A stretch of DNA of 64,000 nucleotides, taken from the NCBI GenBank assembly GCA_046309815.1, contig JBKCOJ010000005.1, positions 97,404-161,403 of the forward strand. The letters run 5' to 3'. Within the stretch, counting starts at the first letter, position 1; every line of letters begins with the position of its first letter. The notes below the pieces were generated by a model. It had not been told where the DNA came from, searched no databases, and was given only the letters and a program-made list of their open reading frames with translations. This document shows positions 1 through 64,000 of the stretch, one piece after another. Source of the stretch: Pseudomonadota bacterium (GTDB lineage Bacteria > Pseudomonadota > Alphaproteobacteria > Paracaedibacterales > CAITNM01). Both the position numbers and the translations under genes were made by a program.

Positions 1-2
1 CG

Positions 3-602
3 CAAAACATTATTCATGCGAAAAATTTCAACGTCTCGCAAAAGCAATTCAATGATTTAATAATTTTTCAATTTCATAAAAATGGTGAATTCCTAAGAAG
101 AGTAGATGCGAAATCAGCAATATTAACACCTAACCTTTGGCATATGAATGATGTAACTATCATTACCAATCATAAGCAAGAAAATTTTGATAACCATGCA
201 GAACCTACCACCATTACCATGGAGCAGATTCAGCAATCAACCGCCCCACCCGAAACAATCTCATTTTTTCAAATGCCTATTTTTATAAAAATGCTAGAAG
301 AAGCAGGCTTAAATGCAAATGCGTATAAAATGCTCTGGCACCAGCAAATTGCCAAAATCGCCATGATGATGAGTCTAGTATTGCTAGCCTCTAGCTTTTG
401 CTTAGTTTCAACTAGGAATAAATCTTTTGGAATTATTTTTGGAGTTAGCATTATATTTTCGTTTATTATGCATTTTTTTCAGCAGATTATATATGCCTTT
501 GGTATAGCAAATAAAATCCCCATCATTGCAGCAGCTTGGATTCCTTCTGTTATAACTTTTATTAGCGCCTATTGGTTAAATATTGTTTTAGATGACCGTT
601 AA
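3..602 (+). CDS. LptF/LptG (YjgP/YjgQ) family LPS-export permease, C-terminal part; the 5' end lies outside the window
   Basis: The frame is open from the window edge (QNIIHAKNFNVSQKQF...) into the listed 144..602 ORF. The hydrophobic multi-TM C-terminus (...SLVLLASSFCLV..., IPIIAAAWIPSVITFISAYWL) is typical of this family. Confidence 0.6.
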   Translation, partial: QNIIHAKNFNVSQKQFNDLIIFQFHKNGEFLRRVDAKSAILTPNLWHMNDVTIITNHKQENFDNHAEPTTITMEQIQQSTAPPETISFFQMPIFIKMLEEAGLNANAYKMLWHQQIAKIAMMMSLVLLASSFCLVSTRNKSFGIIFGVSIIFSFIMHFFQQIIYAFGIANKIPIIAAAWIPSVITFISAYWLNIVLDDR

Positions 603-603
603 G

Positions 604-1959
604 CTAAGCTTTTTTTAATCCCAACGTGTAGCAGTTTCGTCTTTCTTGTGAAGAAGGAATTTTAAGAATTTTTCGATATTTAGAAATTGTTCTTCTTGCA
701 ACAAGCATTCCTTTTTCACTAAGCTTTCCAACCAATTGCTCATCAGATAGGGGAGCCTTCTGCGATTCATGCTTTACCAGATCAACAATTGCATTTTGAA
801 CAGATTTTGCAGAAACGTCCTCTGTTCCTTCAGAAATCGATCTAATTGATTGACTAAAGAAGAATTTTAATTCAAACGTGCCTCTAGGAGTACTCACATA
901 TTTTGCTGTGGTAATTCTGCTGACTGTACTTTCATGCATATCTAACTGATCTGCAATTGTTTTTAAGGTTAAGGATTTTAATCCAAGAATTCCTTTTGAA
1001 AAAAACTCTTGCTGATGCTGGGCTATTGCATTGCCAACACGTTTTAGCGTCATCAATCGCTGGTTCAGGGCTTGCATCAGCCAATTTGCATGGGCAAATT
1101 TTGCTTGTAAAAATTGTTTTTCTTCTGGCTTTACTAATTTATCGCGCAACTCATGGTAGTATGAACTATTTAATAATACTTGAGGAATAGCACTCACATT
1201 AAGCTCAAAAACAAACTGATTATTTTCATTTTTTCGAATAAAGCCATCTGGAATTACGTGATCTTGGTCAACGTTTGTCAAAAAGCTAGAAGATGGGCGA
1301 GGATTTAGCTCTCGCAGAACTGCTAAACAGTTTTGCAACTGACTAATGTCTAAATTACATTTTCGTGCAAGCACATTAGGATTTTCTTGCAACAAGCTTT
1401 CAAGATTAATCAATAAGACATCTATTTCATCAGTTAATGCGTTTTTTTCCCTAAGCTGCACTCTTAAGCATTCTTCAATATTTCTTGAAAATACACCAAC
1501 AGGATCAAATTTTTGCATGATACCTATCATTTTTTCAACAAGATCAAAGCTAACATTAAATTGTTCCGCAATCTCTTGCGCCTCAACATCTAAATATCCG
1601 TGAGAGTTTAGGCAATTAATAAGTACTAGACCAACCTTATATTCGTCTTCATTATCAACTACCAACGAAAGCTGTAATTGCAGATAATCTTGTAGTGTTT
1701 GCTCATAACGCAAACGAGGATTTTGAGTATTTCCTTCTTGCATAGGATCACGTTCAGCAATCTGGAGAGGTTCGCTGACACTATCATTATCATAATCGGA
1801 AGAAAACTCTTGATTACTCTCATCAGCAGCGGTAAAGGACTGCTCATTGCTTTCAGAAATTAATAATGGATTTTCTTCAACTTGCTCATTTATATAAGCA
1901 CTAAGCTCCGTCACTGATAATTGCAACAAACGAATTGCCTGTTGAAGTCTCGGTGTCAT
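604..1959 (-). CDS. rpoN: RNA polymerase sigma-54 factor RpoN (5' end apparently frameshifted, see findings)
   Basis: 451-aa ORF. It starts with the region I motif [15 protein letters not shown] and carries a C-terminal HTH plus RpoN box (ARRTISKYR). The stop is 1 nt from the lptF/G stop (convergent). Confidence 0.95.
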   Translation of the reverse strand: [451 protein letters not shown]

Positions 1960-2131
1960 TGCTAGGGGTTGCAGAAACCCTTGTATCTATGTTTTGTCCT
2001 ATTCTCATAGGGTCCATAATACCTAAAAAATCTTACCAATATGTAAATAGTTATTAAAATTTTAAATAAATAATTATATATATCGATATTTATTAATAAT
2101 GAAAATAATTAAAAATAGGTGACCTGTATTG

Positions 2132-3274
2132 TTATTTTTTTAAAGATTGATAAAAAGCAGCATAGTTTTTAGCGCACTCTATTAGTGTAAAACGTTGCTC
2201 TATTTTTTCTTTACCTGCTGCTCCAAATTTTATGCGAGATTCTGGTGATAAAGCTAATTTTAATAATGAATCTGCTAGCGCTACAGGATTTTTTGACTCA
2301 ACAACAAAGCCTGTGTGCTCATTAGCGACGGCTTCAGCATTGCCACCAACATTTGTTACAACCATAGGCAAGCCCGCCGCCATTCCTTCTAAAATAGCGT
2401 TGGAAAATCCCTCTTCATGAGAGCATAAAATTCCAATATCTGATGCACTTAAAAGTGATGGCGTATCTAGTCTTTTTCCAAGAAATCTCACATGATCTTT
2501 TATGCGTAAAGCTTCTGCTTGCACTTCCAGTTGCTCCTGTATACCAGCATCATAGCCAACACAAAGTAATTTCCATTTTGTAGGCAGCTTTAAATAAATT
2601 CTTCCCAGAGCATTTAAAAGATCTTCATGACCTTTATACGGAATCAGATTAGCAACGATAATAAATATTAAAGATTCTTGGTCGAGGCCCAGACTTTTCC
2701 GCAATTCCTTTTTTGATGGCAAATTTTGAAAGGGAGACAAGTCTATGCCATTATAAACAAGATCAACTTTTTTCTTTTGAAATCCTTCTTCGTACAGTTG
2801 CTCTACTACAGCCTGGCTGTTACCTAAAGCCTTACTGGTAAACTTGTGCATAAAACGCTCCAACTTTCCAAGAAATGGGCGACGTTTTTGATAATTACTT
2901 AAACTCCTGCGGCTCATTATAAAAAAACCGGGAAAGAATGTAAGGCAAGCAGCAACAGCAGTAAATAAATAAGCCTCTGGTAAAAATGCATGACGAATAG
3001 TTCGCCTATCTCTTAAAAAGCCTGTCATAAGCCTAGTTAAGGAAATAATAAAACGAATAATTTTACGTGGAAAGGACGGCATCCGATCAAGATTTGGCCC
3101 GAGGCTAACGCGAATATTCGCTTTATCAAAAATTGGTTTTAAAGGAGCTTTATCAGATAGCACCAGCACACGAACTGATATTCCCATCGATTTAAGAACA
3201 GGCAATACTTGACTTAAGTGGCGTTCAGCTCCCCCTATTTCCAAGCTTCCAATAATAAATTCAATTTCGATCAT
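2132..3274 (-). CDS. Glycosyltransferase family 4 (GT-B fold, GT1 superfamily)
   Basis: N-terminal GSLEIGGAERH and C-terminal EGFSNAILEGMAAGLPMVVTNVGGNAEAV motifs. I prefer the ATG at 3274, which forms an ATGA overlap with the pth stop, over the ORF-track start at 3295. Confidence 0.8.
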   Translation of the reverse strand: MIEIEFIIGSLEIGGAERHLSQVLPVLKSMGISVRVLVLSDKAPLKPIFDKANIRVSLGPNLDRMPSFPRKIIRFIISLTRLMTGFLRDRRTIRHAFLPEAYLFTAVAACLTFFPGFFIMSRRSLSNYQKRRPFLGKLERFMHKFTSKALGNSQAVVEQLYEEGFQKKKVDLVYNGIDLSPFQNLPSKKELRKSLGLDQESLIFIIVANLIPYKGHEDLLNALGRIYLKLPTKWKLLCVGYDAGIQEQLEVQAEALRIKDHVRFLGKRLDTPSLLSASDIGILCSHEEGFSNAILEGMAAGLPMVVTNVGGNAEAVANEHTGFVVESKNPVALADSLLKLALSPESRIKFGAAGKEKIEQRFTLIECAKNYAAFYQSLKK

Positions 3275-3828
3275 GTTGCCAAACGTTTTATCCATTCATC
3301 TGGCTTTTCTGATAGCAAAGAACCAAATTCTTGAGAAATTTTGTTTAAAAGATTTATTAACCAATCATGATCTGCAGAAGGAAATGCAGACAATACATAA
3401 GGTGTAACCAAATGTCTTTCACCAGGGTGTCCAATACCTAATCGCAAGCGCCAATAAGCATTACCAATACATTGATCTATACTTTTAAGCCCATTATGCC
3501 CACCTGCTCCCCCGCCAAATTTTACTTTAACCTGACCTGGAATAAGATCCAGATCATCATGAATTACAATAAGCTGCTCGGGTTTAAGTTTATAAAAAGC
3601 CATGATCTGCTGTACTGCTTGACCGGATAAATTCATAAATGTTTGCGGTTTTAAGAGCCCTACCGGCATATTGTTAATTTTATGCTCACTGTATTCGCTT
3701 TTAAATTTTTTTGAAAAACTAGGAAAATTATAAGAACGAGCCACAGCATCGATAACCATAAAACCAATGTTGTGACGCGTCATCAAATATTGTTGGCCTG
3801 GATTTCCCAGACCAACGCATAATAACAT
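3271..3828 (-). CDS. pth: Peptidyl-tRNA hydrolase
   Basis: MLLCVGLGNPGQQYLMTRHNIGFMVID; typical length of 185 aa; canonical pth-rplY adjacency. Confidence 0.95.
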   Translation of the reverse strand: MLLCVGLGNPGQQYLMTRHNIGFMVIDAVARSYNFPSFSKKFKSEYSEHKINNMPVGLLKPQTFMNLSGQAVQQIMAFYKLKPEQLIVIHDDLDLIPGQVKVKFGGGAGGHNGLKSIDQCIGNAYWRLRLGIGHPGERHLVTPYVLSAFPSADHDWLINLLNKISQEFGSLLSEKPDEWIKRLAT

Positions 3829-3838
3829 AATAAACTGC

Positions 3839-4456
3839 CTAAGCTTCTGGCGCTGCTTCTACTGCAGTCTCTTGGCTCTCTTCTTCGCTGCCACTTGGAG
3901 GAACAATAGTAACAAGAGTGTAGTCACGAGAAGCATGTGCTGCCTTTACTCCACTTGGCAACTCAATTGAATCAAGATGTACGCTTTGGTTAATATTCAT
4001 GCCTGTCAAATCGATCGTGATTTTCTCAGGTATTGAATGTGCTGGGCAAACAACTTCGAGGTTATGAATAATAATGTTTAGCATGCCGCCAAGCTTTATT
4101 CCAGGCGCTTTATCTTCATTAATATATTCAACGGGAATTGAAACATGAATTTTTGAATCTTTATCCACGCGCTGAAAATCTACATGCAACGCAATATCTG
4201 TTACTGGATGAAATTGTACATCACGGGCAATTACTTGCACCTTAGATTTACCCATATCCATTGTGTAAACGCGACTAAAAAACCCTGGTCGTTGCAGCTC
4301 AAGATTCACATTTTTCAGGTCAATCGCTATAGACAAGGGCTCATCCTTGCCACCATAAATGATACCCGGTATTTTCCCTTCACGGCGCAAAGCGCGAGCA
4401 ACTCCTGTGCCTGTACCTTGGCGTTCTTCAGCTTGCAATGCGTTGGCTTGTGCCAT
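3839..4456 (-). CDS. rplY: 50S ribosomal protein L25 / general stress protein Ctc
   Basis: GTGVARALRREGKIPGIIYGG N-terminus, long Ctc-type form with an acidic tail, AGGAG RBS upstream. Confidence 0.93.
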   Translation of the reverse strand: MAQANALQAEERQGTGTGVARALRREGKIPGIIYGGKDEPLSIAIDLKNVNLELQRPGFFSRVYTMDMGKSKVQVIARDVQFHPVTDIALHVDFQRVDKDSKIHVSIPVEYINEDKAPGIKLGGMLNIIIHNLEVVCPAHSIPEKITIDLTGMNINQSVHLDSIELPSGVKAAHASRDYTLVTIVPPSGSEEESQETAVEAAPEA

Positions 4457-4726
4457 GATAACTCCTAAAATTTTTATATTTCAAATTATATTAGCTATTT
4501 CTACAGATTTTTCATTTTTTTTTCAAGGCAATTTTGTGAAAATCGACCAAACTACCTAAAGGAAACTTGTTTTTAGCATCATTTTTTGATATCATAAAAC
4601 TTATAAATTACAAGTATCAAAAAACGTTGAAGCGCATACTTCCTACTCGATAATAAGCCCAGTCTCTCCCTTCGTTTTAGAAGGGTTGATGTTGTATTGC
4701 TCAAATTTTCAAGTATAGGATGTTTT

Positions 4727-5926
4727 ATGATAAATGTTTCAACGCCAGCACTTTGGCTAATCGTTCTTATCGTTGGGTTACCCCAGCTTTCAGAAACTGT
4801 TTACACCCCTTCTCTACCAGCAATTGCTGAAACCTTAAAAGTAAAAGATGAATGGGTAGAGTATACTCTCACCATTTACCTGCTCAGTTTTGGCCTAGGC
4901 ACTTTATTTTGGGGAATATTATCTGATAAAAAAGGTAGAAAACCTTGCATGTTAACGGGCTTCCTTTTCTATATATTAGGGTCTTTAGGCTGCTATTTCT
5001 CTGATTCGTATTTCTTATTGATGTTAAGTCGCTTTATCCAAGGTTTTGGAGGCAGCGTAGGCAGCATACTAGGCCAAGCCGTTTGTCGTGATTCTTTTCA
5101 CGGACCTTCCTTAGGCAAAGCATATTCATTGATCGGTTGCAGTCTAGCATTTTTCCCTGCTCTTGGGCCTTTGGTCGGAGGATTTATCACCCAACAATGG
5201 GGATGGCCAATCATTTTCCTATTTTTAATTATTTTTGGGGGTTCTGTAAGCATAGTGACTTTTTTTAAACTACCCGAAACCCTTAATCAGAGTAATAAGA
5301 AATTACTAAAACTCCTTCCTTTATTTTTACAGCTTTCTAAAGATTCTAAGGTGTTAGGTCATGGATTATTAGTAGCAGGATGCTGCGGAATAAGCTTTAG
5401 CTACTACGCTGAGGGACCCTTTTATTTCATTGAATTTTTAGGGCTTTCCCCAAGCGAATATGGCCAAACCTTCTTACTTATCGCAATTATTAGCGTGATT
5501 GGAAGCTTAATATCAAAGAAACTTCAGGATCACTATAAGCCAGAAAAAATAGTGAAGTATGGGATTATACTAATGATAACTGTAAGCTTCATATGGGTAG
5601 CTTTGACGCTTTGCTTAACCTTTATAAAGTTCTCCCCTAATTTAATAATCGCCATCAGCTTAGCTTGCATTGCCGGCATTATGGCTGGGATTGCTATAGT
5701 CACTCCAAATACTCTTGCTTTAGCATTAAAGGGCTATAAGCATTCCATAGGTAGCGCCTCTTCTTTATTTGGCTTTTATTATTATACTCTGATTTCACTT
5801 TTCACTTTTGGTATGGGCGTCGCACACAACGGTACGCTTTTACCCATGCCCTTATACTTCTTAATGATTTCAGGAATAATGTTAATTGCATTTCGTTTTA
5901 TTCTTCTGAAGAGATCCACTAATTAA
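4727..5926 (+). CDS. MFS transporter, Bcr/CflA (DHA1) subfamily
   Basis: 12-TM profile with ETVYTPSLPAIAETL and LSDKKGRKP motifs. The ATG at 4727 is preferred over the TTG at 4697. Confidence 0.8.
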   Translation: MINVSTPALWLIVLIVGLPQLSETVYTPSLPAIAETLKVKDEWVEYTLTIYLLSFGLGTLFWGILSDKKGRKPCMLTGFLFYILGSLGCYFSDSYFLLMLSRFIQGFGGSVGSILGQAVCRDSFHGPSLGKAYSLIGCSLAFFPALGPLVGGFITQQWGWPIIFLFLIIFGGSVSIVTFFKLPETLNQSNKKLLKLLPLFLQLSKDSKVLGHGLLVAGCCGISFSYYAEGPFYFIEFLGLSPSEYGQTFLLIAIISVIGSLISKKLQDHYKPEKIVKYGIILMITVSFIWVALTLCLTFIKFSPNLIIAISLACIAGIMAGIAIVTPNTLALALKGYKHSIGSASSLFGFYYYTLISLFTFGMGVAHNGTLLPMPLYFLMISGIMLIAFRFILLKRSTN

Positions 5927-6046
5927 TAAAAATACCTCTCTTGTCTAGCACAGGAGAGGCATAAACTTGCCTGGATAAGACTACTGTGTTAGCCTTAACT
6001 ACTCTATGGGTTGCACAACTCAACCTTCTTCAAACTTAAGAGAATT

Positions 6047-7336
6047 ATGCAATTTTTAACTTTATTTTCTCCTATATTCTTGTTCCTAGGCCTTTTTGTT
6101 GGAAGTGGACTTCTCTTTACTTGGCAAGGAATTGAGCAAGCCTTTTACCAGATTGCCCCAACAGTTGCTATTCTGCCAGCTATTTTATTGGCTTTTCTCT
6201 TACTAAAAGAGCCTATGCAAGAACGCCTGCATAGCTTTTTAGATGGCTTGCGTCATCGAGATATTGTAACCATGTGCCTTATCTTCTTACTTGCTGGTGC
6301 TTTTAATGTGGTTACAAAATCCATAGGGTGTGTCGATGCAACCGTTAATCTAGTGCTATCTCTAATTCCAAGTCATTTTGTTTTGATTGGACTATTTTTA
6401 ACCGCAGCTTTTATTTCAACAGCAATTGGAACATCAATGGGCACCATTGCTACTATGGGACCCATTGCAGTTGGTATCGCTAATCATGGAGTATTACCAG
6501 TAGACTTGAGCATTGCAACCGTTGTAGGTGGATCTATGTTTGGAGACAGTCTATCTCCTGTTGGCGATACCACCATCGCTGCCGTTCTTTCACAAGAGGC
6601 TGACTTTCGTAAAAAACTAATTCTAAATTCGATTGTTGCATGCATTGCTGCTGTTATTATGCTAGGCATTTTATGGTTTATTCACACCTCCACAACAGAA
6701 ATTGCACTCAGTGATTATCGATTAATTCTTATCGTCCCTTATATTACGCTAGTCTTAATGGCCTTCGCTGGATTCAATGTATTCCAGGTATTAATCTCAG
6801 GATTAATCATTGCTGGACTAATTGGTTTTTTCTGCAATGAATACAGTGTTGTAAATTTTTCAAAAGATATTGCAAAAGGCTTTGAAAGCATGCAAGAAAT
6901 TTTTCTTCTCTCTCTCTTTGTAGGGGGTCTTGCAGGAATGCTTAGAAGCTTAGGGACAATGCACTATGTAACTGATTTCATTGGGAAAGCACATCATTTA
7001 AGCAAACGTTCAGCTCAGCTAGTAATTGGTGCTATTGTATCAGTCTTTGATGTGCTAATTGCAAATAATTGCGTGGCAATTATTTTCAGTGGAGAAATTG
7101 CTAAAACGATTGCTCATCGTTACAAGATCCCCAATCATTATACAGCAGCCTGGCTTGATATTTTCTCTTGTGTTTTTCAAGGAATTATTCCTTATGGGGC
7201 GCAAATTCTTCTCGCAAGCACTTTATCAGGGGTATCGCCATTAACAATAGCTGGGCAAGTTTATTATTGTTATATTCTTGGAGCTGTTGTTATTATTTAT
7301 ATTGTTTTGATGCCAATTAAAAAGGAAATTAAATAA
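6047..7336 (+). CDS. NhaC-family Na+/H+ (or metabolite) antiporter
   Basis: Polytopic membrane protein. AFISTAIGTSMGTIATMGPIA and GGSMFGDSLSPVGDTTI resemble the NhaC family. The ATG at 6047 is preferred over the alternative start at 6011. Confidence 0.7.
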   Translation: MQFLTLFSPIFLFLGLFVGSGLLFTWQGIEQAFYQIAPTVAILPAILLAFLLLKEPMQERLHSFLDGLRHRDIVTMCLIFLLAGAFNVVTKSIGCVDATVNLVLSLIPSHFVLIGLFLTAAFISTAIGTSMGTIATMGPIAVGIANHGVLPVDLSIATVVGGSMFGDSLSPVGDTTIAAVLSQEADFRKKLILNSIVACIAAVIMLGILWFIHTSTTEIALSDYRLILIVPYITLVLMAFAGFNVFQVLISGLIIAGLIGFFCNEYSVVNFSKDIAKGFESMQEIFLLSLFVGGLAGMLRSLGTMHYVTDFIGKAHHLSKRSAQLVIGAIVSVFDVLIANNCVAIIFSGEIAKTIAHRYKIPNHYTAAWLDIFSCVFQGIIPYGAQILLASTLSGVSPLTIAGQVYYCYILGAVVIIYIVLMPIKKEIK

Positions 7337-7339
7337 CCA

Positions 7340-8494
7340 ATGCTGTTTGTCGCTGTTATTTTTATTCTTTTTCTCGCAGGTATGGAAGTTGATATTTTCA
7401 TTCCAAGCTACCCTGAGCTTCAGCAACAATTTAATTTATCTCCGGCCACCGTGCAGCTTTGCTTAAGTTTAAATTTTCTTACTTATTGCATCGGCTCTTT
7501 ATATGCGGGTGCTTTCGGAGATCGCTATGGGCTACGTCGTGTTATTTTGTCAGGACTATTAGTCTTTATTGCTGGAAGCATTTTCTGCAGTTTTGCAAAC
7601 GATTTCTGTTCTATTTTAATTGGAAGAGCATTACAAGGACTAGGTATGGCTGCCCCCGCATCTCTTGGTTATGTTGTAATTTGTGAACAATATCCTGCTG
7701 AAAACCAAGCTGCCATGCTTGGAACACTCAACGGCATTATTACCGTAGGAATGGCTTTGGCTCCTGTTATTGGAAGTTACGTTACTCTGTATGCAGGTTG
7801 GCGTGGAAATTTCGTTATATTACTTGCGCTCGCATTAATAGCATTACTAGCGTGTGTGTTCGTAATGCCATGCGATCATCGCAATAACAAAGATGTTTCT
7901 CTACCCTTAATATCGTACAAGTCTGTCGTCATTTCAAAATCTTACTGGGCTTTATTATCTATTATTTTTGCCTATGCATGTTCTTACTGGATATTCATTG
8001 GTATGGGATCTATTCTTTATATTGAAGGTTTTGGTATCCCACTTTCTGAGTTTGGTTTTTATCAGGGAGCCATCGCTGGATCTTTTGGACTTATTAGTTT
8101 CCTCAGCCCAAAATTCCTTAGTAAAATTGGTCATCGAAAATGCTTAAACATATCTGTGATTGTGGCCACCATGGTGGCAATAGCTCTCGGCTTAGTTGCT
8201 TTAACTGGTTTAAATAACCCATTATTAATCACTGGACTTATGTGTGTATTTGCAATGTTTATCGTTATGCCTGTCAACATTTTATATCCAATTTTATTGG
8301 ATGTAGTGCCGGATACAAAATCTCGCGCTGCTGCTCTTGGAAATGTTATGAGACTTGTAATTTCTGCAGTTTTCATTGAATTAGTAAGCTATGCCTACAA
8401 TGGAACCTTCTTTCATCTAGGCCTAGTGCTCTTTGTGTTCTCAATGGTTGGTTTTTTCCTCGCGCGATCTAAATTTATTTCTCATCTGGTGTAA
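7340..8494 (+). CDS. MFS transporter, Bcr/CflA-like (second copy)
   Basis: DIFIPSYPELQQQF and GAFGDRYGLRRV motifs with multiple TM segments. Confidence 0.75.
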   Translation: MLFVAVIFILFLAGMEVDIFIPSYPELQQQFNLSPATVQLCLSLNFLTYCIGSLYAGAFGDRYGLRRVILSGLLVFIAGSIFCSFANDFCSILIGRALQGLGMAAPASLGYVVICEQYPAENQAAMLGTLNGIITVGMALAPVIGSYVTLYAGWRGNFVILLALALIALLACVFVMPCDHRNNKDVSLPLISYKSVVISKSYWALLSIIFAYACSYWIFIGMGSILYIEGFGIPLSEFGFYQGAIAGSFGLISFLSPKFLSKIGHRKCLNISVIVATMVAIALGLVALTGLNNPLLITGLMCVFAMFIVMPVNILYPILLDVVPDTKSRAAALGNVMRLVISAVFIELVSYAYNGTFFHLGLVLFVFSMVGFFLARSKFISHLV

Positions 8495-9842
8495 AAGGAA
8501 ATAACAATCCTTTACCCTCAGGTGAAAAAGCCATTTGGTCAGAGTCCCTTGGAAAATGAGGAGACCCTGAAATAGCCTCTTCTGAATGATACGGCGCTAG
8601 CTTTCCAAGATGACGGACTGCAGTTTCTATTGCTACTAACGATTCTCGGTATTTATCAGTGGGCACATATTCTACCCTCCAGGCACCAGTCTCCATAGCT
8701 TTCCTGCTAGGGTAAAGATCTTTAACTTTCCCCCATATATCTTTAAGGTTATTTTTTGAGTGCCCTGTGTCATTTTGCATTTCTGCATCTACCACCAAAT
8801 GCTCTGGCCTGCAAACAGGAGAAGGGGCCCTAAATAATAACATAGGCTTACTTCTTTTTTCAGAACCTAAGTCGATGGCACCTATACAAAAGCTCCCGCT
8901 CCTAAAATTATTACCAATAGATTTAAAATTTGACGGCTCTACATAGGCAATAATTCCATCAAATTGCAAATCCGTTTTTTCTACAGGCAACTCTGACCCT
9001 TCATTAATCACATGCACATTTTGTTTTTTCCACCTTGGTACGAGGCAAGAATTGAAAAGACCCACAGCAGTTTGACCTACACGCATACTTTGGAATCGCT
9101 TATCCACCATAGTACTACGTTCTGACGTTCCTTTGTAACATACCACATCACTTTCATCGATATTAGCGAGCCATATATCGCCAAGAACTTCTGTAGACCG
9201 ATCACTCATGGCGCCCAGAATTGTGTAAGTCACTGAAGATGGAAAATGTGGCTCACCATCTCCATCGTCATAAATTCCATCGGGTAATTCATAAAATAAT
9301 GGCATTAACGGATTAGGCAAAAAATTATACATTTGATATAGATGATTTATTTTTCTTGAAAATTTCTCTCTTGTGCCATATTTCCTTGTAAGAAAGGCAT
9401 ACCCATCTCCTCCTTCTTTCTCTACACTCTCTAGATAGGCCGTATTGATTTCAACAAGTCTATCGTAATCATCTGGGTGAGTTGGTGTTAAGATTAAATG
9501 GGTGATTCTCTTTGACGAGATTAAAGAAGAACTAGCAATATTGTCAGCGCCTGGAAAAGGGACAACAATAGCAAATGGCCTACGTTGATTTGCAATCAAT
9601 TGATCTTTTATAAAACTAGGAATTTCATCAGTAATGAAGTCAGCAGTTGTGAGTATAATTGATCTGGAGCCCAATTCATGCACGTGACGAGTGGGAGATT
9701 GTTCAACAGCTCTTTTCACTGCTCTCACAGTTTCAGGAGTAAAAACCTTATTATCGCCAGTTTTTCTTGCTGGTGTTTTAAAGCTTGAAGCATCTTTTTT
9801 TCCAGCTCTTTCAGGGCTTGAGGGTTCTTCCATTGCTTGCAC
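8475..9842 (-). CDS. Hypothetical protein with no recognisable domain and a basic Ser/Pro/Lys-rich N-terminus
   Basis: 455-aa uninterrupted ORF (GTG at 9842 or ATG at 9833). No signal peptide or TM segment. Its 3' end overlaps the MFS gene by 20 nt. Confidence 0.6.
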   Translation of the reverse strand: MQAMEEPSSPERAGKKDASSFKTPARKTGDNKVFTPETVRAVKRAVEQSPTRHVHELGSRSIILTTADFITDEIPSFIKDQLIANQRRPFAIVVPFPGADNIASSSLISSKRITHLILTPTHPDDYDRLVEINTAYLESVEKEGGDGYAFLTRKYGTREKFSRKINHLYQMYNFLPNPLMPLFYELPDGIYDDGDGEPHFPSSVTYTILGAMSDRSTEVLGDIWLANIDESDVVCYKGTSERSTMVDKRFQSMRVGQTAVGLFNSCLVPRWKKQNVHVINEGSELPVEKTDLQFDGIIAYVEPSNFKSIGNNFRSGSFCIGAIDLGSEKRSKPMLLFRAPSPVCRPEHLVVDAEMQNDTGHSKNNLKDIWGKVKDLYPSRKAMETGAWRVEYVPTDKYRESLVAIETAVRHLGKLAPYHSEEAISGSPHFPRDSDQMAFSPEGKGLLFPFTPDEK

Positions 9843-10104
9843 TTTTAAAACGAAAATACCAATAAATAAAACAAATAAAAATTTTATAACTAAAGATTCT
9901 TAAAGAATTCATGTGCGTAATATAATAAGTCTTGTTGATTAATAAAAGATTAAAATTTAATTACAAATATAAAAAAATTTATGATGCTCTAAAGCATCAC
10001 TACACTTATCAACAGACCTACAAAAAGAACCTATGAATAACCCAACCTCTAGTCAAATATCCCGAAACGTTTTATTATTTGTTATCAATCTATGTAATTA
10101 CTCA

Positions 10105-10602
10105 ATGAAGATGAAAAAGATATTTTTAGTTGCAGGTGCAACATTACCTTTGTTTTTAACAAACTGTGCTCCTAAATTAGGCGGCAGTGATTATGCTATG
10201 GCCGATGTTGGAGCGAATAGCCTAAGTTTAAGAGGAACAATTGTCGCTATCAGGACAGTTAACATTAATGCTTCACAGCCAAATCAACCTGGCGTAGGCG
10301 CCGCTGTTGGCGCTGTATCAGGCGCAGTCATAGGCAATGTTGTTAGCAACCACGGACCATTCACAACCTTGGCTGGTGGTTTATTAGGAGGTGTAGGCGG
10401 GCACTATGCTGAACAAGCACTTACATCACAAGAAGGATTCGAATACACCGTTGAGCTTGAAAATGGTCAAGTTCAAACAATTGCTCAAGGCGCAGAACCA
10501 AGAATGTCAGTTGGCCAACGAGTTATTGTTGTATTAAACAATAAAGGGGTTAATGGCCAAGGAGCTCGTTCTCGAGTCATCCCAGATAATTCTAGCCGCT
10601 AA
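10105..10602 (+). CDS. Outer-membrane lipoprotein, glycine-zipper (17-kDa surface antigen / Slp-like) family
   Basis: MKMKKIFLVAGATLPLFLTNC signal peptide with lipobox, then the glycine zipper GVGAAVGAVSGAVIGNVV...GGLLGGVGG. The ORF-track N-terminal extension is rejected. Confidence 0.8.
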   Translation: MKMKKIFLVAGATLPLFLTNCAPKLGGSDYAMADVGANSLSLRGTIVAIRTVNINASQPNQPGVGAAVGAVSGAVIGNVVSNHGPFTTLAGGLLGGVGGHYAEQALTSQEGFEYTVELENGQVQTIAQGAEPRMSVGQRVIVVLNNKGVNGQGARSRVIPDNSSR

Positions 10603-10618
10603 TCATTAAGAGGAAAAT

Positions 10619-11398
10619 ATGGACGCTCAATCTGCAGCAGTTGCAGCCGCCGCAACGATACAATCGGCAAATGATGTAGCTGTACAAACAATGGCACAAG
10701 TTGGCCCTAGTGTAGCAAAGCATCTCTCTATGTGGGATATGTTTTGGGGGGCTGACATCATTATCAAACTAGTTATGGTAGGATTAATTCTGGCTTCTGT
10801 TTGGTCGTGGACAATTATTTTTCATAAAGTTATTAGAATGCATCGCTTAAATAATCTAGCGGATCAGTTTGAAGAATCATTTTGGTCAGGCGGCCCGCTG
10901 GATGACTTGTTTAATCGTTTGCAGAATAAATACACAGACCCAATGTCTTCAGTTTTTTGCGCAGCTATGCGTGAATGGCGACGATCCACGTCAAAAGGTT
11001 ATGCTAAGGCAGCGAACCTAAGAGGAACGCTTGAACAACGCATTGAGAGAGTCATGCAAGTAACAGTTAGTCGCGAAATGGACCAGCTAGAACGTCATAT
11101 GGGCTTTTTAGCCTCTCTAGGAGCAAATGCGGTAATTGTTGGACTATTCGGGACTGTTTTAGGCATCATGAATAGCTTTGAAAACATCGCCACCATGCAA
11201 AATACCAATCTTGCGGTTGTTGCGCCAGGTATTGCCGAGGCATTATTTGCTACAGCTATCGGGCTCATTGCTGCTATTCCAGCAGCCATTGCTTATAATA
11301 AATTATCTAGTGATTTCAATCGCTATGGAAATCGTTTGGATGCGTTTGTAGGCGAGTTTAGCTCGATTATTTCTCGTCAACTAGAAGAGCACGGCTAA
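10619..11398 (+). CDS. tolQ: Tol-Pal system protein TolQ (MotA/TolQ/ExbB channel)
   Basis: C-terminal GLFGTVLGIMNSF...VAPGIAEALFATAIGLIAAIPA motif, GAGG-type RBS, followed by tolR-tolA. Confidence 0.92.
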   Translation: MDAQSAAVAAAATIQSANDVAVQTMAQVGPSVAKHLSMWDMFWGADIIIKLVMVGLILASVWSWTIIFHKVIRMHRLNNLADQFEESFWSGGPLDDLFNRLQNKYTDPMSSVFCAAMREWRRSTSKGYAKAANLRGTLEQRIERVMQVTVSREMDQLERHMGFLASLGANAVIVGLFGTVLGIMNSFENIATMQNTNLAVVAPGIAEALFATAIGLIAAIPAAIAYNKLSSDFNRYGNRLDAFVGEFSSIISRQLEEHG

Positions 11399-11844
11399 TG
11401 GCTGGCGGACATTTTCATTCTTTGAGCAGAAAGTCTTCGAGAAGGCGTAATACTGGATTTAACTCCAGCATAAACATCACACCTTTAGTGGATGTTATGT
11501 TGGTGCTGCTTATTATTTTTATGGTGACAGCTCCCATGCTAACTGTTGGGGTGCCTGTAGATTTACCAAAAACGCAAGCAGCACAAATGAACGATAGTAT
11601 AGAACCTCTCGTTGTCAGTATTAACGCAAAAGGCGAAACATATATTCAAGAAGCTCTTGTGCCGATATCTTCAATAATTGATAGATTAAAAGCCATTACC
11701 AATAACAATACCGAAGCTAAAATTTATGTAAGAGGCGATAGAAAAATTGCTTACGGTAAAGTCATGGAATTAATGGGTGCCATTGCTGCAGCAGGCTTTC
11801 AAAAAGTTTCGTTGATTGCTGAATTGCCCTCAGCGACAAGGTAA
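11398..11844 (+). CDS. tolR: Tol-Pal system protein TolR (ExbD/TolR)
   Basis: INITPLVDVMLVLLIIFMVTAP motif; start overlaps the tolQ stop (TAATG). Confidence 0.92.
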   Translation: MAGGHFHSLSRKSSRRRNTGFNSSINITPLVDVMLVLLIIFMVTAPMLTVGVPVDLPKTQAAQMNDSIEPLVVSINAKGETYIQEALVPISSIIDRLKAITNNNTEAKIYVRGDRKIAYGKVMELMGAIAAAGFQKVSLIAELPSATR

Positions 11845-11847
11845 ATT

Positions 11848-12765
11848 ATGCGTAAAGCACTCCTCTATTCTGCTTTATTACATATTATCATTTTTCTAGT
11901 CGTTTATTTTGACTTACGCTTTGCACTTTTTCAAAGGATGGATACCTCACAAGCCATGATTTTTGATTTTGTTGCAATTAGCGATAAGTCTGCTGCTCCG
12001 AAGCGTTCCGTTGCGCCAGCTCCTGAAGAAACGGCAAAAGAAGAAATTAAGGAACAAGAAAAAAAGGAAGAATTAAAAAAGCAAGAAACTCCTGAACCAG
12101 AAAAACAGAAAGAGCCCGAAAAGCCTAAAGAACCCGAAAAACCAAAAGAACAAGAAGCAAAAAAAGAGAAACCTAAGGAAGAGACTATTCCTAAAAAGAA
12201 AGACAAAGATAAACCAAAGAAAGAAGAAAAAAAGAAGGACGAACCTAAGAAGAAAGAAAAAAAGACACCTAAAAAAGCAGAAGTTGACCTAACAAAACCC
12301 AAGCCAAAAGGTACAAAAGAAGACGCAAACGACAAGAAACCTAAAGCAAAGAAAAAAAGCATTGATGATGTCTTAAGCAAAGTTACTGATGATACGGATG
12401 CTATAGACGCCCTTATTGGAGAAGAAGGCGCTGACGTTGATAATTTAGGACCTGTTGTAACAGCTTCTGAAATTGATGCTGTGCGAGCGAAAATTCGCCC
12501 CTGTTGGTCGGTACCAGCTGGAGCAAAAGGAGCAAAAGATCTAGTGGTTGATATTGATATGGAGCTTAATGCGGATGGAACTGTTATTAAGGCTGATGTT
12601 GTTGACAAACGCCGCATGGCGAATGATCCATACTATAATGTGGCAGCAGAAAGTGCGCAAAGAGCAGTACTTGACCCTAAATGTAATCCTCTGCCATTAC
12701 CTAAAGGCAAATTTAATCAGTGGAAAAATATGACCATGAGCTTTAATCCCAAAGATATGTTTTAA
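11848..12765 (+). CDS. tolA: TolA-like cell-envelope integrity protein
   Basis: N-terminal TM anchor, a long K/E/P-rich domain II, a TolA/TonB-like C-terminal domain, and position after tolQR. Confidence 0.85.
   Translation: MRKALLYSALLHIIIFLVVYFDLRFALFQRMDTSQAMIFDFVAISDKSAAPKRSVAPAPEETAKEEIKEQEKKEELKKQETPEPEKQKEPEKPKEPEKPKEQEAKKEKPKEETIPKKKDKDKPKKEEKKKDEPKKKEKKTPKKAEVDLTKPKPKGTKEDANDKKPKAKKKSIDDVLSKVTDDTDAIDALIGEEGADVDNLGPVVTASEIDAVRAKIRPCWSVPAGAKGAKDLVVDIDMELNADGTVIKADVVDKRRMANDPYYNVAAESAQRAVLDPKCNPLPLPKGKFNQWKNMTMSFNPKDMF
12019..12364 (+). repeat. Purine-rich low-complexity tract encoding the K/E/P-rich TolA domain II (KEPEKPKEPEKPKEQE...)
   Basis: Visible A/G-rich run with imperfect short repeats. 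It generates the spurious antisense S/F-rich ORF 11931..12617. Confidence 0.7.
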
Positions 12766-12766
12766 C

Positions 12767-13903
12767 ATGACTAAGCGCATTTTTATTATTGCAGGAGAAG
12801 CTTCTGGAGATTTTCTGGGCGCACGACTTTTACAATCATTAAAAGCACAACAGAGCAATTTAGAAATTGCTGGAATTGGTGGCAATCAAATGCAAGAGCA
12901 AGGACTCAAAAGCTTATTTCCGATGTCTGAAATCTCTCTGTATGGAATTTTTGAGCTCATTCCGCATTTATTCAGCATACTAAAACGCATTCAGCAAACT
13001 AAACAAGCTATTAAAAATTTCAAACCAAATGTGGTCGTAACTATTGATTCTCCAGGATTTACTCTACGAATTGCCAGATACGTTAAAAAACTAAAAATCC
13101 CAGTTGTACATTATGTTGCACCCTCCGTTTGGGCATTACGTCCTGGTCGTGCAAAAAAACTTGCACAAAGAGTTGGTGTCGATCACCTTTTGTGCTTGCT
13201 ACCTTTCGAGCCTCCTTATTTTGAGTGCCATGGCCTTTCCACAACATTTGTAGGGCACCCTATTACGGAAATAGATTTGCCAGAAGACAAAAATTTTCGG
13301 GAATCATTAGGCTTTAGCAGAGAAGCAACCCTCGTTTGCTTATTACCCGGCAGCCGAAAAAGTGAAATTCAAAATTTACTGCAGATATTTTTGAAAACAG
13401 TAGAAAAGCTATCACAAAATAGACGCATTGAAGTCGTACTACCTACATTACCCCACTTAATTCCTCTTATTGAACCATTTATAAAGAATTCAACTATTCC
13501 TATAAAAATAGTCACCACCGCTCAAGAAAAATGGAAAGCATTTATGCAAAGCAGCATCGCGCTTGCTGCAAGTGGAACTGTGAGCTTAGAGCTTGCATAT
13601 GTTGGCGTACCACAAGTTATTGCTTACAAGCTATCAAAACTTACATACTGGATTGCCAGGCTTTTAGTTTCCACACAATACGTCAGCCTTGTAAATATTC
13701 TAACTAAAGAAATGGTTGTACCTGAACTTCTACAAAACGAATGCTCTGTTGATATTTTATATAAAAAACTTGACGGCATATTAAGCGACAGCAAGCTACA
13801 AAAACAGACAAGACAAAAGTACGTCGAAGCAATTAATATGTTAAAAATTCCTCAAGCAAAACCTAGCGAAATTGCAGCGTCTGTGATTAAAAAATTTTTG
13901 TAA
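12767..13903 (+). CDS. lpxB: Lipid-A-disaccharide synthase
   Basis: IFIIAGEASGDFLGARL N-terminus, 378 aa. Confidence 0.92.
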   Translation: MTKRIFIIAGEASGDFLGARLLQSLKAQQSNLEIAGIGGNQMQEQGLKSLFPMSEISLYGIFELIPHLFSILKRIQQTKQAIKNFKPNVVVTIDSPGFTLRIARYVKKLKIPVVHYVAPSVWALRPGRAKKLAQRVGVDHLLCLLPFEPPYFECHGLSTTFVGHPITEIDLPEDKNFRESLGFSREATLVCLLPGSRKSEIQNLLQIFLKTVEKLSQNRRIEVVLPTLPHLIPLIEPFIKNSTIPIKIVTTAQEKWKAFMQSSIALAASGTVSLELAYVGVPQVIAYKLSKLTYWIARLLVSTQYVSLVNILTKEMVVPELLQNECSVDILYKKLDGILSDSKLQKQTRQKYVEAINMLKIPQAKPSEIAASVIKKFL

Positions 13904-13944
13904 TTCCTCTCTAACTCACATTATACAAGCGCTCTTTTGGTAAA

Positions 13945-14973
13945 CTAATGTCTGTTGTAAAAATTTTTAATTTCACCAATAACAACGCTAATATCATCCT
14001 TATTTACATCCAGATGTGTTACCAATCTAATTAATCCCAATTTATTTGGTTGCGCTGGAAGTTTAATCCCTTTTTGTTGAAGATAGAGGTGCAATTCTTT
14101 ATACTGCGTCGGAACTTTTATAAAAAGCATATTTGTATGTAAAGATCCTGGCTCTACTTCGATTTCACTTATTGTTTCCAAGGATTGGTTAAGGAATTGA
14201 GCATTTGCATGGTCATTCTTTAAACGAGCGACATTATTTTCAAGAGCATAAATACATGCTGCCGCCATAATACCAGCCTGACGCATACCGCCACCTAAAA
14301 CTTTACGCCACCGTCTTGCGTGCTGTATAAATTCTTTTCTTCCACATAAAGCAGAGCCCATTGGAGCGCCCAGTCCCTTTGAAAAACAAATGGAAATAGA
14401 GTCAAATCCATGGCTAATTTTATTCAACTCAACATTCAATTGTACGGCTGCATTAAAAACTCTAGCTCCATCAAGATGAAGCTTTAATACCTTCTCTTTA
14501 CAAAAATGTCGCACCTGCTCCAAATAAGAAAGAGGTAAGACCTTACCGTTCGTTGTATTCTCAAGACACAATAATTTTGTACGAGCAAGATGATCATCAA
14601 TTGGTTTAATAGCTCTACCAACTTTTTCTAAACATAAAGAGCCATCTTTTTCAAAATCCAATGGCTGCGGCTGAATACTCCCAAGCACAGCAGCACCCCC
14701 GCCCTCCCAAAGGTAAGTGTGAGCTGTTTGTCCTACAATATATTCGTCTCCTCGCTCACAATGAGACATTAGGCTCGCCAAATTAGCTTGGGTTCCGGAA
14801 GGAAAAAAAAGGCCAGCCTCTTTTTCTGCTTGTTCTGCAATCATTTTTTCAAGCTTAATCACTGTTGGATCTTCTGCAAAGACATCATCTCCAACAGGAG
14901 CTAGCATCATTGCATCAAGCATCTCTTTATTTGGTTTTGTTACGGTATCACTTCTCAAATCAATCGTTTTCAT
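13945..14973 (-). CDS. ltaE: Low-specificity L-threonine aldolase
   Basis: DLRSDTVTKPNKEMLDAM...GDDVFAEDPTV...PSGTQANL motifs. Confidence 0.88.
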   Translation of the reverse strand: MKTIDLRSDTVTKPNKEMLDAMMLAPVGDDVFAEDPTVIKLEKMIAEQAEKEAGLFFPSGTQANLASLMSHCERGDEYIVGQTAHTYLWEGGGAAVLGSIQPQPLDFEKDGSLCLEKVGRAIKPIDDHLARTKLLCLENTTNGKVLPLSYLEQVRHFCKEKVLKLHLDGARVFNAAVQLNVELNKISHGFDSISICFSKGLGAPMGSALCGRKEFIQHARRWRKVLGGGMRQAGIMAAACIYALENNVARLKNDHANAQFLNQSLETISEIEVEPGSLHTNMLFIKVPTQYKELHLYLQQKGIKLPAQPNKLGLIRLVTHLDVNKDDISVVIGEIKNFYNRH

Positions 14974-15139
14974 GGTGCCCTAGCTCAACTTATTCTTAGT
15001 AATCTTCTTTTTAAGAGTGAGATCAGCGGTCAAGATCTGTCAATACGAATCATAAAATCTTTGCATTTGAAAATGATAAAAAAATCTTGCTTTTATATTC
15101 TAATATGCGAAACACTATAAGCATCCCCGCAAAAGTTAA

Positions 15140-16489
15140 TTGTCATTGCAAAGCTTAATCACACAAAAAGTTGATGAATTTCTTGGCCAAATTCAAAATA
15201 TTGAAGATTTAGAATTACAAGGGGTTGTCGAGAAATTAGAAGGATTAAGTACTGTTGTACGCATTAATTCAAAAAAAATTCATATAGGTACGCGATGCTG
15301 GCTCTATCCTGATAATCATTCCCCTGTGCTTGGCGAAGTCATCAGCTTCAACCAAAATCTTGCAACAGTTATGACGTTCCACCATATCAAAGGACTCCAT
15401 CCTAAGTGCAAGGTGACCTTTTTAATCCGAGGCAGCACTATCTATCCCAGCTTGCAGTGGCAAGGGAGAGTTATTAATGGTCTCGCCGAACCAATCGATA
15501 ACAAAGGAAAATTAGCTTTTGGAGCAAACGCTTATGATGTGCATGGCTCACCCATACCTGCTCATAGTCGCGCAAAAGTTAAAGACCCAATTGAACTTGG
15601 TGTTCGAGCTATGGATACATTTTTAACTTGTTGCAAAGGTCAGCGATTAGGAATTTTTGCAGGATCTGGCGTAGGTAAGTCAGTTCTACTATCAATGCTG
15701 GTAAAATTTGCAAATTGCGATATCTGCATTGTTGGATTAATTGGGGAAAGGGGGAGAGAAGTTCGAGAATTCATAGAAGATACTTTAGGTGAAGAAGGAC
15801 TAAAACGTACAATTTTAGTTATTGCAACTTCAGATGAAACTGCACTTATGAGACGAGAAGCCGCTTATTTAACCCTGCGTCTCGCAGAATTTTATCGTGA
15901 TCTAGGAATGAGTGTCCTTTGCGTAATTGATAGTGTTACTCGTTTTGCAATGTCTCAACGTGAAATTGGCTTAGCAGCTCATGAACCTCCCACAACAAAA
16001 GGTTATACTCCAAGTGTTTTTGCAGAATTACCCAAATTACTTGAGCGCGCAGGTCCAGGCATTCAACGCGAAGACAAAACTGGCTATATAACTGCCTTTT
16101 TTACTGTTTTAGTAGATGGTGACGATCATAATGAGCCAATTGCAGACGCAGTTAGAGGAATTCTAGATGGCCACGTTGTTCTTGATAGATCCTTAGCAAC
16201 AAGAGGCCATTTTCCCGCTATCAACATTTTGCAAAGCATATCGCGTACTGTCCCAATGTGTCACAATGAATCAGAACAAAAAGCAGTGATAGAAGCACGA
16301 AAAAATTTAAGCATTTATAATGATATGGTCGATCTTATTCGCTTAGGAGCGTATCGAAATGGAACCGATCCAGCTGTCGATAAAGCCATTCAACTTCACA
16401 CAGAGTTGGAATCATTCTTAAAGCAAAAACCAAATGAATTTACGAATCAGCAAGAATCTTTTGAAAAATTAAAAAATATTACAAAGTAA
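15140..16489 (+). CDS. fliI: Flagellum-specific (type III secretion) ATPase FliI
   Basis: F1/T3SS-ATPase fold with Walker A GSGVGKSVLLSM and Walker B region ILVIATSDE, 449 aa, TTG start. No other flagellar or T3SS gene lies next to it. Confidence 0.85.
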   Translation: MSLQSLITQKVDEFLGQIQNIEDLELQGVVEKLEGLSTVVRINSKKIHIGTRCWLYPDNHSPVLGEVISFNQNLATVMTFHHIKGLHPKCKVTFLIRGSTIYPSLQWQGRVINGLAEPIDNKGKLAFGANAYDVHGSPIPAHSRAKVKDPIELGVRAMDTFLTCCKGQRLGIFAGSGVGKSVLLSMLVKFANCDICIVGLIGERGREVREFIEDTLGEEGLKRTILVIATSDETALMRREAAYLTLRLAEFYRDLGMSVLCVIDSVTRFAMSQREIGLAAHEPPTTKGYTPSVFAELPKLLERAGPGIQREDKTGYITAFFTVLVDGDDHNEPIADAVRGILDGHVVLDRSLATRGHFPAINILQSISRTVPMCHNESEQKAVIEARKNLSIYNDMVDLIRLGAYRNGTDPAVDKAIQLHTELESFLKQKPNEFTNQQESFEKLKNITK

Positions 16490-16645
16490 AAACAAAATGA
16501 AGAATTAAATATCTTGGGTGTTGCAAAAGATCTACATGCCATCAGATTATATTATACACAGATGTAGTTTCCTTGGTGTTTTTTCAAATATTTGTTAGGG
16601 TTTAATTGGTTTAGTTTAAATGAATTTCTTGAGAAGGATTTATCC

Positions 16646-17101
16646 ATGAAAAAAGCATTATCTTCAATAGCGCTTGGCCTATTGTTAATCGGTTGTGAAT
16701 GCACAGATACATGCCAAAATGTAGATGCAAATGCATCTGCAACACCTGGTTCACCTGGTCATTTCAAATATACAGTAAAAGACCGCGTATTCTTTAACTT
16801 CGATAGCGCGACTCTTTCAGCTGATGACAAGAAGTCTCTTGAAGCACAAGCAGGATGGCTAAAAGTTTACTCATCAACAACAGCAACTGTTGAAGGTAAA
16901 TGTGACAGCCGCGGAACAAGCGAATATAACTTAGCTCTAGGTGCTCGTCGTGCCAATGCAGTTGAAAAGCAACTTGTAAAGCTTGGCGTTGATAAGAATC
17001 GTTTGAAAACAATTTCTTATGGAAAAGAAAAGCTTGAAGTTGTTGGCGATGGCGAAGCAGTACACGCGCAAAATCGTGTTGCGATTACTGTTATTAACTA
17101 A
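16646..17101 (+). CDS. pal: Peptidoglycan-associated lipoprotein Pal (OmpA-like)
   Basis: MKKALSSIALGLLLIGC lipobox and GKCDSRGTSEYNLALGARRANAV...SYGKE...NRV OmpA-C motif. The ATG at 16646 is preferred over the ORF-track start. Confidence 0.92.
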   Translation: MKKALSSIALGLLLIGCECTDTCQNVDANASATPGSPGHFKYTVKDRVFFNFDSATLSADDKKSLEAQAGWLKVYSSTTATVEGKCDSRGTSEYNLALGARRANAVEKQLVKLGVDKNRLKTISYGKEKLEVVGDGEAVHAQNRVAITVIN

Positions 17102-17121
17102 TTATCGCTTCTTTTTAAGAA

Positions 17122-17151
17122 AACCCGCAGCAATTAGTTGCGGGTTTTTTT
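17122..17151 (+). terminator. Rho-independent terminator after pal
   Basis: aacccgcag-caattag-ttgcgggtt hairpin followed by a T7 run. Confidence 0.8.
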
Positions 17152-17195
17152 ATACCTACTATAATGCAATCATCTAAGGAGTGGAAAGAATACGT

Positions 17196-17762
17196 ATGAA
17201 AATATCAGGCAATGAAATTCGTCCAGGAAATGTTATCGAATACCAAGGAAAATTATGGACAGCAGTAAAAACAGAGCATACTCAACCAGGCAAAGGTGGA
17301 GCATATATGCAGGTCGAATTAAAATGCTTAACAGATGGTACAAAGCTTAATGAGCGATTCCGTTCAGCTGAGTCTGTTGAAAGAGTCCATCTTGATCAGA
17401 TGCCCTTTCAATATTTATACGCAGAAGGAGATGATTATGTTTTTATGGATCAGGCAACTTTCGAACAAATAAATCTTCATAAAGACTTTGTTGGAGATGC
17501 AGCTGCATATTTACAAGATGGCATGATTGTTGAACTTTGCATGCATGAAGGTCGTCCTATTTCGGCAAGATTACCAGATACTATCATACTAACAATTACG
17601 GAAGCAGATCCTGTTGTAAAAGGTCAGACAGCGGCGTCTTCCTTCAAGCCAGCAATTTTAGAAAATGGTATTCGTATCATGGTTCCACCCCACATTGAAT
17701 CAGGTACAAAAGTTGTGGTGCGCACCGCGGATGGAACTTATGTAGAACGTGCGAAAGATTAG
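17196..17762 (+). CDS. efp: Elongation factor P
   Basis: [21 protein letters not shown]...[14 protein letters not shown]. The ATG at 17196 is preferred. Confidence 0.95.
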
Positions 17763-17765
17763 TTA

Positions 17766-18545
17766 ATGACTAGAATCATTCAAACTCCAAAATCAGCCCT
17801 AATTAATGTAATGTCTCAAGCTGTTTATAAAGCAGCGCGAGGACTAATACGTGATTTTGGTGAATTAGAACATTTACAAATTACTAAAAAATCTATAGGA
17901 GATTTTGTCAGTTCAGCTGACAAACGCTCTGAGCAAATCCTTATTGATGAGTTACGCAAAGCGAGACCAGATTTCGGTTTCTTATGTGAAGAAGCGGGAG
18001 AGATAAAAGGAAAAGATTCAAGACACCGTTGGATTATTGATCCACTAGACGGCACTACGAATTTTTTGCATAGCAATCCCCATTTTGCCATCACCGTTGC
18101 TCTAGAGTTTGATGGAGAAATTATCGCAGGCGTCACATACCAGCCGATTCTCGATGAACTTTTTTGGGCAGAAAAAGGTAAGGGCGCATTTTGCAATCAA
18201 AAAAGATTGCGTGTTTCAGGGCGACGAGATTTAGAATCTCTACTCGTTTGCTGCGACTACGACCATCCAGTCGTAGAAGAGATTGATAGCAAAATTTCAG
18301 GTATTCGCTACACAGGAGCAGGCGCGCTTGACTTAGCGTATGTTGCCAGCGGCCGTTTCGACGTATGCTTTCTCATGGGCCTTAAACCATGGGACATGGC
18401 AACAGGCGCGCTTCTTGTGCGAGAAGCCGGGGGGGTGATTACAAACATGGATGGTCAGCATATGAACATTTATACAAGCTCTGTTTTATGCGGGAATGAG
18501 TTGCTACACAAAATGTTTTTACCTCTCGTAAATAATCATAAATAA
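17766..18545 (+). CDS. suhB: Inositol monophosphatase family protein (SuhB-like)
   Basis: WIIDPLDGTTNF and WDMATGALL motifs. Confidence 0.9.
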   Translation: MTRIIQTPKSALINVMSQAVYKAARGLIRDFGELEHLQITKKSIGDFVSSADKRSEQILIDELRKARPDFGFLCEEAGEIKGKDSRHRWIIDPLDGTTNFLHSNPHFAITVALEFDGEIIAGVTYQPILDELFWAEKGKGAFCNQKRLRVSGRRDLESLLVCCDYDHPVVEEIDSKISGIRYTGAGALDLAYVASGRFDVCFLMGLKPWDMATGALLVREAGGVITNMDGQHMNIYTSSVLCGNELLHKMFLPLVNNHK

Positions 18546-18599
18546 CGCTTGTGATTTATAAATAAAAACGATTATAAATAAATACTAAACGAAGTTCTG

Positions 18600-19553
18600 T
18601 TGTATTTTTTGCATTGGGCAATAGTTATATTGTTATTATTAGTAGGTTGTGCTGGCGGGCCTTCAGGTCCTCGCACGCCTATCGGCGGAATAGGTAAAGG
18701 ATCAACAAAGAGTTATTATTGCCGTGGTGAATGGCATCATCCTCAAAATTATTATGAATACGACAAAACGGGCCTAGCCTCATGGTATGGCCCCGGCTTT
18801 CACGGAAAACCAAAACCCTATGGTGAAAAGTTTAATATGCACGGTATTTCTGCTGCTCATCGAACGCTACCTTTACCAACTGTAGTAAAAGTAACAAATT
18901 TACAAAACGGCAAATCAATCAACCTTGTGCTTGATGATCGTGGTCCTTTTGTTTATGAAGGACGAATTATTGACTTAAGTGTAGGAGCAGCAAAAGCATT
19001 AGGAACATACAGCAAAGGACTGGCAACCGTTAGAGTACAAAGCATTCCCGGAGAAAGCCGCATGCTATCAGATTATTTAGCTAAACACGGAAATCAAAGC
19101 GGAAAAATGAAAGATGGTAGAACGTGGCAGCAAGTTTACCAAGAAGAAATTGCTGGGAAATATAATAATTATGTTACAGATAATCCAAATCTCGTAAAAT
19201 CTGCATTGCAAAAAAGTACAAAAAATACATCAGCTACCCCATCAAAAACATTGGATGATGTTTTAAACTCAGTGACACCAAAAGTTAGTAACGCATCCTC
19301 TCCAAAAGCTGCACCTATAGGTGGAAAAACGTACATTAATTTGGGGAAGGCATTCGTACAAAAAAATAATGCTCAAAAAATCGCAGCTAGTTTACCCAAA
19401 GCATGGAATCCAACGATTCAATCAGTGCTTCATCCAAGCGGACAAACACTTTATAATGTAAAGATTGGACCTTTCAATAATCAATTATCTCAAGAACTTT
19501 TGAGAAAGATTCACAGCAAAGGCTTTTCACAAGCAATTATACTAGAGGACTAG
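18600..19553 (+). CDS. rlpA: Septal ring lytic transglycosylase RlpA (DPBB plus SPOR domains), lipoprotein
   Basis: LLLLVGC lipobox; DPBB core SWYGPGFHGKPKPYGEKFN...LPLPTVVKVTNLQNGKS..VLDDRGPF; C-terminal SPOR-like domain. Confidence 0.9.
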   Translation: MYFLHWAIVILLLLVGCAGGPSGPRTPIGGIGKGSTKSYYCRGEWHHPQNYYEYDKTGLASWYGPGFHGKPKPYGEKFNMHGISAAHRTLPLPTVVKVTNLQNGKSINLVLDDRGPFVYEGRIIDLSVGAAKALGTYSKGLATVRVQSIPGESRMLSDYLAKHGNQSGKMKDGRTWQQVYQEEIAGKYNNYVTDNPNLVKSALQKSTKNTSATPSKTLDDVLNSVTPKVSNASSPKAAPIGGKTYINLGKAFVQKNNAQKIAASLPKAWNPTIQSVLHPSGQTLYNVKIGPFNNQLSQELLRKIHSKGFSQAIILED

Positions 19554-19554
19554 A

Positions 19555-20763
19555 ATGCAGTTTTTAAAGTTTTTATTCATTTTATTTTTTAGCTTTATTA
19601 CCACTAATAATGCAGAAGCAAAGGTTAAAAAAAATCCAGCACAAATTGCCAAAAAAAAGGAATCAAAAGAAAAAAATATTCTAGAGCCATATGGTGTTGA
19701 AGTTAACTCCACTCACGCCCTTTTAGTAGATCACCAAACCGGTAAAATTTTGCTTGAAAAAAATGCTAATCAGTCATTCGAGCCAGCGTCTATGACAAAA
19801 ATCATGACTGCTTATATGGTAATGAAGGCGCTAAAAGAAGGGAGGATTAAACCTGAGTCACTCGTTACTATCTCAAGTAATGCACGCAGCATCGAAAAGG
19901 GTAGTAGTGATATGTTCTTGGAAATTGGTGATCAAGTTAGCGTTCAAGACCTTTTGATGGGACTGATAATCGTCTCGGGAAATGACGCAGCCATTGCTTT
20001 AGCAGAATATCTAAGCGGCACACAAAGTGCCTTCGCATCTGACATGAATTATGTTGCAAAAGAATTAGGTTGCTCTCAAACAGAATTTAAAAATGCTAGT
20101 GGATTACCAGAAGAAGGACACCTTACAACAGCCCATGACTTAATTATTATGAGCCAAAAAACGCTTGAAGATTTTCCAGAATGGTACAGTATTCATAAAG
20201 AATTAAAGTTTAAATATAGAAATATAGAACAACCTAACAGGAACCTCTTACTGAATAAGAATATAGGATGCGATGGAGTTAAAACAGGATTCGCTTCAAA
20301 ACCTGGTTATGGAATGGTTGCCTCTGCTGTGCAGAATGGACGCAGATTGTTTTTAGTTGTAACAGGTTTACACACAATGAAAGAACGCGCCGACGAGGCT
20401 TATCGCTTACTACAATGGGGATTTGGTACATTTGGAAATTACACCATCATGCCAGAAGGTAAATCTATACTTGAAATTCCTGTTCGTTATGGCTCACAAG
20501 AAATGGTGGAAATAATTGCTGATCAGCATCTATTAACTCTTCATCGTAATCGCATCCATCAAATAAAAGCTGCCATTAAATATCGAACTGTTTTAGAATC
20601 ACCCTTTAAAGCAGGAACCCAGGTGGGTGAAGTCATACTTACGCACCCCGATTGGCAAGAGAAAGTTATTATTCCATTAGTGGCAAAAAAGGATATTTCA
20701 AGAGCATCTTTTTTAAGTAGAATAGGTCAGACGCTAAAATATCTTTTTCAAAAGGATTCCTAA
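19555..20763 (+). CDS. dacC: D-alanyl-D-alanine carboxypeptidase (S11, PBP5/6-like) with C-terminal beta-sandwich domain
   Basis: Signal peptide; SMTK (SxxK), SGN and KTG motifs; rlpA-dac adjacency. Confidence 0.9.
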   Translation: MQFLKFLFILFFSFITTNNAEAKVKKNPAQIAKKKESKEKNILEPYGVEVNSTHALLVDHQTGKILLEKNANQSFEPASMTKIMTAYMVMKALKEGRIKPESLVTISSNARSIEKGSSDMFLEIGDQVSVQDLLMGLIIVSGNDAAIALAEYLSGTQSAFASDMNYVAKELGCSQTEFKNASGLPEEGHLTTAHDLIIMSQKTLEDFPEWYSIHKELKFKYRNIEQPNRNLLLNKNIGCDGVKTGFASKPGYGMVASAVQNGRRLFLVVTGLHTMKERADEAYRLLQWGFGTFGNYTIMPEGKSILEIPVRYGSQEMVEIIADQHLLTLHRNRIHQIKAAIKYRTVLESPFKAGTQVGEVILTHPDWQEKVIIPLVAKKDISRASFLSRIGQTLKYLFQKDS

Positions 20764-21851
20764 TGAGACCTTTTTTTAGTTCTGGCCCATGCGTTAAGCA
20801 CGCTGGCTGGTCTTTAGAACAATTAAATCGCCCTTTTATAAACAGGTCTCATCGCAGCGATATTGCAAAAAAACATCTGAAATCTATTATTGATCGCCAA
20901 CAAAAACTTTTAAATATACCTGATGATTATAAATTAGCTATTGTGCCCGCCTCTGCCACAGGAGCGATGGAAATGGCCATGTGGTGCTTTTTAGGAAGTC
21001 GCGATGTTGACGTACACGTTATGGATGTTTTCAGTAAAATTTGGGCTTATGATATTGAACGCCAGCTTAAAGTTCACACGCATATTTTTGAAGCTGAGTA
21101 CGGCAATCTTCCGCAAATGCATCACAACCCTAACCATGATTTAGTAATAGCCATCAGCGCTACAACTACTGGTGTTGCTTATCCACACACTGATTGGATT
21201 TTTAACGATCGACAAGGATTAGTTATTGTAGATGCAACAGCAGCAGCTTTTTGCTTTGATATACCTTTTGAGAAATTTGATGTTGTGGCTTTTTCCTGGC
21301 AAAAAGGATTAGGAAGTGAAGCCGCCCATGGAATGCTTGCTCTTAGCCCACGGGCGTTGGAGCAGCTTGAAACCTATATACCGCCACGACCAATTCCGCG
21401 AATTATGAGCTTATGGCTAGATGATAAAGTAAACTATGGAGTTTTTGAGGGCCTCACCCTAAATACACCTTCAATGTTATCGCTAGCTGATGTGGAATGC
21501 GCACTTGATTGGGCAGAAACTCTAGGGGGCGCAAAAGCTTTATATAAAAAATCAGCAGACAATGTATCTTTTCTATATGATTGGATTTTAAGAACTCCCA
21601 ATTTATCTCCGATGACAACGAAAGATATTCAGGCAAAAGGTGGAGCAGTTTGCTTTTTCGTGAATATATTCACTGCTTTTGATGAATATCGTGCTTTTGC
21701 AAAAAGCGTAGCTGATGAAAAGCTTCTTTTTGATATTGTTAATCATGCTCATTCAAAACCAAGCTTTAGAATTTGGTGCGGGCCAACCGTTGAAAAAAAT
21801 GATCTGATGCAGCTGACTAAAATTTTTGAAGAAAAACTCGTTAACTCCTAG
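20763..21851 (+). CDS. serC: Phosphoserine aminotransferase (short type)
   Basis: Class-V aminotransferase with FSWQKGLGSEAAHGMLALSPRA (PLP lysine). The start overlaps the dac stop (TAATG). Confidence 0.85.
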   Translation: MRPFFSSGPCVKHAGWSLEQLNRPFINRSHRSDIAKKHLKSIIDRQQKLLNIPDDYKLAIVPASATGAMEMAMWCFLGSRDVDVHVMDVFSKIWAYDIERQLKVHTHIFEAEYGNLPQMHHNPNHDLVIAISATTTGVAYPHTDWIFNDRQGLVIVDATAAAFCFDIPFEKFDVVAFSWQKGLGSEAAHGMLALSPRALEQLETYIPPRPIPRIMSLWLDDKVNYGVFEGLTLNTPSMLSLADVECALDWAETLGGAKALYKKSADNVSFLYDWILRTPNLSPMTTKDIQAKGGAVCFFVNIFTAFDEYRAFAKSVADEKLLFDIVNHAHSKPSFRIWCGPTVEKNDLMQLTKIFEEKLVNS

Positions 21852-24210
21852 ACTTTGCTTTTGCTTTAAAACCGCTCGTCCTTGGTGAATTACGCTTTTT
21901 CTCTATAATAGCGATAGCCTCCTCCAAAGTAATCTCCATAAAGTTATACGCCCTAGGAATTGAGGTGAATGCTCCTTGATACTTTAAATAAGGACCAAAT
22001 CGACCAATCCCCACTAAAATATCCTCTTTAGTTTCAGGATCTTTACCAATGAGTGCAGGCAAAGACGCAAGCTTAAGTGCTTGATCTAACGATAATGAAT
22101 AAGGATCAAAACCTGGGGGTATACTAACTCTTTTAGGCTTTTTGACGTCTTTTTGCTCCCATTGCAAATAAGGACCATATGGACCTTTACGTATTGTTAT
22201 ATCAACCTTTAGCTCAGGATCTTGCCCTAATACCATTACATCACTTACTTCTTGCATACCTTCTTCTGTACTCGCACTGCCATTAAGAGATTTTGTGTAT
22301 TTACAATCAGGATAACGATTACATCCAAGGAAAGGACCAAATTTGCTTAGCTTTAAAGAAAGCTGCCCTTCATTACATGTAGGACACGCCCTCGGATTTT
22401 CCTTGGACATATCAAACAAAGATGCTTCAAGATCTTTTTGCACATCATCAAGGACTTGACTGATTTTTAGAGGCTCAGCTTGCTTAACTGTATCGTGAAA
22501 AGGCATCCAGAAAGCATTCATTACATCTATCCATTGGCGTTTTCCACCTGATATATCATCAAGTTGCTCTTCAAGATCTGCTGTAAAGTCATACTGAATA
22601 TATTTTGGGAAATAATGATTCAAAAAAGAGGTTACTAACCTTCCACGTTGATCTGGGTGAAATTGTCGTTTTTCAATACGTACATAGTCACGATCTTGAA
22701 GTGTTTGAATCAAAGAAACATATGTTGACGGACGGCCAATACCTAACTCTTCAAGTTTCTTCACAAGGCTTGCTTCTGTATAGCGTGGAGGCGGTTGTGT
22801 GAAGTGTTGCTCTGGCGTAACGGAATTAATATTGATTGCTTCACCAACATTTAGCTGCGGTAACAAAAGTTCATCGTCTTCATCGGTCGTTTTTTCATCT
22901 TTATTTTCTTGGTCTTTACCTTCTTGATAAAGCTTTAAAAAGCCGTCAAACACAAGCGTAGAACCGGTAGCTCGCAATGTCGTTTGTTTGTCTTGCGAAA
23001 TAATATCTACCCCTACTTGATCAAACAATGCATTTTCCATTTGGCTTGCAACTGTCCTCTTCCAAATCAGCTCATAAAGTTTTAATTGGCCCTCATCAAG
23101 ATAGGAAGATATTGATTTTGGAGTACGCACAACGTCGGTTGGACGAATTGCTTCATGTGCTTCTTGTGCATTCTTCGCTTTGCTTTTATATAAGCGCGGC
23201 GAAGCGGGCAGATATTGCTTACCAAAATCTTTCTCAATAAATTCTCTTGCACCACTTAACGCTTCATTTGAAAGATTTACGCTATCTGTACGCATATAGG
23301 TAACCAAACCTATAGTCTCTCCACCAACATCAACACCTTCATAAAGACGTTGTGCAATTTGCATGGTTTTCTTCGGGCTAAAACCTAGCTTTCTTGATGC
23401 TTCTTGTTGTAATGTTGAGGTTGTAAAAGGTGCAGCTGGATTACGTTTTACTTGTTTCTTTTCAATATCCGCTACGCTAAATGCTGACTGTTCAATTATC
23501 TTTGCTGCTGCTGTAGCTGTTTCTTCGTTTGGCAGATCAAACTTCTCTAATTTTTTGCCGTGCAAATAAGTAAGCTTAGCAAGAAAATTTGCATTTGTAT
23601 TATGTGCGCATTGCGTTTCAACGGACCAATATTCTTGAGTTTTAAAAGCTTCTATTTCCTGTTCACGCTCAACAATTAAACGCAAGGCCACAGATTGTAC
23701 ACGGCCAGCAGAACGAGCACCTGGTAATTTTCTCCATAAAATAGGCGATAAAGTAAAACCAACTAGATAATCTAGAGCTCGACGCGCTAAATACGCATCA
23801 ACTAATTCTTTATTCACATCTCTTGGAGCTTTTAAGGCTTCCTGTACGGCTTTTTTAGTGATCTCGTTAAACACAATCCGTTGTACGTTTAAGCCTTTGG
23901 TTGCTTTCATTTCATCCAGCACTTGTTGAATATGCCAAGAAATAGCTTCTCCTTCACGATCCGGGTCGGTTGCAAGAAGAAGATTTTTTGCGCCCTTCAT
24001 GGAAGCAATAATATCTTTCATACGCTTCTTGCCCTGATCATCAAGCTCCCAGATCATGGCAAAATTGTCCGCTGGATTTACTGATCCATTTTTTGATGGT
24101 AAATCGCGCACATGCCCATAACTCGCTATGACCTTGTAATCACTTCCTAGGTACTTATTAATAGTCTTAGCTTTTGAGGGGGACTCAACGATAACGACAC
24201 TTTGCGTCAA
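21841..24210 (-). CDS. topA: DNA topoisomerase I
   Basis: Toprim N-terminus VVIVESPSKAKTINKYLG, a C-terminal Zn-finger-like CPTC...C..C, 789 aa, TTG start. Confidence 0.95.
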   Translation of the reverse strand: MTQSVVIVESPSKAKTINKYLGSDYKVIASYGHVRDLPSKNGSVNPADNFAMIWELDDQGKKRMKDIIASMKGAKNLLLATDPDREGEAISWHIQQVLDEMKATKGLNVQRIVFNEITKKAVQEALKAPRDVNKELVDAYLARRALDYLVGFTLSPILWRKLPGARSAGRVQSVALRLIVEREQEIEAFKTQEYWSVETQCAHNTNANFLAKLTYLHGKKLEKFDLPNEETATAAAKIIEQSAFSVADIEKKQVKRNPAAPFTTSTLQQEASRKLGFSPKKTMQIAQRLYEGVDVGGETIGLVTYMRTDSVNLSNEALSGAREFIEKDFGKQYLPASPRLYKSKAKNAQEAHEAIRPTDVVRTPKSISSYLDEGQLKLYELIWKRTVASQMENALFDQVGVDIISQDKQTTLRATGSTLVFDGFLKLYQEGKDQENKDEKTTDEDDELLLPQLNVGEAININSVTPEQHFTQPPPRYTEASLVKKLEELGIGRPSTYVSLIQTLQDRDYVRIEKRQFHPDQRGRLVTSFLNHYFPKYIQYDFTADLEEQLDDISGGKRQWIDVMNAFWMPFHDTVKQAEPLKISQVLDDVQKDLEASLFDMSKENPRACPTCNEGQLSLKLSKFGPFLGCNRYPDCKYTKSLNGSASTEEGMQEVSDVMVLGQDPELKVDITIRKGPYGPYLQWEQKDVKKPKRVSIPPGFDPYSLSLDQALKLASLPALIGKDPETKEDILVGIGRFGPYLKYQGAFTSIPRAYNFMEITLEEAIAIIEKKRNSPRTSGFKAKAKSRS

Positions 24211-24394
24211 TGAAACCTCTATTTTTTAAATTTTTAATAAATTTATCCTTTTCAGGTGTGCACTTTAGCAAGACCTACATCTCATGACAAGTATTACATT
24301 AGCGACGTCGAAAGAAATAATTCACAAGTAAAATGCTAACAGAGTATTTCCCAAATATAAATGCGATTTTCTTAAATGCAATAAAAAATTTATT

Positions 24395-24410
24395 AATTGC
24401 GATCGCAATT
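24395..24410. repeat. Perfect 16-bp palindrome AATTGCGATCGCAATT
   Basis: Read directly. It lies 8 nt downstream of the GNAT stop and about 185 nt upstream of the topA start. Confidence 0.9.
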
Positions 24411-24417
24411 TATAATA

Positions 24418-25161
24418 TTAAAAGATAAAGAATTGTTTGTCGCAAGCATAAAGCGGCAACTGTCCTGTCTGAGTAAAACCCAAATGTTGATATAAATTCA
24501 AGCTTGGTGTCATATTATGAGCCACTATTATTTTTTTTCCCAAAGTTTTTGCCATGTTCATTTGGTATTTTGCAAGCTCTGTTCCGATACCCTTATTTCT
24601 AAAATTAGGAAAAACACCAATCCAATATGAGCCAGCTTCACCCCCAATAAGAGAAAGCATCGCACATCCCACCGGCACCTCCTCAACATAGGCTAAAAGC
24701 AAGTGTGTTTTGGAAGAATTCAAAACAGGCTTTAAAAAATTAAAAGCTAACATTTTATGATGACTAAAAACTTGAGAGGAAATTTCATCAAATATTAATA
24801 GTTCGTCTTCTTTTTCTATATTTCTTATCTTCATAAGAAGGCTTGGAGTATATTCAAAATTTTGCAAATCTTTAAAACTAGCCGTTACTAAGTCTATATT
24901 ATGCAAACCTTGTTCTTGGACGAATTGCTCAAAATCCACTTCCATTTGTTTTGATGGTAAGCACATAAAAGGAATATTTCGGCTTTTTAATTGATTAATT
25001 TTTGCATGATTTTTTGTATCAAAACGCACAAAATTAAATACTGGCGATAAATAACCGCTAATAACGCTCAAATCTGGAGGCATTGTAATATCTGATCCAT
25101 TTAAGCCACCTATATACTGGAATGTTTCCATAAGATGATTGAAGATTTGGTGCTTATTCAT
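24418..25161 (-). CDS. GNAT family N-acetyltransferase (degenerate N-terminal half plus C-terminal GNAT core)
   Basis: C-terminal core GVFPNFRNKGIGTELAKYQMNMAK...LYQHLGF (acetyl-CoA binding Q/RxxGxG/A type). Confidence 0.8.
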   Translation of the reverse strand: MNKHQIFNHLMETFQYIGGLNGSDITMPPDLSVISGYLSPVFNFVRFDTKNHAKINQLKSRNIPFMCLPSKQMEVDFEQFVQEQGLHNIDLVTASFKDLQNFEYTPSLLMKIRNIEKEDELLIFDEISSQVFSHHKMLAFNFLKPVLNSSKTHLLLAYVEEVPVGCAMLSLIGGEAGSYWIGVFPNFRNKGIGTELAKYQMNMAKTLGKKIIVAHNMTPSLNLYQHLGFTQTGQLPLYACDKQFFIF

Positions 25162-25230
25162 AAAAATTCTTCGTTTTTAATTACTACCAAAAACTAACAA
25201 TAAGCCTAGAGTAAAAGCTGTCCGGAAATT

Positions 25231-25980
25231 TTACTTACATGCTTGCAAAAGTTCGCGTAACTTTCGCTTATTACTAAAGCCACTTCTTGATTTAATGCGG
25301 TTTAAATAAGTTTCCACAGTTCTAGAAGAAAGATCGCACATGTTAGCAATTTCTTTATGCGAAAATCCTTGAAGTCTAAGCGTTAAGCACTTTAATTCCT
25401 GTGGTGTAATATGAACATTTCCAAAGCTACGACGTTGGTCCCCTTTCAAACACATTTTTTGATAATTAATATCTCTATTCTGCTCTGGAAGGAAAATTGG
25501 ATTCTTTACTATTGCCTGAAAAAGATCTGGTGCATGCATTGGAAAATTTATCATAAACGTCTTTATGGTCTCTAAATGACTCATATAGTAAGAGGAAGAG
25601 CTAGAAGATGCTTCTGACATTGCAACAGCAATCATATCATAATAATCAGGATATCTTTTCACCAAGGTAAGCCCATGATTCCAGTTTTTTTCTTCTTTTG
25701 CCAAAACTATAGGCTCTCGAGGTAATTTTTCATCCCATAAAAACCAATATGATTGCTCCTTTGCCATGGAAGAAAAAACCACTGGCTTATCAATATAAGA
25801 AGAATTAATAAATTTCAAAAATAAGCTTGGGTCACTCAATAAACAAGCAATACTACCATCCCTATAGCAGCGCAAATATTGAAAATAATTTAAATTATAT
25901 GTTTTAAAAAAATCATTGGAAGACTCTTTAACTTTTGGCCCTAATTGCAAAAGAGGATGATTATTCGCTATTTTAATCAT
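25231..25980 (-). CDS. LuxR-family transcriptional regulator (ligand-binding-like N-domain plus C-terminal HTH)
   Basis: C-terminal LTPQELKCLTLRLQGFSHKEIANMCDLSSRTVETYLNRIKSR (GerE/LuxR HTH). The N-terminal region (FQYLRCYRDGSIACLLSDP...) resembles autoinducer-binding-like sensor domains. Confidence 0.85.
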   Translation of the reverse strand: MIKIANNHPLLQLGPKVKESSNDFFKTYNLNYFQYLRCYRDGSIACLLSDPSLFLKFINSSYIDKPVVFSSMAKEQSYWFLWDEKLPREPIVLAKEEKNWNHGLTLVKRYPDYYDMIAVAMSEASSSSSSYYMSHLETIKTFMINFPMHAPDLFQAIVKNPIFLPEQNRDINYQKMCLKGDQRRSFGNVHITPQELKCLTLRLQGFSHKEIANMCDLSSRTVETYLNRIKSRSGFSNKRKLRELLQACK

Positions 25981-26014
25981 AAATTTATAAAATAACTCTC
26001 AATAAAACAAAGAA

Positions 26015-26041
26015 TAAAAAAAGCTCGCTAAAAAAGCGAGC
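26015..26041 (-). terminator. Rho-independent terminator after rpsT
   Basis: Minus strand gctcgc-tttttta-gcgagc followed by a T run. Confidence 0.75.
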
Positions 26042-26068
26042 CTAGTTTTTAAGCATTTATCTGTATAC

Positions 26069-26350
26069 TTAGGAAGCTATAGCTTTTAAGCGCGCAACCA
26101 AACGAGAAACTTTTCTTGCGACAAGATTTTTATGAATAATACCTGTTTTAGCAACCTTCATCATTGCGCTCTCTGCAGCAATAACAGCTGCTTTAGCCTC
26201 ATCAAAAGAAACTGCTGGTACGTTATGCATTCCCAAAGCTAGCTCAGCATTTTTTACAAAAGTACGCATGCGAGTCATACGATTGCGGTTCACCCCAGTA
26301 CGACGAGCTGTTTGACGAATAGCTTTTTTTGAGTTTTTATGATTTGCCAT
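26069..26350 (-). CDS. rpsT: 30S ribosomal protein S20
   Basis: MANHKNSKKAIRQTARRTGVNRNRMTRMRTFVK. Confidence 0.95.
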   Translation of the reverse strand: MANHKNSKKAIRQTARRTGVNRNRMTRMRTFVKNAELALGMHNVPAVSFDEAKAAVIAAESAMMKVAKTGIIHKNLVARKVSRLVARLKAIAS

Positions 26351-26379
26351 ACAAAAATTTTATAAATGTCCTAACCGAC

Positions 26380-26408
26380 TTTATAGAAAACCTTTGGGGT
26401 TTCGTCAA
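26380..26408 (-). promoter_or_regulatory. Candidate sigma-70 promoter of rpsT
   Basis: Minus strand TTGACG, a 17-nt spacer, then TATAAA, about 30 nt upstream of the ATG. Confidence 0.4.
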
Positions 26409-26457
26409 GAAAAAAGCACATTTAGAATATTTTGAAAATTTCACGCAAAAAGAAGAA

Positions 26458-26533
26458 TGGCTCCCCGGAACGGACTCGAACCGCTGACCCAGTGGTTAAC
26501 AGCCACTTGCTCTACCGACTGAGCTACCGGGGA
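26458..26533 (-). tRNA. tRNA-Asn (anticodon GTT), CCA encoded
   Basis: 76 nt: TCCCCGG/CCGGGGA acceptor, GCTC..GAGC D-arm, AGTGG-CTGTTAA-CCACT anticodon arm, GGTTCGAGTCC T-loop. Confidence 0.95.
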
Positions 26534-26580
26534 ACGTGTATAATATCTACCACAAAAGCAGAGTGTTGAAAAGACACCGT

Positions 26581-26895
26581 TTAAATATTTGCTTCAATCC
26601 AAGATTTTATTTTCGGTTTTGGGTTTACTCCCACCAAGTTACTGATAGCTTGTCCGTTCTTAAATAGAATCATGGTAGGAATGCTACGTACGCCTAATTT
26701 GCTCGCTGTTTGTTGGTTTTGATCAATATTAACTTTTACGATTTTTGCTTTATTAGCAATTTCTGGCGCTAATTCTTCTAAAATTGGCGTCAGCATCCGG
26801 CACGGACCACACCATTCAGCCCAAAAATCCACAACAACTGGCTCTGAAGAGTTTAAAACTTCTTGATCAAAAGTTCCGTCGGTAACTGCTAACAT
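26581..26895 (-). CDS. trxA: Thioredoxin
   Basis: WAEWCGPCR active site, 104 aa. Confidence 0.95.
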
Positions 26896-26937
26896 GCATA
26901 TTCTCCTAAAAATAATACTTTATAATTATAGACGTTT

Positions 26938-26966
26938 TTTATAGCTTTTACGAGGACTTTTGACAA
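26938..26966 (-). promoter_or_regulatory. Candidate sigma-70 promoter of trxA
   Basis: Minus strand TTGTCA, a 17-nt spacer, then TATAAA, followed by an AGGAG RBS. Confidence 0.35.
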
Positions 26967-26996
26967 TACTTTAATTCTACCGCGCTATAAGGATTA

Positions 26997-27884
26997 TTAC
27001 GTTTTTATAATATCAATAATTTTCTTCATTGCTTCAAAAGTGAAATTATTTTGATCTAATGTGGGATTATATTCAACAATTTCTAATCCGATACATTTGG
27101 AATTAAATATTACTCCCTTTAAAAACTCTGTAACGTCATCCAGCTCTAAACCTCTTCCTTCTGGAGTTCCTGTTCCTGGGCAATATGCAGGATCTATACC
27201 ATCAATATCAAGACTTATTCCAAAAGAAGGATTCGATTTTAATAAATGCTCCCGGCTTTTTAAAAAATTCTCATAACCGTTATAAGCTTCACGTTCTTTA
27301 TGATAACCAACCTCCACCCCCAAATGCTTAAGAAGCATTTCTTCTTCAATCTCATAACTTCGAATGCCTGTTTGTATCAAAGCATTTGGCTTTAAAACCG
27401 GCGGATTTCGAGCAAGATGTACAAAATCATGATCTCCCTTACCCAGCAATACTGCAGCAGGCATACCATGTGGATTATTTGATACAGTTGTTTCATAAGT
27501 GTGTGCATCCATATGAGCATCGATCCAGAGTAAACCAAAATCACAATTTGCATCCTTCACCCCGCTCCAGGTAGCCATTGCAATCGAATGATCACCACCT
27601 ATAACCAAAAGAAAATTTCCTTGTTGAATGGTCCTTTCTGCTATGTTATGTATCCAACGCCCTACTTGTAGGACGTGATTTCTTCGCTGTTGAATAGGGT
27701 AGTCTTGGCTATTTTGACAAGAATTAAAATGCCAATTGGCAAAATATACCTCTCCTTGAATTCTATGATCATTTAATAAATTATTGAGAAGCTGTTTTTG
27801 CAAAACGGTCATTGCTCCATCAGCTGTCCCAAATTTTCCTGCACCCCATCCTGACGCTGCTAGAATAATAGTTATGTTGCGCAT
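26997..27884 (-). CDS. Arginase/agmatinase/formimidoylglutamase (ureohydrolase) family protein, metal ligands intact
   Basis: GGDHSIA, WIDAHMDAHT and SLDIDGIDP motifs. It overlaps the gltX 3' end by 13 nt. Confidence 0.8.
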   Translation of the reverse strand: MRNITIILAASGWGAGKFGTADGAMTVLQKQLLNNLLNDHRIQGEVYFANWHFNSCQNSQDYPIQQRRNHVLQVGRWIHNIAERTIQQGNFLLVIGGDHSIAMATWSGVKDANCDFGLLWIDAHMDAHTYETTVSNNPHGMPAAVLLGKGDHDFVHLARNPPVLKPNALIQTGIRSYEIEEEMLLKHLGVEVGYHKEREAYNGYENFLKSREHLLKSNPSFGISLDIDGIDPAYCPGTGTPEGRGLELDDVTEFLKGVIFNSKCIGLEIVEYNPTLDQNNFTFEAMKKIIDIIKT

Positions 27885-29212
27885 AATCTTTCTTTAACTT
27901 TGTCACTTCCTATTAATGGTAATAGCATTTTCATTTCTGGACCATGATCCATTGCTGTTAAGGCTTGACGAAGAGGCATAAATAAATCTTTTCCCTTGCG
28001 TCCCGTTTTTTCTTTAATGCTTTGCGTCCAAATTCCCCATGTTTCTTCTGCCCATGAACCTGCTGGCAATAAATCTAGAGCTATTTTCAAGAAATCATTG
28101 TCTGAGCAGGTCCCTCTAATTTTACCAAAAAATATACTCTCCCAAGGCTCAAGATCTTCAATTTTTTCAATATTATCATGCACTGCGCGCCAATGATTCT
28201 CACTAAACTTCTCAAAGCCATTTGTTTTTAAACGCTCTTGAATTTGCGAAAATGGCATTAAATGATAGAGCTTATGATTTAGTGCCCATAAATCTTTTTC
28301 GCTAAATCTTGGGGGAGTACGACTGAAAGTGGATAAGTCAAAAGAGCTCGCCAATTCATTTAAAGTTAATAAAGGTTCAATAGGTAGAGATGTTCCAAGT
28401 CTTGCTAATAAGCAGGCAATAGCCATTGGCTCGACACCAGAATCACGCATTTGACCTAAGCTTAAACTGCCCAAACGTTTTGAAAGTGGAGCACCATCCT
28501 CATCCATCAATAGCGTTGTATGAGCAAACGTTACAGGAAAATCCTTTCCATCATTCACAGCTTTAAAGAGCTGAATTTGTGTTGCTGTATTTGTAACGTG
28601 GTCTTCACCACGAATAATATGACTAATAGAATAGTCAATATCGTCAATTACGGAGCATAAACTATAAAGAAAAACTCCATCAGCTCTGATTAAAACCGGA
28701 TCACTAAGCTGTGCCCCATTATATTTTACTTCACCACGTATTATATCTTGCCAAACAATTGGTTCATGATCTAATTTAAAGCGCCAATGTGGTTTTCGAC
28801 CATCTTTTTCAAAAGCGTCCTTTTCAAGATCTGTCAAAAGAAGAGAAGATCTGTCATAAATAGGAGGCTGACCTTTCGCAAGCTGGCGTTTCCTCTTAAA
28901 ATCAAGCTCTTCGGTAGTTTCATAACACGGATACAATTTACCATTTTTAATCAGCTCTTCTTTAATCTGGTGATATCGTTCAAAACGCTCTGATTGACGG
29001 AATGTCTCGCTATATTTAACACCAAGCCATTCAAAATCTTGATAAATTGCTTTTTCATATTCAGGCTTTGAACGCTCTAGGTCAGTATCATCTATTCTTA
29101 AAATAAAATCTCCCCCATAACGTAATGCATATAAATAATTAATTAGAGCTGCCCTAGCATTACCTATATGCAAATATCCGGTGGGAGAAGGAGCAAAACG
29201 AACACGAACCAT
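27872..29212 (-). CDS. gltX: Glutamate--tRNA ligase
   Basis: VRVRFAPSPTGYLHIGNARAAL (HIGH) and PLSKRLG (KMSKS-like). Confidence 0.95.
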   Translation of the reverse strand: MVRVRFAPSPTGYLHIGNARAALINYLYALRYGGDFILRIDDTDLERSKPEYEKAIYQDFEWLGVKYSETFRQSERFERYHQIKEELIKNGKLYPCYETTEELDFKRKRQLAKGQPPIYDRSSLLLTDLEKDAFEKDGRKPHWRFKLDHEPIVWQDIIRGEVKYNGAQLSDPVLIRADGVFLYSLCSVIDDIDYSISHIIRGEDHVTNTATQIQLFKAVNDGKDFPVTFAHTTLLMDEDGAPLSKRLGSLSLGQMRDSGVEPMAIACLLARLGTSLPIEPLLTLNELASSFDLSTFSRTPPRFSEKDLWALNHKLYHLMPFSQIQERLKTNGFEKFSENHWRAVHDNIEKIEDLEPWESIFFGKIRGTCSDNDFLKIALDLLPAGSWAEETWGIWTQSIKEKTGRKGKDLFMPLRQALTAMDHGPEMKMLLPLIGSDKVKERLCAT

Positions 29213-29278
29213 AGAAAAATAAAAACCATATCAATTTTTTCAGATGCCATATTAGCGAATAATACCAATGATGGCTAC

Positions 29279-29929
29279 TTAACGATAATTTGGTTGATTG
29301 GTTGCAATCTGCCTTTCCACATAGGAAGAAGGACGCCTTCTATTTTGATCAACCTTTACACCACCCTGGTATTGATAAGCCTGCGGCGCCGCATAAGCAA
29401 TGCCAGCACCCATATTCACCATTCTTTCTGGATGACCTTGCATAGTAGCTGTCTCTGTTGGGATATGCTGACTACTAACTTCATCCGCTTTTTGATGTCC
29501 GCTATGAACACTTGTCGCAACAAAAAAGCCACTCAAGAAAAATATGCACCCAAGGAACATGAATGAAAATATAAGGGTAAAAAGTGTGGACTTACTCATA
29601 GTAAAAGCTATCACCTCAGTAATGTATATACGTTTAAATTCTTCCCAAAATGTCTCTCTAAGTTTTTTTCTTGGTAAATATGTCATTTTAGTCAAAGTTC
29701 TGGAAGGCATTTGGAAAGGTAAATTTGCGCCCCTCAAAGACTGAGCATATGGAGAATAATAATATCCCCCTCCATCTAATACTCTATTTGCCACTCTTTG
29801 TGGCTGACTTATGAAATTTGAAAAAGTTCGTGTAGCTAACAAAGATCGTCTTTTTAAGGGAAAATCCCATTGTGTTGTTGCCGATGGCTCTTGAAAATGC
29901 TCAAAACGTTTATAAGAACGAACCACCAA
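29279..29929 (-). CDS. Hypothetical single-pass membrane protein
   Basis: 216-aa ORF: basic N-terminal half, one strong TM segment (LFTLIFSFMFLGCIFFLSGFFVA), and a Q/Y/G-rich C-terminal tail. No recognisable family. Confidence 0.5.
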   Translation of the reverse strand: MVVRSYKRFEHFQEPSATTQWDFPLKRRSLLATRTFSNFISQPQRVANRVLDGGGYYYSPYAQSLRGANLPFQMPSRTLTKMTYLPRKKLRETFWEEFKRIYITEVIAFTMSKSTLFTLIFSFMFLGCIFFLSGFFVATSVHSGHQKADEVSSQHIPTETATMQGHPERMVNMGAGIAYAAPQAYQYQGGVKVDQNRRRPSSYVERQIATNQPNYR

Positions 29930-30039
29930 ATGCTTCCAGTGATATTTTATTTAATTTTAACACAAATTTTATGCATTATAGTAGTAAAAATTTTCCTATT
30001 ATCTCTAAACAAATTAAAAATGCTTACAACCCACCATAA

Positions 30040-30762
30040 TCATAAAGAAAAATTTTCACCTAAGTACACACGCCTAACATCAGGATGACTGATAATATGC
30101 GCTGAATCACCTTGTGTTAATACTTTGCCTTCCGCAATAATATAAGCCCTGTCAATAATATCGAGAGTCTCTCGCACGTTATGATCGGTAATAAGAATGC
30201 CAATATTGTGATTTTTCAATTTTGTAATGATGTCCTTTACATCCTGCACAGCTATAGGATCAATACCTGCTAATGGTTCATCTAAAAATAAGAAGTCTGG
30301 TTTAATGGCAAGAGAACGAGCTATCTCAACACGACGCCTTTCTCCACCAGACAAAGCAACAGAAGGCGCTTCTCGAAGATGAGTAATACCAAATTCATCG
30401 AGCAATTCCTCTAGACGCTCTTGCTGACGATCCGGATCTGACTCCACTCGTTCAAGCGCCGCAAGAATATTATCCTCAACATCCAGCCCTCTAAAAATCG
30501 AAGCATCTTGAGGTAAATAGCTAATACCCATTCGTGCTCGCTCATACATTGGGAGGTCAGTGATATTCTCGTCATCCAAAAAAATTGTGCCTGAATCAGG
30601 CATGATTAATCCCGTGATGACAGAAAAGCAGGTTGTTTTTCCTGCACCATTTGGACCAAGCAGCCCAACAGCCTCACCTGAATGCACAGATAAATCAATA
30701 CCTTTCAGCACCATGCGTTTTTGAAAAGTTTTAGTAAGTTTTTGAGCCTTGAGAGTCCTTAT
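30040..30762 (-). CDS. lptB: LPS export ABC transporter ATP-binding protein LptB (probable non-ATG start)
   Basis: Walker A GPNGAGKTT, signature LSGGERRRVEIAR, Walker B FLFLDEP. The conserved N-terminal strand (IRTLKAQKLTKTFQKR) lies upstream of the first ATG (30714). Confidence 0.9.
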   Translation of the reverse strand: MRTLKAQKLTKTFQKRMVLKGIDLSVHSGEAVGLLGPNGAGKTTCFSVITGLIMPDSGTIFLDDENITDLPMYERARMGISYLPQDASIFRGLDVEDNILAALERVESDPDRQQERLEELLDEFGITHLREAPSVALSGGERRRVEIARSLAIKPDFLFLDEPLAGIDPIAVQDVKDIITKLKNHNIGILITDHNVRETLDIIDRAYIIAEGKVLTQGDSAHIISHPDVRRVYLGENFSL

Positions 30763-30766
30763 TTTA

Positions 30767-31249
30767 TTATTCCTTATTTGGATAAATTATACAGCTTACT
30801 TGTTCTTGCTGATCTGTTTGCATTGTAAAAACATGCCTCTGAATGTCAAGAGTAGCTTCCTTACCATGCAACTCATTTTTATCTTGCAATAATTTAACAT
30901 CATCTCCAGTGCAAATAGCAGTATTTTGATCAAAATTATGAATGCATCTTGCAGCATAAAGCCTTGTATTTTTGTAATTTATTTCCACAGCTCCTTCCGC
31001 AATAGCTTTTATTAGATTTCCGTGGTCATCGAAGATTACATGCAAATTATCCGCTTTTAAAATTACTTGCGCTCCCTTGACTATATAGCGCAAAACCACA
31101 CTGCCTTTTGCATCTGCTTCTTTCTGCGATGTGCTATACTCCATATTTTCAGCATTGATCTGAATGTTATCTGCTATATCATTTTTGCTTACCATTTCTT
31201 CGCAAAAACAAGAAGCCATACAAAGAATTACAAGGAAAGCTCTCTTCAT
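30767..31249 (-). CDS. lptA: LPS transport periplasmic protein LptA (OstA-N fold)
   Basis: Signal peptide, 160 aa, OstA-like beta-jellyroll pattern, immediately upstream of lptB. Confidence 0.8.
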   Translation of the reverse strand: MKRAFLVILCMASCFCEEMVSKNDIADNIQINAENMEYSTSQKEADAKGSVVLRYIVKGAQVILKADNLHVIFDDHGNLIKAIAEGAVEINYKNTRLYAARCIHNFDQNTAICTGDDVKLLQDKNELHGKEATLDIQRHVFTMQTDQQEQVSCIIYPNKE

Positions 31250-31289
31250 TAATCTTGCATTATATATTTATTTTTCCAGTGTACCTAAT

Positions 31290-31799
31290 TTATGAATCAA
31301 GTTGAAATGAAATAGGTACTTCAAAGGAAGTCTTTTTATCTGCAGAGGTAAATTTCCAAGTTTTAAGCGCTACAATAATTGCTTCTTCAAATATTTCTTT
31401 TTGACCTTTCAGGGTACTAATTTCAATTAATTCAACCACTCCGTTTTCATTCACCAACATTTTTACGAGAAAAAAACCTTCTATTCCTTCACTTTTCGCT
31501 TGAGCAGGATAAGCAGGTGCCGGATTATAAATAATTTTTGCTACATCGACATTCGAATCCGTTACACTAGAGCTTGCCACTTCTTTAATTTTTTTGTGAT
31601 CAGACCTTTGCAACAAAGAGCTATTTTCAGTAATAGCGAACTTTTGTTGGTCTGCTGGCTTATTTTGAGAATCTATCCATTTAATAGAAAAACTGTTTGG
31701 CTCTGAGTATTTTGAACCTGTTATGTATTGACTAATTGAAATAGCCAACAACCCATGCAGCAGAATAGATCCAAGGAATATAAATCGCATTTTTACCAT
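31290..31799 (-). CDS. tonB: Energy transducer TonB (short form)
   Basis: N-terminal TM with SxxxH (GSILLHGLL); C-terminal TonB domain PAPAYPAQAKSEGIEGFFLVKMLVNENGVV. ATGGTAA overlap with the receptor stop. Confidence 0.85.
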   Translation of the reverse strand: MVKMRFIFLGSILLHGLLAISISQYITGSKYSEPNSFSIKWIDSQNKPADQQKFAITENSSLLQRSDHKKIKEVASSSVTDSNVDVAKIIYNPAPAYPAQAKSEGIEGFFLVKMLVNENGVVELIEISTLKGQKEIFEEAIIVALKTWKFTSADKKTSFEVPISFQLDS

Positions 31800-33574
31800 G
31801 TAATACTCACTCCTGTATTAATTTGGAATCCAGGGTTTCTGTATCCAATTGGATTTTCAATTTTTCTATTAAATGCATTTTCAATATTCACAAACCATGT
31901 GGCATGTTCTTTGAATTTATATTGAATATCTCCAAAGCAAACAGGATATCCTCCTCGCTTAATTCCAACTGTGTATTGTTCGAAATCTGGTTGAACTTGT
32001 GTTCCTGTATAACGACAACCAAATCCTACTGTTAGATCATCTTGCTCATAAATAATTTTACCATTTGCGGAAGTTCTAGGGACATTTAGAAGTCGCCTTT
32101 TAGGATTCAAGCTCACGGAATCTACATACATACCCGATAATTCCATCATCCATGCCTTATTAATCTTTTTTTTCCATCCTATTTCAAAACCTTCTTGCCT
32201 AGATTTATTGATATTTTGATATTTTTGATTTTGCTGAACTATTTGATGTTTATAGTTCGTTTTAAAAACAAGCACACTAAATGTTCCTAAAATTGTATGC
32301 TGAGAAATCCCTAAATTCCCACCATAAGCCGATTCGTGTTTTAGGTTTTTGTTGCCATGCTTCTTATCATTTAACTTATACAAATCCGGTATATTAAATC
32401 CTGTGCCAAAATGAGCAGATAATTCAGTATCATTATAATTTTTCAATACACTTGAGCTTATAGCATAAATGGTATCATAATGATTTGCTTTGTGAGCACG
32501 AACCCAATTTTTCCATTTAAAAGTATCCTTATCTAGATGAATGCCCTGAACAAATGCGTACTCGTCATTTTTTTTCTGATTAACACCTGAAGTATTCCAA
32601 ACATTATGATGATATTCAAGAAGAGGCTCAAAAAGCAGTATATCCCTTTTTATTTTTACACCAGTTTTTATTTTGCTATTTTCAGGACCATATGTGCTTG
32701 CGCTATTACCATTTTGGTAAGGTGAAAAATCTTGAGAGATAAGTTTCGTTTTTAAGATTTTTAAAAAAGGTTGAGCCTTCTCATTTATTCCTTCTAAATC
32801 AAGAGCATAAATCTGTAATGTTCTTTTTGAACGAGAATCACAAAAAGTAAATAGATTTGAATGAGAAATATTACTTCCTGTGGAGGTCGATTTAAGTAAT
32901 CCAATTTGCAATTTTCCTTTTGCGTGGTGATTTTGAAAACTAAGTTGATTTAAAAAATATCCCTTATCTGTTTCAGAACTTTTTACGGTTGAATACTTTC
33001 CTTGATACCTTTTAGGAATGGTATTTTTACCATGAAATATATTTTTTTCTAAATGTTGTTGCAAAGAAAAACCATCTTTTGTTTTTTGGCGCCACCAAAG
33101 ATGTCCCGATTGTATATAATTGCCACCACTTAATTTTAGGCCACCTTCTTGCTCTTCAGGCATTGAAAAAGGAAGTATATTAACAACACCACCTATTGCT
33201 ATATTTCCATATTCAGCACAATGCACCCCTTTTATCACTTCAACTTTTCCTGTTGAGAAAGGAATTAAAGATGCATCAACCATCGATTCACTCAGGCTTA
33301 ACCCATTCCATAACACTCTATTGTAATCTGTAGGTGCCCCTTGAATCTTAATAGATGTCAATTGCCCAGGATTACCTGTTGTCGTTGTATTAACACCTGA
33401 AATACTTTGGAGTTGCTGTTCTTCAAATCCTGGTATTGTCGCCTGATCAGTTGTTAATGTTTCAATGAATTTCCAAGTAGATACATCTTTTTTTGCACTT
33501 ACAATAATTGGAGATAAAGAAACAGTCGCGGCAGTCACAGATGCTGTCAGCACCTTAAACAATAAAAAGCGCAT
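31793..33574 (-). CDS. btuB: TonB-dependent outer-membrane receptor, BtuB-like (cobalamin)
   Basis: Signal peptide, TonB-box-like SPIIVSA, plug plus 22-strand-barrel size (593 aa), aromatic C-terminus, and a cobalamin riboswitch in its leader. Confidence 0.85.
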   Translation of the reverse strand: MRFLLFKVLTASVTAATVSLSPIIVSAKKDVSTWKFIETLTTDQATIPGFEEQQLQSISGVNTTTTGNPGQLTSIKIQGAPTDYNRVLWNGLSLSESMVDASLIPFSTGKVEVIKGVHCAEYGNIAIGGVVNILPFSMPEEQEGGLKLSGGNYIQSGHLWWRQKTKDGFSLQQHLEKNIFHGKNTIPKRYQGKYSTVKSSETDKGYFLNQLSFQNHHAKGKLQIGLLKSTSTGSNISHSNLFTFCDSRSKRTLQIYALDLEGINEKAQPFLKILKTKLISQDFSPYQNGNSASTYGPENSKIKTGVKIKRDILLFEPLLEYHHNVWNTSGVNQKKNDEYAFVQGIHLDKDTFKWKNWVRAHKANHYDTIYAISSSVLKNYNDTELSAHFGTGFNIPDLYKLNDKKHGNKNLKHESAYGGNLGISQHTILGTFSVLVFKTNYKHQIVQQNQKYQNINKSRQEGFEIGWKKKINKAWMMELSGMYVDSVSLNPKRRLLNVPRTSANGKIIYEQDDLTVGFGCRYTGTQVQPDFEQYTVGIKRGGYPVCFGDIQYKFKEHATWFVNIENAFNRKIENPIGYRNPGFQINTGVSITW

Positions 33575-33599
33575 AAATTACCCTTTAGGTTAGCGTTCA

Positions 33600-33800
33600 C
33601 ATAGCGCATCACCCGTAGGGCTTCCCTTCTTGACCAACCGCGCGGATCCAGAAAAAGTGATACTCTTTTTGCAGGTTTCCTGGCTTGTTGATCGTTGCTA
33701 ACACTTAACCTTCCCAGATTGCTCCAGTGGTATTTAAAGCGCGCTCCCAACGTACAGTTGCGGCGGACAGCTTGGGATTTTAACCCAATTCCCTAACACA
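33600..33800 (-). promoter_or_regulatory. Cobalamin (B12) riboswitch
   Basis: The minus strand reads TTAGGGAATTGGGTTAAAATCCCAAGCTGTCCGCCGCAACTGTA...CCACTGGAGCAATCTGGGAAGG...AAGCCAGGAAACCTGC. It contains the conserved core elements and the B12 box and sits directly upstream of the btuB-like gene. Confidence 0.9.
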
Positions 33801-33849
33801 AAAAGTTCTTAAAACCTAAAATGAAAAAACGTGACTGTCAAGCAGCCAC

Positions 33850-35037
33850 CTAACAATATTGCCCAGCAACATATCCTGATGACCAAGCCCACTGAAAATT
33901 ATAACCGCCAAGCCATCCTGTTACATCAACCACTTCGCCAATAAAAAACAACCCTGGAATTTTTTTACTTTCCATTGTTTTTGAGGATAATTCATCTGTA
34001 TCGATGCCTCCTATAGTGACCTCAGCTTTTTGATAGCCCTCACTTCCATTAATTGGCACTCTAAACTGATGAAGTGAATCAGCAATGTTTAACAAGATAC
34101 TATTTTTAAGATCTGTAATGCTCCGATCAAAATCAGCTGTAGCCATAGCTTCCACCAAACGGCTTGGCAAATAATTTTTCAAAAAATTCGCGACTGTTTG
34201 TTTGCTATTCTTATGCGTTATGAATTCTTGTTTTAAATCCATATCAGGCAACAGATTAATCAGGATTTCTGTTTGTGAGAATTTTTCTAAATACGATGAA
34301 ATTTGCAAAATTGCAGGGCCACTTAATCCACGGTGCGTAAATAAAATATTCTCTCGAAACTGTGCCCCTTTATAGGTGACTAATGAATCTTGTGAAACAC
34401 CACTAAGTTTTGCGCACATTACAAGCTTTGGATTATCGACCTTTAATGGCACCAAGGCTGGCTGTGTGGCTAAAACTTTCATACCAAATTGCCGTGCAAT
34501 CTTATAACCAAAATCAGATGCCCCAATTTGTGGAATAGAAAGCCCACCTGTTGCAATAACTACAGAATTTGCCTCAATAATTCCATCTGAAGTTGCAAGC
34601 ACAAATCGATCATTTTTCTCAATTGATTCTACAGAACAATTTGGACGAACATCCACTTGGCCTTTTTGGCATTCACTCAACATCATGTTGATAATTTGCT
34701 TCGATGATCCATCGCAAAACAATTGCCCTAATGTCTTTTCGTGATAGGCAATGTCATATGATTCAACGAGCTTAATAAAATCATGCTGTGTATAACGCGC
34801 CAGTGCGGATTTTATAAAATGCTTGTTGTTGCAAATATAGTTTTTAGGTGATGCAAATAAATTTGTGAAATTACATCGTCCTCCACCAGATATACGAATT
34901 TTTTCTCCAATTTTGGAAGTATGTTCAATAAGTATAACACGTCTACCTCGTTTACTAGCAGCTACTGCCGCCATCAATCCAGCCGCACCTCCCCCAATGA
35001 CAACAACATCACATGATACTTTTGAAGAAGAGCTCAA
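33850..35037 (-). CDS. NAD(P)/FAD-dependent oxidoreductase, HI0933/YhiN (BaiN-like) family
   Basis: VVVIGGGAAGLMAA...GEKIRISGGGRCNFTN and C-terminal GEVVDVTGWLGGYNFQWAWSSG. Confidence 0.88.
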   Translation of the reverse strand: MSSSSKVSCDVVVIGGGAAGLMAAVAASKRGRRVILIEHTSKIGEKIRISGGGRCNFTNLFASPKNYICNNKHFIKSALARYTQHDFIKLVESYDIAYHEKTLGQLFCDGSSKQIINMMLSECQKGQVDVRPNCSVESIEKNDRFVLATSDGIIEANSVVIATGGLSIPQIGASDFGYKIARQFGMKVLATQPALVPLKVDNPKLVMCAKLSGVSQDSLVTYKGAQFRENILFTHRGLSGPAILQISSYLEKFSQTEILINLLPDMDLKQEFITHKNSKQTVANFLKNYLPSRLVEAMATADFDRSITDLKNSILLNIADSLHQFRVPINGSEGYQKAEVTIGGIDTDELSSKTMESKKIPGLFFIGEVVDVTGWLGGYNFQWAWSSGYVAGQYC

Positions 35038-35681
35038 GCAACAACCTTCTCTTCTTCATCTATTAAATATTTCCCTTTTAAATAAAGAGATTCATTGATT
35101 TCACGCAATCTCAATTCGAAGTATCCAGAATTTAGTGGCTTTAAATGCAGACCTTTTGTAATTGCCACAAGCTCTTTAAAAAATGAATCGCTTGACATAA
35201 ATTTTTTTGCTTCAAATTCAACAAAGGTACCTAGATCCGAAAACTTATCAACCGCAACAATAAATGTTTCATCTTCATAAATATCACGTATTTTTTGCAG
35301 CACCATAAGTGATTGCAGATTATTTGCTCTCAAAAATTCTTCAAACGTATATGGATGAGGGCATTTGATGGATATTATCTTTTGCAGGGTTTCAATAATA
35401 GAAATAGTAGAGCTTTCAAACGGAAGTTCAATATTATATTCATGACAACTAGCACCATATTCCACATTATGTGAGCCTAGATGTTCAGGATTAAATTTAA
35501 AATCAAGCGATTTTCCATTTCGCACACGTATATAAATTCCATCTTGATAGAATAAACCATCGGGCGTGTCTAAATACTCATCACTAATAACTTTTGAAGA
35601 AGTAAACTTTTTGCTTACCAAAAAATCTTTTAAATCTTCCAACACATAAAATCGCTTTTCTATTTCAACCGGATTATCCAT
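35034..35681 (-). CDS. CYTH-domain protein (class IV adenylyl cyclase / triphosphatase-like)
   Basis: N-terminal EIEKRF (ExExK) motif, 215 aa, 4-nt overlap with the downstream flavoprotein gene. Confidence 0.65.
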   Translation of the reverse strand: MDNPVEIEKRFYVLEDLKDFLVSKKFTSSKVISDEYLDTPDGLFYQDGIYIRVRNGKSLDFKFNPEHLGSHNVEYGASCHEYNIELPFESSTISIIETLQKIISIKCPHPYTFEEFLRANNLQSLMVLQKIRDIYEDETFIVAVDKFSDLGTFVEFEAKKFMSSDSFFKELVAITKGLHLKPLNSGYFELRLREINESLYLKGKYLIDEEEKVVA

Positions 35682-35700
35682 TTCAATCCTTCGCTCTAAT

Positions 35701-35728
35701 AAAAAAGCAGCCGAAATAATCCGGCTGC
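35701..35728 (-). terminator. Rho-independent terminator after the rhodanese gene
   Basis: Minus strand GCAGCCGGATTATTTCGGCTGC followed by T6. Confidence 0.8.
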
Positions 35729-35748
35729 TAAAGCAAAGTTATTCTTAC

Positions 35749-36183
35749 TTATTCGTGTTCGTCAACAGGCTTATTGTTTTCGGTCCATTCCTCAATACCA
35801 CCTGCATAATGGCCAATATTTGTATAGCCAAGCCCAACTAAACGTTCTGCCAATGTCATACTTGCTGGACATTTTACATTCCCGCAATACACAATAATTG
35901 CAGCATTCTTATCTTTTAAGGTCTTTTTTATTTCTTTATCATCTGCATTCGCTGCTATAAAGATGGCGCCTTTAATTTTCTTTTTACCATTACCACGCGC
36001 GTCAATAATAATAGATTTTCCAAGCACTTGCTCAACTTCGTCCATTGTTTTCTCAGAAATGGTTGGCGAAGCTTTTTCACTGCTTGCTACTTTTGTATCA
36101 GCTGCTGCAGAAAGATCAGCCCCAACAATTGCAGCCACTACCAAACCAATTACAGAAAGTAAACGAATCATCATTGCACTCAT
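35749..36183 (-). CDS. Secreted rhodanese-like (sulfurtransferase) domain protein
   Basis: Signal peptide MSAMMIRLLSVIGLVVAAIVGA; rhodanese core IIVYCGNVKCPAS...GGIEEW with an active-site Cys loop. Confidence 0.75.
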   Translation of the reverse strand: MSAMMIRLLSVIGLVVAAIVGADLSAAADTKVASSEKASPTISEKTMDEVEQVLGKSIIIDARGNGKKKIKGAIFIAANADDKEIKKTLKDKNAAIIVYCGNVKCPASMTLAERLVGLGYTNIGHYAGGIEEWTENNKPVDEHE

Positions 36184-36279
36184 AAAAACTCCTCTAAAGA
36201 TAAATGCGACTTTCCATAGCATTAAAAGACAAAATCAGGCTAAAATCAATCAAATAAAGATTAGCAATCAGTAAAGTTA

Positions 36280-37794
36280 GTGAACCGTAAAGTTGTTTTA
36301 TGTATTCTTGATGGCTGGGGTATTAGCTCAGACAATTCTTATAATGGAATTAAAGCAGCAAAATATTGGCCGAGCATTTTAAGAAAATATCCTAACACTC
36401 AGCTACAGGCATCTGACCATTACGTTGGCCTCCCCGATGGACAAATGGGTAATAGCGAGGTAGGGCACATGACAATTGGTTTAGGGCGTGTCGTGATGCA
36501 AGATTTACCAAAAATTGATCATGCAATCGCTGAGAAAAACTTTGAACAAAATTCAATAGTTCAAAATGCTATTAAGCAACTAAAAAAAACTCAAAAGCCT
36601 TGCCATGTAATGGGTTTACTATCACCAGGTGGCGTGCATTCGCACATGAATCATATGATTTATGTTGTAAAGCTTTTAAGTGAGGCCGGCATTTTTGTTC
36701 ATGTACATGGATTCCTAGATGGCCGAGATACATCACCCAAAAGCGCTAAAAAGTATATAAAGCAATTTTTAGATGCCACTAAAAATTATCCGGATATTCA
36801 TTTGTCCTCCTTATGTGGTCGTTATTTTTCAATGGACCGTGATAACAGATGGGAGAGAACAGAGCTTGCTTATCAAGGAATTGTGCAGGCAAAAGCCCCA
36901 AGATTTTCCTCTCCTCTTGAAGCTATTCAAAGTAATTATGAACAAAACATAACAGACGAATTCATCACGCCTATAATTTCAGAATCATACGTTGGCATGC
37001 AAGATGGTGATGGCCTTTGGATGATTAATTTCCGATCAGATCGAGTTCGACAAATTTTACGCAGTTTATTGTCTGTTGATTTTGACAAATTCAAGAGAGA
37101 AAAAATTGTTCATTTTGGCACTACTTTAGCGATGAATGAGTATGCTCTAGATCTTACGCCTTTGATCCCTTCAATATTCGAAAAAAGTACCGTCAATCAA
37201 AGCCTAGGCGAGATAATTTCAAATTTGGGCTTAAAACAATTACGCATTGCAGAAACCGAGAAATATGCTCATGTGACATTCTTTTTAAACGGTGGCCAAG
37301 AATCTCCTTTTAAAAATGAGGAACGTATCCTTATACCTTCTCCCGAAGTTTCCACATACGATTTAAAACCCGAGATGTCAGCTCAGGAAGTGACGCATGC
37401 CGTTACAAGCGCAATGGAACGAGAAGATCTTAGCTTAATTGTAGTCAATTATGCTAATGCAGATATGGTAGGACATACAGGAAACATAGAGGCTGTAGAT
37501 CATGCAATAGAATGTATTGATGAATGCTTAAAATCGCTAGAAGAAAAAGCTTTCAAAAATAACTGGGCACTTGTTGTAACCGCAGATCATGGTAATGCAG
37601 AATGCATGCGAGAAGAAGATGAGTTAACAATGCACACAGCACATACTTGCAATCCCGTGCCGTTTGTAATGATTAATTCAAATGAAACAGGATTCTTAAA
37701 ACCTGGATCGCTTGCTGATATAGCTCCTACCATTTTAAAAATTATGAATATTGAACAGCCAAAAGAGATGACTGGAAAATCGCTATTATGCTGA
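36280..37794 (+). CDS. gpmI: 2,3-bisphosphoglycerate-independent phosphoglycerate mutase
   Basis: VVLCILDGWGI, NSEVGHMTIG and ADHGNAE motifs; GTG start. Confidence 0.95.
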   Translation: MNRKVVLCILDGWGISSDNSYNGIKAAKYWPSILRKYPNTQLQASDHYVGLPDGQMGNSEVGHMTIGLGRVVMQDLPKIDHAIAEKNFEQNSIVQNAIKQLKKTQKPCHVMGLLSPGGVHSHMNHMIYVVKLLSEAGIFVHVHGFLDGRDTSPKSAKKYIKQFLDATKNYPDIHLSSLCGRYFSMDRDNRWERTELAYQGIVQAKAPRFSSPLEAIQSNYEQNITDEFITPIISESYVGMQDGDGLWMINFRSDRVRQILRSLLSVDFDKFKREKIVHFGTTLAMNEYALDLTPLIPSIFEKSTVNQSLGEIISNLGLKQLRIAETEKYAHVTFFLNGGQESPFKNEERILIPSPEVSTYDLKPEMSAQEVTHAVTSAMEREDLSLIVVNYANADMVGHTGNIEAVDHAIECIDECLKSLEEKAFKNNWALVVTADHGNAECMREEDELTMHTAHTCNPVPFVMINSNETGFLKPGSLADIAPTILKIMNIEQPKEMTGKSLLC

Positions 37795-38684
37795 GAATCT
37801 TCTTCATTTTTATTATATTTTCCTCCCTGCACTCTCAGATCAATAACGATACAAATATACGAGCGCAAAATTGGCATTACATCCAACAACAAATTGTTAG
37901 CATTCAACAGGAATATACTAACTTTCAAAATGATAAGACAATAAATAATCAAGAGTTTTTTAATACTCAACAGCAACTAGGTGCTCTATATTTTTCACAA
38001 AGAAGGTATAATCTAGGTTTTGGCACATCTTTGCTTCCTTCAGAATGTGCTGTGCATAATTATGTAAGAAAAAAAACCTTTCTAATTTTAAAACTCAAAG
38101 AATTAATGCCTATCTATAAAAAGTATGCAGAGAAATACAAAGAAAAATACGCAAAGTTAAATACGAGCAGCAATCGAAAAAAAATCAAGGAATTAGAGAA
38201 ACTTAACGATCTATATTTGAAGTCTTTCGACGATTTCAAATTAATGAACAGAAACCCAATAAATATAATGACAGCTGAAAAAATCTCTTCCCTTCAAAAA
38301 TCGATAAAAAATCAGCCTTTTCGTACTATTAAAAAATCTTCTAGCTTACTTAGCTGGATAACGCCTGTAGCAGGAATCAAGCAATCACAAGATTTCACTA
38401 TTTGGTCCCCATTAGAGAACGCTGTTATTCTTTGTCCGGATTCAGGTATTGTTACATTAATTGGAGTTTTAGGTAATTCACTTGTTGTGTTTATTAAGCA
38501 AAACCATTTCACGTATATCATTACTGGCATTAATGAGTGCTACATTAAAAAAGGAGATATGGTAAAACAAGGAGATATATTGGGATTTTGCGCAAAGAAA
38601 AATCCAGCTTTAGTTGAATTACAATTATGGCGCGATGACACTCTCTTAGATCCATCTCCTTATCACAAAGCAATCCAACTATGA
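37788..38684 (+). CDS. envC: EnvC-like murein hydrolase activator (coiled coil plus degenerate LytM/M23 domain)
   Basis: Signal peptide and a Q/K-rich coiled-coil region. The C-terminal LytM-like fold (KKGDMVKQGDILGF) lacks the HxxxD and HxH metal ligands. Canonical gpmI-envC-ctpA order. Confidence 0.7.
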   Translation: MLRIFFIFIIFSSLHSQINNDTNIRAQNWHYIQQQIVSIQQEYTNFQNDKTINNQEFFNTQQQLGALYFSQRRYNLGFGTSLLPSECAVHNYVRKKTFLILKLKELMPIYKKYAEKYKEKYAKLNTSSNRKKIKELEKLNDLYLKSFDDFKLMNRNPINIMTAEKISSLQKSIKNQPFRTIKKSSSLLSWITPVAGIKQSQDFTIWSPLENAVILCPDSGIVTLIGVLGNSLVVFIKQNHFTYIITGINECYIKKGDMVKQGDILGFCAKKNPALVELQLWRDDTLLDPSPYHKAIQL

Positions 38685-39790
38685 AAAAACTCTCGCATTT
38701 ACTTTTTTTGCTTACAAGCTGCACAAATCCTTATCAAAAATTACATCATAGTTTAGATGAAACTTTATCTATTATTGAAGAATTTTATCCAGAACAACCC
38801 CCCATAGAAAAACTTCGCCAGGGAATGCTTCAAGGATTAATTCAAGGCGTAGATGGACACGGCTCATACCTTAGCGAGGAACAATTAAGATCGTTAGTTG
38901 AAAAAGTTGAAGGAGGAAAACTAAAATTAGGAATAGTTTTAGCAAAACATAAAGACGGCTTAATTGTTAGAAAAGTTTATGAAAATTCAGCAGGGTATTT
39001 AGCTGACATTAAAGAGAGCGATATTTTTACAAGACTTGATGAAATATCTTTGAATAGTATCAATTTAAATGATTTTCCTCGTCTCATAAAAGAAGAGAGG
39101 CCTTACTCAATTACCCTTCTAAGAAAAAATAAATGCCTGACAAAGTCCATAACACCTGGATTTTTTGTGCCCCCCTCCACAGAATTGAAATGGCTCAAAA
39201 AAATTGCGCATTTGAAATTCGATTGTATTAGCAAAGAAGGAGCAAAAGAAGTCGAAAATCAATTACATAAAATTAAATCCGCGCCAGGATTAAAAGGATT
39301 AATACTTGATCTTCGTGATTGTCCAGGAGGTAGCTTTGAAGCAGCTGTAGGTATAGCAAGCCAATTTTTAGATGGACATGTAGTAATTGAAATGCAGAAG
39401 AAGAAGGAGTTGTCAAAATTTTCTTCTGCATCTTCAGATACTTTAAATAAATTACCTATAGTAATATTGCAAAATAAAAATACGTGCTCTGCCGGAGAAA
39501 TCATAGCCGCCGCTCTCAAAGCACATAAACGTGCTATACTCATCGGAACTACTACTGGTGGAAACGCTACAGCTAAAGAAATTTTCCATTATCCTAACCG
39601 TAGTGACGGGCTAATCTTAACCATTGCATTTTTAAATGACCCTCTTGGAAAAAGAATAAATAACGAAGGTATAGAACCACACATGAAAATTGAAGAGTCA
39701 CCATTGGGACATCAAAAAAGCAAAGATATTTATATTAATAAGGCATTAGAAATTTTACAGAAAAATCCTCAACCAGGTAAAACTGATTGA
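38681..39790 (+). CDS. ctpA: S41 C-terminal processing peptidase (Ctp), lipoprotein
   Basis: LLTSC lipobox, PDZ-like region, LILDLRDCPGGSFEAAV and NTCSAGEIIAAALK motifs. Confidence 0.85.
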   Translation: MKKLSHLLFLLTSCTNPYQKLHHSLDETLSIIEEFYPEQPPIEKLRQGMLQGLIQGVDGHGSYLSEEQLRSLVEKVEGGKLKLGIVLAKHKDGLIVRKVYENSAGYLADIKESDIFTRLDEISLNSINLNDFPRLIKEERPYSITLLRKNKCLTKSITPGFFVPPSTELKWLKKIAHLKFDCISKEGAKEVENQLHKIKSAPGLKGLILDLRDCPGGSFEAAVGIASQFLDGHVVIEMQKKKELSKFSSASSDTLNKLPIVILQNKNTCSAGEIIAAALKAHKRAILIGTTTGGNATAKEIFHYPNRSDGLILTIAFLNDPLGKRINNEGIEPHMKIEESPLGHQKSKDIYINKALEILQKNPQPGKTD

Positions 39791-39801
39791 GGATTAAACC
39801 T

Positions 39802-41403
39802 TTAACTGTATTCCACTGTAGGATTCAAGACCATACCCGGAATTTTTGGAGCCGGAGCTTTTGCTATAGAATCAGTTGTTGTTAACACATTAGCTGAATT
39901 TGTAAATGATTTTACGGCTGGTAATGTATAGTCTGGTGTTCTATAAAGTTTTACCGTACAGCTATCCGCGCCTATTCCTGCCGCAGCTGTCTCTTCGCTG
40001 ATATTAAATAAGTTAGAATCTTTGATAAACACTGCCTCGTAAGCGCCACGAAGTTTTATTTGAGCTACTTCACCAGGGAAATTCGTAGTTTCCGTTAATG
40101 TGATACATGCTTTATCAACATCACTACTTGAATTTCCTAGTTCTGGGTGTTTCTGTATAGAGAATGGTTGTGAACCGATAAGATCTCCAGCAACGCCTCG
40201 ATTAAATGTTATTGGGGATCCAATCACCATATAACCGCCACCCGCTCTTGGCAAGACACTTCTAATGAATGGATCTGCACTTCCTGGTTCTACAAATACG
40301 CCACAGTCTCTTGGTAAATCCCCTTGGAACCAACCCAAAGGATCGCTCTCTGGAGATTTTGTGAAAGCAAAACGAATTCTTGTTCCTATACCAGGTTTTG
40401 GTAACGCAAACTGAAGGCCACCTTTCACCATTATATCGTAGCCAGTTGGATCACCAGTTAACCAAACCTCTTTTACGTGATGTGGCAGATATGATATTTC
40501 TCCTGAACCATCATAACTGTTTGTAAGAACTGTGTTCTGCTCGGCCGGAGTCCCTGTTTGTATGAAATTAATAAAGAGAACTTCACACCATTCTTCAGGC
40601 GTTTCGAAACCTGAAAATCCAGCTGTACTACCAACCGCGATAATGTCGTGGCGTTGATTCTTATTCACTGGTTTACCGGAAGTATAAGAGGTAGGGGTAG
40701 GACTCACATAAGTTGTGCCACCGCTCACTACTAGGTAATAGTTCTCGGCATCCTTTTGATGGGTTAGCACAACATCTGCGTGATTCATATTAATAAGGGA
40801 AATAAAATCCCCTAGAATACCTCCGGGCTCTCTACCTCTAATAATAGGGAAACGAACTCCGCCATGATCATAATCTCCGGGTGCAACGTAAACAGCTAAA
40901 TTTCCTGATAAATTCGCAGATTCAACATCAAAGAAGTCACACAACCCATCTGGAAAAACTTTTACCGACAATATAGATGTCGTAGGTGATGTTTGAGAAA
41001 AGCTTTCTAATCTTAATGAATGAGGAACAGCACCATCTACAGCACTTGTTTGTAAATTTCCTCCATTATATACGATCTGTGCCTGTGTTGAGCTTCTATA
41101 TATAGCACCAGCTTTTACCGTCAAAGAACGATTTAAAATTCCTTTATTATCTATAGTTCTTTCTGAAACTATTGTATCGCCTGTCACTACTACTGTGCTA
41201 TTCCATTTTAGAAGCCCTGCCCCAATTTTATTAGGATTTCTTTCCAATAGCCCCCCCATTGTGCTCTCTTCCCCTTCATCAACCCTAATATTAAAAATTG
41301 ATTCACTCGAAGGGTAAAGAAAGCAGGTACATACCCATATCAAAAGAAACCTATAAATTCTTTCGCTTATCTTTGGTAGAAACAGCTTGTTTAAATTAAC
41401 CAT
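39802..41403 (-). CDS. Hypothetical large secreted or membrane-anchored protein, G/T/S/V-rich (probably beta-rich)
   Basis: Long uninterrupted ORF with an N-terminal hydrophobic anchor or signal (FLLIWVCTCFLYPSS). No recognisable domain and no C-terminal beta-barrel signature. The ATG at 41403 is preferred over 41448. Confidence 0.6.
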   Translation of the reverse strand: MVNLNKLFLPKISERIYRFLLIWVCTCFLYPSSESIFNIRVDEGEESTMGGLLERNPNKIGAGLLKWNSTVVVTGDTIVSERTIDNKGILNRSLTVKAGAIYRSSTQAQIVYNGGNLQTSAVDGAVPHSLRLESFSQTSPTTSILSVKVFPDGLCDFFDVESANLSGNLAVYVAPGDYDHGGVRFPIIRGREPGGILGDFISLINMNHADVVLTHQKDAENYYLVVSGGTTYVSPTPTSYTSGKPVNKNQRHDIIAVGSTAGFSGFETPEEWCEVLFINFIQTGTPAEQNTVLTNSYDGSGEISYLPHHVKEVWLTGDPTGYDIMVKGGLQFALPKPGIGTRIRFAFTKSPESDPLGWFQGDLPRDCGVFVEPGSADPFIRSVLPRAGGGYMVIGSPITFNRGVAGDLIGSQPFSIQKHPELGNSSSDVDKACITLTETTNFPGEVAQIKLRGAYEAVFIKDSNLFNISEETAAAGIGADSCTVKLYRTPDYTLPAVKSFTNSANVLTTTDSIAKAPAPKIPGMVLNPTVEYS

Positions 41404-41533
41404 AACAACTCCCCTAAAACTAGGAGAAGTACCCTGCTGTACCCGCATTTACCAAACGGTACTTACCCCTTATTTCTCTTTGAAGGATGCCCTTCTACTG
41501 CTAAGATTAGTTAGCAAGGGTAAACAAACAGTT

Positions 41534-41559
41534 AATTTAATTAAAATTTTAATTAAATT
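41534..41559. repeat. Perfect 26-bp AT palindrome AATTTAATTAAAATTTTAATTAAATT followed by (TA)5
   Basis: Checked base by base. It lies in the divergent region between the 39802..41403 gene and mutS. Confidence 0.9.
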
Positions 41560-41663
41560 TTATATATATAGGCTATCTGCTGCTTAGAATATTATTTTAT
41601 GACTTAAGGACATTTCTAAAAAATTTTGCTATAAGGTAACCTAACGTCTCTTCTTAAAAATTT

Positions 41664-44252
41664 ATGACTTTCCAAACTCCTATGATGAAGCAATATGCAG
41701 AAATTAAGGAACAGCATAAAGATTGCTTGCTGTTTTATCGCATGGGTGACTTCTATGAACTTTTTTTTGAAGATGCAATTCAAGCTTCTTCTGCTCTTGA
41801 TATTGCTTTGACAAAAAGAGGACAAAATGCTGGAGAACCCATTCCTATGGCAGGAGTGCCTGTACATTCGCATGAAATGTATTTATTAAAGCTTATAGAA
41901 AAAGGATTTCGCGTTGCCATTTGTGAGCAAACAGAAACTCCTGAGCAAGCCAAAGAAAAAGGAAAAAAGGGGCCATTAGAGCGTGGTGTCGTGCGTATCG
42001 TTACGCCAGGAACACTTACTGAAGATAGCTTATTAACACCAAAAAAAGCAAATTTTTTAGTTTCAGTAAGTCCTATGGATAAAAAAACCTTACATAGTGG
42101 AGTAGCGTGGGCGGATGTTTCAACAGGAGCGTTTTACGTAACGAGCATAGTAACCGAATCATTAATTGATACCCTATCTCAACTAAACCCAGCCGAAATA
42201 CTTATGGCTGAAAGCATTTGGAAATCCCTTGATCCTGATATTTTTAATGAATTTAAAAAAATTATTCAGCCTCTGGCAGACACTCGTTTTAATTTGAATA
42301 ATACACAACAAATACTTTTACAATCGTTTAATGTAATCAGCCCCGAAGTATTAGGCCTCCACGAGAAAACTCTTGTCCAAGCCGCAGGTATGTTATGCGA
42401 TTATTTATATTTAACTCAACAAGTACAACTTCAACACTTGCGCGCCCCAAAGCTTATCAGTAAAAATAAAGCTGTTAAAGTTGATTCTCAATCTTGCAAA
42501 AATCTTGAAATCATACGCAGTCTTAAAGGCACTTTTGAAGGCTCTCTTCTTCATACAATAGATAATACCAAAACAGCTGCAGGCGGACGACTCCTTTTTG
42601 AATATTTAACCAACCCCACCACAGATAAAGAAGGCCTTAATCAACGCTTAGATAAAATCAACTGGTTTAAAGGAAACAACCATGAAAGGTCTAACGCGCT
42701 GGATAATCTAAAGCATTGTCCTGATATTGAGCGTTCTTTGATTCGAATAGCACTAGATAGAACCTTACCAAGAGATTTAAAAGCCATCTCTCAAGCCTTA
42801 CGCGTAGCAAAAACTATAGATCACCTTCTTGCTCAGCAATTCTTTTGGAAGCTAGATGTCCCCACAAAATTAATGCAACAATTAGAAAATACTCTCGAAG
42901 AAAATCTTCCTGCTGTTATGCATGATGGTGGATTGATTAAAGCTAATGTTGATTCTGTGCTTGATGAACTACGCTATACTCGCGATCATGGACACCAGCA
43001 ACTAAAACAGTTAGAGCAACGCTATCAAGAAGAAACGAATATCCCAAATTTAAAAATTAAAACCAATAATTTAATTGGCTATTATATAGAGATCAGTAGC
43101 AGTCATCTTCATAAAGTTCCTCCAACATTTTTTCACCGGCAAGCAATCAGTAATGGCGCTCGGTATATGACTCAAGAATTACATGACCTTGCTTCAAAAC
43201 TTGAACATGCTGCAATGTCTACCATTTCAAGAGAAATTGCGATCTTTAGAGAGTTATGCGCAGAAATTTTAAATCATAAAAATCAATTAGAAAATCTTGC
43301 CTCTCTGTTAGCAGAAATTGATGTAGCAAGTAGCATGGCAAATCTAGCTTCTGCCAAAAATTTTTGCCGTCCTATTTTCACAGACGCTCAGGTTTTAAAC
43401 ATTCAAAATGGTCGCCACCCTATTGTAGAAGCATTTACGTCAAACCCTTTTACTCCTAATAATTGCTATCTTTCTGATCAGCCCTTTGCGCTTTTAACTG
43501 GCCCAAACATGGCAGGGAAAAGTACATATCTCAGGCAAAATGCATTAATTACTTGGATGGCACATTGCGGACTCTTTGTCCCTGCCTCTCACGCAGAAAT
43601 TGGACTTGTGGACCAATTATTCTCTCGTATAGGAGCTGCCGATGATTTAGCAGCGGGTCGCTCTACTTTTATGGTGGAAATGGTAGAAACAGCAAGTATT
43701 CTGCACCAAGCAACTAGTCGTTCATTTATTATTCTCGATGAAATTGGCCGCGGCACATCCACACAAGATGGATTAGCCATTGCAACAGCAGTTAGTGAAC
43801 ACCTTATTCATACCATCAATGCTCGCTGTATCTTTGCAACGCACTATCACGAATTAGTTGATCTCGCCAGTAATTATCCTGTTAAACTTTTAACAATGAA
43901 AATTGTCGAACACGATAACAACGTTGTTTTTTTGCATGAAGTTATTGAAGGCGCTGCCGACAAATCGTACGGCATTCACGTGGCTGAACTTGCTGGACTT
44001 CCGCAAAAAGTTATTGAAAGAGCCAAAGAATCTTTAAAGAAAGAAGCCTCCCAGCAAACAAAGGGCAAGCAATTAGCAGACATACCATGTGAAGAATCAA
44101 ATTTGTTAAAATTTTTGCGAAGCATTAAGCCCGATGATTTGTCACCACGGCAAGCCTTACAAGCGTTATATGAATTGAAGGAATATGCAAATAAAGGGCA
44201 AAATCGTAATACAAAACCTGATCAAGCAAAGGCTTCATTGTTTGGAAAATAA
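41664..44252 (+). CDS. mutS: DNA mismatch repair protein MutS
   Basis: [34 protein letters not shown], Walker [19 protein letters not shown]. Confidence 0.97.
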
Positions 44253-44312
44253 GAAAATTTTCTTCTGCTTCCCTTTCGATTTAAGATTTTTTTTGATATT
44301 CTAATACCTAAG

Positions 44313-45470
44313 TTGGTTGCGGAGAAATACGTGATAAGATTTTTTAATTATATTTTTGCTGCTTTATTTATAGTTTTATATCAATCTGCTATTCATGCTA
44401 ACAATTTTGCATATCTAATTGTGGATGGTAATTCAGGAAGAATTATGGAAAGCCATCGAGCAGATGAAATTCGCCCCCCTGCATCATTAACAAAAAAGAT
44501 GACCCTATATTTAATTTTTGAAGCTTTGCGCAATGGAAAAATAACGCTTCAAACGCGATTTCATGTGTCAAAGCTCGCAAACTCCCAAGAGCCAAGCAAC
44601 TTGTGGGTTAGAGTAGGAGAAACAATTAGCGTTGAAAATATTATCTACGCACTAGTTACAAGATCAGCTAACGATATGTCTGTAGTGGCTGCTGAAGGAT
44701 TAAGTGGAAGCATTGAAAACTTTGCAATCCTTATGAACAAAAAAGCACAAGAACTAGGAATGACGCGCACAAAATTTTATAATCCAACTGGCCTCCCTAA
44801 TAAAAAGCAAATCACTACTGCCCGCGATATGATGACACTTGCACGCGCTCTTTATAATAATTTTCCCAATGAATTTAAATACTTTAAAGCAAAAAAATTC
44901 TTATATAACGGTAAACCCGTACTTAATCATAATAAAATGTTGAATTCCTTTTCTGGTGCCGATGGCATTAAAACTGGCTTTACTTGTGCTTCTCGTTTTA
45001 ATATCAGTGTTTCAGCGCAACGCATTGGTATTGACGGAAAGCCCATTCGTGTCTTTGCCGTCGTACTTGGAGGACAAACATCCTTTTCACGCGATAAAAA
45101 GGCTGCCGAGCTTATGGAAAAAGCATTTAAAAAATTAAATGCAACCCCTAGAATGCAAACGGTAGCAGCCACTTTACCTGTTGCTAGAGAAATGCCAGAT
45201 GAAATCGATGATTTAATTGTCAATGAAAAGACGATTGAAAATATTGGGCATTCAACAGAAGCATCTATCATAAAAACAGCGACAGCAAAACAAAGAAAAA
45301 AAACTAAAAAGACAAAAAAACCTACGCCACAAAAAGAGGTTAAAACCATTCAAACATCAATAACGAAAGACCCCATCGATGAAATTCTAAGCACTTCAGC
45401 CCGCGTAAATATAAGTGATAATCTGCCTGCAGGTTGGGTAAAACCTAAGCCTCTGCTTAAAAAGTCATAA
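44313..45470 (+). CDS. D-alanyl-D-alanine carboxypeptidase (S11), second copy, with lysine-rich C-terminal tail
   Basis: SLTK (SxxK), SAN and KTG motifs. The C-terminus QRKKTKKTKKPTPQKE is low-complexity and basic, in place of a PBP5 C-domain. Confidence 0.85.
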   Translation: MVAEKYVIRFFNYIFAALFIVLYQSAIHANNFAYLIVDGNSGRIMESHRADEIRPPASLTKKMTLYLIFEALRNGKITLQTRFHVSKLANSQEPSNLWVRVGETISVENIIYALVTRSANDMSVVAAEGLSGSIENFAILMNKKAQELGMTRTKFYNPTGLPNKKQITTARDMMTLARALYNNFPNEFKYFKAKKFLYNGKPVLNHNKMLNSFSGADGIKTGFTCASRFNISVSAQRIGIDGKPIRVFAVVLGGQTSFSRDKKAAELMEKAFKKLNATPRMQTVAATLPVAREMPDEIDDLIVNEKTIENIGHSTEASIIKTATAKQRKKTKKTKKPTPQKEVKTIQTSITKDPIDEILSTSARVNISDNLPAGWVKPKPLLKKS

Positions 45471-45487
45471 TTTACTAAGGCATTGGA

Positions 45488-45677
45488 CTATCTAGGACAG
45501 TCCCTTAAATTTTTAATAACATCAGAAGGATTTTGGCAATCATCCAAACCAGCAGAAGCTCCAATTATGATTGTATCTACCCTTGTTGAGCCTACTTCTA
45601 AACAACGATATACTGTGTTGCAGCCCCTGAGAGCCAGCTAAAAATAAAGAAACCAACCAAAATAAATAGATACGCAT
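45488..45677 (-). pseudogene. Candidate small secreted Cys-containing protein gene interrupted by a frameshift at a G4 run
   Basis: The ATG at 45677 encodes the signal-like MRIYLFWLVSLFLAGSQG. After the GGGG run (plus-strand cccc 45624-45627), an adjacent frame reads CNTVYRCLEVGSTRVDTIIIGASAGLDDCQNPSDVIKNLRDCPR and stops. Confidence 0.3.
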
Positions 45678-45780
45678 ATTGAAAGACTTTCACGTTACCC
45701 ATCATGTATTGATACTCATTAAATAAATATTAATATTTTTTACGTATTCTAAGGAATAACGAATAATCTTTGAGGTTGTG

Positions 45781-46233
45781 ATGAAGGCGTTGTTTTTTGG
45801 GTTGATGATGTTTTTATGTGTGTCAGCAGCAGATGAGCTGGATGGCTTTCTTATGAAATATGTTCAAAGCTTAGTACAACCTCACACGAACCAAAAGCCC
45901 AGCGAAAAAGAAAAGCATGGCTTAGAGCATGCAGACTCAGCGCCAGTTATAGCATCTGAAGCTGAAGTTCTAGAAGGTCCAGCACAAGATCCACAGGAAT
46001 CTTTAAAAAATAAAAGCCCTATATTAGCGAGCGCTGATGTTCCAAATCCAGCAAAAAAAGAACTAAAAGAGCAAGAAGAAAAGCAAGATTTGAAATACGG
46101 TCCAATGCAAGGTAAAAATTCTCTTGAAGATGAATCTCATCATCTCATTGATTTAGATTTGGGACTTTTGAATTCGAATCCAGAGGGAACAAGCGCTGTT
46201 CGTAATGCAGCACCGACTGCTGCCGGCGCTTAA
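45781..46233 (+). CDS. Hypothetical secreted acidic, low-complexity protein
   Basis: GAGG RBS 5 nt before the ATG at 45781. Signal peptide MKALFFGLMMFLCVSAADE, then an E/K/P/S-rich, disordered-looking sequence. 4-nt convergent overlap with fabF. Confidence 0.55.
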   Translation: MKALFFGLMMFLCVSAADELDGFLMKYVQSLVQPHTNQKPSEKEKHGLEHADSAPVIASEAEVLEGPAQDPQESLKNKSPILASADVPNPAKKELKEQEEKQDLKYGPMQGKNSLEDESHHLIDLDLGLLNSNPEGTSAVRNAAPTAAGA

Positions 46234-47504
46234 GGAGCTCTTCCAAAAATCAACGAAGCATTTGTTCCACCAAACCCAAAAGAGTTTGACATAACATAGT
46301 CGAGATTCTTTTCTTGGGCCTTGTGTGGAACAAGATTAAGATCGCAACCTTCTGATGGATTATCAAGGTTAAGTGTTGGCGGCACAATCCCATCCTGCAT
46401 AGCAAAAATAGAAAAGATTGATTCAACTGCGCCCGCCGCGCCTAAAAGATGACCTATTGCTGACTTTGTAGAGGAAATAGCCAGATTTTTAGCATGATCC
46501 CCAAACAAACGTTTCATCGCCGTTACTTCAATAGCATCTCCAGCAGGTGTCGACGTACCATGAGCATTAATGTACCCAATATCTTCTAGTGAAAGTTTTG
46601 AATTCTTTAATGCTGCTCTCATCGCGCGGTAAGCACCACCACCATCTTCGGCAGGCGACGTTATATGGTGTGCGTCACCTGACATACCATACCCCAAAAC
46701 TTCAGCATAAATTTTTGCGCCGCGTTTTTTTGCATGCTCATATTCTTCTAGAACAACAATCCCAGATCCTTCACCCATCACAAAACCATCGCGATCTTTA
46801 TCCCAAGGACGCGAAGCTTTTGTCGGACTGTCATTAAATGAAGTTGAAAGTGCACGTGCCGCAGCAAATCCCGCAACACCAGCGCGACAAACAGCAGCTT
46901 CTGCACCACCAGCGATCATCACATCCGCATCATCAAGCATAATCATGCGTGCTGCATCACCTATGGAATGAGCACCAGTTGCACAAGCTGTCACAACCGC
47001 ATGGTTTGGACCTTGGAATCCATGACGGATAGAAACTTGTCCTGCTGCCAAGTTAATAAGACTTGCTGGAATAAAGAAAGGACTAACACGACGCGCACCT
47101 TGCTGCAACAATGTAACAGAGGTATCGTAGATCCATGACAGACCACCAATACCAGCACCAATTGTTACACCGGTACGTTCACGATCTTCTTGATTAGTTG
47201 GTTGCCAACCGGAATCTTTGACTGCCTCATCAGCCGCTGCTATAGCGTACAAAATAAAACGATCAATTTTTCTTTGTTCTTTAGGCTCTAAATAATCTGA
47301 AGCATCAAAAAGCCCTGGTTGCTTTGGCGTGTCCGCAAGCTGAAGAGGCACCATTCCTGCAATTTTCGCTGCAAGATCAGAAACATCAAAAGCTTCAATC
47401 GTGCCAATGCCTGATTGACTAGCGATCAGTCTTTCCCACGTTAATGCAGCGCCATTCGCCAAAGGCGTAATCGCGCCAACGCCAGTAACAACAACTCTTC
47501 TCAT
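46230..47504 (-). CDS. fabF: 3-oxoacyl-ACP synthase II
   Basis: RRVVVTGVGAITPLANG, active-site ACATG, HGTSTPAGD, GHLLGAAG. Confidence 0.97.
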   Translation of the reverse strand: MRRVVVTGVGAITPLANGAALTWERLIASQSGIGTIEAFDVSDLAAKIAGMVPLQLADTPKQPGLFDASDYLEPKEQRKIDRFILYAIAAADEAVKDSGWQPTNQEDRERTGVTIGAGIGGLSWIYDTSVTLLQQGARRVSPFFIPASLINLAAGQVSIRHGFQGPNHAVVTACATGAHSIGDAARMIMLDDADVMIAGGAEAAVCRAGVAGFAAARALSTSFNDSPTKASRPWDKDRDGFVMGEGSGIVVLEEYEHAKKRGAKIYAEVLGYGMSGDAHHITSPAEDGGGAYRAMRAALKNSKLSLEDIGYINAHGTSTPAGDAIEVTAMKRLFGDHAKNLAISSTKSAIGHLLGAAGAVESIFSIFAMQDGIVPPTLNLDNPSEGCDLNLVPHKAQEKNLDYVMSNSFGFGGTNASLIFGRAP

Positions 47505-47516
47505 CGTTATGGAATC

Positions 47517-47753
47517 TTAATTAGTTTTTTCCTGAAGGAATTCGATTGCTTTAACAACAGTTGTTAGTGTTTGAGCAGCATCATCAGGAATTTCGCACTT
47601 AAATTCTTCTTCGAACTTCATTACAAGTTCAACTTGATCAAGACTATCTGCGCCAAGATCGTCAACAAAATTTGCGCCATCAACAACTTTAGATGCATCT
47701 ACACCAAGGTGATCAACTACAATTTGCTTTACGCGTGCGGTAATATCAGACAT
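47517..47753 (-). CDS. acpP: Acyl carrier protein
   Basis: [19 protein letters not shown] (phosphopantetheine Ser), 78 aa. Confidence 0.97.
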
Positions 47754-47899
47754 GAAACCTTCACTAAGTTAAAAAGTTTAATAGTTGTTAAGATTTAGCC
47801 ATGTTTTTTGAAAAATTCAAGAACAAAAAGTAATGATAATGCATAAACAAGTATTTAGCAGAGGGAATTTCTACAAAAATTTCACGCATCTCAAAATAT

Positions 47900-49000
47900 T
47901 TAGACATTAAATCTAAAATGAAAAATATCACCATCTTGCACTAGATAATCTCTGCCTTCCTGGCGAAGTTTACCAATATTTTTTGCTCCTTGTTCACCAC
48001 CAGCATCAACATAATCCTGATAAGAAATCGTTTCAGCACAAATAAAACCACGTTCAAAATCAGTATGAATTACCCCTGCCGCCTGCGGTGCTTTAGCTCC
48101 TTTATGCACTGTCCATGCTCGAGCTTCTTTTGGACCAATCGTAAAAAAGGTCAATAAATCTAAAAGTCCATAACCAGCTTTAATAACCTGACGTAAACCC
48201 GTTTCTTTTAAACCTAGGGCCTGCAAAAATTCCTGCTGTTCTGCTGGATCATTAAGACTAGATACTTCTGCTTCAATAGCGGCAGAAATAATAACCGATG
48301 AATCTCCGCGGCTTTTTGCATATTCAATAACTTTTGCCGCGAAAGCATTACCAGTAGCAGCCTCTTGCTCGGAAACGTTGCACACATAAAGAATGGGTTT
48401 TGATGTTAAAAGCTGTAGCTGATCAAATGTACCCTTTTCTGTAGCATCTATTTTGGCAATCTTTGCTGGCTTGCCGTCTTGCAACAAAGGAAGAACCTTT
48501 TGAATAACGTCTAAATGCTCTTTTGCCTCCTTATCATTACCACGTGCTCGTTTCTCTAAATTAGGAATACGCTTTTCCAACGATTCAAGATCCGCTAATA
48601 ACAGCTCTGTTTCAATGGTTGTAAGATCACGAATCGGATCCACTGATCCATCTACATGGGTAATATCATCATCCTCAAAACAACGCAACACGTGCAAGAT
48701 CGCATCAACACTTCTAATATGCCCTAAGAACTGATTGCCAAGACCTTCACCCTTGCTAGCGCCACGCACAAGTCCGGCAATATCAACAAACTCCAATTGT
48801 GTTGCGATAATTTTTTGAGAATTTGCAAGCTTTGCCAAGATATCTAGGCGATCATCCGGCACCCCAACGCGGCCGACATTAGGCTCAATAGTACAAAATG
48901 GATAATTTGCAGCCTGTGCTGCAGCTGTTGCTGTGAGAGCATTAAATAAAGTTGATTTACCAACATTAGGAAGACCAACAATTCCGCAATTAAATCCCAT
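47900..49000 (-). CDS. ychF: Redox-regulated ATPase YchF (Obg-like)
   Basis: [23 protein letters not shown] with a C-terminal TGS-like [11 protein letters not shown]. The ATG at 49000 is preferred over the ORF-track start at 49069. Confidence 0.95.
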
Positions 49001-49213
49001 TTTAATCTCTATATATTTTTGATGCTTAATGTGACGAATTTTGAACAAAATCGCAAGATCTCTAAACAAGAGTAACCAAAATTACTTTGTTAAATATTTA
49101 TTAACTTTTTAGAAAATACGCTGAAGATATTCTCGATTGCTCAGGTTTGGCAGCATGAAGATCCTATTGCTGGATTCACGTATGATCACCAATCTTTAAC
49201 TAAACTTGCAGAA

Positions 49214-50656
49214 ATGAGACCATCACAATGGGTTGATGCATTAGAAACAGAGCGCGACAAAGCAGATGCTGTAGGAGTTTTTGAAGCTTTCAAATATTAC
49301 ACCAAAGAAATATCTACAACCCTTGCAGGTAAATATGGTGAGGTAGAAATGTCTCCCGTAAAACTTGTTTATTCGGTTATACGTACGCGTCACAAATTTT
49401 CGGGCAAGCGTAATATGCTTACAGATTTTTATGGAGTAACTGAAACAGCAACTATTACTCCACAACAAACCACCATTTTAGTTGTTGATGCAATGATAGC
49501 AAAATCCATGAACAACGATGATGAGGCTTTTGATGCACAATGGGCAACTGTTAATGCAGAAAATCCACCTTCTTCAGAATTTATCGAAGCCCTTAAACAA
49601 TATGCACAAACATACGAACAGAAATCTTGGAATCCAACTTTAGCTGAGTCCTTAGAACAGTTTTTAGCAGCAAACCAATCAACAATAACCCTCACAAAAA
49701 AAATCTTTGATATTTTTGCACCTAAACTTACTTTGAATAAAATTTACGGAGAAATGGCCGTTGGCACTACCTACAAAGGATGGACCATACATGGTGCGAT
49801 TGCTTATCCTATAGTCCTTACAGCTGAAGAAAAATCAAACTATGGATGGCTAGAAGCCGCCCTTAATAAAAAAGTTTTTGAACTCATAGGCACAGGCATA
49901 CCTGTTGATACTTATTGTCGTTCTGCAATGGCAGATTTTGCTTCAGAAAGAATGATTTCTCAACTTGGCCTTATTCCCAACACAGTGATTCTATCATATA
50001 TATATGATCCAGCGACTTCAGAAATGACCGAAGCTCATGTTAGTAGTATGGGTATTTTACGTTTATTTTTCACAAGAGAAGCCGATCCCGAACTAGCAGA
50101 GATTTTAGGAAGACCTTTTGCTAAATCTTCCGAAAATGAAGTTAGCAAAATCTATACAATGACGATGAGAGAAGCAACTAAACGCAGACCTCAACAAGCA
50201 TCTTCTGAAGAAGTAACTTTCTTAAAAAATATTGGAAATCCTATAATGCTAAAACATATTTCAGCGTGGCATTTTCAAGCAAAACATAGATTTAAAGCAA
50301 GCATGCCAAAAGCAATAGAATTTTGCAGAGAAGCAGCTGATTTAGGCAATAAAGAAGCAGAACACAATCTTCCCATTATGCTTTATAAATATGCATCACA
50401 GCTTTATACTGGTAAATTCGTTATAAAAAACGAACAGCAAGGAATAAACTTTTGCGAAGAAGCAGTAATACTTGGGAATGCGGAGGCCAAAACCAACCTT
50501 CCAATCATGCTGTATAACTTTGCTGTAGCTCTTTTGCAAAAACAACCACAAACCGCTTCTTTAAAAGACCAAGCTATTGGATTACTCAGAAGAGCTGCCG
50601 ATTTAGGTCATGTTGGCTCTATCCAAATTATTTCTTCTTTGCCTAAAAATTCTTAA
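49214..50656 (+). CDS. Hypothetical protein with C-terminal Sel1-like (TPR-family) repeats
   Basis: About 340 aa with no recognisable domain, then repeats AIEFCREAADLGNKEAEHNLPIMLY / GINFCEEAVILGNAEAKTNLPIMLY / AIGLLRRAADLGHVGS. No obvious RBS. The frame stays open 40 codons upstream without a canonical start. Confidence 0.65.
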   Translation: MRPSQWVDALETERDKADAVGVFEAFKYYTKEISTTLAGKYGEVEMSPVKLVYSVIRTRHKFSGKRNMLTDFYGVTETATITPQQTTILVVDAMIAKSMNNDDEAFDAQWATVNAENPPSSEFIEALKQYAQTYEQKSWNPTLAESLEQFLAANQSTITLTKKIFDIFAPKLTLNKIYGEMAVGTTYKGWTIHGAIAYPIVLTAEEKSNYGWLEAALNKKVFELIGTGIPVDTYCRSAMADFASERMISQLGLIPNTVILSYIYDPATSEMTEAHVSSMGILRLFFTREADPELAEILGRPFAKSSENEVSKIYTMTMREATKRRPQQASSEEVTFLKNIGNPIMLKHISAWHFQAKHRFKASMPKAIEFCREAADLGNKEAEHNLPIMLYKYASQLYTGKFVIKNEQQGINFCEEAVILGNAEAKTNLPIMLYNFAVALLQKQPQTASLKDQAIGLLRRAADLGHVGSIQIISSLPKNS

Positions 50657-50753
50657 AAGCTTAATCTTTTAAAGTAGCCCCTCTATACGCAGGGCATTAC
50701 TTTAAAGCTATTCATCTAGACAACCTACTTATGAAAAGCTAATATTTCCTGTG

Positions 50754-50830
50754 GTTCCCGTAGCTCAGCAGGATAGAGCGCAAGATTCCTAATCTTGAGG
50801 CCATGGGTTCGAATCCCGTCGGGAACGCCA
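50754..50830 (+). tRNA. tRNA-Arg (anticodon CCT), CCA encoded
   Basis: 77 nt: GTTCCCG/CGGGAAC acceptor, CAAGA-TTCCTAA-TCTTG anticodon arm, GGTTCGAATCC T-loop. Confidence 0.95.
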
Positions 50831-50832
50831 TA

Positions 50833-52161
50833 ATGGAGGAATACTTGTATTCGATATCTGATGCTTTTCCATACATTACATTGATGCTTGCATTGGCATT
50901 GTGCCCTTTATTGCTTCCAAAAATTTGGCACACACTTGAAAAATACGTTCTAACGGCTATTGGAGTTTGGGCGCTTGTCGTCATGATTCAAACTGAAGGA
51001 ATGCATCAAGCCATTCGTAGCTTTAGCCATATGTTTATTCATGAATATATTGCATTTCTAGCTATATTATTTGCGTTGTTTATAGTGGCAGGCGGCATTC
51101 ATGTGCAACTCAACATATCTGATAGTCTAAAAAATAATATTTTAATTTTAAGTGCAGGTGCCATTCTAGCAAATTTTATAGGTACGACTGGCGCTTCAAT
51201 GGTTCTTATTCGTCCATTCCTAAAACTTAATCACAACCGCCCATATAAAACACATTTAGTTATTTTCTTTATTTTTATCATCGCAAATATTGGAGGTAGC
51301 TTGACCCCTCTCGGCGACCCTCCTCTTTTCATGGGATATCTTACTGGAGTTAATTTTTCATGGACACTATTGCATGGCTGGAAACCCTTTATTTTTGTAA
51401 TCACTGCTTGTTTATGCACTTTTGCCATTATCGATCGCACCAAAAATAAACACACTGTATCACAGCGCCACGATGTTGGAATTACTATCGATGGAAAAGG
51501 TAATTTTTTACTGATGATAGCTATTGTTATCGCTACACTTTTTGCCCCCACACTCAGTGACAATCCTATTTTCACAATTGTAGATACGCCCATTTGTATG
51601 CAAGATATTGTGCGTGATATCGGCTATATTTGCATCGGTTGCCTGTCATGGTGGTTAACACCCAAACATATTCATCAGCAGCAACACTTTAATTTTGAGC
51701 CACTAAAAGAAGTCGCTCGAGTTTTTCTTATAATCTTTTTAAGCCTAATCCCTATTTCCACCATGCTAAAATTGGGAGCCGATGGCCCATTCCATGCATT
51801 ATTTAATTTTGCACATAACCAAGGCGCACCTATTGATACTCGCTATTTTTGGGCAACAGGAATTCTATCGGCATTTTTAGACAATGCACCAACTTATTTG
51901 TTATTCTTCAAAATGGCAGGAGGAGACGCTAAAACATTAATGGCTCAAATGCCTTCTACTTTACTCGCCATATCTCTTGGATCCGTATACATGGGCGCTA
52001 TGAGCTATATTGGAAACGCACCCAATTTTATGGTTAGAAATATTGCAAAACAAAGTAACGTTGAAACACCAAGTTTCTTAGGGTACATGACTTGGGCATG
52101 CATCATTTTACTGCCTATCTTTTTTACCATAAGCTTCTTCTTGAAATATTTTAGCGAATAG
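50833..52161 (+). CDS. ArsB/NhaD-superfamily permease (annotated in relatives as sodium:proton antiporter / CitMHS-like)
   Basis: Polytopic; GGSLTPLGDPPLFMGYLTGVNFSWTL motif. The ATG at 50833 lies 2 nt after the tRNA CCA. The ORF-track start at 50803 is inside the tRNA and is rejected. Confidence 0.65.
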   Translation: MEEYLYSISDAFPYITLMLALALCPLLLPKIWHTLEKYVLTAIGVWALVVMIQTEGMHQAIRSFSHMFIHEYIAFLAILFALFIVAGGIHVQLNISDSLKNNILILSAGAILANFIGTTGASMVLIRPFLKLNHNRPYKTHLVIFFIFIIANIGGSLTPLGDPPLFMGYLTGVNFSWTLLHGWKPFIFVITACLCTFAIIDRTKNKHTVSQRHDVGITIDGKGNFLLMIAIVIATLFAPTLSDNPIFTIVDTPICMQDIVRDIGYICIGCLSWWLTPKHIHQQQHFNFEPLKEVARVFLIIFLSLIPISTMLKLGADGPFHALFNFAHNQGAPIDTRYFWATGILSAFLDNAPTYLLFFKMAGGDAKTLMAQMPSTLLAISLGSVYMGAMSYIGNAPNFMVRNIAKQSNVETPSFLGYMTWACIILLPIFFTISFFLKYFSE

Positions 52162-52164
52162 CAA

Positions 52165-52614
52165 CTAGTTCAAAGATAGCTTATCTAAAATCTGCAACAA
52201 ATTTTTGTGCTCAAGCGCAGACATTTCTTGAAAAAATTTTTGATCAATATCTTCAACAATAGGAATAATCTCCTCTAAGAGTTTCTTTCCTTTATTTGTA
52301 AGCGTTATTTTCTTTGCACGCACATCTTTATCATGCTCAGTTTTAATAACTAACCCTAAATCTACCAATTTTCTCAATGCCTTTGAAATTGTCATTTTAT
52401 CGAGCTTAGACCAATCAGCTATAAGCACCTGCTTTGCACTACAGTTATTCACCTCAAACCATAAGGCAAGCGCCATAATAACAAATTGAGAATGTGAAAT
52501 ACCATATACATCAAGAGCTTTTTTTATGTAGCGCTGCCATATTGTCGACGTTTGCCACAATAAAAATCCTGGACTATCTTTCGGCTTCTCAAAACCAAAG
52601 GGCAATTTTGCCAT
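52165..52614 (-). CDS. MarR-family transcriptional regulator
   Basis: GFLLWQTSTIWQRYIKKALDVYGISHSQFVIMALA... winged-helix pattern, 149 aa. Confidence 0.88.
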   Translation of the reverse strand: MAKLPFGFEKPKDSPGFLLWQTSTIWQRYIKKALDVYGISHSQFVIMALALWFEVNNCSAKQVLIADWSKLDKMTISKALRKLVDLGLVIKTEHDKDVRAKKITLTNKGKKLLEEIIPIVEDIDQKFFQEMSALEHKNLLQILDKLSLN

Positions 52615-52616
52615 GA

Positions 52617-53032
52617 TTATTTCCTTACCAATTTTACAAGAGCTTCCATTTCTTCTGGCACTGTTGCTGCAACATTTTTAGCCACCAACATAATCCACAG
52701 CCATTTCAATGGCCCAGTCACAACTAATTTATTGCTGAGCTCTATACCACCAGAGACTTCCTTTAAAGAGTGTGTATCATACATTTTTGCACCAAAGAAT
52801 TTGTGTAATCCGTAAAGCTTTGTTCCTTTTTCACTTCAGTGAGTACAATTTTAACGGGGCGAACAGCTTTAGGCTTTAAGAAAAAATGATTTCCAACCTT
52901 AAATTCACCTTCAAATTTGCAATAATCAAGATCTCCATGCCAGGTTGGCCAATTATTAATATCTGTCCAGATATGCCATATGTCTGTTTTATTGATATTT
53001 TTAAAAGTTTTCTTATAGGTTTTTACCCACAT
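52617..53032 (-). pseudogene. SRPBCC (START/polyketide-cyclase-like) protein gene with a 1-nt frameshift
   Basis: The N-part MWVKTYKK...KEQSFTDYT is in one frame. The C-part KFFGAKMYDTHSLKEVSGGIELSNKLVVTGPLKWLWIMLVAKNVAATVPEEMEALVKLVRK is in the adjacent frame and ends 2 nt before the marR start. The junction is at an AAA run (plus-strand ttt 52800-52802). Confidence 0.7.
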
Positions 53033-53167
53033 ACAACTTATTTTTCATATAGTAAACTTGTATATTGTATTCCTATTTACTAAACTTGCAACCCCTCTTA
53101 ATTAATTAGGGTTTCAAAATCAGCAAAAACCGTTTAAAAATATGGAATCAAATGAAAAAGTTTTAGT

Positions 53168-55957
53168 ATGACGAAGGATTATAAAGACACTGTTTTTCTA
53201 CCAAACACCTCCTTTTCCATGAAAGCTAATTTGGCAATTAGAGAAAAAGATTTTTTAGCATACTGGCAAAAAATTGATCTTTATAAAACTTTACGAGAGC
53301 AGTCAAAAGGCAAAAAAAAATTTATTTTACATTGGGGTCCACCTTATGCAAATGGTCACTTGCACTGCGGACACGCTTTTTCTTATATACTAAAGGACAT
53401 AGTCAATAAAAGCTATCAAATGGCTGGGTATGATGCGCCATTTGTTCCTGGCTGGGACTGTCATGGCTTACCTATTGAGCTGAAAGTTGAAGAACAATAT
53501 AAAGCTAAAGGGCAAAAAAAAGAAGATGTAAGCATTTTAGAATACATCGAGTCTTGTCGCGCTTACGCAACTAAGTGGATTAATACTCAATCTGAGGAAT
53601 TTCAACGCTTTGGCATAGTCGCTGATTGGAAAAATCCATACATTACAATGGATTTTAAGAGCGAAGCTCAAATTACAGCAGAAGTTGGAAAATTTCTAAT
53701 GAATGGAGGTCTGTATCGCGGACTAAAACCTGTCATGTGGTCAGTTGTTGAAAAAACAGCTTTAGCCGAAGCAGAAGTTGAATATCACAATCATACTAGC
53801 GATGCTATTTTTGTAGCTTTTCCAATTAAAAAAGCTTGCCACGAAATTTTACAAAATGCTTATGCTGTTATTTGGACCACAACACCTTGGACACTTCCTG
53901 GCAACAGAGCCATCGCTTATGGGAAAGAACACGCGTATTCAATTATTGAAGTGATAGAAGGCGCTGATCTAATACCCACTGGAATGAAACTATTACTTGC
54001 AAAAGATTTGGTTACTGAGGTAGTAACCACTTTAGGAATTGCAAATTATGGTATTGTTGGAAGCATAAACGGCGAACAATTAAATGGCATTATTTGTGAA
54101 CACCCGTGGCGCGGTAAGGGCTATGACTTTGATGTTCCATTGCTTCCAGGAGTGCATGTAACAACAGATGCAGGAACTGGTCTTGTACATACAGCACCAG
54201 GACACAGCATTGAAGATTTTGCCGTTGGTCAAGAATTTGGGCTAGAAGTTCCAGAAACTGTACAGCACGATGGTGTGTATTATGCACATGTTCCACTATT
54301 TGCTGGCAAACATATTTTTAAAGTTGGCCCAGACGTTTTAGAGGCTCTCAAAGAGGTAGGAGCTCTTCTTCATGCAAATAAACTTGTGCATAGTTACCCT
54401 CATTCTTGGCGATCAAAAACCCCATTAATTTATCGCGCGACATCTCAATGGTTTATCTCGATGGATAAAAATGATCTACGTAAAAAAGCCATGAATGAAA
54501 TTAACAAGGTTGAGTGGTTTCCTGCACAAGGGAAAAATCGTATTTCTGCTATGATCACCAATAGGCCTGATTGGTGTTTATCACGTCAACGCATGTGGGG
54601 GGTGCCAATTGCTGTATTTATTAACAAAGCTACAGGCGAAGTATTACGCGATGAAACTGTTCATCAACGCGTCGTTGATGCAATTGAAAAAGAAGGTATT
54701 GCGGCTTGGCATAAATATGATAACGCCTATTTCTTAGGCAGTTCCTATAATGCAGATAATTTTGAAAAAGTTCACGACATACTAGACGTCTGGTTTGATA
54801 GTGCGTGCACACATACTTTTGTTTTGGAAAATAATCCCAACATGCACTGGCCTGCCGACATGTATTTTGAAGGTTCTGATCAGCACCGTGGATGGTTCCA
54901 AACATCATTACTACAATCATGCGGAACACGTTCTCAAGCTCCATTTCGTCAAGTTCTAACACACGGATTTGTACTAGATGAAAGGGGCTACAAAATGTCC
55001 AAATCTCTTGGAAATGGCGTAGAGCCTCAACAAGTAATTAATTCTATGGGTGCCGACATGTTGCGATTATGGGCAGCAAGCTCTGACTATTCAGATGATG
55101 TGCGTATTGGAAAAGAAATTCTTAAACATCATGAAGATGTATACCGTCGTTTCCGCAATACATTACGGTATTTGCTTGGCGCACTTTCAGAATATTCTTA
55201 TCAAGAAATACCCTATGAAGAATTACCAGACCTTGAACAATGGGTATTACACCGCTTAAGCGAACTACAAAAAAGTCATCAAAAATTATTTAAAAATTAT
55301 GATTTTGCTGCATTCTACAGTGAACTTCATTCATTTTGCGCAACAGATTTATCTGCCTTTTATTTTGATATTCGCAAAGATAGCTTGTACTGCGATGCAT
55401 TAAATGCAAAAAAACGCTTGGCAACGTTATATGTTATGCACCACGTATTCTTACATTTATCGCACTGGCTTGCTCCAGTTTTAAGTTTTACGGCAGAAGA
55501 AGCATGGCAGGCTTACCATGGTGATGATTCCAGCAGTATTCACTTACAGATTTTTCCAGAGGCGTCCAGACAATGGGATAATCCTTCGCTTGCAGCGAAA
55601 TGGGAAGATTTGCGGAACATTCGAAAAGTTCTAACCGGTGCACTTGAATTAGAACGCGCAGCAAAAACCATAGGCTCTAGCTTGCAAGCAAATGTTATTA
55701 TGTACATCAATGCTGAATGGTCTGATCGCTTAGATGGCATTGATTGGGCAGAACTTGCTATTGCATCACAATTTCAAATAGTGCATGCACAGATACCAGC
55801 AACCGCATTTACTCTAGAAGAAGTAAGGGGAATAGGTGTTGCGGTTGAAATTGCAGAAGGACAAAAATGTTCTCGTTGCTGGAAGATACTCCCAGAAGTT
55901 GGCTCACAAAAAGAACCAGACTTATGCGTACGTTGTGATAAGGTTACCACATGCTAA
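53168..55957 (+). CDS. ileS: Isoleucine--tRNA ligase
   Basis: PPYANGHLHCGHAF (HIGH), KMSKSLGN, C-terminal Zn-finger CSRCW...CVRC; 929 aa. Confidence 0.97.
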   Translation: MTKDYKDTVFLPNTSFSMKANLAIREKDFLAYWQKIDLYKTLREQSKGKKKFILHWGPPYANGHLHCGHAFSYILKDIVNKSYQMAGYDAPFVPGWDCHGLPIELKVEEQYKAKGQKKEDVSILEYIESCRAYATKWINTQSEEFQRFGIVADWKNPYITMDFKSEAQITAEVGKFLMNGGLYRGLKPVMWSVVEKTALAEAEVEYHNHTSDAIFVAFPIKKACHEILQNAYAVIWTTTPWTLPGNRAIAYGKEHAYSIIEVIEGADLIPTGMKLLLAKDLVTEVVTTLGIANYGIVGSINGEQLNGIICEHPWRGKGYDFDVPLLPGVHVTTDAGTGLVHTAPGHSIEDFAVGQEFGLEVPETVQHDGVYYAHVPLFAGKHIFKVGPDVLEALKEVGALLHANKLVHSYPHSWRSKTPLIYRATSQWFISMDKNDLRKKAMNEINKVEWFPAQGKNRISAMITNRPDWCLSRQRMWGVPIAVFINKATGEVLRDETVHQRVVDAIEKEGIAAWHKYDNAYFLGSSYNADNFEKVHDILDVWFDSACTHTFVLENNPNMHWPADMYFEGSDQHRGWFQTSLLQSCGTRSQAPFRQVLTHGFVLDERGYKMSKSLGNGVEPQQVINSMGADMLRLWAASSDYSDDVRIGKEILKHHEDVYRRFRNTLRYLLGALSEYSYQEIPYEELPDLEQWVLHRLSELQKSHQKLFKNYDFAAFYSELHSFCATDLSAFYFDIRKDSLYCDALNAKKRLATLYVMHHVFLHLSHWLAPVLSFTAEEAWQAYHGDDSSSIHLQIFPEASRQWDNPSLAAKWEDLRNIRKVLTGALELERAAKTIGSSLQANVIMYINAEWSDRLDGIDWAELAIASQFQIVHAQIPATAFTLEEVRGIGVAVEIAEGQKCSRCWKILPEVGSQKEPDLCVRCDKVTTC

Positions 55958-56433
55958 CTTCAAATACTCTTTCAAAAGCAGGAAGCATTATTATTGGTGC
56001 TATTGTTCTTTTGTGCGATCAATTTTCAAAACTGTGGGCACTAAAAAATATTAGCAGCCATGATGTTTTGTCAATTTCCCCTCACTTAAATCTTATTTTG
56101 ACATTTAATCCTGGAGTTACTTTTGGCCTTTTACACGCACACTCAACTCTGCATTATATTATGTTAGTGCTAGGCGCATGTGTTCTTTTATGCATCGTTT
56201 GCAGTTGGTGGTGGAAAGCTGAAAATATTTTACAGCGCTATTCTACGAGCATTATTATTTTTGGCGCTATAGGAAATTTAGCTGATCGTATACGTTTTCG
56301 TGCTGTTGTTGATTTTATTGATTTTTATATTGCTGATTGGCATTGGTATACGTTCAATTTAGCTGATTCAGCAATCGTTTTGGGTGTAAGTCTTTTATTT
56401 TTAGACACCTTCCTCAATAATAAAACACATTAG
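55951..56433 (+). CDS. lspA: Lipoprotein signal peptidase II
   Basis: DQFSKLWA...GAIGNLADRIRFRAVVDFIDF...FNLADS. It overlaps ileS by 7 nt (classic ileS-lspA operon). Confidence 0.93.
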   Translation: MLTSNTLSKAGSIIIGAIVLLCDQFSKLWALKNISSHDVLSISPHLNLILTFNPGVTFGLLHAHSTLHYIMLVLGACVLLCIVCSWWWKAENILQRYSTSIIIFGAIGNLADRIRFRAVVDFIDFYIADWHWYTFNLADSAIVLGVSLLFLDTFLNNKTH

Positions 56434-57098
56434 GCCGACCAAATTCTAGAACTCAAACAAGCCAAAGCAGCAGTTTCTGCACGTAAGACATTTGAACCTA
56501 ATGATATTAAATTAGCGTATTTTTTTAATATTGATCGCTCTTGTGGCGACCAACCTCCCTCTGGACCAACAATAAATCCAGCTGGATATTTGATTTTCTC
56601 AATAGCTATACTCTCTCTTTCTAGAGCAACATACCAATTCACTTCTTTGGGCAATCCTTGCAAAAAATTTTGCAATTTTATTGGAGCATGTACTGCTGGG
56701 ACATCAAATCGCTCACATTGTTGAGCTGCTTCTATAACATTTTTCTCTAGCCGATGAATATTTAATCGATGTGTATTCGTGCGATCACAAACAATAGGCT
56801 GCAAATCAGTAACACCCAGCTCTGTTGCTTTTTCAATGAGAAAATTCATCGGATCATGCTTAAGAGGTGAAAAAGCTAGCCAACATACTTCTGTTTCAAG
56901 AGGTTTCCGTACTCGTGCAACACATTGATATTGGGCATTTTGGAAAATGATTTTCCACTCACCATCTTTCTCATTAAATCCCAAAAAACAATCATCTTGC
57001 TTAAAGCGTAAAACTCTCTCCAAATAATGTCGTTTATCTTTGTCCAACTCAACAATTTGTGCTTCTTTAAGATTCTGAGTAAGATATATCCTTGTCAT
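56430..57098 (-). CDS. rsmE: 16S rRNA (uracil1498-N3)-methyltransferase RsmE
   Basis: RHYLERVLRFKQDD N-terminus and C-terminal GPEGGWSPQE...LGSNVLRAETAA. Confidence 0.9.
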   Translation of the reverse strand: MTRIYLTQNLKEAQIVELDKDKRHYLERVLRFKQDDCFLGFNEKDGEWKIIFQNAQYQCVARVRKPLETEVCWLAFSPLKHDPMNFLIEKATELGVTDLQPIVCDRTNTHRLNIHRLEKNVIEAAQQCERFDVPAVHAPIKLQNFLQGLPKEVNWYVALERESIAIEKIKYPAGFIVGPEGGWSPQERSILKKYANLISLGSNVLRAETAALACLSSRIWSA

Positions 57099-57945
57099 GC
57101 TTTTAAATTTTTCTAAATCTATTCAGTTTCTACCATATATCCATCTTGCACGTCTTCATAGGCCCATTGGAATTTGGTTGCTACTCTGGCCATGCTTTAT
57201 AGGTCTTGCAATTTGTCGAGGATCTTTCTTTGATTATCTTTTATTTTTTCTTGGAGCCATCATTACTCGAAGCGCTGGCTGCGTTATCAACGATATCATT
57301 GATGTAGATTTTGATAAAAAAGTTATTAGAACCAAATCTCGACCGCTTGCTTCTAATCAAATTACAAAGAAACAAGCTTATATCGAAGCTTTTTTATTGC
57401 TGACATTAAGTGGCTGTCTGTGGATATTCCTAAACAAATCTGCCAAATTTCTAAGTCTTATTGCCTTATGTATGCTTGCCATCTATCCATTCATGAAGCG
57501 TTTCACATATTTGCCGCAAGTATTTTTAGGATTCACTTTCAATATAGGCTTACCCATTGCCATTATGCATACTTCAAATCTTACTTTTTCTTGGCGCCTT
57601 ATAAATTTGTTTTTCAGCTTAATTTTATGGACGATTTTTTATGATTCCATTTATGCTTTTGCCGATCTAAAAGATGATTTCAAAATTGGCATCAAATCAA
57701 CCGCAATAATTATGCGTAAATCACCAAAGCTGTGGCTAAGTCTAATAAATATACTGCTCCATATGCTTTTATTTACATCTAATGGTTTTTTCGCTGCCTT
57801 TGTTGGTGCATGTTTTTTGCAGACACTTTTAATTCAGTGGAACCCACATGATCTAGATAACTGCATCAAAACATTTACCTATTGTCATTTTTGGGGACTA
57901 ATGGAATGGCTTTGGCTGGAGTTTGTAAGGATCATCACCCCATAA
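57097..57945 (+). CDS. ubiA: 4-hydroxybenzoate polyprenyltransferase
   Basis: LARLHRPIGIWLLLWP and NDIIDVDFDKKVIRTKSRPL (Asp-rich motif). Confidence 0.92.
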   Translation: MLLNFSKSIQFLPYIHLARLHRPIGIWLLLWPCFIGLAICRGSFFDYLLFFLGAIITRSAGCVINDIIDVDFDKKVIRTKSRPLASNQITKKQAYIEAFLLLTLSGCLWIFLNKSAKFLSLIALCMLAIYPFMKRFTYLPQVFLGFTFNIGLPIAIMHTSNLTFSWRLINLFFSLILWTIFYDSIYAFADLKDDFKIGIKSTAIIMRKSPKLWLSLINILLHMLLFTSNGFFAAFVGACFLQTLLIQWNPHDLDNCIKTFTYCHFWGLMEWLWLEFVRIITP

Positions 57946-59073
57946 CACTTTTCCATCCCCAAATTCTTCATCAATCCAAACCGGGATATACGTGATATAA
58001 ACAATAAGAGGAGCTTTTAATTTTTTTGTTTTTGTATCACCGATATCAAGTTCAGACTTAACTTCATCTTTATCCATGCCTAAAAGCCAAGAGGCTAATT
58101 TTCCAGGTTGCTCAATTCTTATACATCCTGAAGATAAAGCACGCATATGTTTTTTAAACGACTCTTGGTGAGACGTATCATGCATATAAATTTCTTGGTT
58201 ATCTCTTAGGTTAAATTTTATCAAACCTAACTCATTCTCTTTTCCTGGGTTTTGCTTGAAGACATAAGGAAAATCATTCACATCAACATCTGTCCAATCT
58301 ACTTCTGTAGGATTTACCTCATGACCATTTCGATCAAAAACTTTCATATCATTCTTCCTAAAGAATTCTGAATCTTCTTGAATTTTTGGAAGTTCATCCT
58401 CAAAAAGAACAGTATGCGGCACTATCCAAACAGGATTGAACTCAACATCATCAATATAGCTTGTTATCAAAGATGTTGGGTGAGCAGAACTACCAACTAT
58501 AGCCTTCATACTCATAACTAGTTTTTGTTTATCATAGGCATACAATGAATATGTTGGAATGTTAACAATGACTGCTGAATCAGAGAGCAGCAACCTCTTT
58601 ATTTTTTCGATACTATCTTTTACCATTTGCAAACGTTTTGCAAAGGGCCAATTAATTTTTTCCTTCATTTCATCACTAATTACACCATCTGTTTCTAAAC
58701 AATGACCAGCTTGGAATGCCTTAACAGCTTTTTCCAGCTCCATATCAAAAAAAGGAGAGTCTGTAACTTTTTCCAAATATCCCAACGCTTGTAAAATCTG
58801 GCGAAGGATTAAAATACTATCGTCCTTATCTCCAGATCGCAAAGCTTTTGTCGGCGAAAATTCAGGAAACGTTACGTCTGCTTTTTCCTTCAAAATGCTT
58901 TCTAAGCGTTGCAAAAGAATTAAAATTTTCATATTGCCAGGCGCTATCTCTGCAGTACTTTTATTAGCACTAGCTATAGGCTGATCTTTGGTATCGCCTA
59001 GATTTTCCTTATTTAAGGAAGCATCTCCAGCCCACAAAAATGAGATCAAAAAAAGTGTGAAAAAATATTTCAT
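57898..59073 (-). CDS. L,D-transpeptidase (YkuD domain) with peptidoglycan-binding domain, YcbB-like
   Basis: Signal peptide; PG_binding_1-like LRQILQALGYL...AVKAFQAGHCLETDG; YkuD active site HDTSHQESF...LSSGCIRI. Confidence 0.88.
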   Translation of the reverse strand: MKYFFTLFLISFLWAGDASLNKENLGDTKDQPIASANKSTAEIAPGNMKILILLQRLESILKEKADVTFPEFSPTKALRSGDKDDSILILRQILQALGYLEKVTDSPFFDMELEKAVKAFQAGHCLETDGVISDEMKEKINWPFAKRLQMVKDSIEKIKRLLLSDSAVIVNIPTYSLYAYDKQKLVMSMKAIVGSSAHPTSLITSYIDDVEFNPVWIVPHTVLFEDELPKIQEDSEFFRKNDMKVFDRNGHEVNPTEVDWTDVDVNDFPYVFKQNPGKENELGLIKFNLRDNQEIYMHDTSHQESFKKHMRALSSGCIRIEQPGKLASWLLGMDKDEVKSELDIGDTKTKKLKAPLIVYITYIPVWIDEEFGDGKVLWGDDPYKLQPKPFH

Positions 59074-59198
59074 AAGGTTTATATTTGTATTCTTCTTATT
59101 TTATTAAACTGTACAAAATGTTAAGCAAAAGTAAATAAGGAAAATCTTCTAGTATTCTTTTTTGGAGTCTTTACAACATTTATATGACGACTAACTGT

Positions 59199-60095
59199 TT
59201 AAGCCTGCCACTCAAAGCAGCCAAAAAGGGCTAACACCTGAAAACCCAGGCGCTCGTAAATTCGATACGCTGAATCGCTAGAAGCTAACAAAGAAATATG
59301 TTTCGCGCCGCTTTTGTATGCATCATACATTAAATATTTCATCATTTGAGTTCCATAGCCGCGCCCACGCTTATTCTCTTGTGTAATCAAATTAAAAATT
59401 CCGGCAACATTATCTTCTACATACAAGCTCGAAATAACAACGGGCGTATCGTCTTCATAACCAACAAATGATTCCTCAGACCCCTTTAACATTCTTTCAT
59501 CCTGTAACCTGCTATAAAAAGTGCGCGCAGCTACATCGTAAGGTTCAATAACTTGGATGAAATGTTCTAATTGATTAAGAGTTGCAACTCGCTTAATTAC
59601 CATATTATTCGAACTCACTGATAATTTATCAAATTTCGCAAGGTCATACACCATCGCATATTCAGTGCTTGGCTTTTCGAAACCATTCTCACATAAAATA
59701 TCTCCAAGCCATTTTGGATCACATGACGGTCCAACCCACCATGCAAATGGTTGGCCATTAAAATGTGTGATAACCTCTTTAATTTTTTGCGCAACAAAAT
59801 CTTCACCATAATGAGAACGCGCTAAGAGTGCTTCCGCATACGCATCTGGAAACACTTGATTCCATGGCAACTTTGCCTCTTCTTCTCGAAAAGCATTTTC
59901 CACGAGGTTCGCATTTTGCTGGTGCTTTGCCCACTCTTCTAAATGCGTATTACACACAATATTAAACATTGATGAATGAAGGCCACTATTAACAATAGTA
60001 AATCCAGCTTTTTCTACCACTTCAAATCCAAGCACTTTTGGAAAACATTTGAAATGACCAACAATATTTTTTTCTATTTCTTCAATAATATTCAT
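59199..60095 (-). CDS. GNAT family N-acetyltransferase (two-lobed; paralogue of 24418..25161)
   Basis: C-terminal core ITQENKRGRGYGTQMMKYLMYDAYKSG...IYERLGF. Confidence 0.8.
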   Translation of the reverse strand: MNIIEEIEKNIVGHFKCFPKVLGFEVVEKAGFTIVNSGLHSSMFNIVCNTHLEEWAKHQQNANLVENAFREEEAKLPWNQVFPDAYAEALLARSHYGEDFVAQKIKEVITHFNGQPFAWWVGPSCDPKWLGDILCENGFEKPSTEYAMVYDLAKFDKLSVSSNNMVIKRVATLNQLEHFIQVIEPYDVAARTFYSRLQDERMLKGSEESFVGYEDDTPVVISSLYVEDNVAGIFNLITQENKRGRGYGTQMMKYLMYDAYKSGAKHISLLASSDSAYRIYERLGFQVLALFGCFEWQA

Positions 60096-60255
60096 TCTTT
60101 TAAATCTAATATATATTTAAAGCAAATCATTATGATTAATATTTTCCACCTAAATCAATAGCTCTCAAAATAAAAACTTATTTTAAATTCAATACCAACA
60201 TATTGTTTCTATTTCCAGAGAATGCTAGCTTAACTCAGGTAGATTAGGTGGTCTT

Positions 60256-60615
60256 ATGTACGATATAAATAATATCTTTGCAAAAATTCTTCGCGCAGAA
60301 ATCCCCTGCAACAAGATTGAAGAAGATCTATATTTTTTGAGCTTTCATGATATTAACCCTAAGGCTTCCATTCATGCGCTAGTTATACCAAAGGGATCTT
60401 ATGAAAACGCTCATGATTTTGCAGATAAGGCAACAATTCAAGAAATAGCTGGCTTTTGGAATGGCGTAAACATGACGTTAGCAAAACTTAATTTGATACA
60501 AAATGGTTACAGACTTATTACAAACTCAGGACTACATGGCCATCAGGAAGTTCCACATTTTCATGTGCACATACTAGGCGGACAAGATCTAGGTTCTAAA
60601 ATGGTGATGACGTGA
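60256..60615 (+). CDS. HIT-family (HinT-like) nucleotide hydrolase
   Basis: IFAKILRAEIPCNKI... and the histidine triad HFHVHILGG. Confidence 0.92.
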   Translation: MYDINNIFAKILRAEIPCNKIEEDLYFLSFHDINPKASIHALVIPKGSYENAHDFADKATIQEIAGFWNGVNMTLAKLNLIQNGYRLITNSGLHGHQEVPHFHVHILGGQDLGSKMVMT

Positions 60616-60848
60616 ATGTAACGATCCGTACTATTGATACCGTAATTTTCTCAGATTTTGCACAAGAAATAAATTTACCAGGACTACATGGGAATGTTGG
60701 CATACGCCCCCATCATGCATCTATGTCAGTAATTCTCACTGAAGGAAAAATTCATATATCAATAAATCAACATGAAAAAAGAGACATTGATGTTAAAAAT
60801 GGGATAGCCCAAATTGGCAACAATTCCATTGATGTGTTGCTATTGTAG
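60612..60848 (+). CDS. ATP synthase epsilon-subunit N-terminal-domain-like protein (78 aa, lacks C-terminal helices)
   Basis: GTG start overlapping the HIT stop (GTGA). The pattern V.I.T.D..IFS....EI.LPG..G..GI.P.HA.....L..G.I.I.......I.V..G.A.I....I.VL matches the epsilon beta-sandwich. Confidence 0.5.
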   Translation: MNVTIRTIDTVIFSDFAQEINLPGLHGNVGIRPHHASMSVILTEGKIHISINQHEKRDIDVKNGIAQIGNNSIDVLLL

Positions 60849-60856
60849 GATTTTCT

Positions 60857-61306
60857 ATGCAAGTTACTTTTTATGGACTTATAGCAACATCTTTAGAAAA
60901 AACACTGCCAAAAATTCTTGAAAAAGTTTACGAGAGCAACATGAAAGCTGTTGTGCGCATAGAAAGCGAAGAACGATTAAAATCAATTGATTCATGCATG
61001 TGGACTTACACAACCATGGGCTTTTTGCCGCACGGATCAAATACTGACCCAAAAGAATTTCATCAGCATCAGCCCATTTGGCTTACGACAAATAATGATA
61101 ACCCAATTAATGCAACAGTATTAGTGATCACCACGCAAGAATATGCTACAGATAGCAACTATGAGCGAATTCTCGATATCTATGATGGAAATGATTCGAC
61201 AAGTGTAGCAAAAGCAAAAGAGAGAATAGAAAAATATCAACATGCTGGCAATACAATTACTGCGTGGAAACAAAACTTAAAAGGCGCCTGGGAAAAAGGA
61301 ATGTAA
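60857..61306 (+). CDS. holC: DNA polymerase III chi subunit
   Basis: VTFYGL...LPKILEKVYESNMKAVVRIESEERLKSIDSCMWTY..MGFLPHG. Confidence 0.88.
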   Translation: MQVTFYGLIATSLEKTLPKILEKVYESNMKAVVRIESEERLKSIDSCMWTYTTMGFLPHGSNTDPKEFHQHQPIWLTTNNDNPINATVLVITTQEYATDSNYERILDIYDGNDSTSVAKAKERIEKYQHAGNTITAWKQNLKGAWEKGM

Positions 61307-61310
61307 ATCT

Positions 61311-62297
61311 ATGCAAGAACAATGGTTACAGCAAATTCAAACAGCTTCTAACTTAGCTGAACTTGATGATTTGCGTGTGCATCTTTTAGGAAAGAATGGC
61401 GTTATTACACAACAACTCAAAACCCTAGGCACTCTATCACCTGAAGAACGAAAAACTAAAGGCGCTGAAATTAATGCTTTGAAAGATGAGATTGTATTAG
61501 CTATTGATAAACAAAAAGAAACGCTTGAAAATCAAGCTCTTGAACAGCGTTTAAGTAGTGAAAAAATCGATATCTCTTTATCGGCAAGGCCTGAACCTGT
61601 TGGAAAAATTCATCTTATTTCAAAGGTTATTCAAGATATTACACAATACTTTTCTCAATTAGGTTTTCAAATTTTTGATGGGCCACATATTGAAACACAA
61701 GAATTAAATTTTGATGCACTGAATATCCCAGCACATCATCCCGCACGCCAAAGTCATGATACATTTTATGTAAAAGAATCTGATGATATTTTACGTACAC
61801 AAACCTCTCCAGTGCAAATACGTACACTTCGCGAGCATAAGCCCCCGATTCGCTTTCTCGCCCCAGGACGGGTTTTTCGAAGTGATGATCTAGATGCAAC
61901 ACATACTCCGATGTTTCACCAAATTGAAGGGGTTGTTATTGAGGAAGGTATTCATTTTGGACATCTCAAAGGCACACTTATTGATTTTTGTAGGTGGTTT
62001 TTTGAAAAGCCAGATATGAATTTACGCTTTCGTCCCAGTTTTTTTCCTTTCACAGAACCATCTGCTGAAGTTGATATTTCATGGAAAAATGATAAATGGC
62101 TAGAAGTTTTAGGATGCGGCATGATTCACCCCACTGTTTTACGTAACTGCGGCATTGATCCAGATCAATTCCAAGGTTTTGCCTTTGGTATGGGCGTAGA
62201 CCGATTCACCATGCTGAAGTATGGAATCGATGACATCCGATCTTTTTACAACGGCGACACACGTTGGCTTGATCTTTATGGATTTGGAGCACTTTAG
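61311..62297 (+). CDS. pheS: Phenylalanine--tRNA ligase alpha subunit
   Basis: HPARQSHDTFY, LRTQTSPVQIR, FRPSFFPFTEPSAEVD, GFAFGMGVDR. Confidence 0.97.
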   Translation: MQEQWLQQIQTASNLAELDDLRVHLLGKNGVITQQLKTLGTLSPEERKTKGAEINALKDEIVLAIDKQKETLENQALEQRLSSEKIDISLSARPEPVGKIHLISKVIQDITQYFSQLGFQIFDGPHIETQELNFDALNIPAHHPARQSHDTFYVKESDDILRTQTSPVQIRTLREHKPPIRFLAPGRVFRSDDLDATHTPMFHQIEGVVIEEGIHFGHLKGTLIDFCRWFFEKPDMNLRFRPSFFPFTEPSAEVDISWKNDKWLEVLGCGMIHPTVLRNCGIDPDQFQGFAFGMGVDRFTMLKYGIDDIRSFYNGDTRWLDLYGFGAL

Positions 62298-62299
62298 AA

Positions 62300-64000
62300 A
62301 TGAAATTTTCTCACAAATGGCTAAAAAAATATTTAGAAACAACTGCTACACCTGCTGAAATTTCCGAAAGGCTTATAGGACTTGGCCTAGAAGTTGAATC
62401 ATTAGATGATCCATCAAAAAATCTGAAAGGTTTTGTATACGCGCAGGTCGTGGAAAGGGAAAAACATCCTAATGCTGACCGATTATCTTTGTGCAAAGTT
62501 GATGCGGGAACTGGCGAACTCATTCAAGTTGTTTGCGGAGCCTCAAATGTAAAAGCAAACATGGGAGTTGCTTTTGCCCCCGTTGGCACGGTGATTCCTA
62601 TAACAAAAGAAGCGTTGAAAAAGGGAAACATTCGTAACGTCGATAGTTTTGGCATGCTGTGCTCATCTAAAGAACTATTATTAGACGAAGAAGCCGAAGG
62701 TATTATGGATTTAGGCCTTGAACATAAACCAGGCACTCCACTTACTGAGGTTATTGAATATGACGCGGTATTTGATATTTCCATTACTCCCAATCGCGGA
62801 GATTGTTTTTCGGTATATGGAATCGCTCGAGATTTAGCAGCCGTAAATTTTGGCACACTCAAAAAGTTAGCTTTTACAGATATTGCGAGAAATGATGATA
62901 CACCACCTGTAGAAAAAGATACTGATCTTTGCACTCAATTTTCTTTATGCCACATAAAAGACGTAAAAAATACATCATCACCTATATGGTTACAAAATTT
63001 ACTTAATCGTGCTGGCCAAAAATCTATTAGCGCACTAGTTGATATTACGAATTATTTTTGCATTGGATTAGGTCGACCTATGCACGTATTTGACGCAGAT
63101 AAAATTCAAGGAAGCATCGTTGTTCGTAAAGCTAAAAAAGGGGAAATTCTTAAAGCCCTGAATGATCAAGATTATTCTTTGGAAGAAGGCATGATTGTTA
63201 TTGCTGATGATCGTAGCATCATTTCTCTTGCTGGCATTATGGGCAGCCGGGAAACTGCCGTTGATGAAAAAACCACTAATGTGTTACTTGAGTCTGCGTA
63301 TTTTGATCCTGTATCCATTGCTATCACAGGTCAGCACCTTAACTTAATTTCGGACTCTCGCATGCGTTTTGAGCGGGGGGTTGATTGTGCATTAATTTCT
63401 CCTTGCCTGGATATGGCAACTGCAATGATTTTAGAAATTTGCGGAGGAAAAGCTGCTAATCCTTATCATGCAGGAGCTCACGTATTAAAATCTATTTCCA
63501 TAACCTTACAACCAAAACAGGTAGAACGGCGTTTAGGTTTAAAAGTTGATGCAGATGAAATTTCGCATATTTTGCAGCAATTAGGATGCTCCATAGAAAA
63601 AGATTCATCTCTTATCAAAATTATTCCCCCTTCTTGGAGACACGACTTAGTGATTACAGAAGATCTCATTGAAGAAATTGCTCGAATGAAAGGTTATAAA
63701 GAAATCCATGCACAGTCTTTGCCTTTAAAACCGGTTCACAATTTTAGCTCTCGTGAAACATTAACGCGAAAACACTTGTGTAATCGAGGATTCCTTGAAA
63801 CTATTAATTGGTCATTTATTGATAAAAAAAGTGCTGAAAAATTCACTGAGAAACAAGAACTTTTAGTGCATCTTAAAAATCCAATTACTGAAGATTTTGC
63901 TGTGATGCGACCTTCCTTGCTATGTTCTCTTCTTGAAGTCGCGAAATTTAATTCGGCAAATGCCAGACCCAATGGCTCACTTTTTGAAATAGCACCAATT
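62300..64000 (+). CDS. pheT: Phenylalanine--tRNA ligase beta subunit, N-terminal 567 codons (3' end outside the window)
   Basis: ATG 3 nt after the pheS stop. I translated the frame by eye and it is open to the window end. MKFSHKWLKKYLETTATPAEISERLIGLGLEVE, tRNA-binding domain GFVYAQVVEREKHPNADRLSLCKVDAG, ITPNRGDCFSVYGIARDLAA. It is absent from the ORF track only because no stop is reached. Confidence 0.95.
   Translation, partial: MKFSHKWLKKYLETTATPAEISERLIGLGLEVESLDDPSKNLKGFVYAQVVEREKHPNADRLSLCKVDAGTGELIQVVCGASNVKANMGVAFAPVGTVIPITKEALKKGNIRNVDSFGMLCSSKELLLDEEAEGIMDLGLEHKPGTPLTEVIEYDAVFDISITPNRGDCFSVYGIARDLAAVNFGTLKKLAFTDIARNDDTPPVEKDTDLCTQFSLCHIKDVKNTSSPIWLQNLLNRAGQKSISALVDITNYFCIGLGRPMHVFDADKIQGSIVVRKAKKGEILKALNDQDYSLEEGMIVIADDRSIISLAGIMGSRETAVDEKTTNVLLESAYFDPVSIAITGQHLNLISDSRMRFERGVDCALISPCLDMATAMILEICGGKAANPYHAGAHVLKSISITLQPKQVERRLGLKVDADEISHILQQLGCSIEKDSSLIKIIPPSWRHDLVITEDLIEEIARMKGYKEIHAQSLPLKPVHNFSSRETLTRKHLCNRGFLETINWSFIDKKSAEKFTEKQELLVHLKNPITEDFAVMRPSLLCSLLEVAKFNSANARPNGSLFEIAPI

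Follow-up and report, generated by a model that had tools for sequence, protein, structure and literature searches.

Comparative genomics has established that cobalamin riboswitches control genes for B12 transport or synthesis or for B12-independent isozymes. In Escherichia coli, the btuB leader is 240 nt long and tonB is encoded away from btuB. The OFF state of the E. coli btuB riboswitch sequesters the Shine–Dalgarno sequence (SD) in P14, the ON state contains an anti-SD:anti-anti-SD helix, and P13 forms a pseudoknot with the aptamer (PMC11162775). P13 is stabilized by an L5–L13 kissing loop, which promotes formation of the ribosome-binding-site hairpin, and part of the 3′ side of P13 pairs with the repressing hairpin when ligand is absent (PMC10327014).

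Here we analyzed a 64-kb stretch of DNA (64,000 nucleotides, G+C 37%; hereafter the window), the minus strand of which very probably carries a class-I-type cobalamin riboswitch in the ~230-nt leader of a receptor–tonB operon, with control exerted most likely at the level of translation as in E. coli btuB. The likeness to the E. coli element extends over aptamer and platform. In both, a btuB-type receptor gene is preceded by a leader with a full-length RF00174 aptamer that includes a B12 box and a P6 extension. Shared platform features are the lack of a terminator, an SD-sequestering helix equivalent to P14, an anti-SD:anti-anti-SD alternative, and base complementarity between L5 and the loop of a P13 hairpin; the leader is also similar in length. 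Unlike in E. coli, the operon additionally contains tonB, presumed to be translationally coupled, and one anti-anti-SD occupies the linker that joins the closing helix to P13, with a second one (GGG) forming the foot of P13. The L5 sequence departs from the reported consensus UCCCG, reading UCCGCCG in the window and, for most relatives, CCCCCG. The metE riboswitch of Priestia megaterium forms a terminator and controls a B12-independent enzyme, whereas the switch in the window would occlude the SD of a transporter gene (PMC10327014).

Aptamer, leader and promoter

Scanning the whole 64-kb window against Rfam 15 at gathering thresholds returned three matches, namely two tRNAs and one riboswitch. 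The latter, a minus-strand match to RF00174 (Cobalamin) at 33818..33653, reached 92.5 bits (E = 1.1e-21) against a curated gathering score of 31.5 bits, and its alignment spans model positions 1–189 of 189, untruncated. The aptamer (33653..33818) ends 78 nt before the receptor ATG, on the same strand and with a conserved promoter upstream; all features of the leader and operon given below lie on this minus strand. A preliminary description of this DNA had placed a cobalamin riboswitch here and proposed a covariance-model search as a check; the score above the gathering threshold bears that assignment out, and the hallmark motifs it listed can all be read from the sequence, comprising AGGGAA (33794-33789), GGTTAAAATCC (33785-33775), GCTGTCCGCCGCAACTGTA (33771-33753), CCACTGG (33730-33724) and CTGGGAAGG (33717-33709). 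The B12 box was likewise correctly recognized as a motif, with a range (33671-33685) that was one base short: by sequence and covariance model, AAGCCAGGAAACCTGC occupies 33686-33671, and it is nearly invariant in 19 leaders.

The aptamer is closed by a helix of CUUUUUGU (33805-33798) with GCAAAAAG (33672-33665). The core motifs, which include the GGGAA junction, GGUNAAANCC in L4 and GCCACUG, are present in the window and nearly invariant across the 19 leaders. A peripheral P6 extension (about 33752-33690 in the window) is spanned by the covariance-model alignment and contains paired segments, with covariation at 83/107. Judged from these sequence features, the riboswitch appears to be of class-I type (AdoCbl-type, with P6 extension), and its ligand would be assigned accordingly. 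A plain minimum-free-energy fold of the 271-nt leader did not recover the aptamer (z-score +0.43), because the fold is pseudoknotted and ligand-dependent; this z-score is uninformative and says nothing against a riboswitch.

Related loci carry the same element. RF00174 was matched in all 16 related loci with enough upstream sequence, at 90–118 bits and ending ~80 nt before the receptor start. It precedes the receptor in 12 of 12 GTDB loci (93–118 bits) and on the further contigs L101, L103 and L105 (90–110 bits), and a match of 100 bits is found even at the locus of a distant relative (P0061, locus L110) whose receptor is 21% identical to that of the window. Covariation was counted in an alignment of 19 leaders (A3), with the P6 helices defined by inspection for pair counts; the literal pairs of the cmscan structure line gave an implausible outer P6. 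Within the aptamer helices, 95.2% of alignment cells are paired, compared with 31–55% when partners are slid, and the observed covariation score was reached by none of 500 shuffles. Compensatory changes occur in P3 (C–G 16, A–U 2), in P4 (C–G 15, G–C 2) and in the P6 extension; the conserved junction architecture anticipated by the preliminary description is thus kept by substitutions on both sides of these helices. No covariation evidence comes from the closing helix CUUUUUGU/GCAAAAAG, P5 and inner P6, which do not vary. These patterns clearly point to selection on the element as a structured RNA. With a covariance-model score about three times the gathering threshold and conservation with compensatory changes at every tested orthologous locus, the assignment as a cobalamin riboswitch stands.

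A 67-aa TTG-initiated open reading frame (33547..33750) lies over the riboswitch. Its 67 open codons, TTG start and correct strand would fit a real small protein or leader peptide, the RNA similarity then being incidental or a decaying relic. The homologous frame is, however, broken in 17 of 18 orthologous leaders, by stops at codons 10–56 or by indels, while the RNA helices are kept by compensatory changes; the frame has no Pfam or NCBIfam match, and scores around three times the gathering threshold in all loci speak against a relic. We therefore regard a coding role as having a vanishingly small chance and the frame as a spurious gene call, in agreement with the preliminary description. Repair of the annotation would remove this open reading frame and add the regulatory RNA.

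The FAD-protein gene upstream of the riboswitch ends at 33850 and is followed by an intrinsic terminator hairpin found by a terminator scan (GTGGCTG-CTTGA-CAGTCAC and then a T-run; 33831..33849). Orthologues retain this hairpin, and two of its pairs show compensatory substitutions. A sigma-70 promoter is predicted at 33813..33841, with the −35 box TTGACA at 33841-33836, a 17-nt spacer and the −10 box TAGGTT at 33818-33813. TTGAC, together with the T, A and final T of the −10 box, is invariant in 13 orthologous leaders. The −35 box of this promoter is embedded in the terminator hairpin of the FAD-protein gene, an arrangement unlike that of E. coli btuB. The riboswitch transcript probably begins near 33806 and would thus have a leader of ~230 nt; the 275 nt given for the leader in the preliminary description is correct as the intergenic distance and exceeds this predicted transcript. 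Its ~95-nt expression platform ending at an AAGGG SD and the ATG at 33574 agrees with the ~96 nt found here, in which AAGGG occupies 33585-33581 and a 6-nt spacer follows. In orthologues, the start column of the receptor holds ATG, GTG or TTG. An ATG inside the conserved CCCATGGGTGA, the gene caller's choice in L105, was considered as a leader-peptide or alternative start and rejected: the window reads CCCTACGGGTGA, and in most relatives the frame is not that of the receptor.

Expression platform and proposed switch

The platform contains two helices that compete for the anti-SD. In the RNAalifold consensus, an anti-anti-SD strand, GUAUCACUU (33655..33663), which begins one base 3′ of the closing helix, pairs with GGGUGAUGC (33614-33606). 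This anti-sequestering helix comprises 12 pairs and is 97% paired across the leaders, with pair 155/209 occurring as G–C (9), G–U (6) or A–U (3) and showing zero mismatches. The anti-SD, CCCUACGGGU (33620-33611, within 33606..33620), overlaps the 3′ strand of this helix (33614-33606) and can alternatively pair with the SD strand ACCUAAAGGG (33581..33590), which contains the AAGGG. In the window, the SD-sequestering helix pairs CCCU with AGGG and GGGU with ACCU. Among distinct sequences, pair 200/234 is C–G in 13 and U–A in 5, and pair 202/232 is U–G in 10 and U–A in 5. GGGU (33614-33611) is common to the SD-sequestering and anti-sequestering helices, which are therefore mutually exclusive. The 19 leaders, with two covarying and exclusive platform helices, offer a clean natural example of a btuB-type translational switch. 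A small variable hairpin (GCG...CGC, 33593..33607) is enclosed by the SD-sequestering helix; it recurs in the predicted OFF folds of all lineages with differing sequences, and its column counts are blurred by alignment shifts.

The platform also contains the P13 hairpin (33624..33656), consisting of a lower stem UUUUUCU/AGAAGGG, an upper stem GAUC/GGUC and the loop L13, CGCGCGGUU (33644-33636). Nine P13 pairs, with the outer three G–U pairs left uncounted, are 89.5% paired; double-sided changes occur at three of the nine. The three G residues at the foot of P13 can pair either with U residues, giving a longer P13, or with the CCC of the anti-SD.

L5, UCCGCCG (33761..33767, positioned from the covariance-model alignment), is the candidate partner of L13 in a kissing loop. 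In the window, CCGC of L5 is complementary to GCGG of L13, a 4-bp match that is equalled by 31% of L13 shuffles and is not significant alone; L13 is G-rich in all lineages. Complementarity of 4–5 bp, including G–U pairs, is nevertheless kept across four combinations of loop sequences: CCCCG/CGGGG in most relatives, CUCG/CGAG in L007 and L008, CCGC/GCGG in the window and CCGU/GCGG in L101. Combining the majority-type L5 with the window-type L13 yields −2.8 kcal/mol, compared with −7.6 kcal/mol for the cognate pair.

The terminator scan detected no intrinsic terminator between the aptamer and the ATG, and the only terminator-like site in 33300-34100 belongs to the upstream gene; control is thus most likely translational. 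A mainly transcriptional mechanism, acting through intrinsic or Rho-dependent termination in the leader or early coding region, would be consistent with the drop of E. coli btuB mRNA that follows translation inhibition (PMC11162775), and Rho-dependent effects are not readable from sequence. The stretch from aptamer to ATG, however, contains no G+C-rich hairpin with a U-run, and the conserved covarying helix directly covers the SD, so that we consider termination as the main mode of control distinctly improbable.

For the favored translational switch we propose the following course. In the absence of ligand (ON), the anti-SD CCCUACGGGU would be held in two places, its 3′ half in the GUAUCACUU:GGGUGAUGC helix and its CCC on the GGG at the foot of P13, leaving the AAGGG SD free. 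Ligand (OFF) would stabilize the closing helix and the L5–L13 kissing loop, allowing P13 to zip to its full length (UUUUUCU/AGAAGGG) and to take bases from both helices that hold the anti-SD in the ON state. The released anti-SD would then pair with ACCUAAAGGG and occlude the SD, turning receptor translation off, and TonB would fall together with the receptor via translational coupling at the overlapping start and stop codons. We infer the direction of the switch (repression by B12), the role of the kissing loop and the translational coupling as parts of this model.

Forced-fold energies place the full-length P13 in the OFF fold and a short P13 with GGG/CCC in the ON fold. For the window, the two folds lie within 0.8–1.6 kcal/mol, with the sequestered one favored, and across all lineages nearest-neighbor energies favor the SD-sequestered fold by about 1–8 kcal/mol, both with and without access to the 3′ strand of the closing helix. 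A ligand-free ON state was reproduced neither by partition-function SD accessibility nor by forced-fold energies, and would therefore have to be kinetic, arising co-transcriptionally; such a state is plausible because both anti-sequestering strands are transcribed before the SD. Energies as such cannot settle the direction of switching. They leave room for an activating riboswitch in which B12 binding opens the SD, the SD-sequestered fold being the predicted ground state in all lineages, and one activating corrinoid riboswitch has been described (PMC10327014). In that activator, P13 itself is the anti-terminator, whereas here the full-length P13 belongs to the SD-sequestered fold, taking U160-161 from the anti-sequestering helix and GGG from GGG/CCC. 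As P13 competes with both ON helices, its stabilization by the kissing loop favors OFF. The feedback logic of an importer and the E. coli btuB precedent also point to repression (PMC11162775), and activation by B12 accordingly strikes us as very improbable.

The receptor and its TonB

The riboswitch precedes a gene for a BtuB-like TonB-dependent outer-membrane receptor of 593 aa (31793..33574), with a signal peptide, a TonB-box-like PIIVSA, a plug and a 22-strand barrel. Pfam identifies the Plug and TonB-dependent-receptor barrel domains. The two top NCBIfam models are both B12 receptor equivalogs, TIGR01779 with 95.3 bits and NF007926 with 75.4 bits; these scores fall far short of the equivalog cut-offs of 599.7 and 836, respectively, so the receptor is named BtuB-like and is not filed as a BtuB equivalog. 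TIGR01779 is also the best family, again below threshold, for ten of the ten nearest relatives outside the clade. A search of PDB sequences with a profile of the clade returned BtuB for the six best matches (E ~1e-20), followed by Cir at 6e-13.

An AlphaFold2 (AF2) model of the receptor reached a pLDDT of 90.5 and a pTM of 0.89 with a 150-sequence alignment; this alignment was built after a library-wide profile search, and the model replaced one from 26 sequences (pLDDT 56), which was discarded. In a Foldseek comparison with the PDB, E. coli BtuB takes the first 11 places, with TM-scores of 0.80–0.88 and rmsd values of 2.6–3.3 Å over ~575–582 alignment columns. Like E. coli BtuB (PDB 1NQE, 1NQH, 2GSK), the receptor has a predicted plug and 22-strand barrel, a compact size and an N-terminal TonB-box-like motif. 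The TonB-box motif of E. coli BtuB is DTLVVTA; by inspection, PIIVSA follows the signal peptide in the window receptor, and the clade consensus reads L-x-P-I-V-V-K-A-K-K, with I23 and K28 invariant and L20, P22 and A27 nearly so. Unlike E. coli BtuB, to which it is ~18–19% identical, the receptor belongs to an isolated clade confined to Paracaedibacteraceae-like metagenome-assembled genomes (MAGs).

By these sequence and model comparisons, the name BtuB-like appears justified in fold and nearest kinship, and the expectation in the preliminary description of a btuB-like receptor downstream agrees with the best family, PDB-sequence and fold matches, which are all BtuB. From this kinship together with the riboswitch, the substrate is probably a corrinoid. 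A genuine riboswitch could also regulate a receptor whose substrate is not complete cobalamin but, for example, cobinamide or a different corrinoid, or even haem or a siderophore, B12 then serving only as the regulatory signal. The distance of the receptor from the BtuB equivalog cut-offs, its low identity to E. coli BtuB and the isolation of its clade, with only eight proteins at E ≤ 1e-30 among the 1.8 billion cluster representatives of the library-wide profile search, would all be compatible with this, as would reports that corrinoid riboswitches respond to several corrinoids (PMC10327014, PMC9600662). Against it, three independent measures (family HMM, PDB profile search and fold) all rank BtuB first, the compact size of 593 aa is common to the receptor and BtuB, and the known targets of cobalamin riboswitches are B12-related genes; we regard a substrate other than complete cobalamin as unlikely. 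Import of B12 by this receptor, our preferred reading, would supply a probable corrinoid substrate for a very divergent protein that curated models leave as a generic "TonB-dependent receptor".

The receptor gene is directly followed by tonB (169 aa, 31290..31799); the tonB start and the receptor stop share 7 nt (ATGGTGA). The C-terminal TonB domain (TonB_C) is recognized by PF03544 (43 bits, cut-off 24.6) and TIGR01352 (40.7 bits, cut-off 27.1), and inspection of the N-terminal helix reveals an S-x-x-x-H motif (GSILLHG). In all loci seen, tonB lies directly downstream of the receptor. An overlap with the receptor stop exists everywhere except in L110, where the tonB start comes 5 nt downstream of the receptor; the overlap is kept in the core clade even where the flanks differ, and is found in the distant L109 as well. 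The controlled unit is thus receptor plus tonB, a point absent from the preliminary description. The genes lptA and lptB follow tonB after a 40-nt AT-rich gap with no terminator-like site; one relative has other genes between tonB and lptA, indicating that lptAB is not an obligate part of the unit.

Elsewhere in the 64-kb window, Pfam content revealed no B12-dependent enzyme, btuCDF-type transporter or cob/cbi gene. No exbBD was detected in the window either; tolQ and tolR, with tolA as the next gene, are its sole ExbB/ExbD-family members. An ExbB/ExbD reading of 10619-11844 was rejected, as these genes exceed the TolQ and TolR cut-offs and tolA is next to them.

The combination of a cobalamin riboswitch with a btuB-type gene is an archetypal, well-known pairing and changes no concept. 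Only mildly unusual are the control of tonB by the riboswitch and the prospect that the TonB system may be dedicated to corrinoid uptake.

Lineage and distribution

GTDB orthologues of the receptor occur in MAGs labelled Ca. Finniella inopinata, Ca. Finniella sp., Ca. Odyssella sp. or Alphaproteobacteria. Ca. Finniella and Ca. Odyssella belong to the Holosporales, family Ca. Paracaedibacteraceae, and members of this family are endosymbionts of amoebae and other protists. The preliminary description had suggested regulated B12 scavenging by a metabolically reduced organism. With relatives among the protist endosymbionts of the Paracaedibacteraceae, this suggestion appears plausible from our analysis; a literature search for B12 or cobalamin use in Paracaedibacteraceae, Finniella or Holosporales found no reports. 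The locus would point to B12 sensing and import in an uncultured lineage with Ca. Finniella and Ca. Odyssella among its relatives, and may offer a clue to its auxotrophies and to nutrient exchange between host and symbiont.

More tentatively, and with considerable doubt, we raise the possibility that the riboswitch controls the TonB of the cell itself and that the receptor is the sole TonB-dependent transporter in this Paracaedibacteraceae-like symbiont clade. In that case, all of the TonB uptake machinery would serve as a B12-repressed device dedicated to scavenging corrinoids in or near a eukaryotic host. Such a device would contrast with Rickettsia, which has been reported to be without B12-dependent enzymes (PMC5615194) and in which B12 import is presumably absent, and would imply competition for, or sharing of, host cobalamin.

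A database search with the receptor retrieved a tight clade of ~30 proteins at 52–73% identity, followed by generic receptors at no more than 36%. A metagenome scan for orthologues yielded six true ones among 80 loci, the remainder being generic TonB-dependent receptors. Fifteen public contigs encode the exact receptor protein; they stem from freshwater metagenomes and large WGS assemblies.

Age of the riboswitch–receptor–tonB unit

The riboswitch–receptor–tonB unit is older than the core clade, because tonB also lies directly 3' of the receptor in two distant loci, L109 and L110 (GCA_964351815.1, 5761–8338), whose receptors are much more distant (21–35% identity), and L110 additionally carries a cobalamin riboswitch scoring 100 bits. 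The TonB under riboswitch control contains the S-x-x-x-H anchor motif, for which ExbBD is the usual partner. No dedicated exbB or exbD was found within the 64-kb window; tolQ, tolR and tolA, together with pal, are encoded on the plus strand (10619–12765 and 16592–17101), with tolQ, tolR and tolA scoring above or near NCBIfam cut-offs.

Operon boundaries and leader

At the downstream end, no terminator was detected between tonB and lptA (31250–31289, minus strand), so that transcription of the B12-controlled operon could continue into lptAB, which are essential genes. An internal promoter ahead of lptA is likely, with a TATAAT located 9 nt upstream of its ATG. At the upstream end, the FAD-protein gene terminates in an intrinsic hairpin (33831–33849, minus strand), whose loop and 3' arm contain the riboswitch promoter −35 element TTGACA. 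Comparison of orthologues revealed that this −35-in-terminator layout is maintained, with compensatory changes in the stem. Within the leader, the aptamer segment GAGCGCA (~33745–33739, minus strand) is complementary to UGCGCUU in the start-codon region (33575–33567, minus strand), and this complementarity recurs in most leaders (RNAalifold pairs 126–132/310–316, leader alignment A2); it may reflect either a long-range contact or chance.

Variable upstream genes and orphan proteins

In the related locus L101, a 470-aa signal-peptide protein without Pfam match (8289–9701) lies immediately 5' of the riboswitch. Homologues with 36–54% identity occur in L007, L015–L017, L021 and L022, adjoining the riboswitch upstream in many relatives, and truncated remnants persist in L010, L013 and L023–L025; the protein is missing from the window. 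Another related locus, L105, contains a weak second RF00174 match (1048–1175, 35.1 bits), a partial copy of the btuB promoter and aptamer 5' half, followed by an inserted 397-aa lysine-rich secreted ORF (1258–2451; no significant match in family search). The complete riboswitch and the receptor gene come immediately after this ORF.

Elsewhere in the window, sizeable ORFs (151–548 aa) at 8475–9842 (−), 20763–21851 (+), 39802–41448 (−), 45778–46233 (+) and 49214–50656 (+; Sel1 repeat only, sub-threshold) lack a significant Pfam match. Together with a Rickettsia 17-kDa-antigen-like gene (10033–10602), they are consistent with a host-associated lineage rich in orphan proteins.
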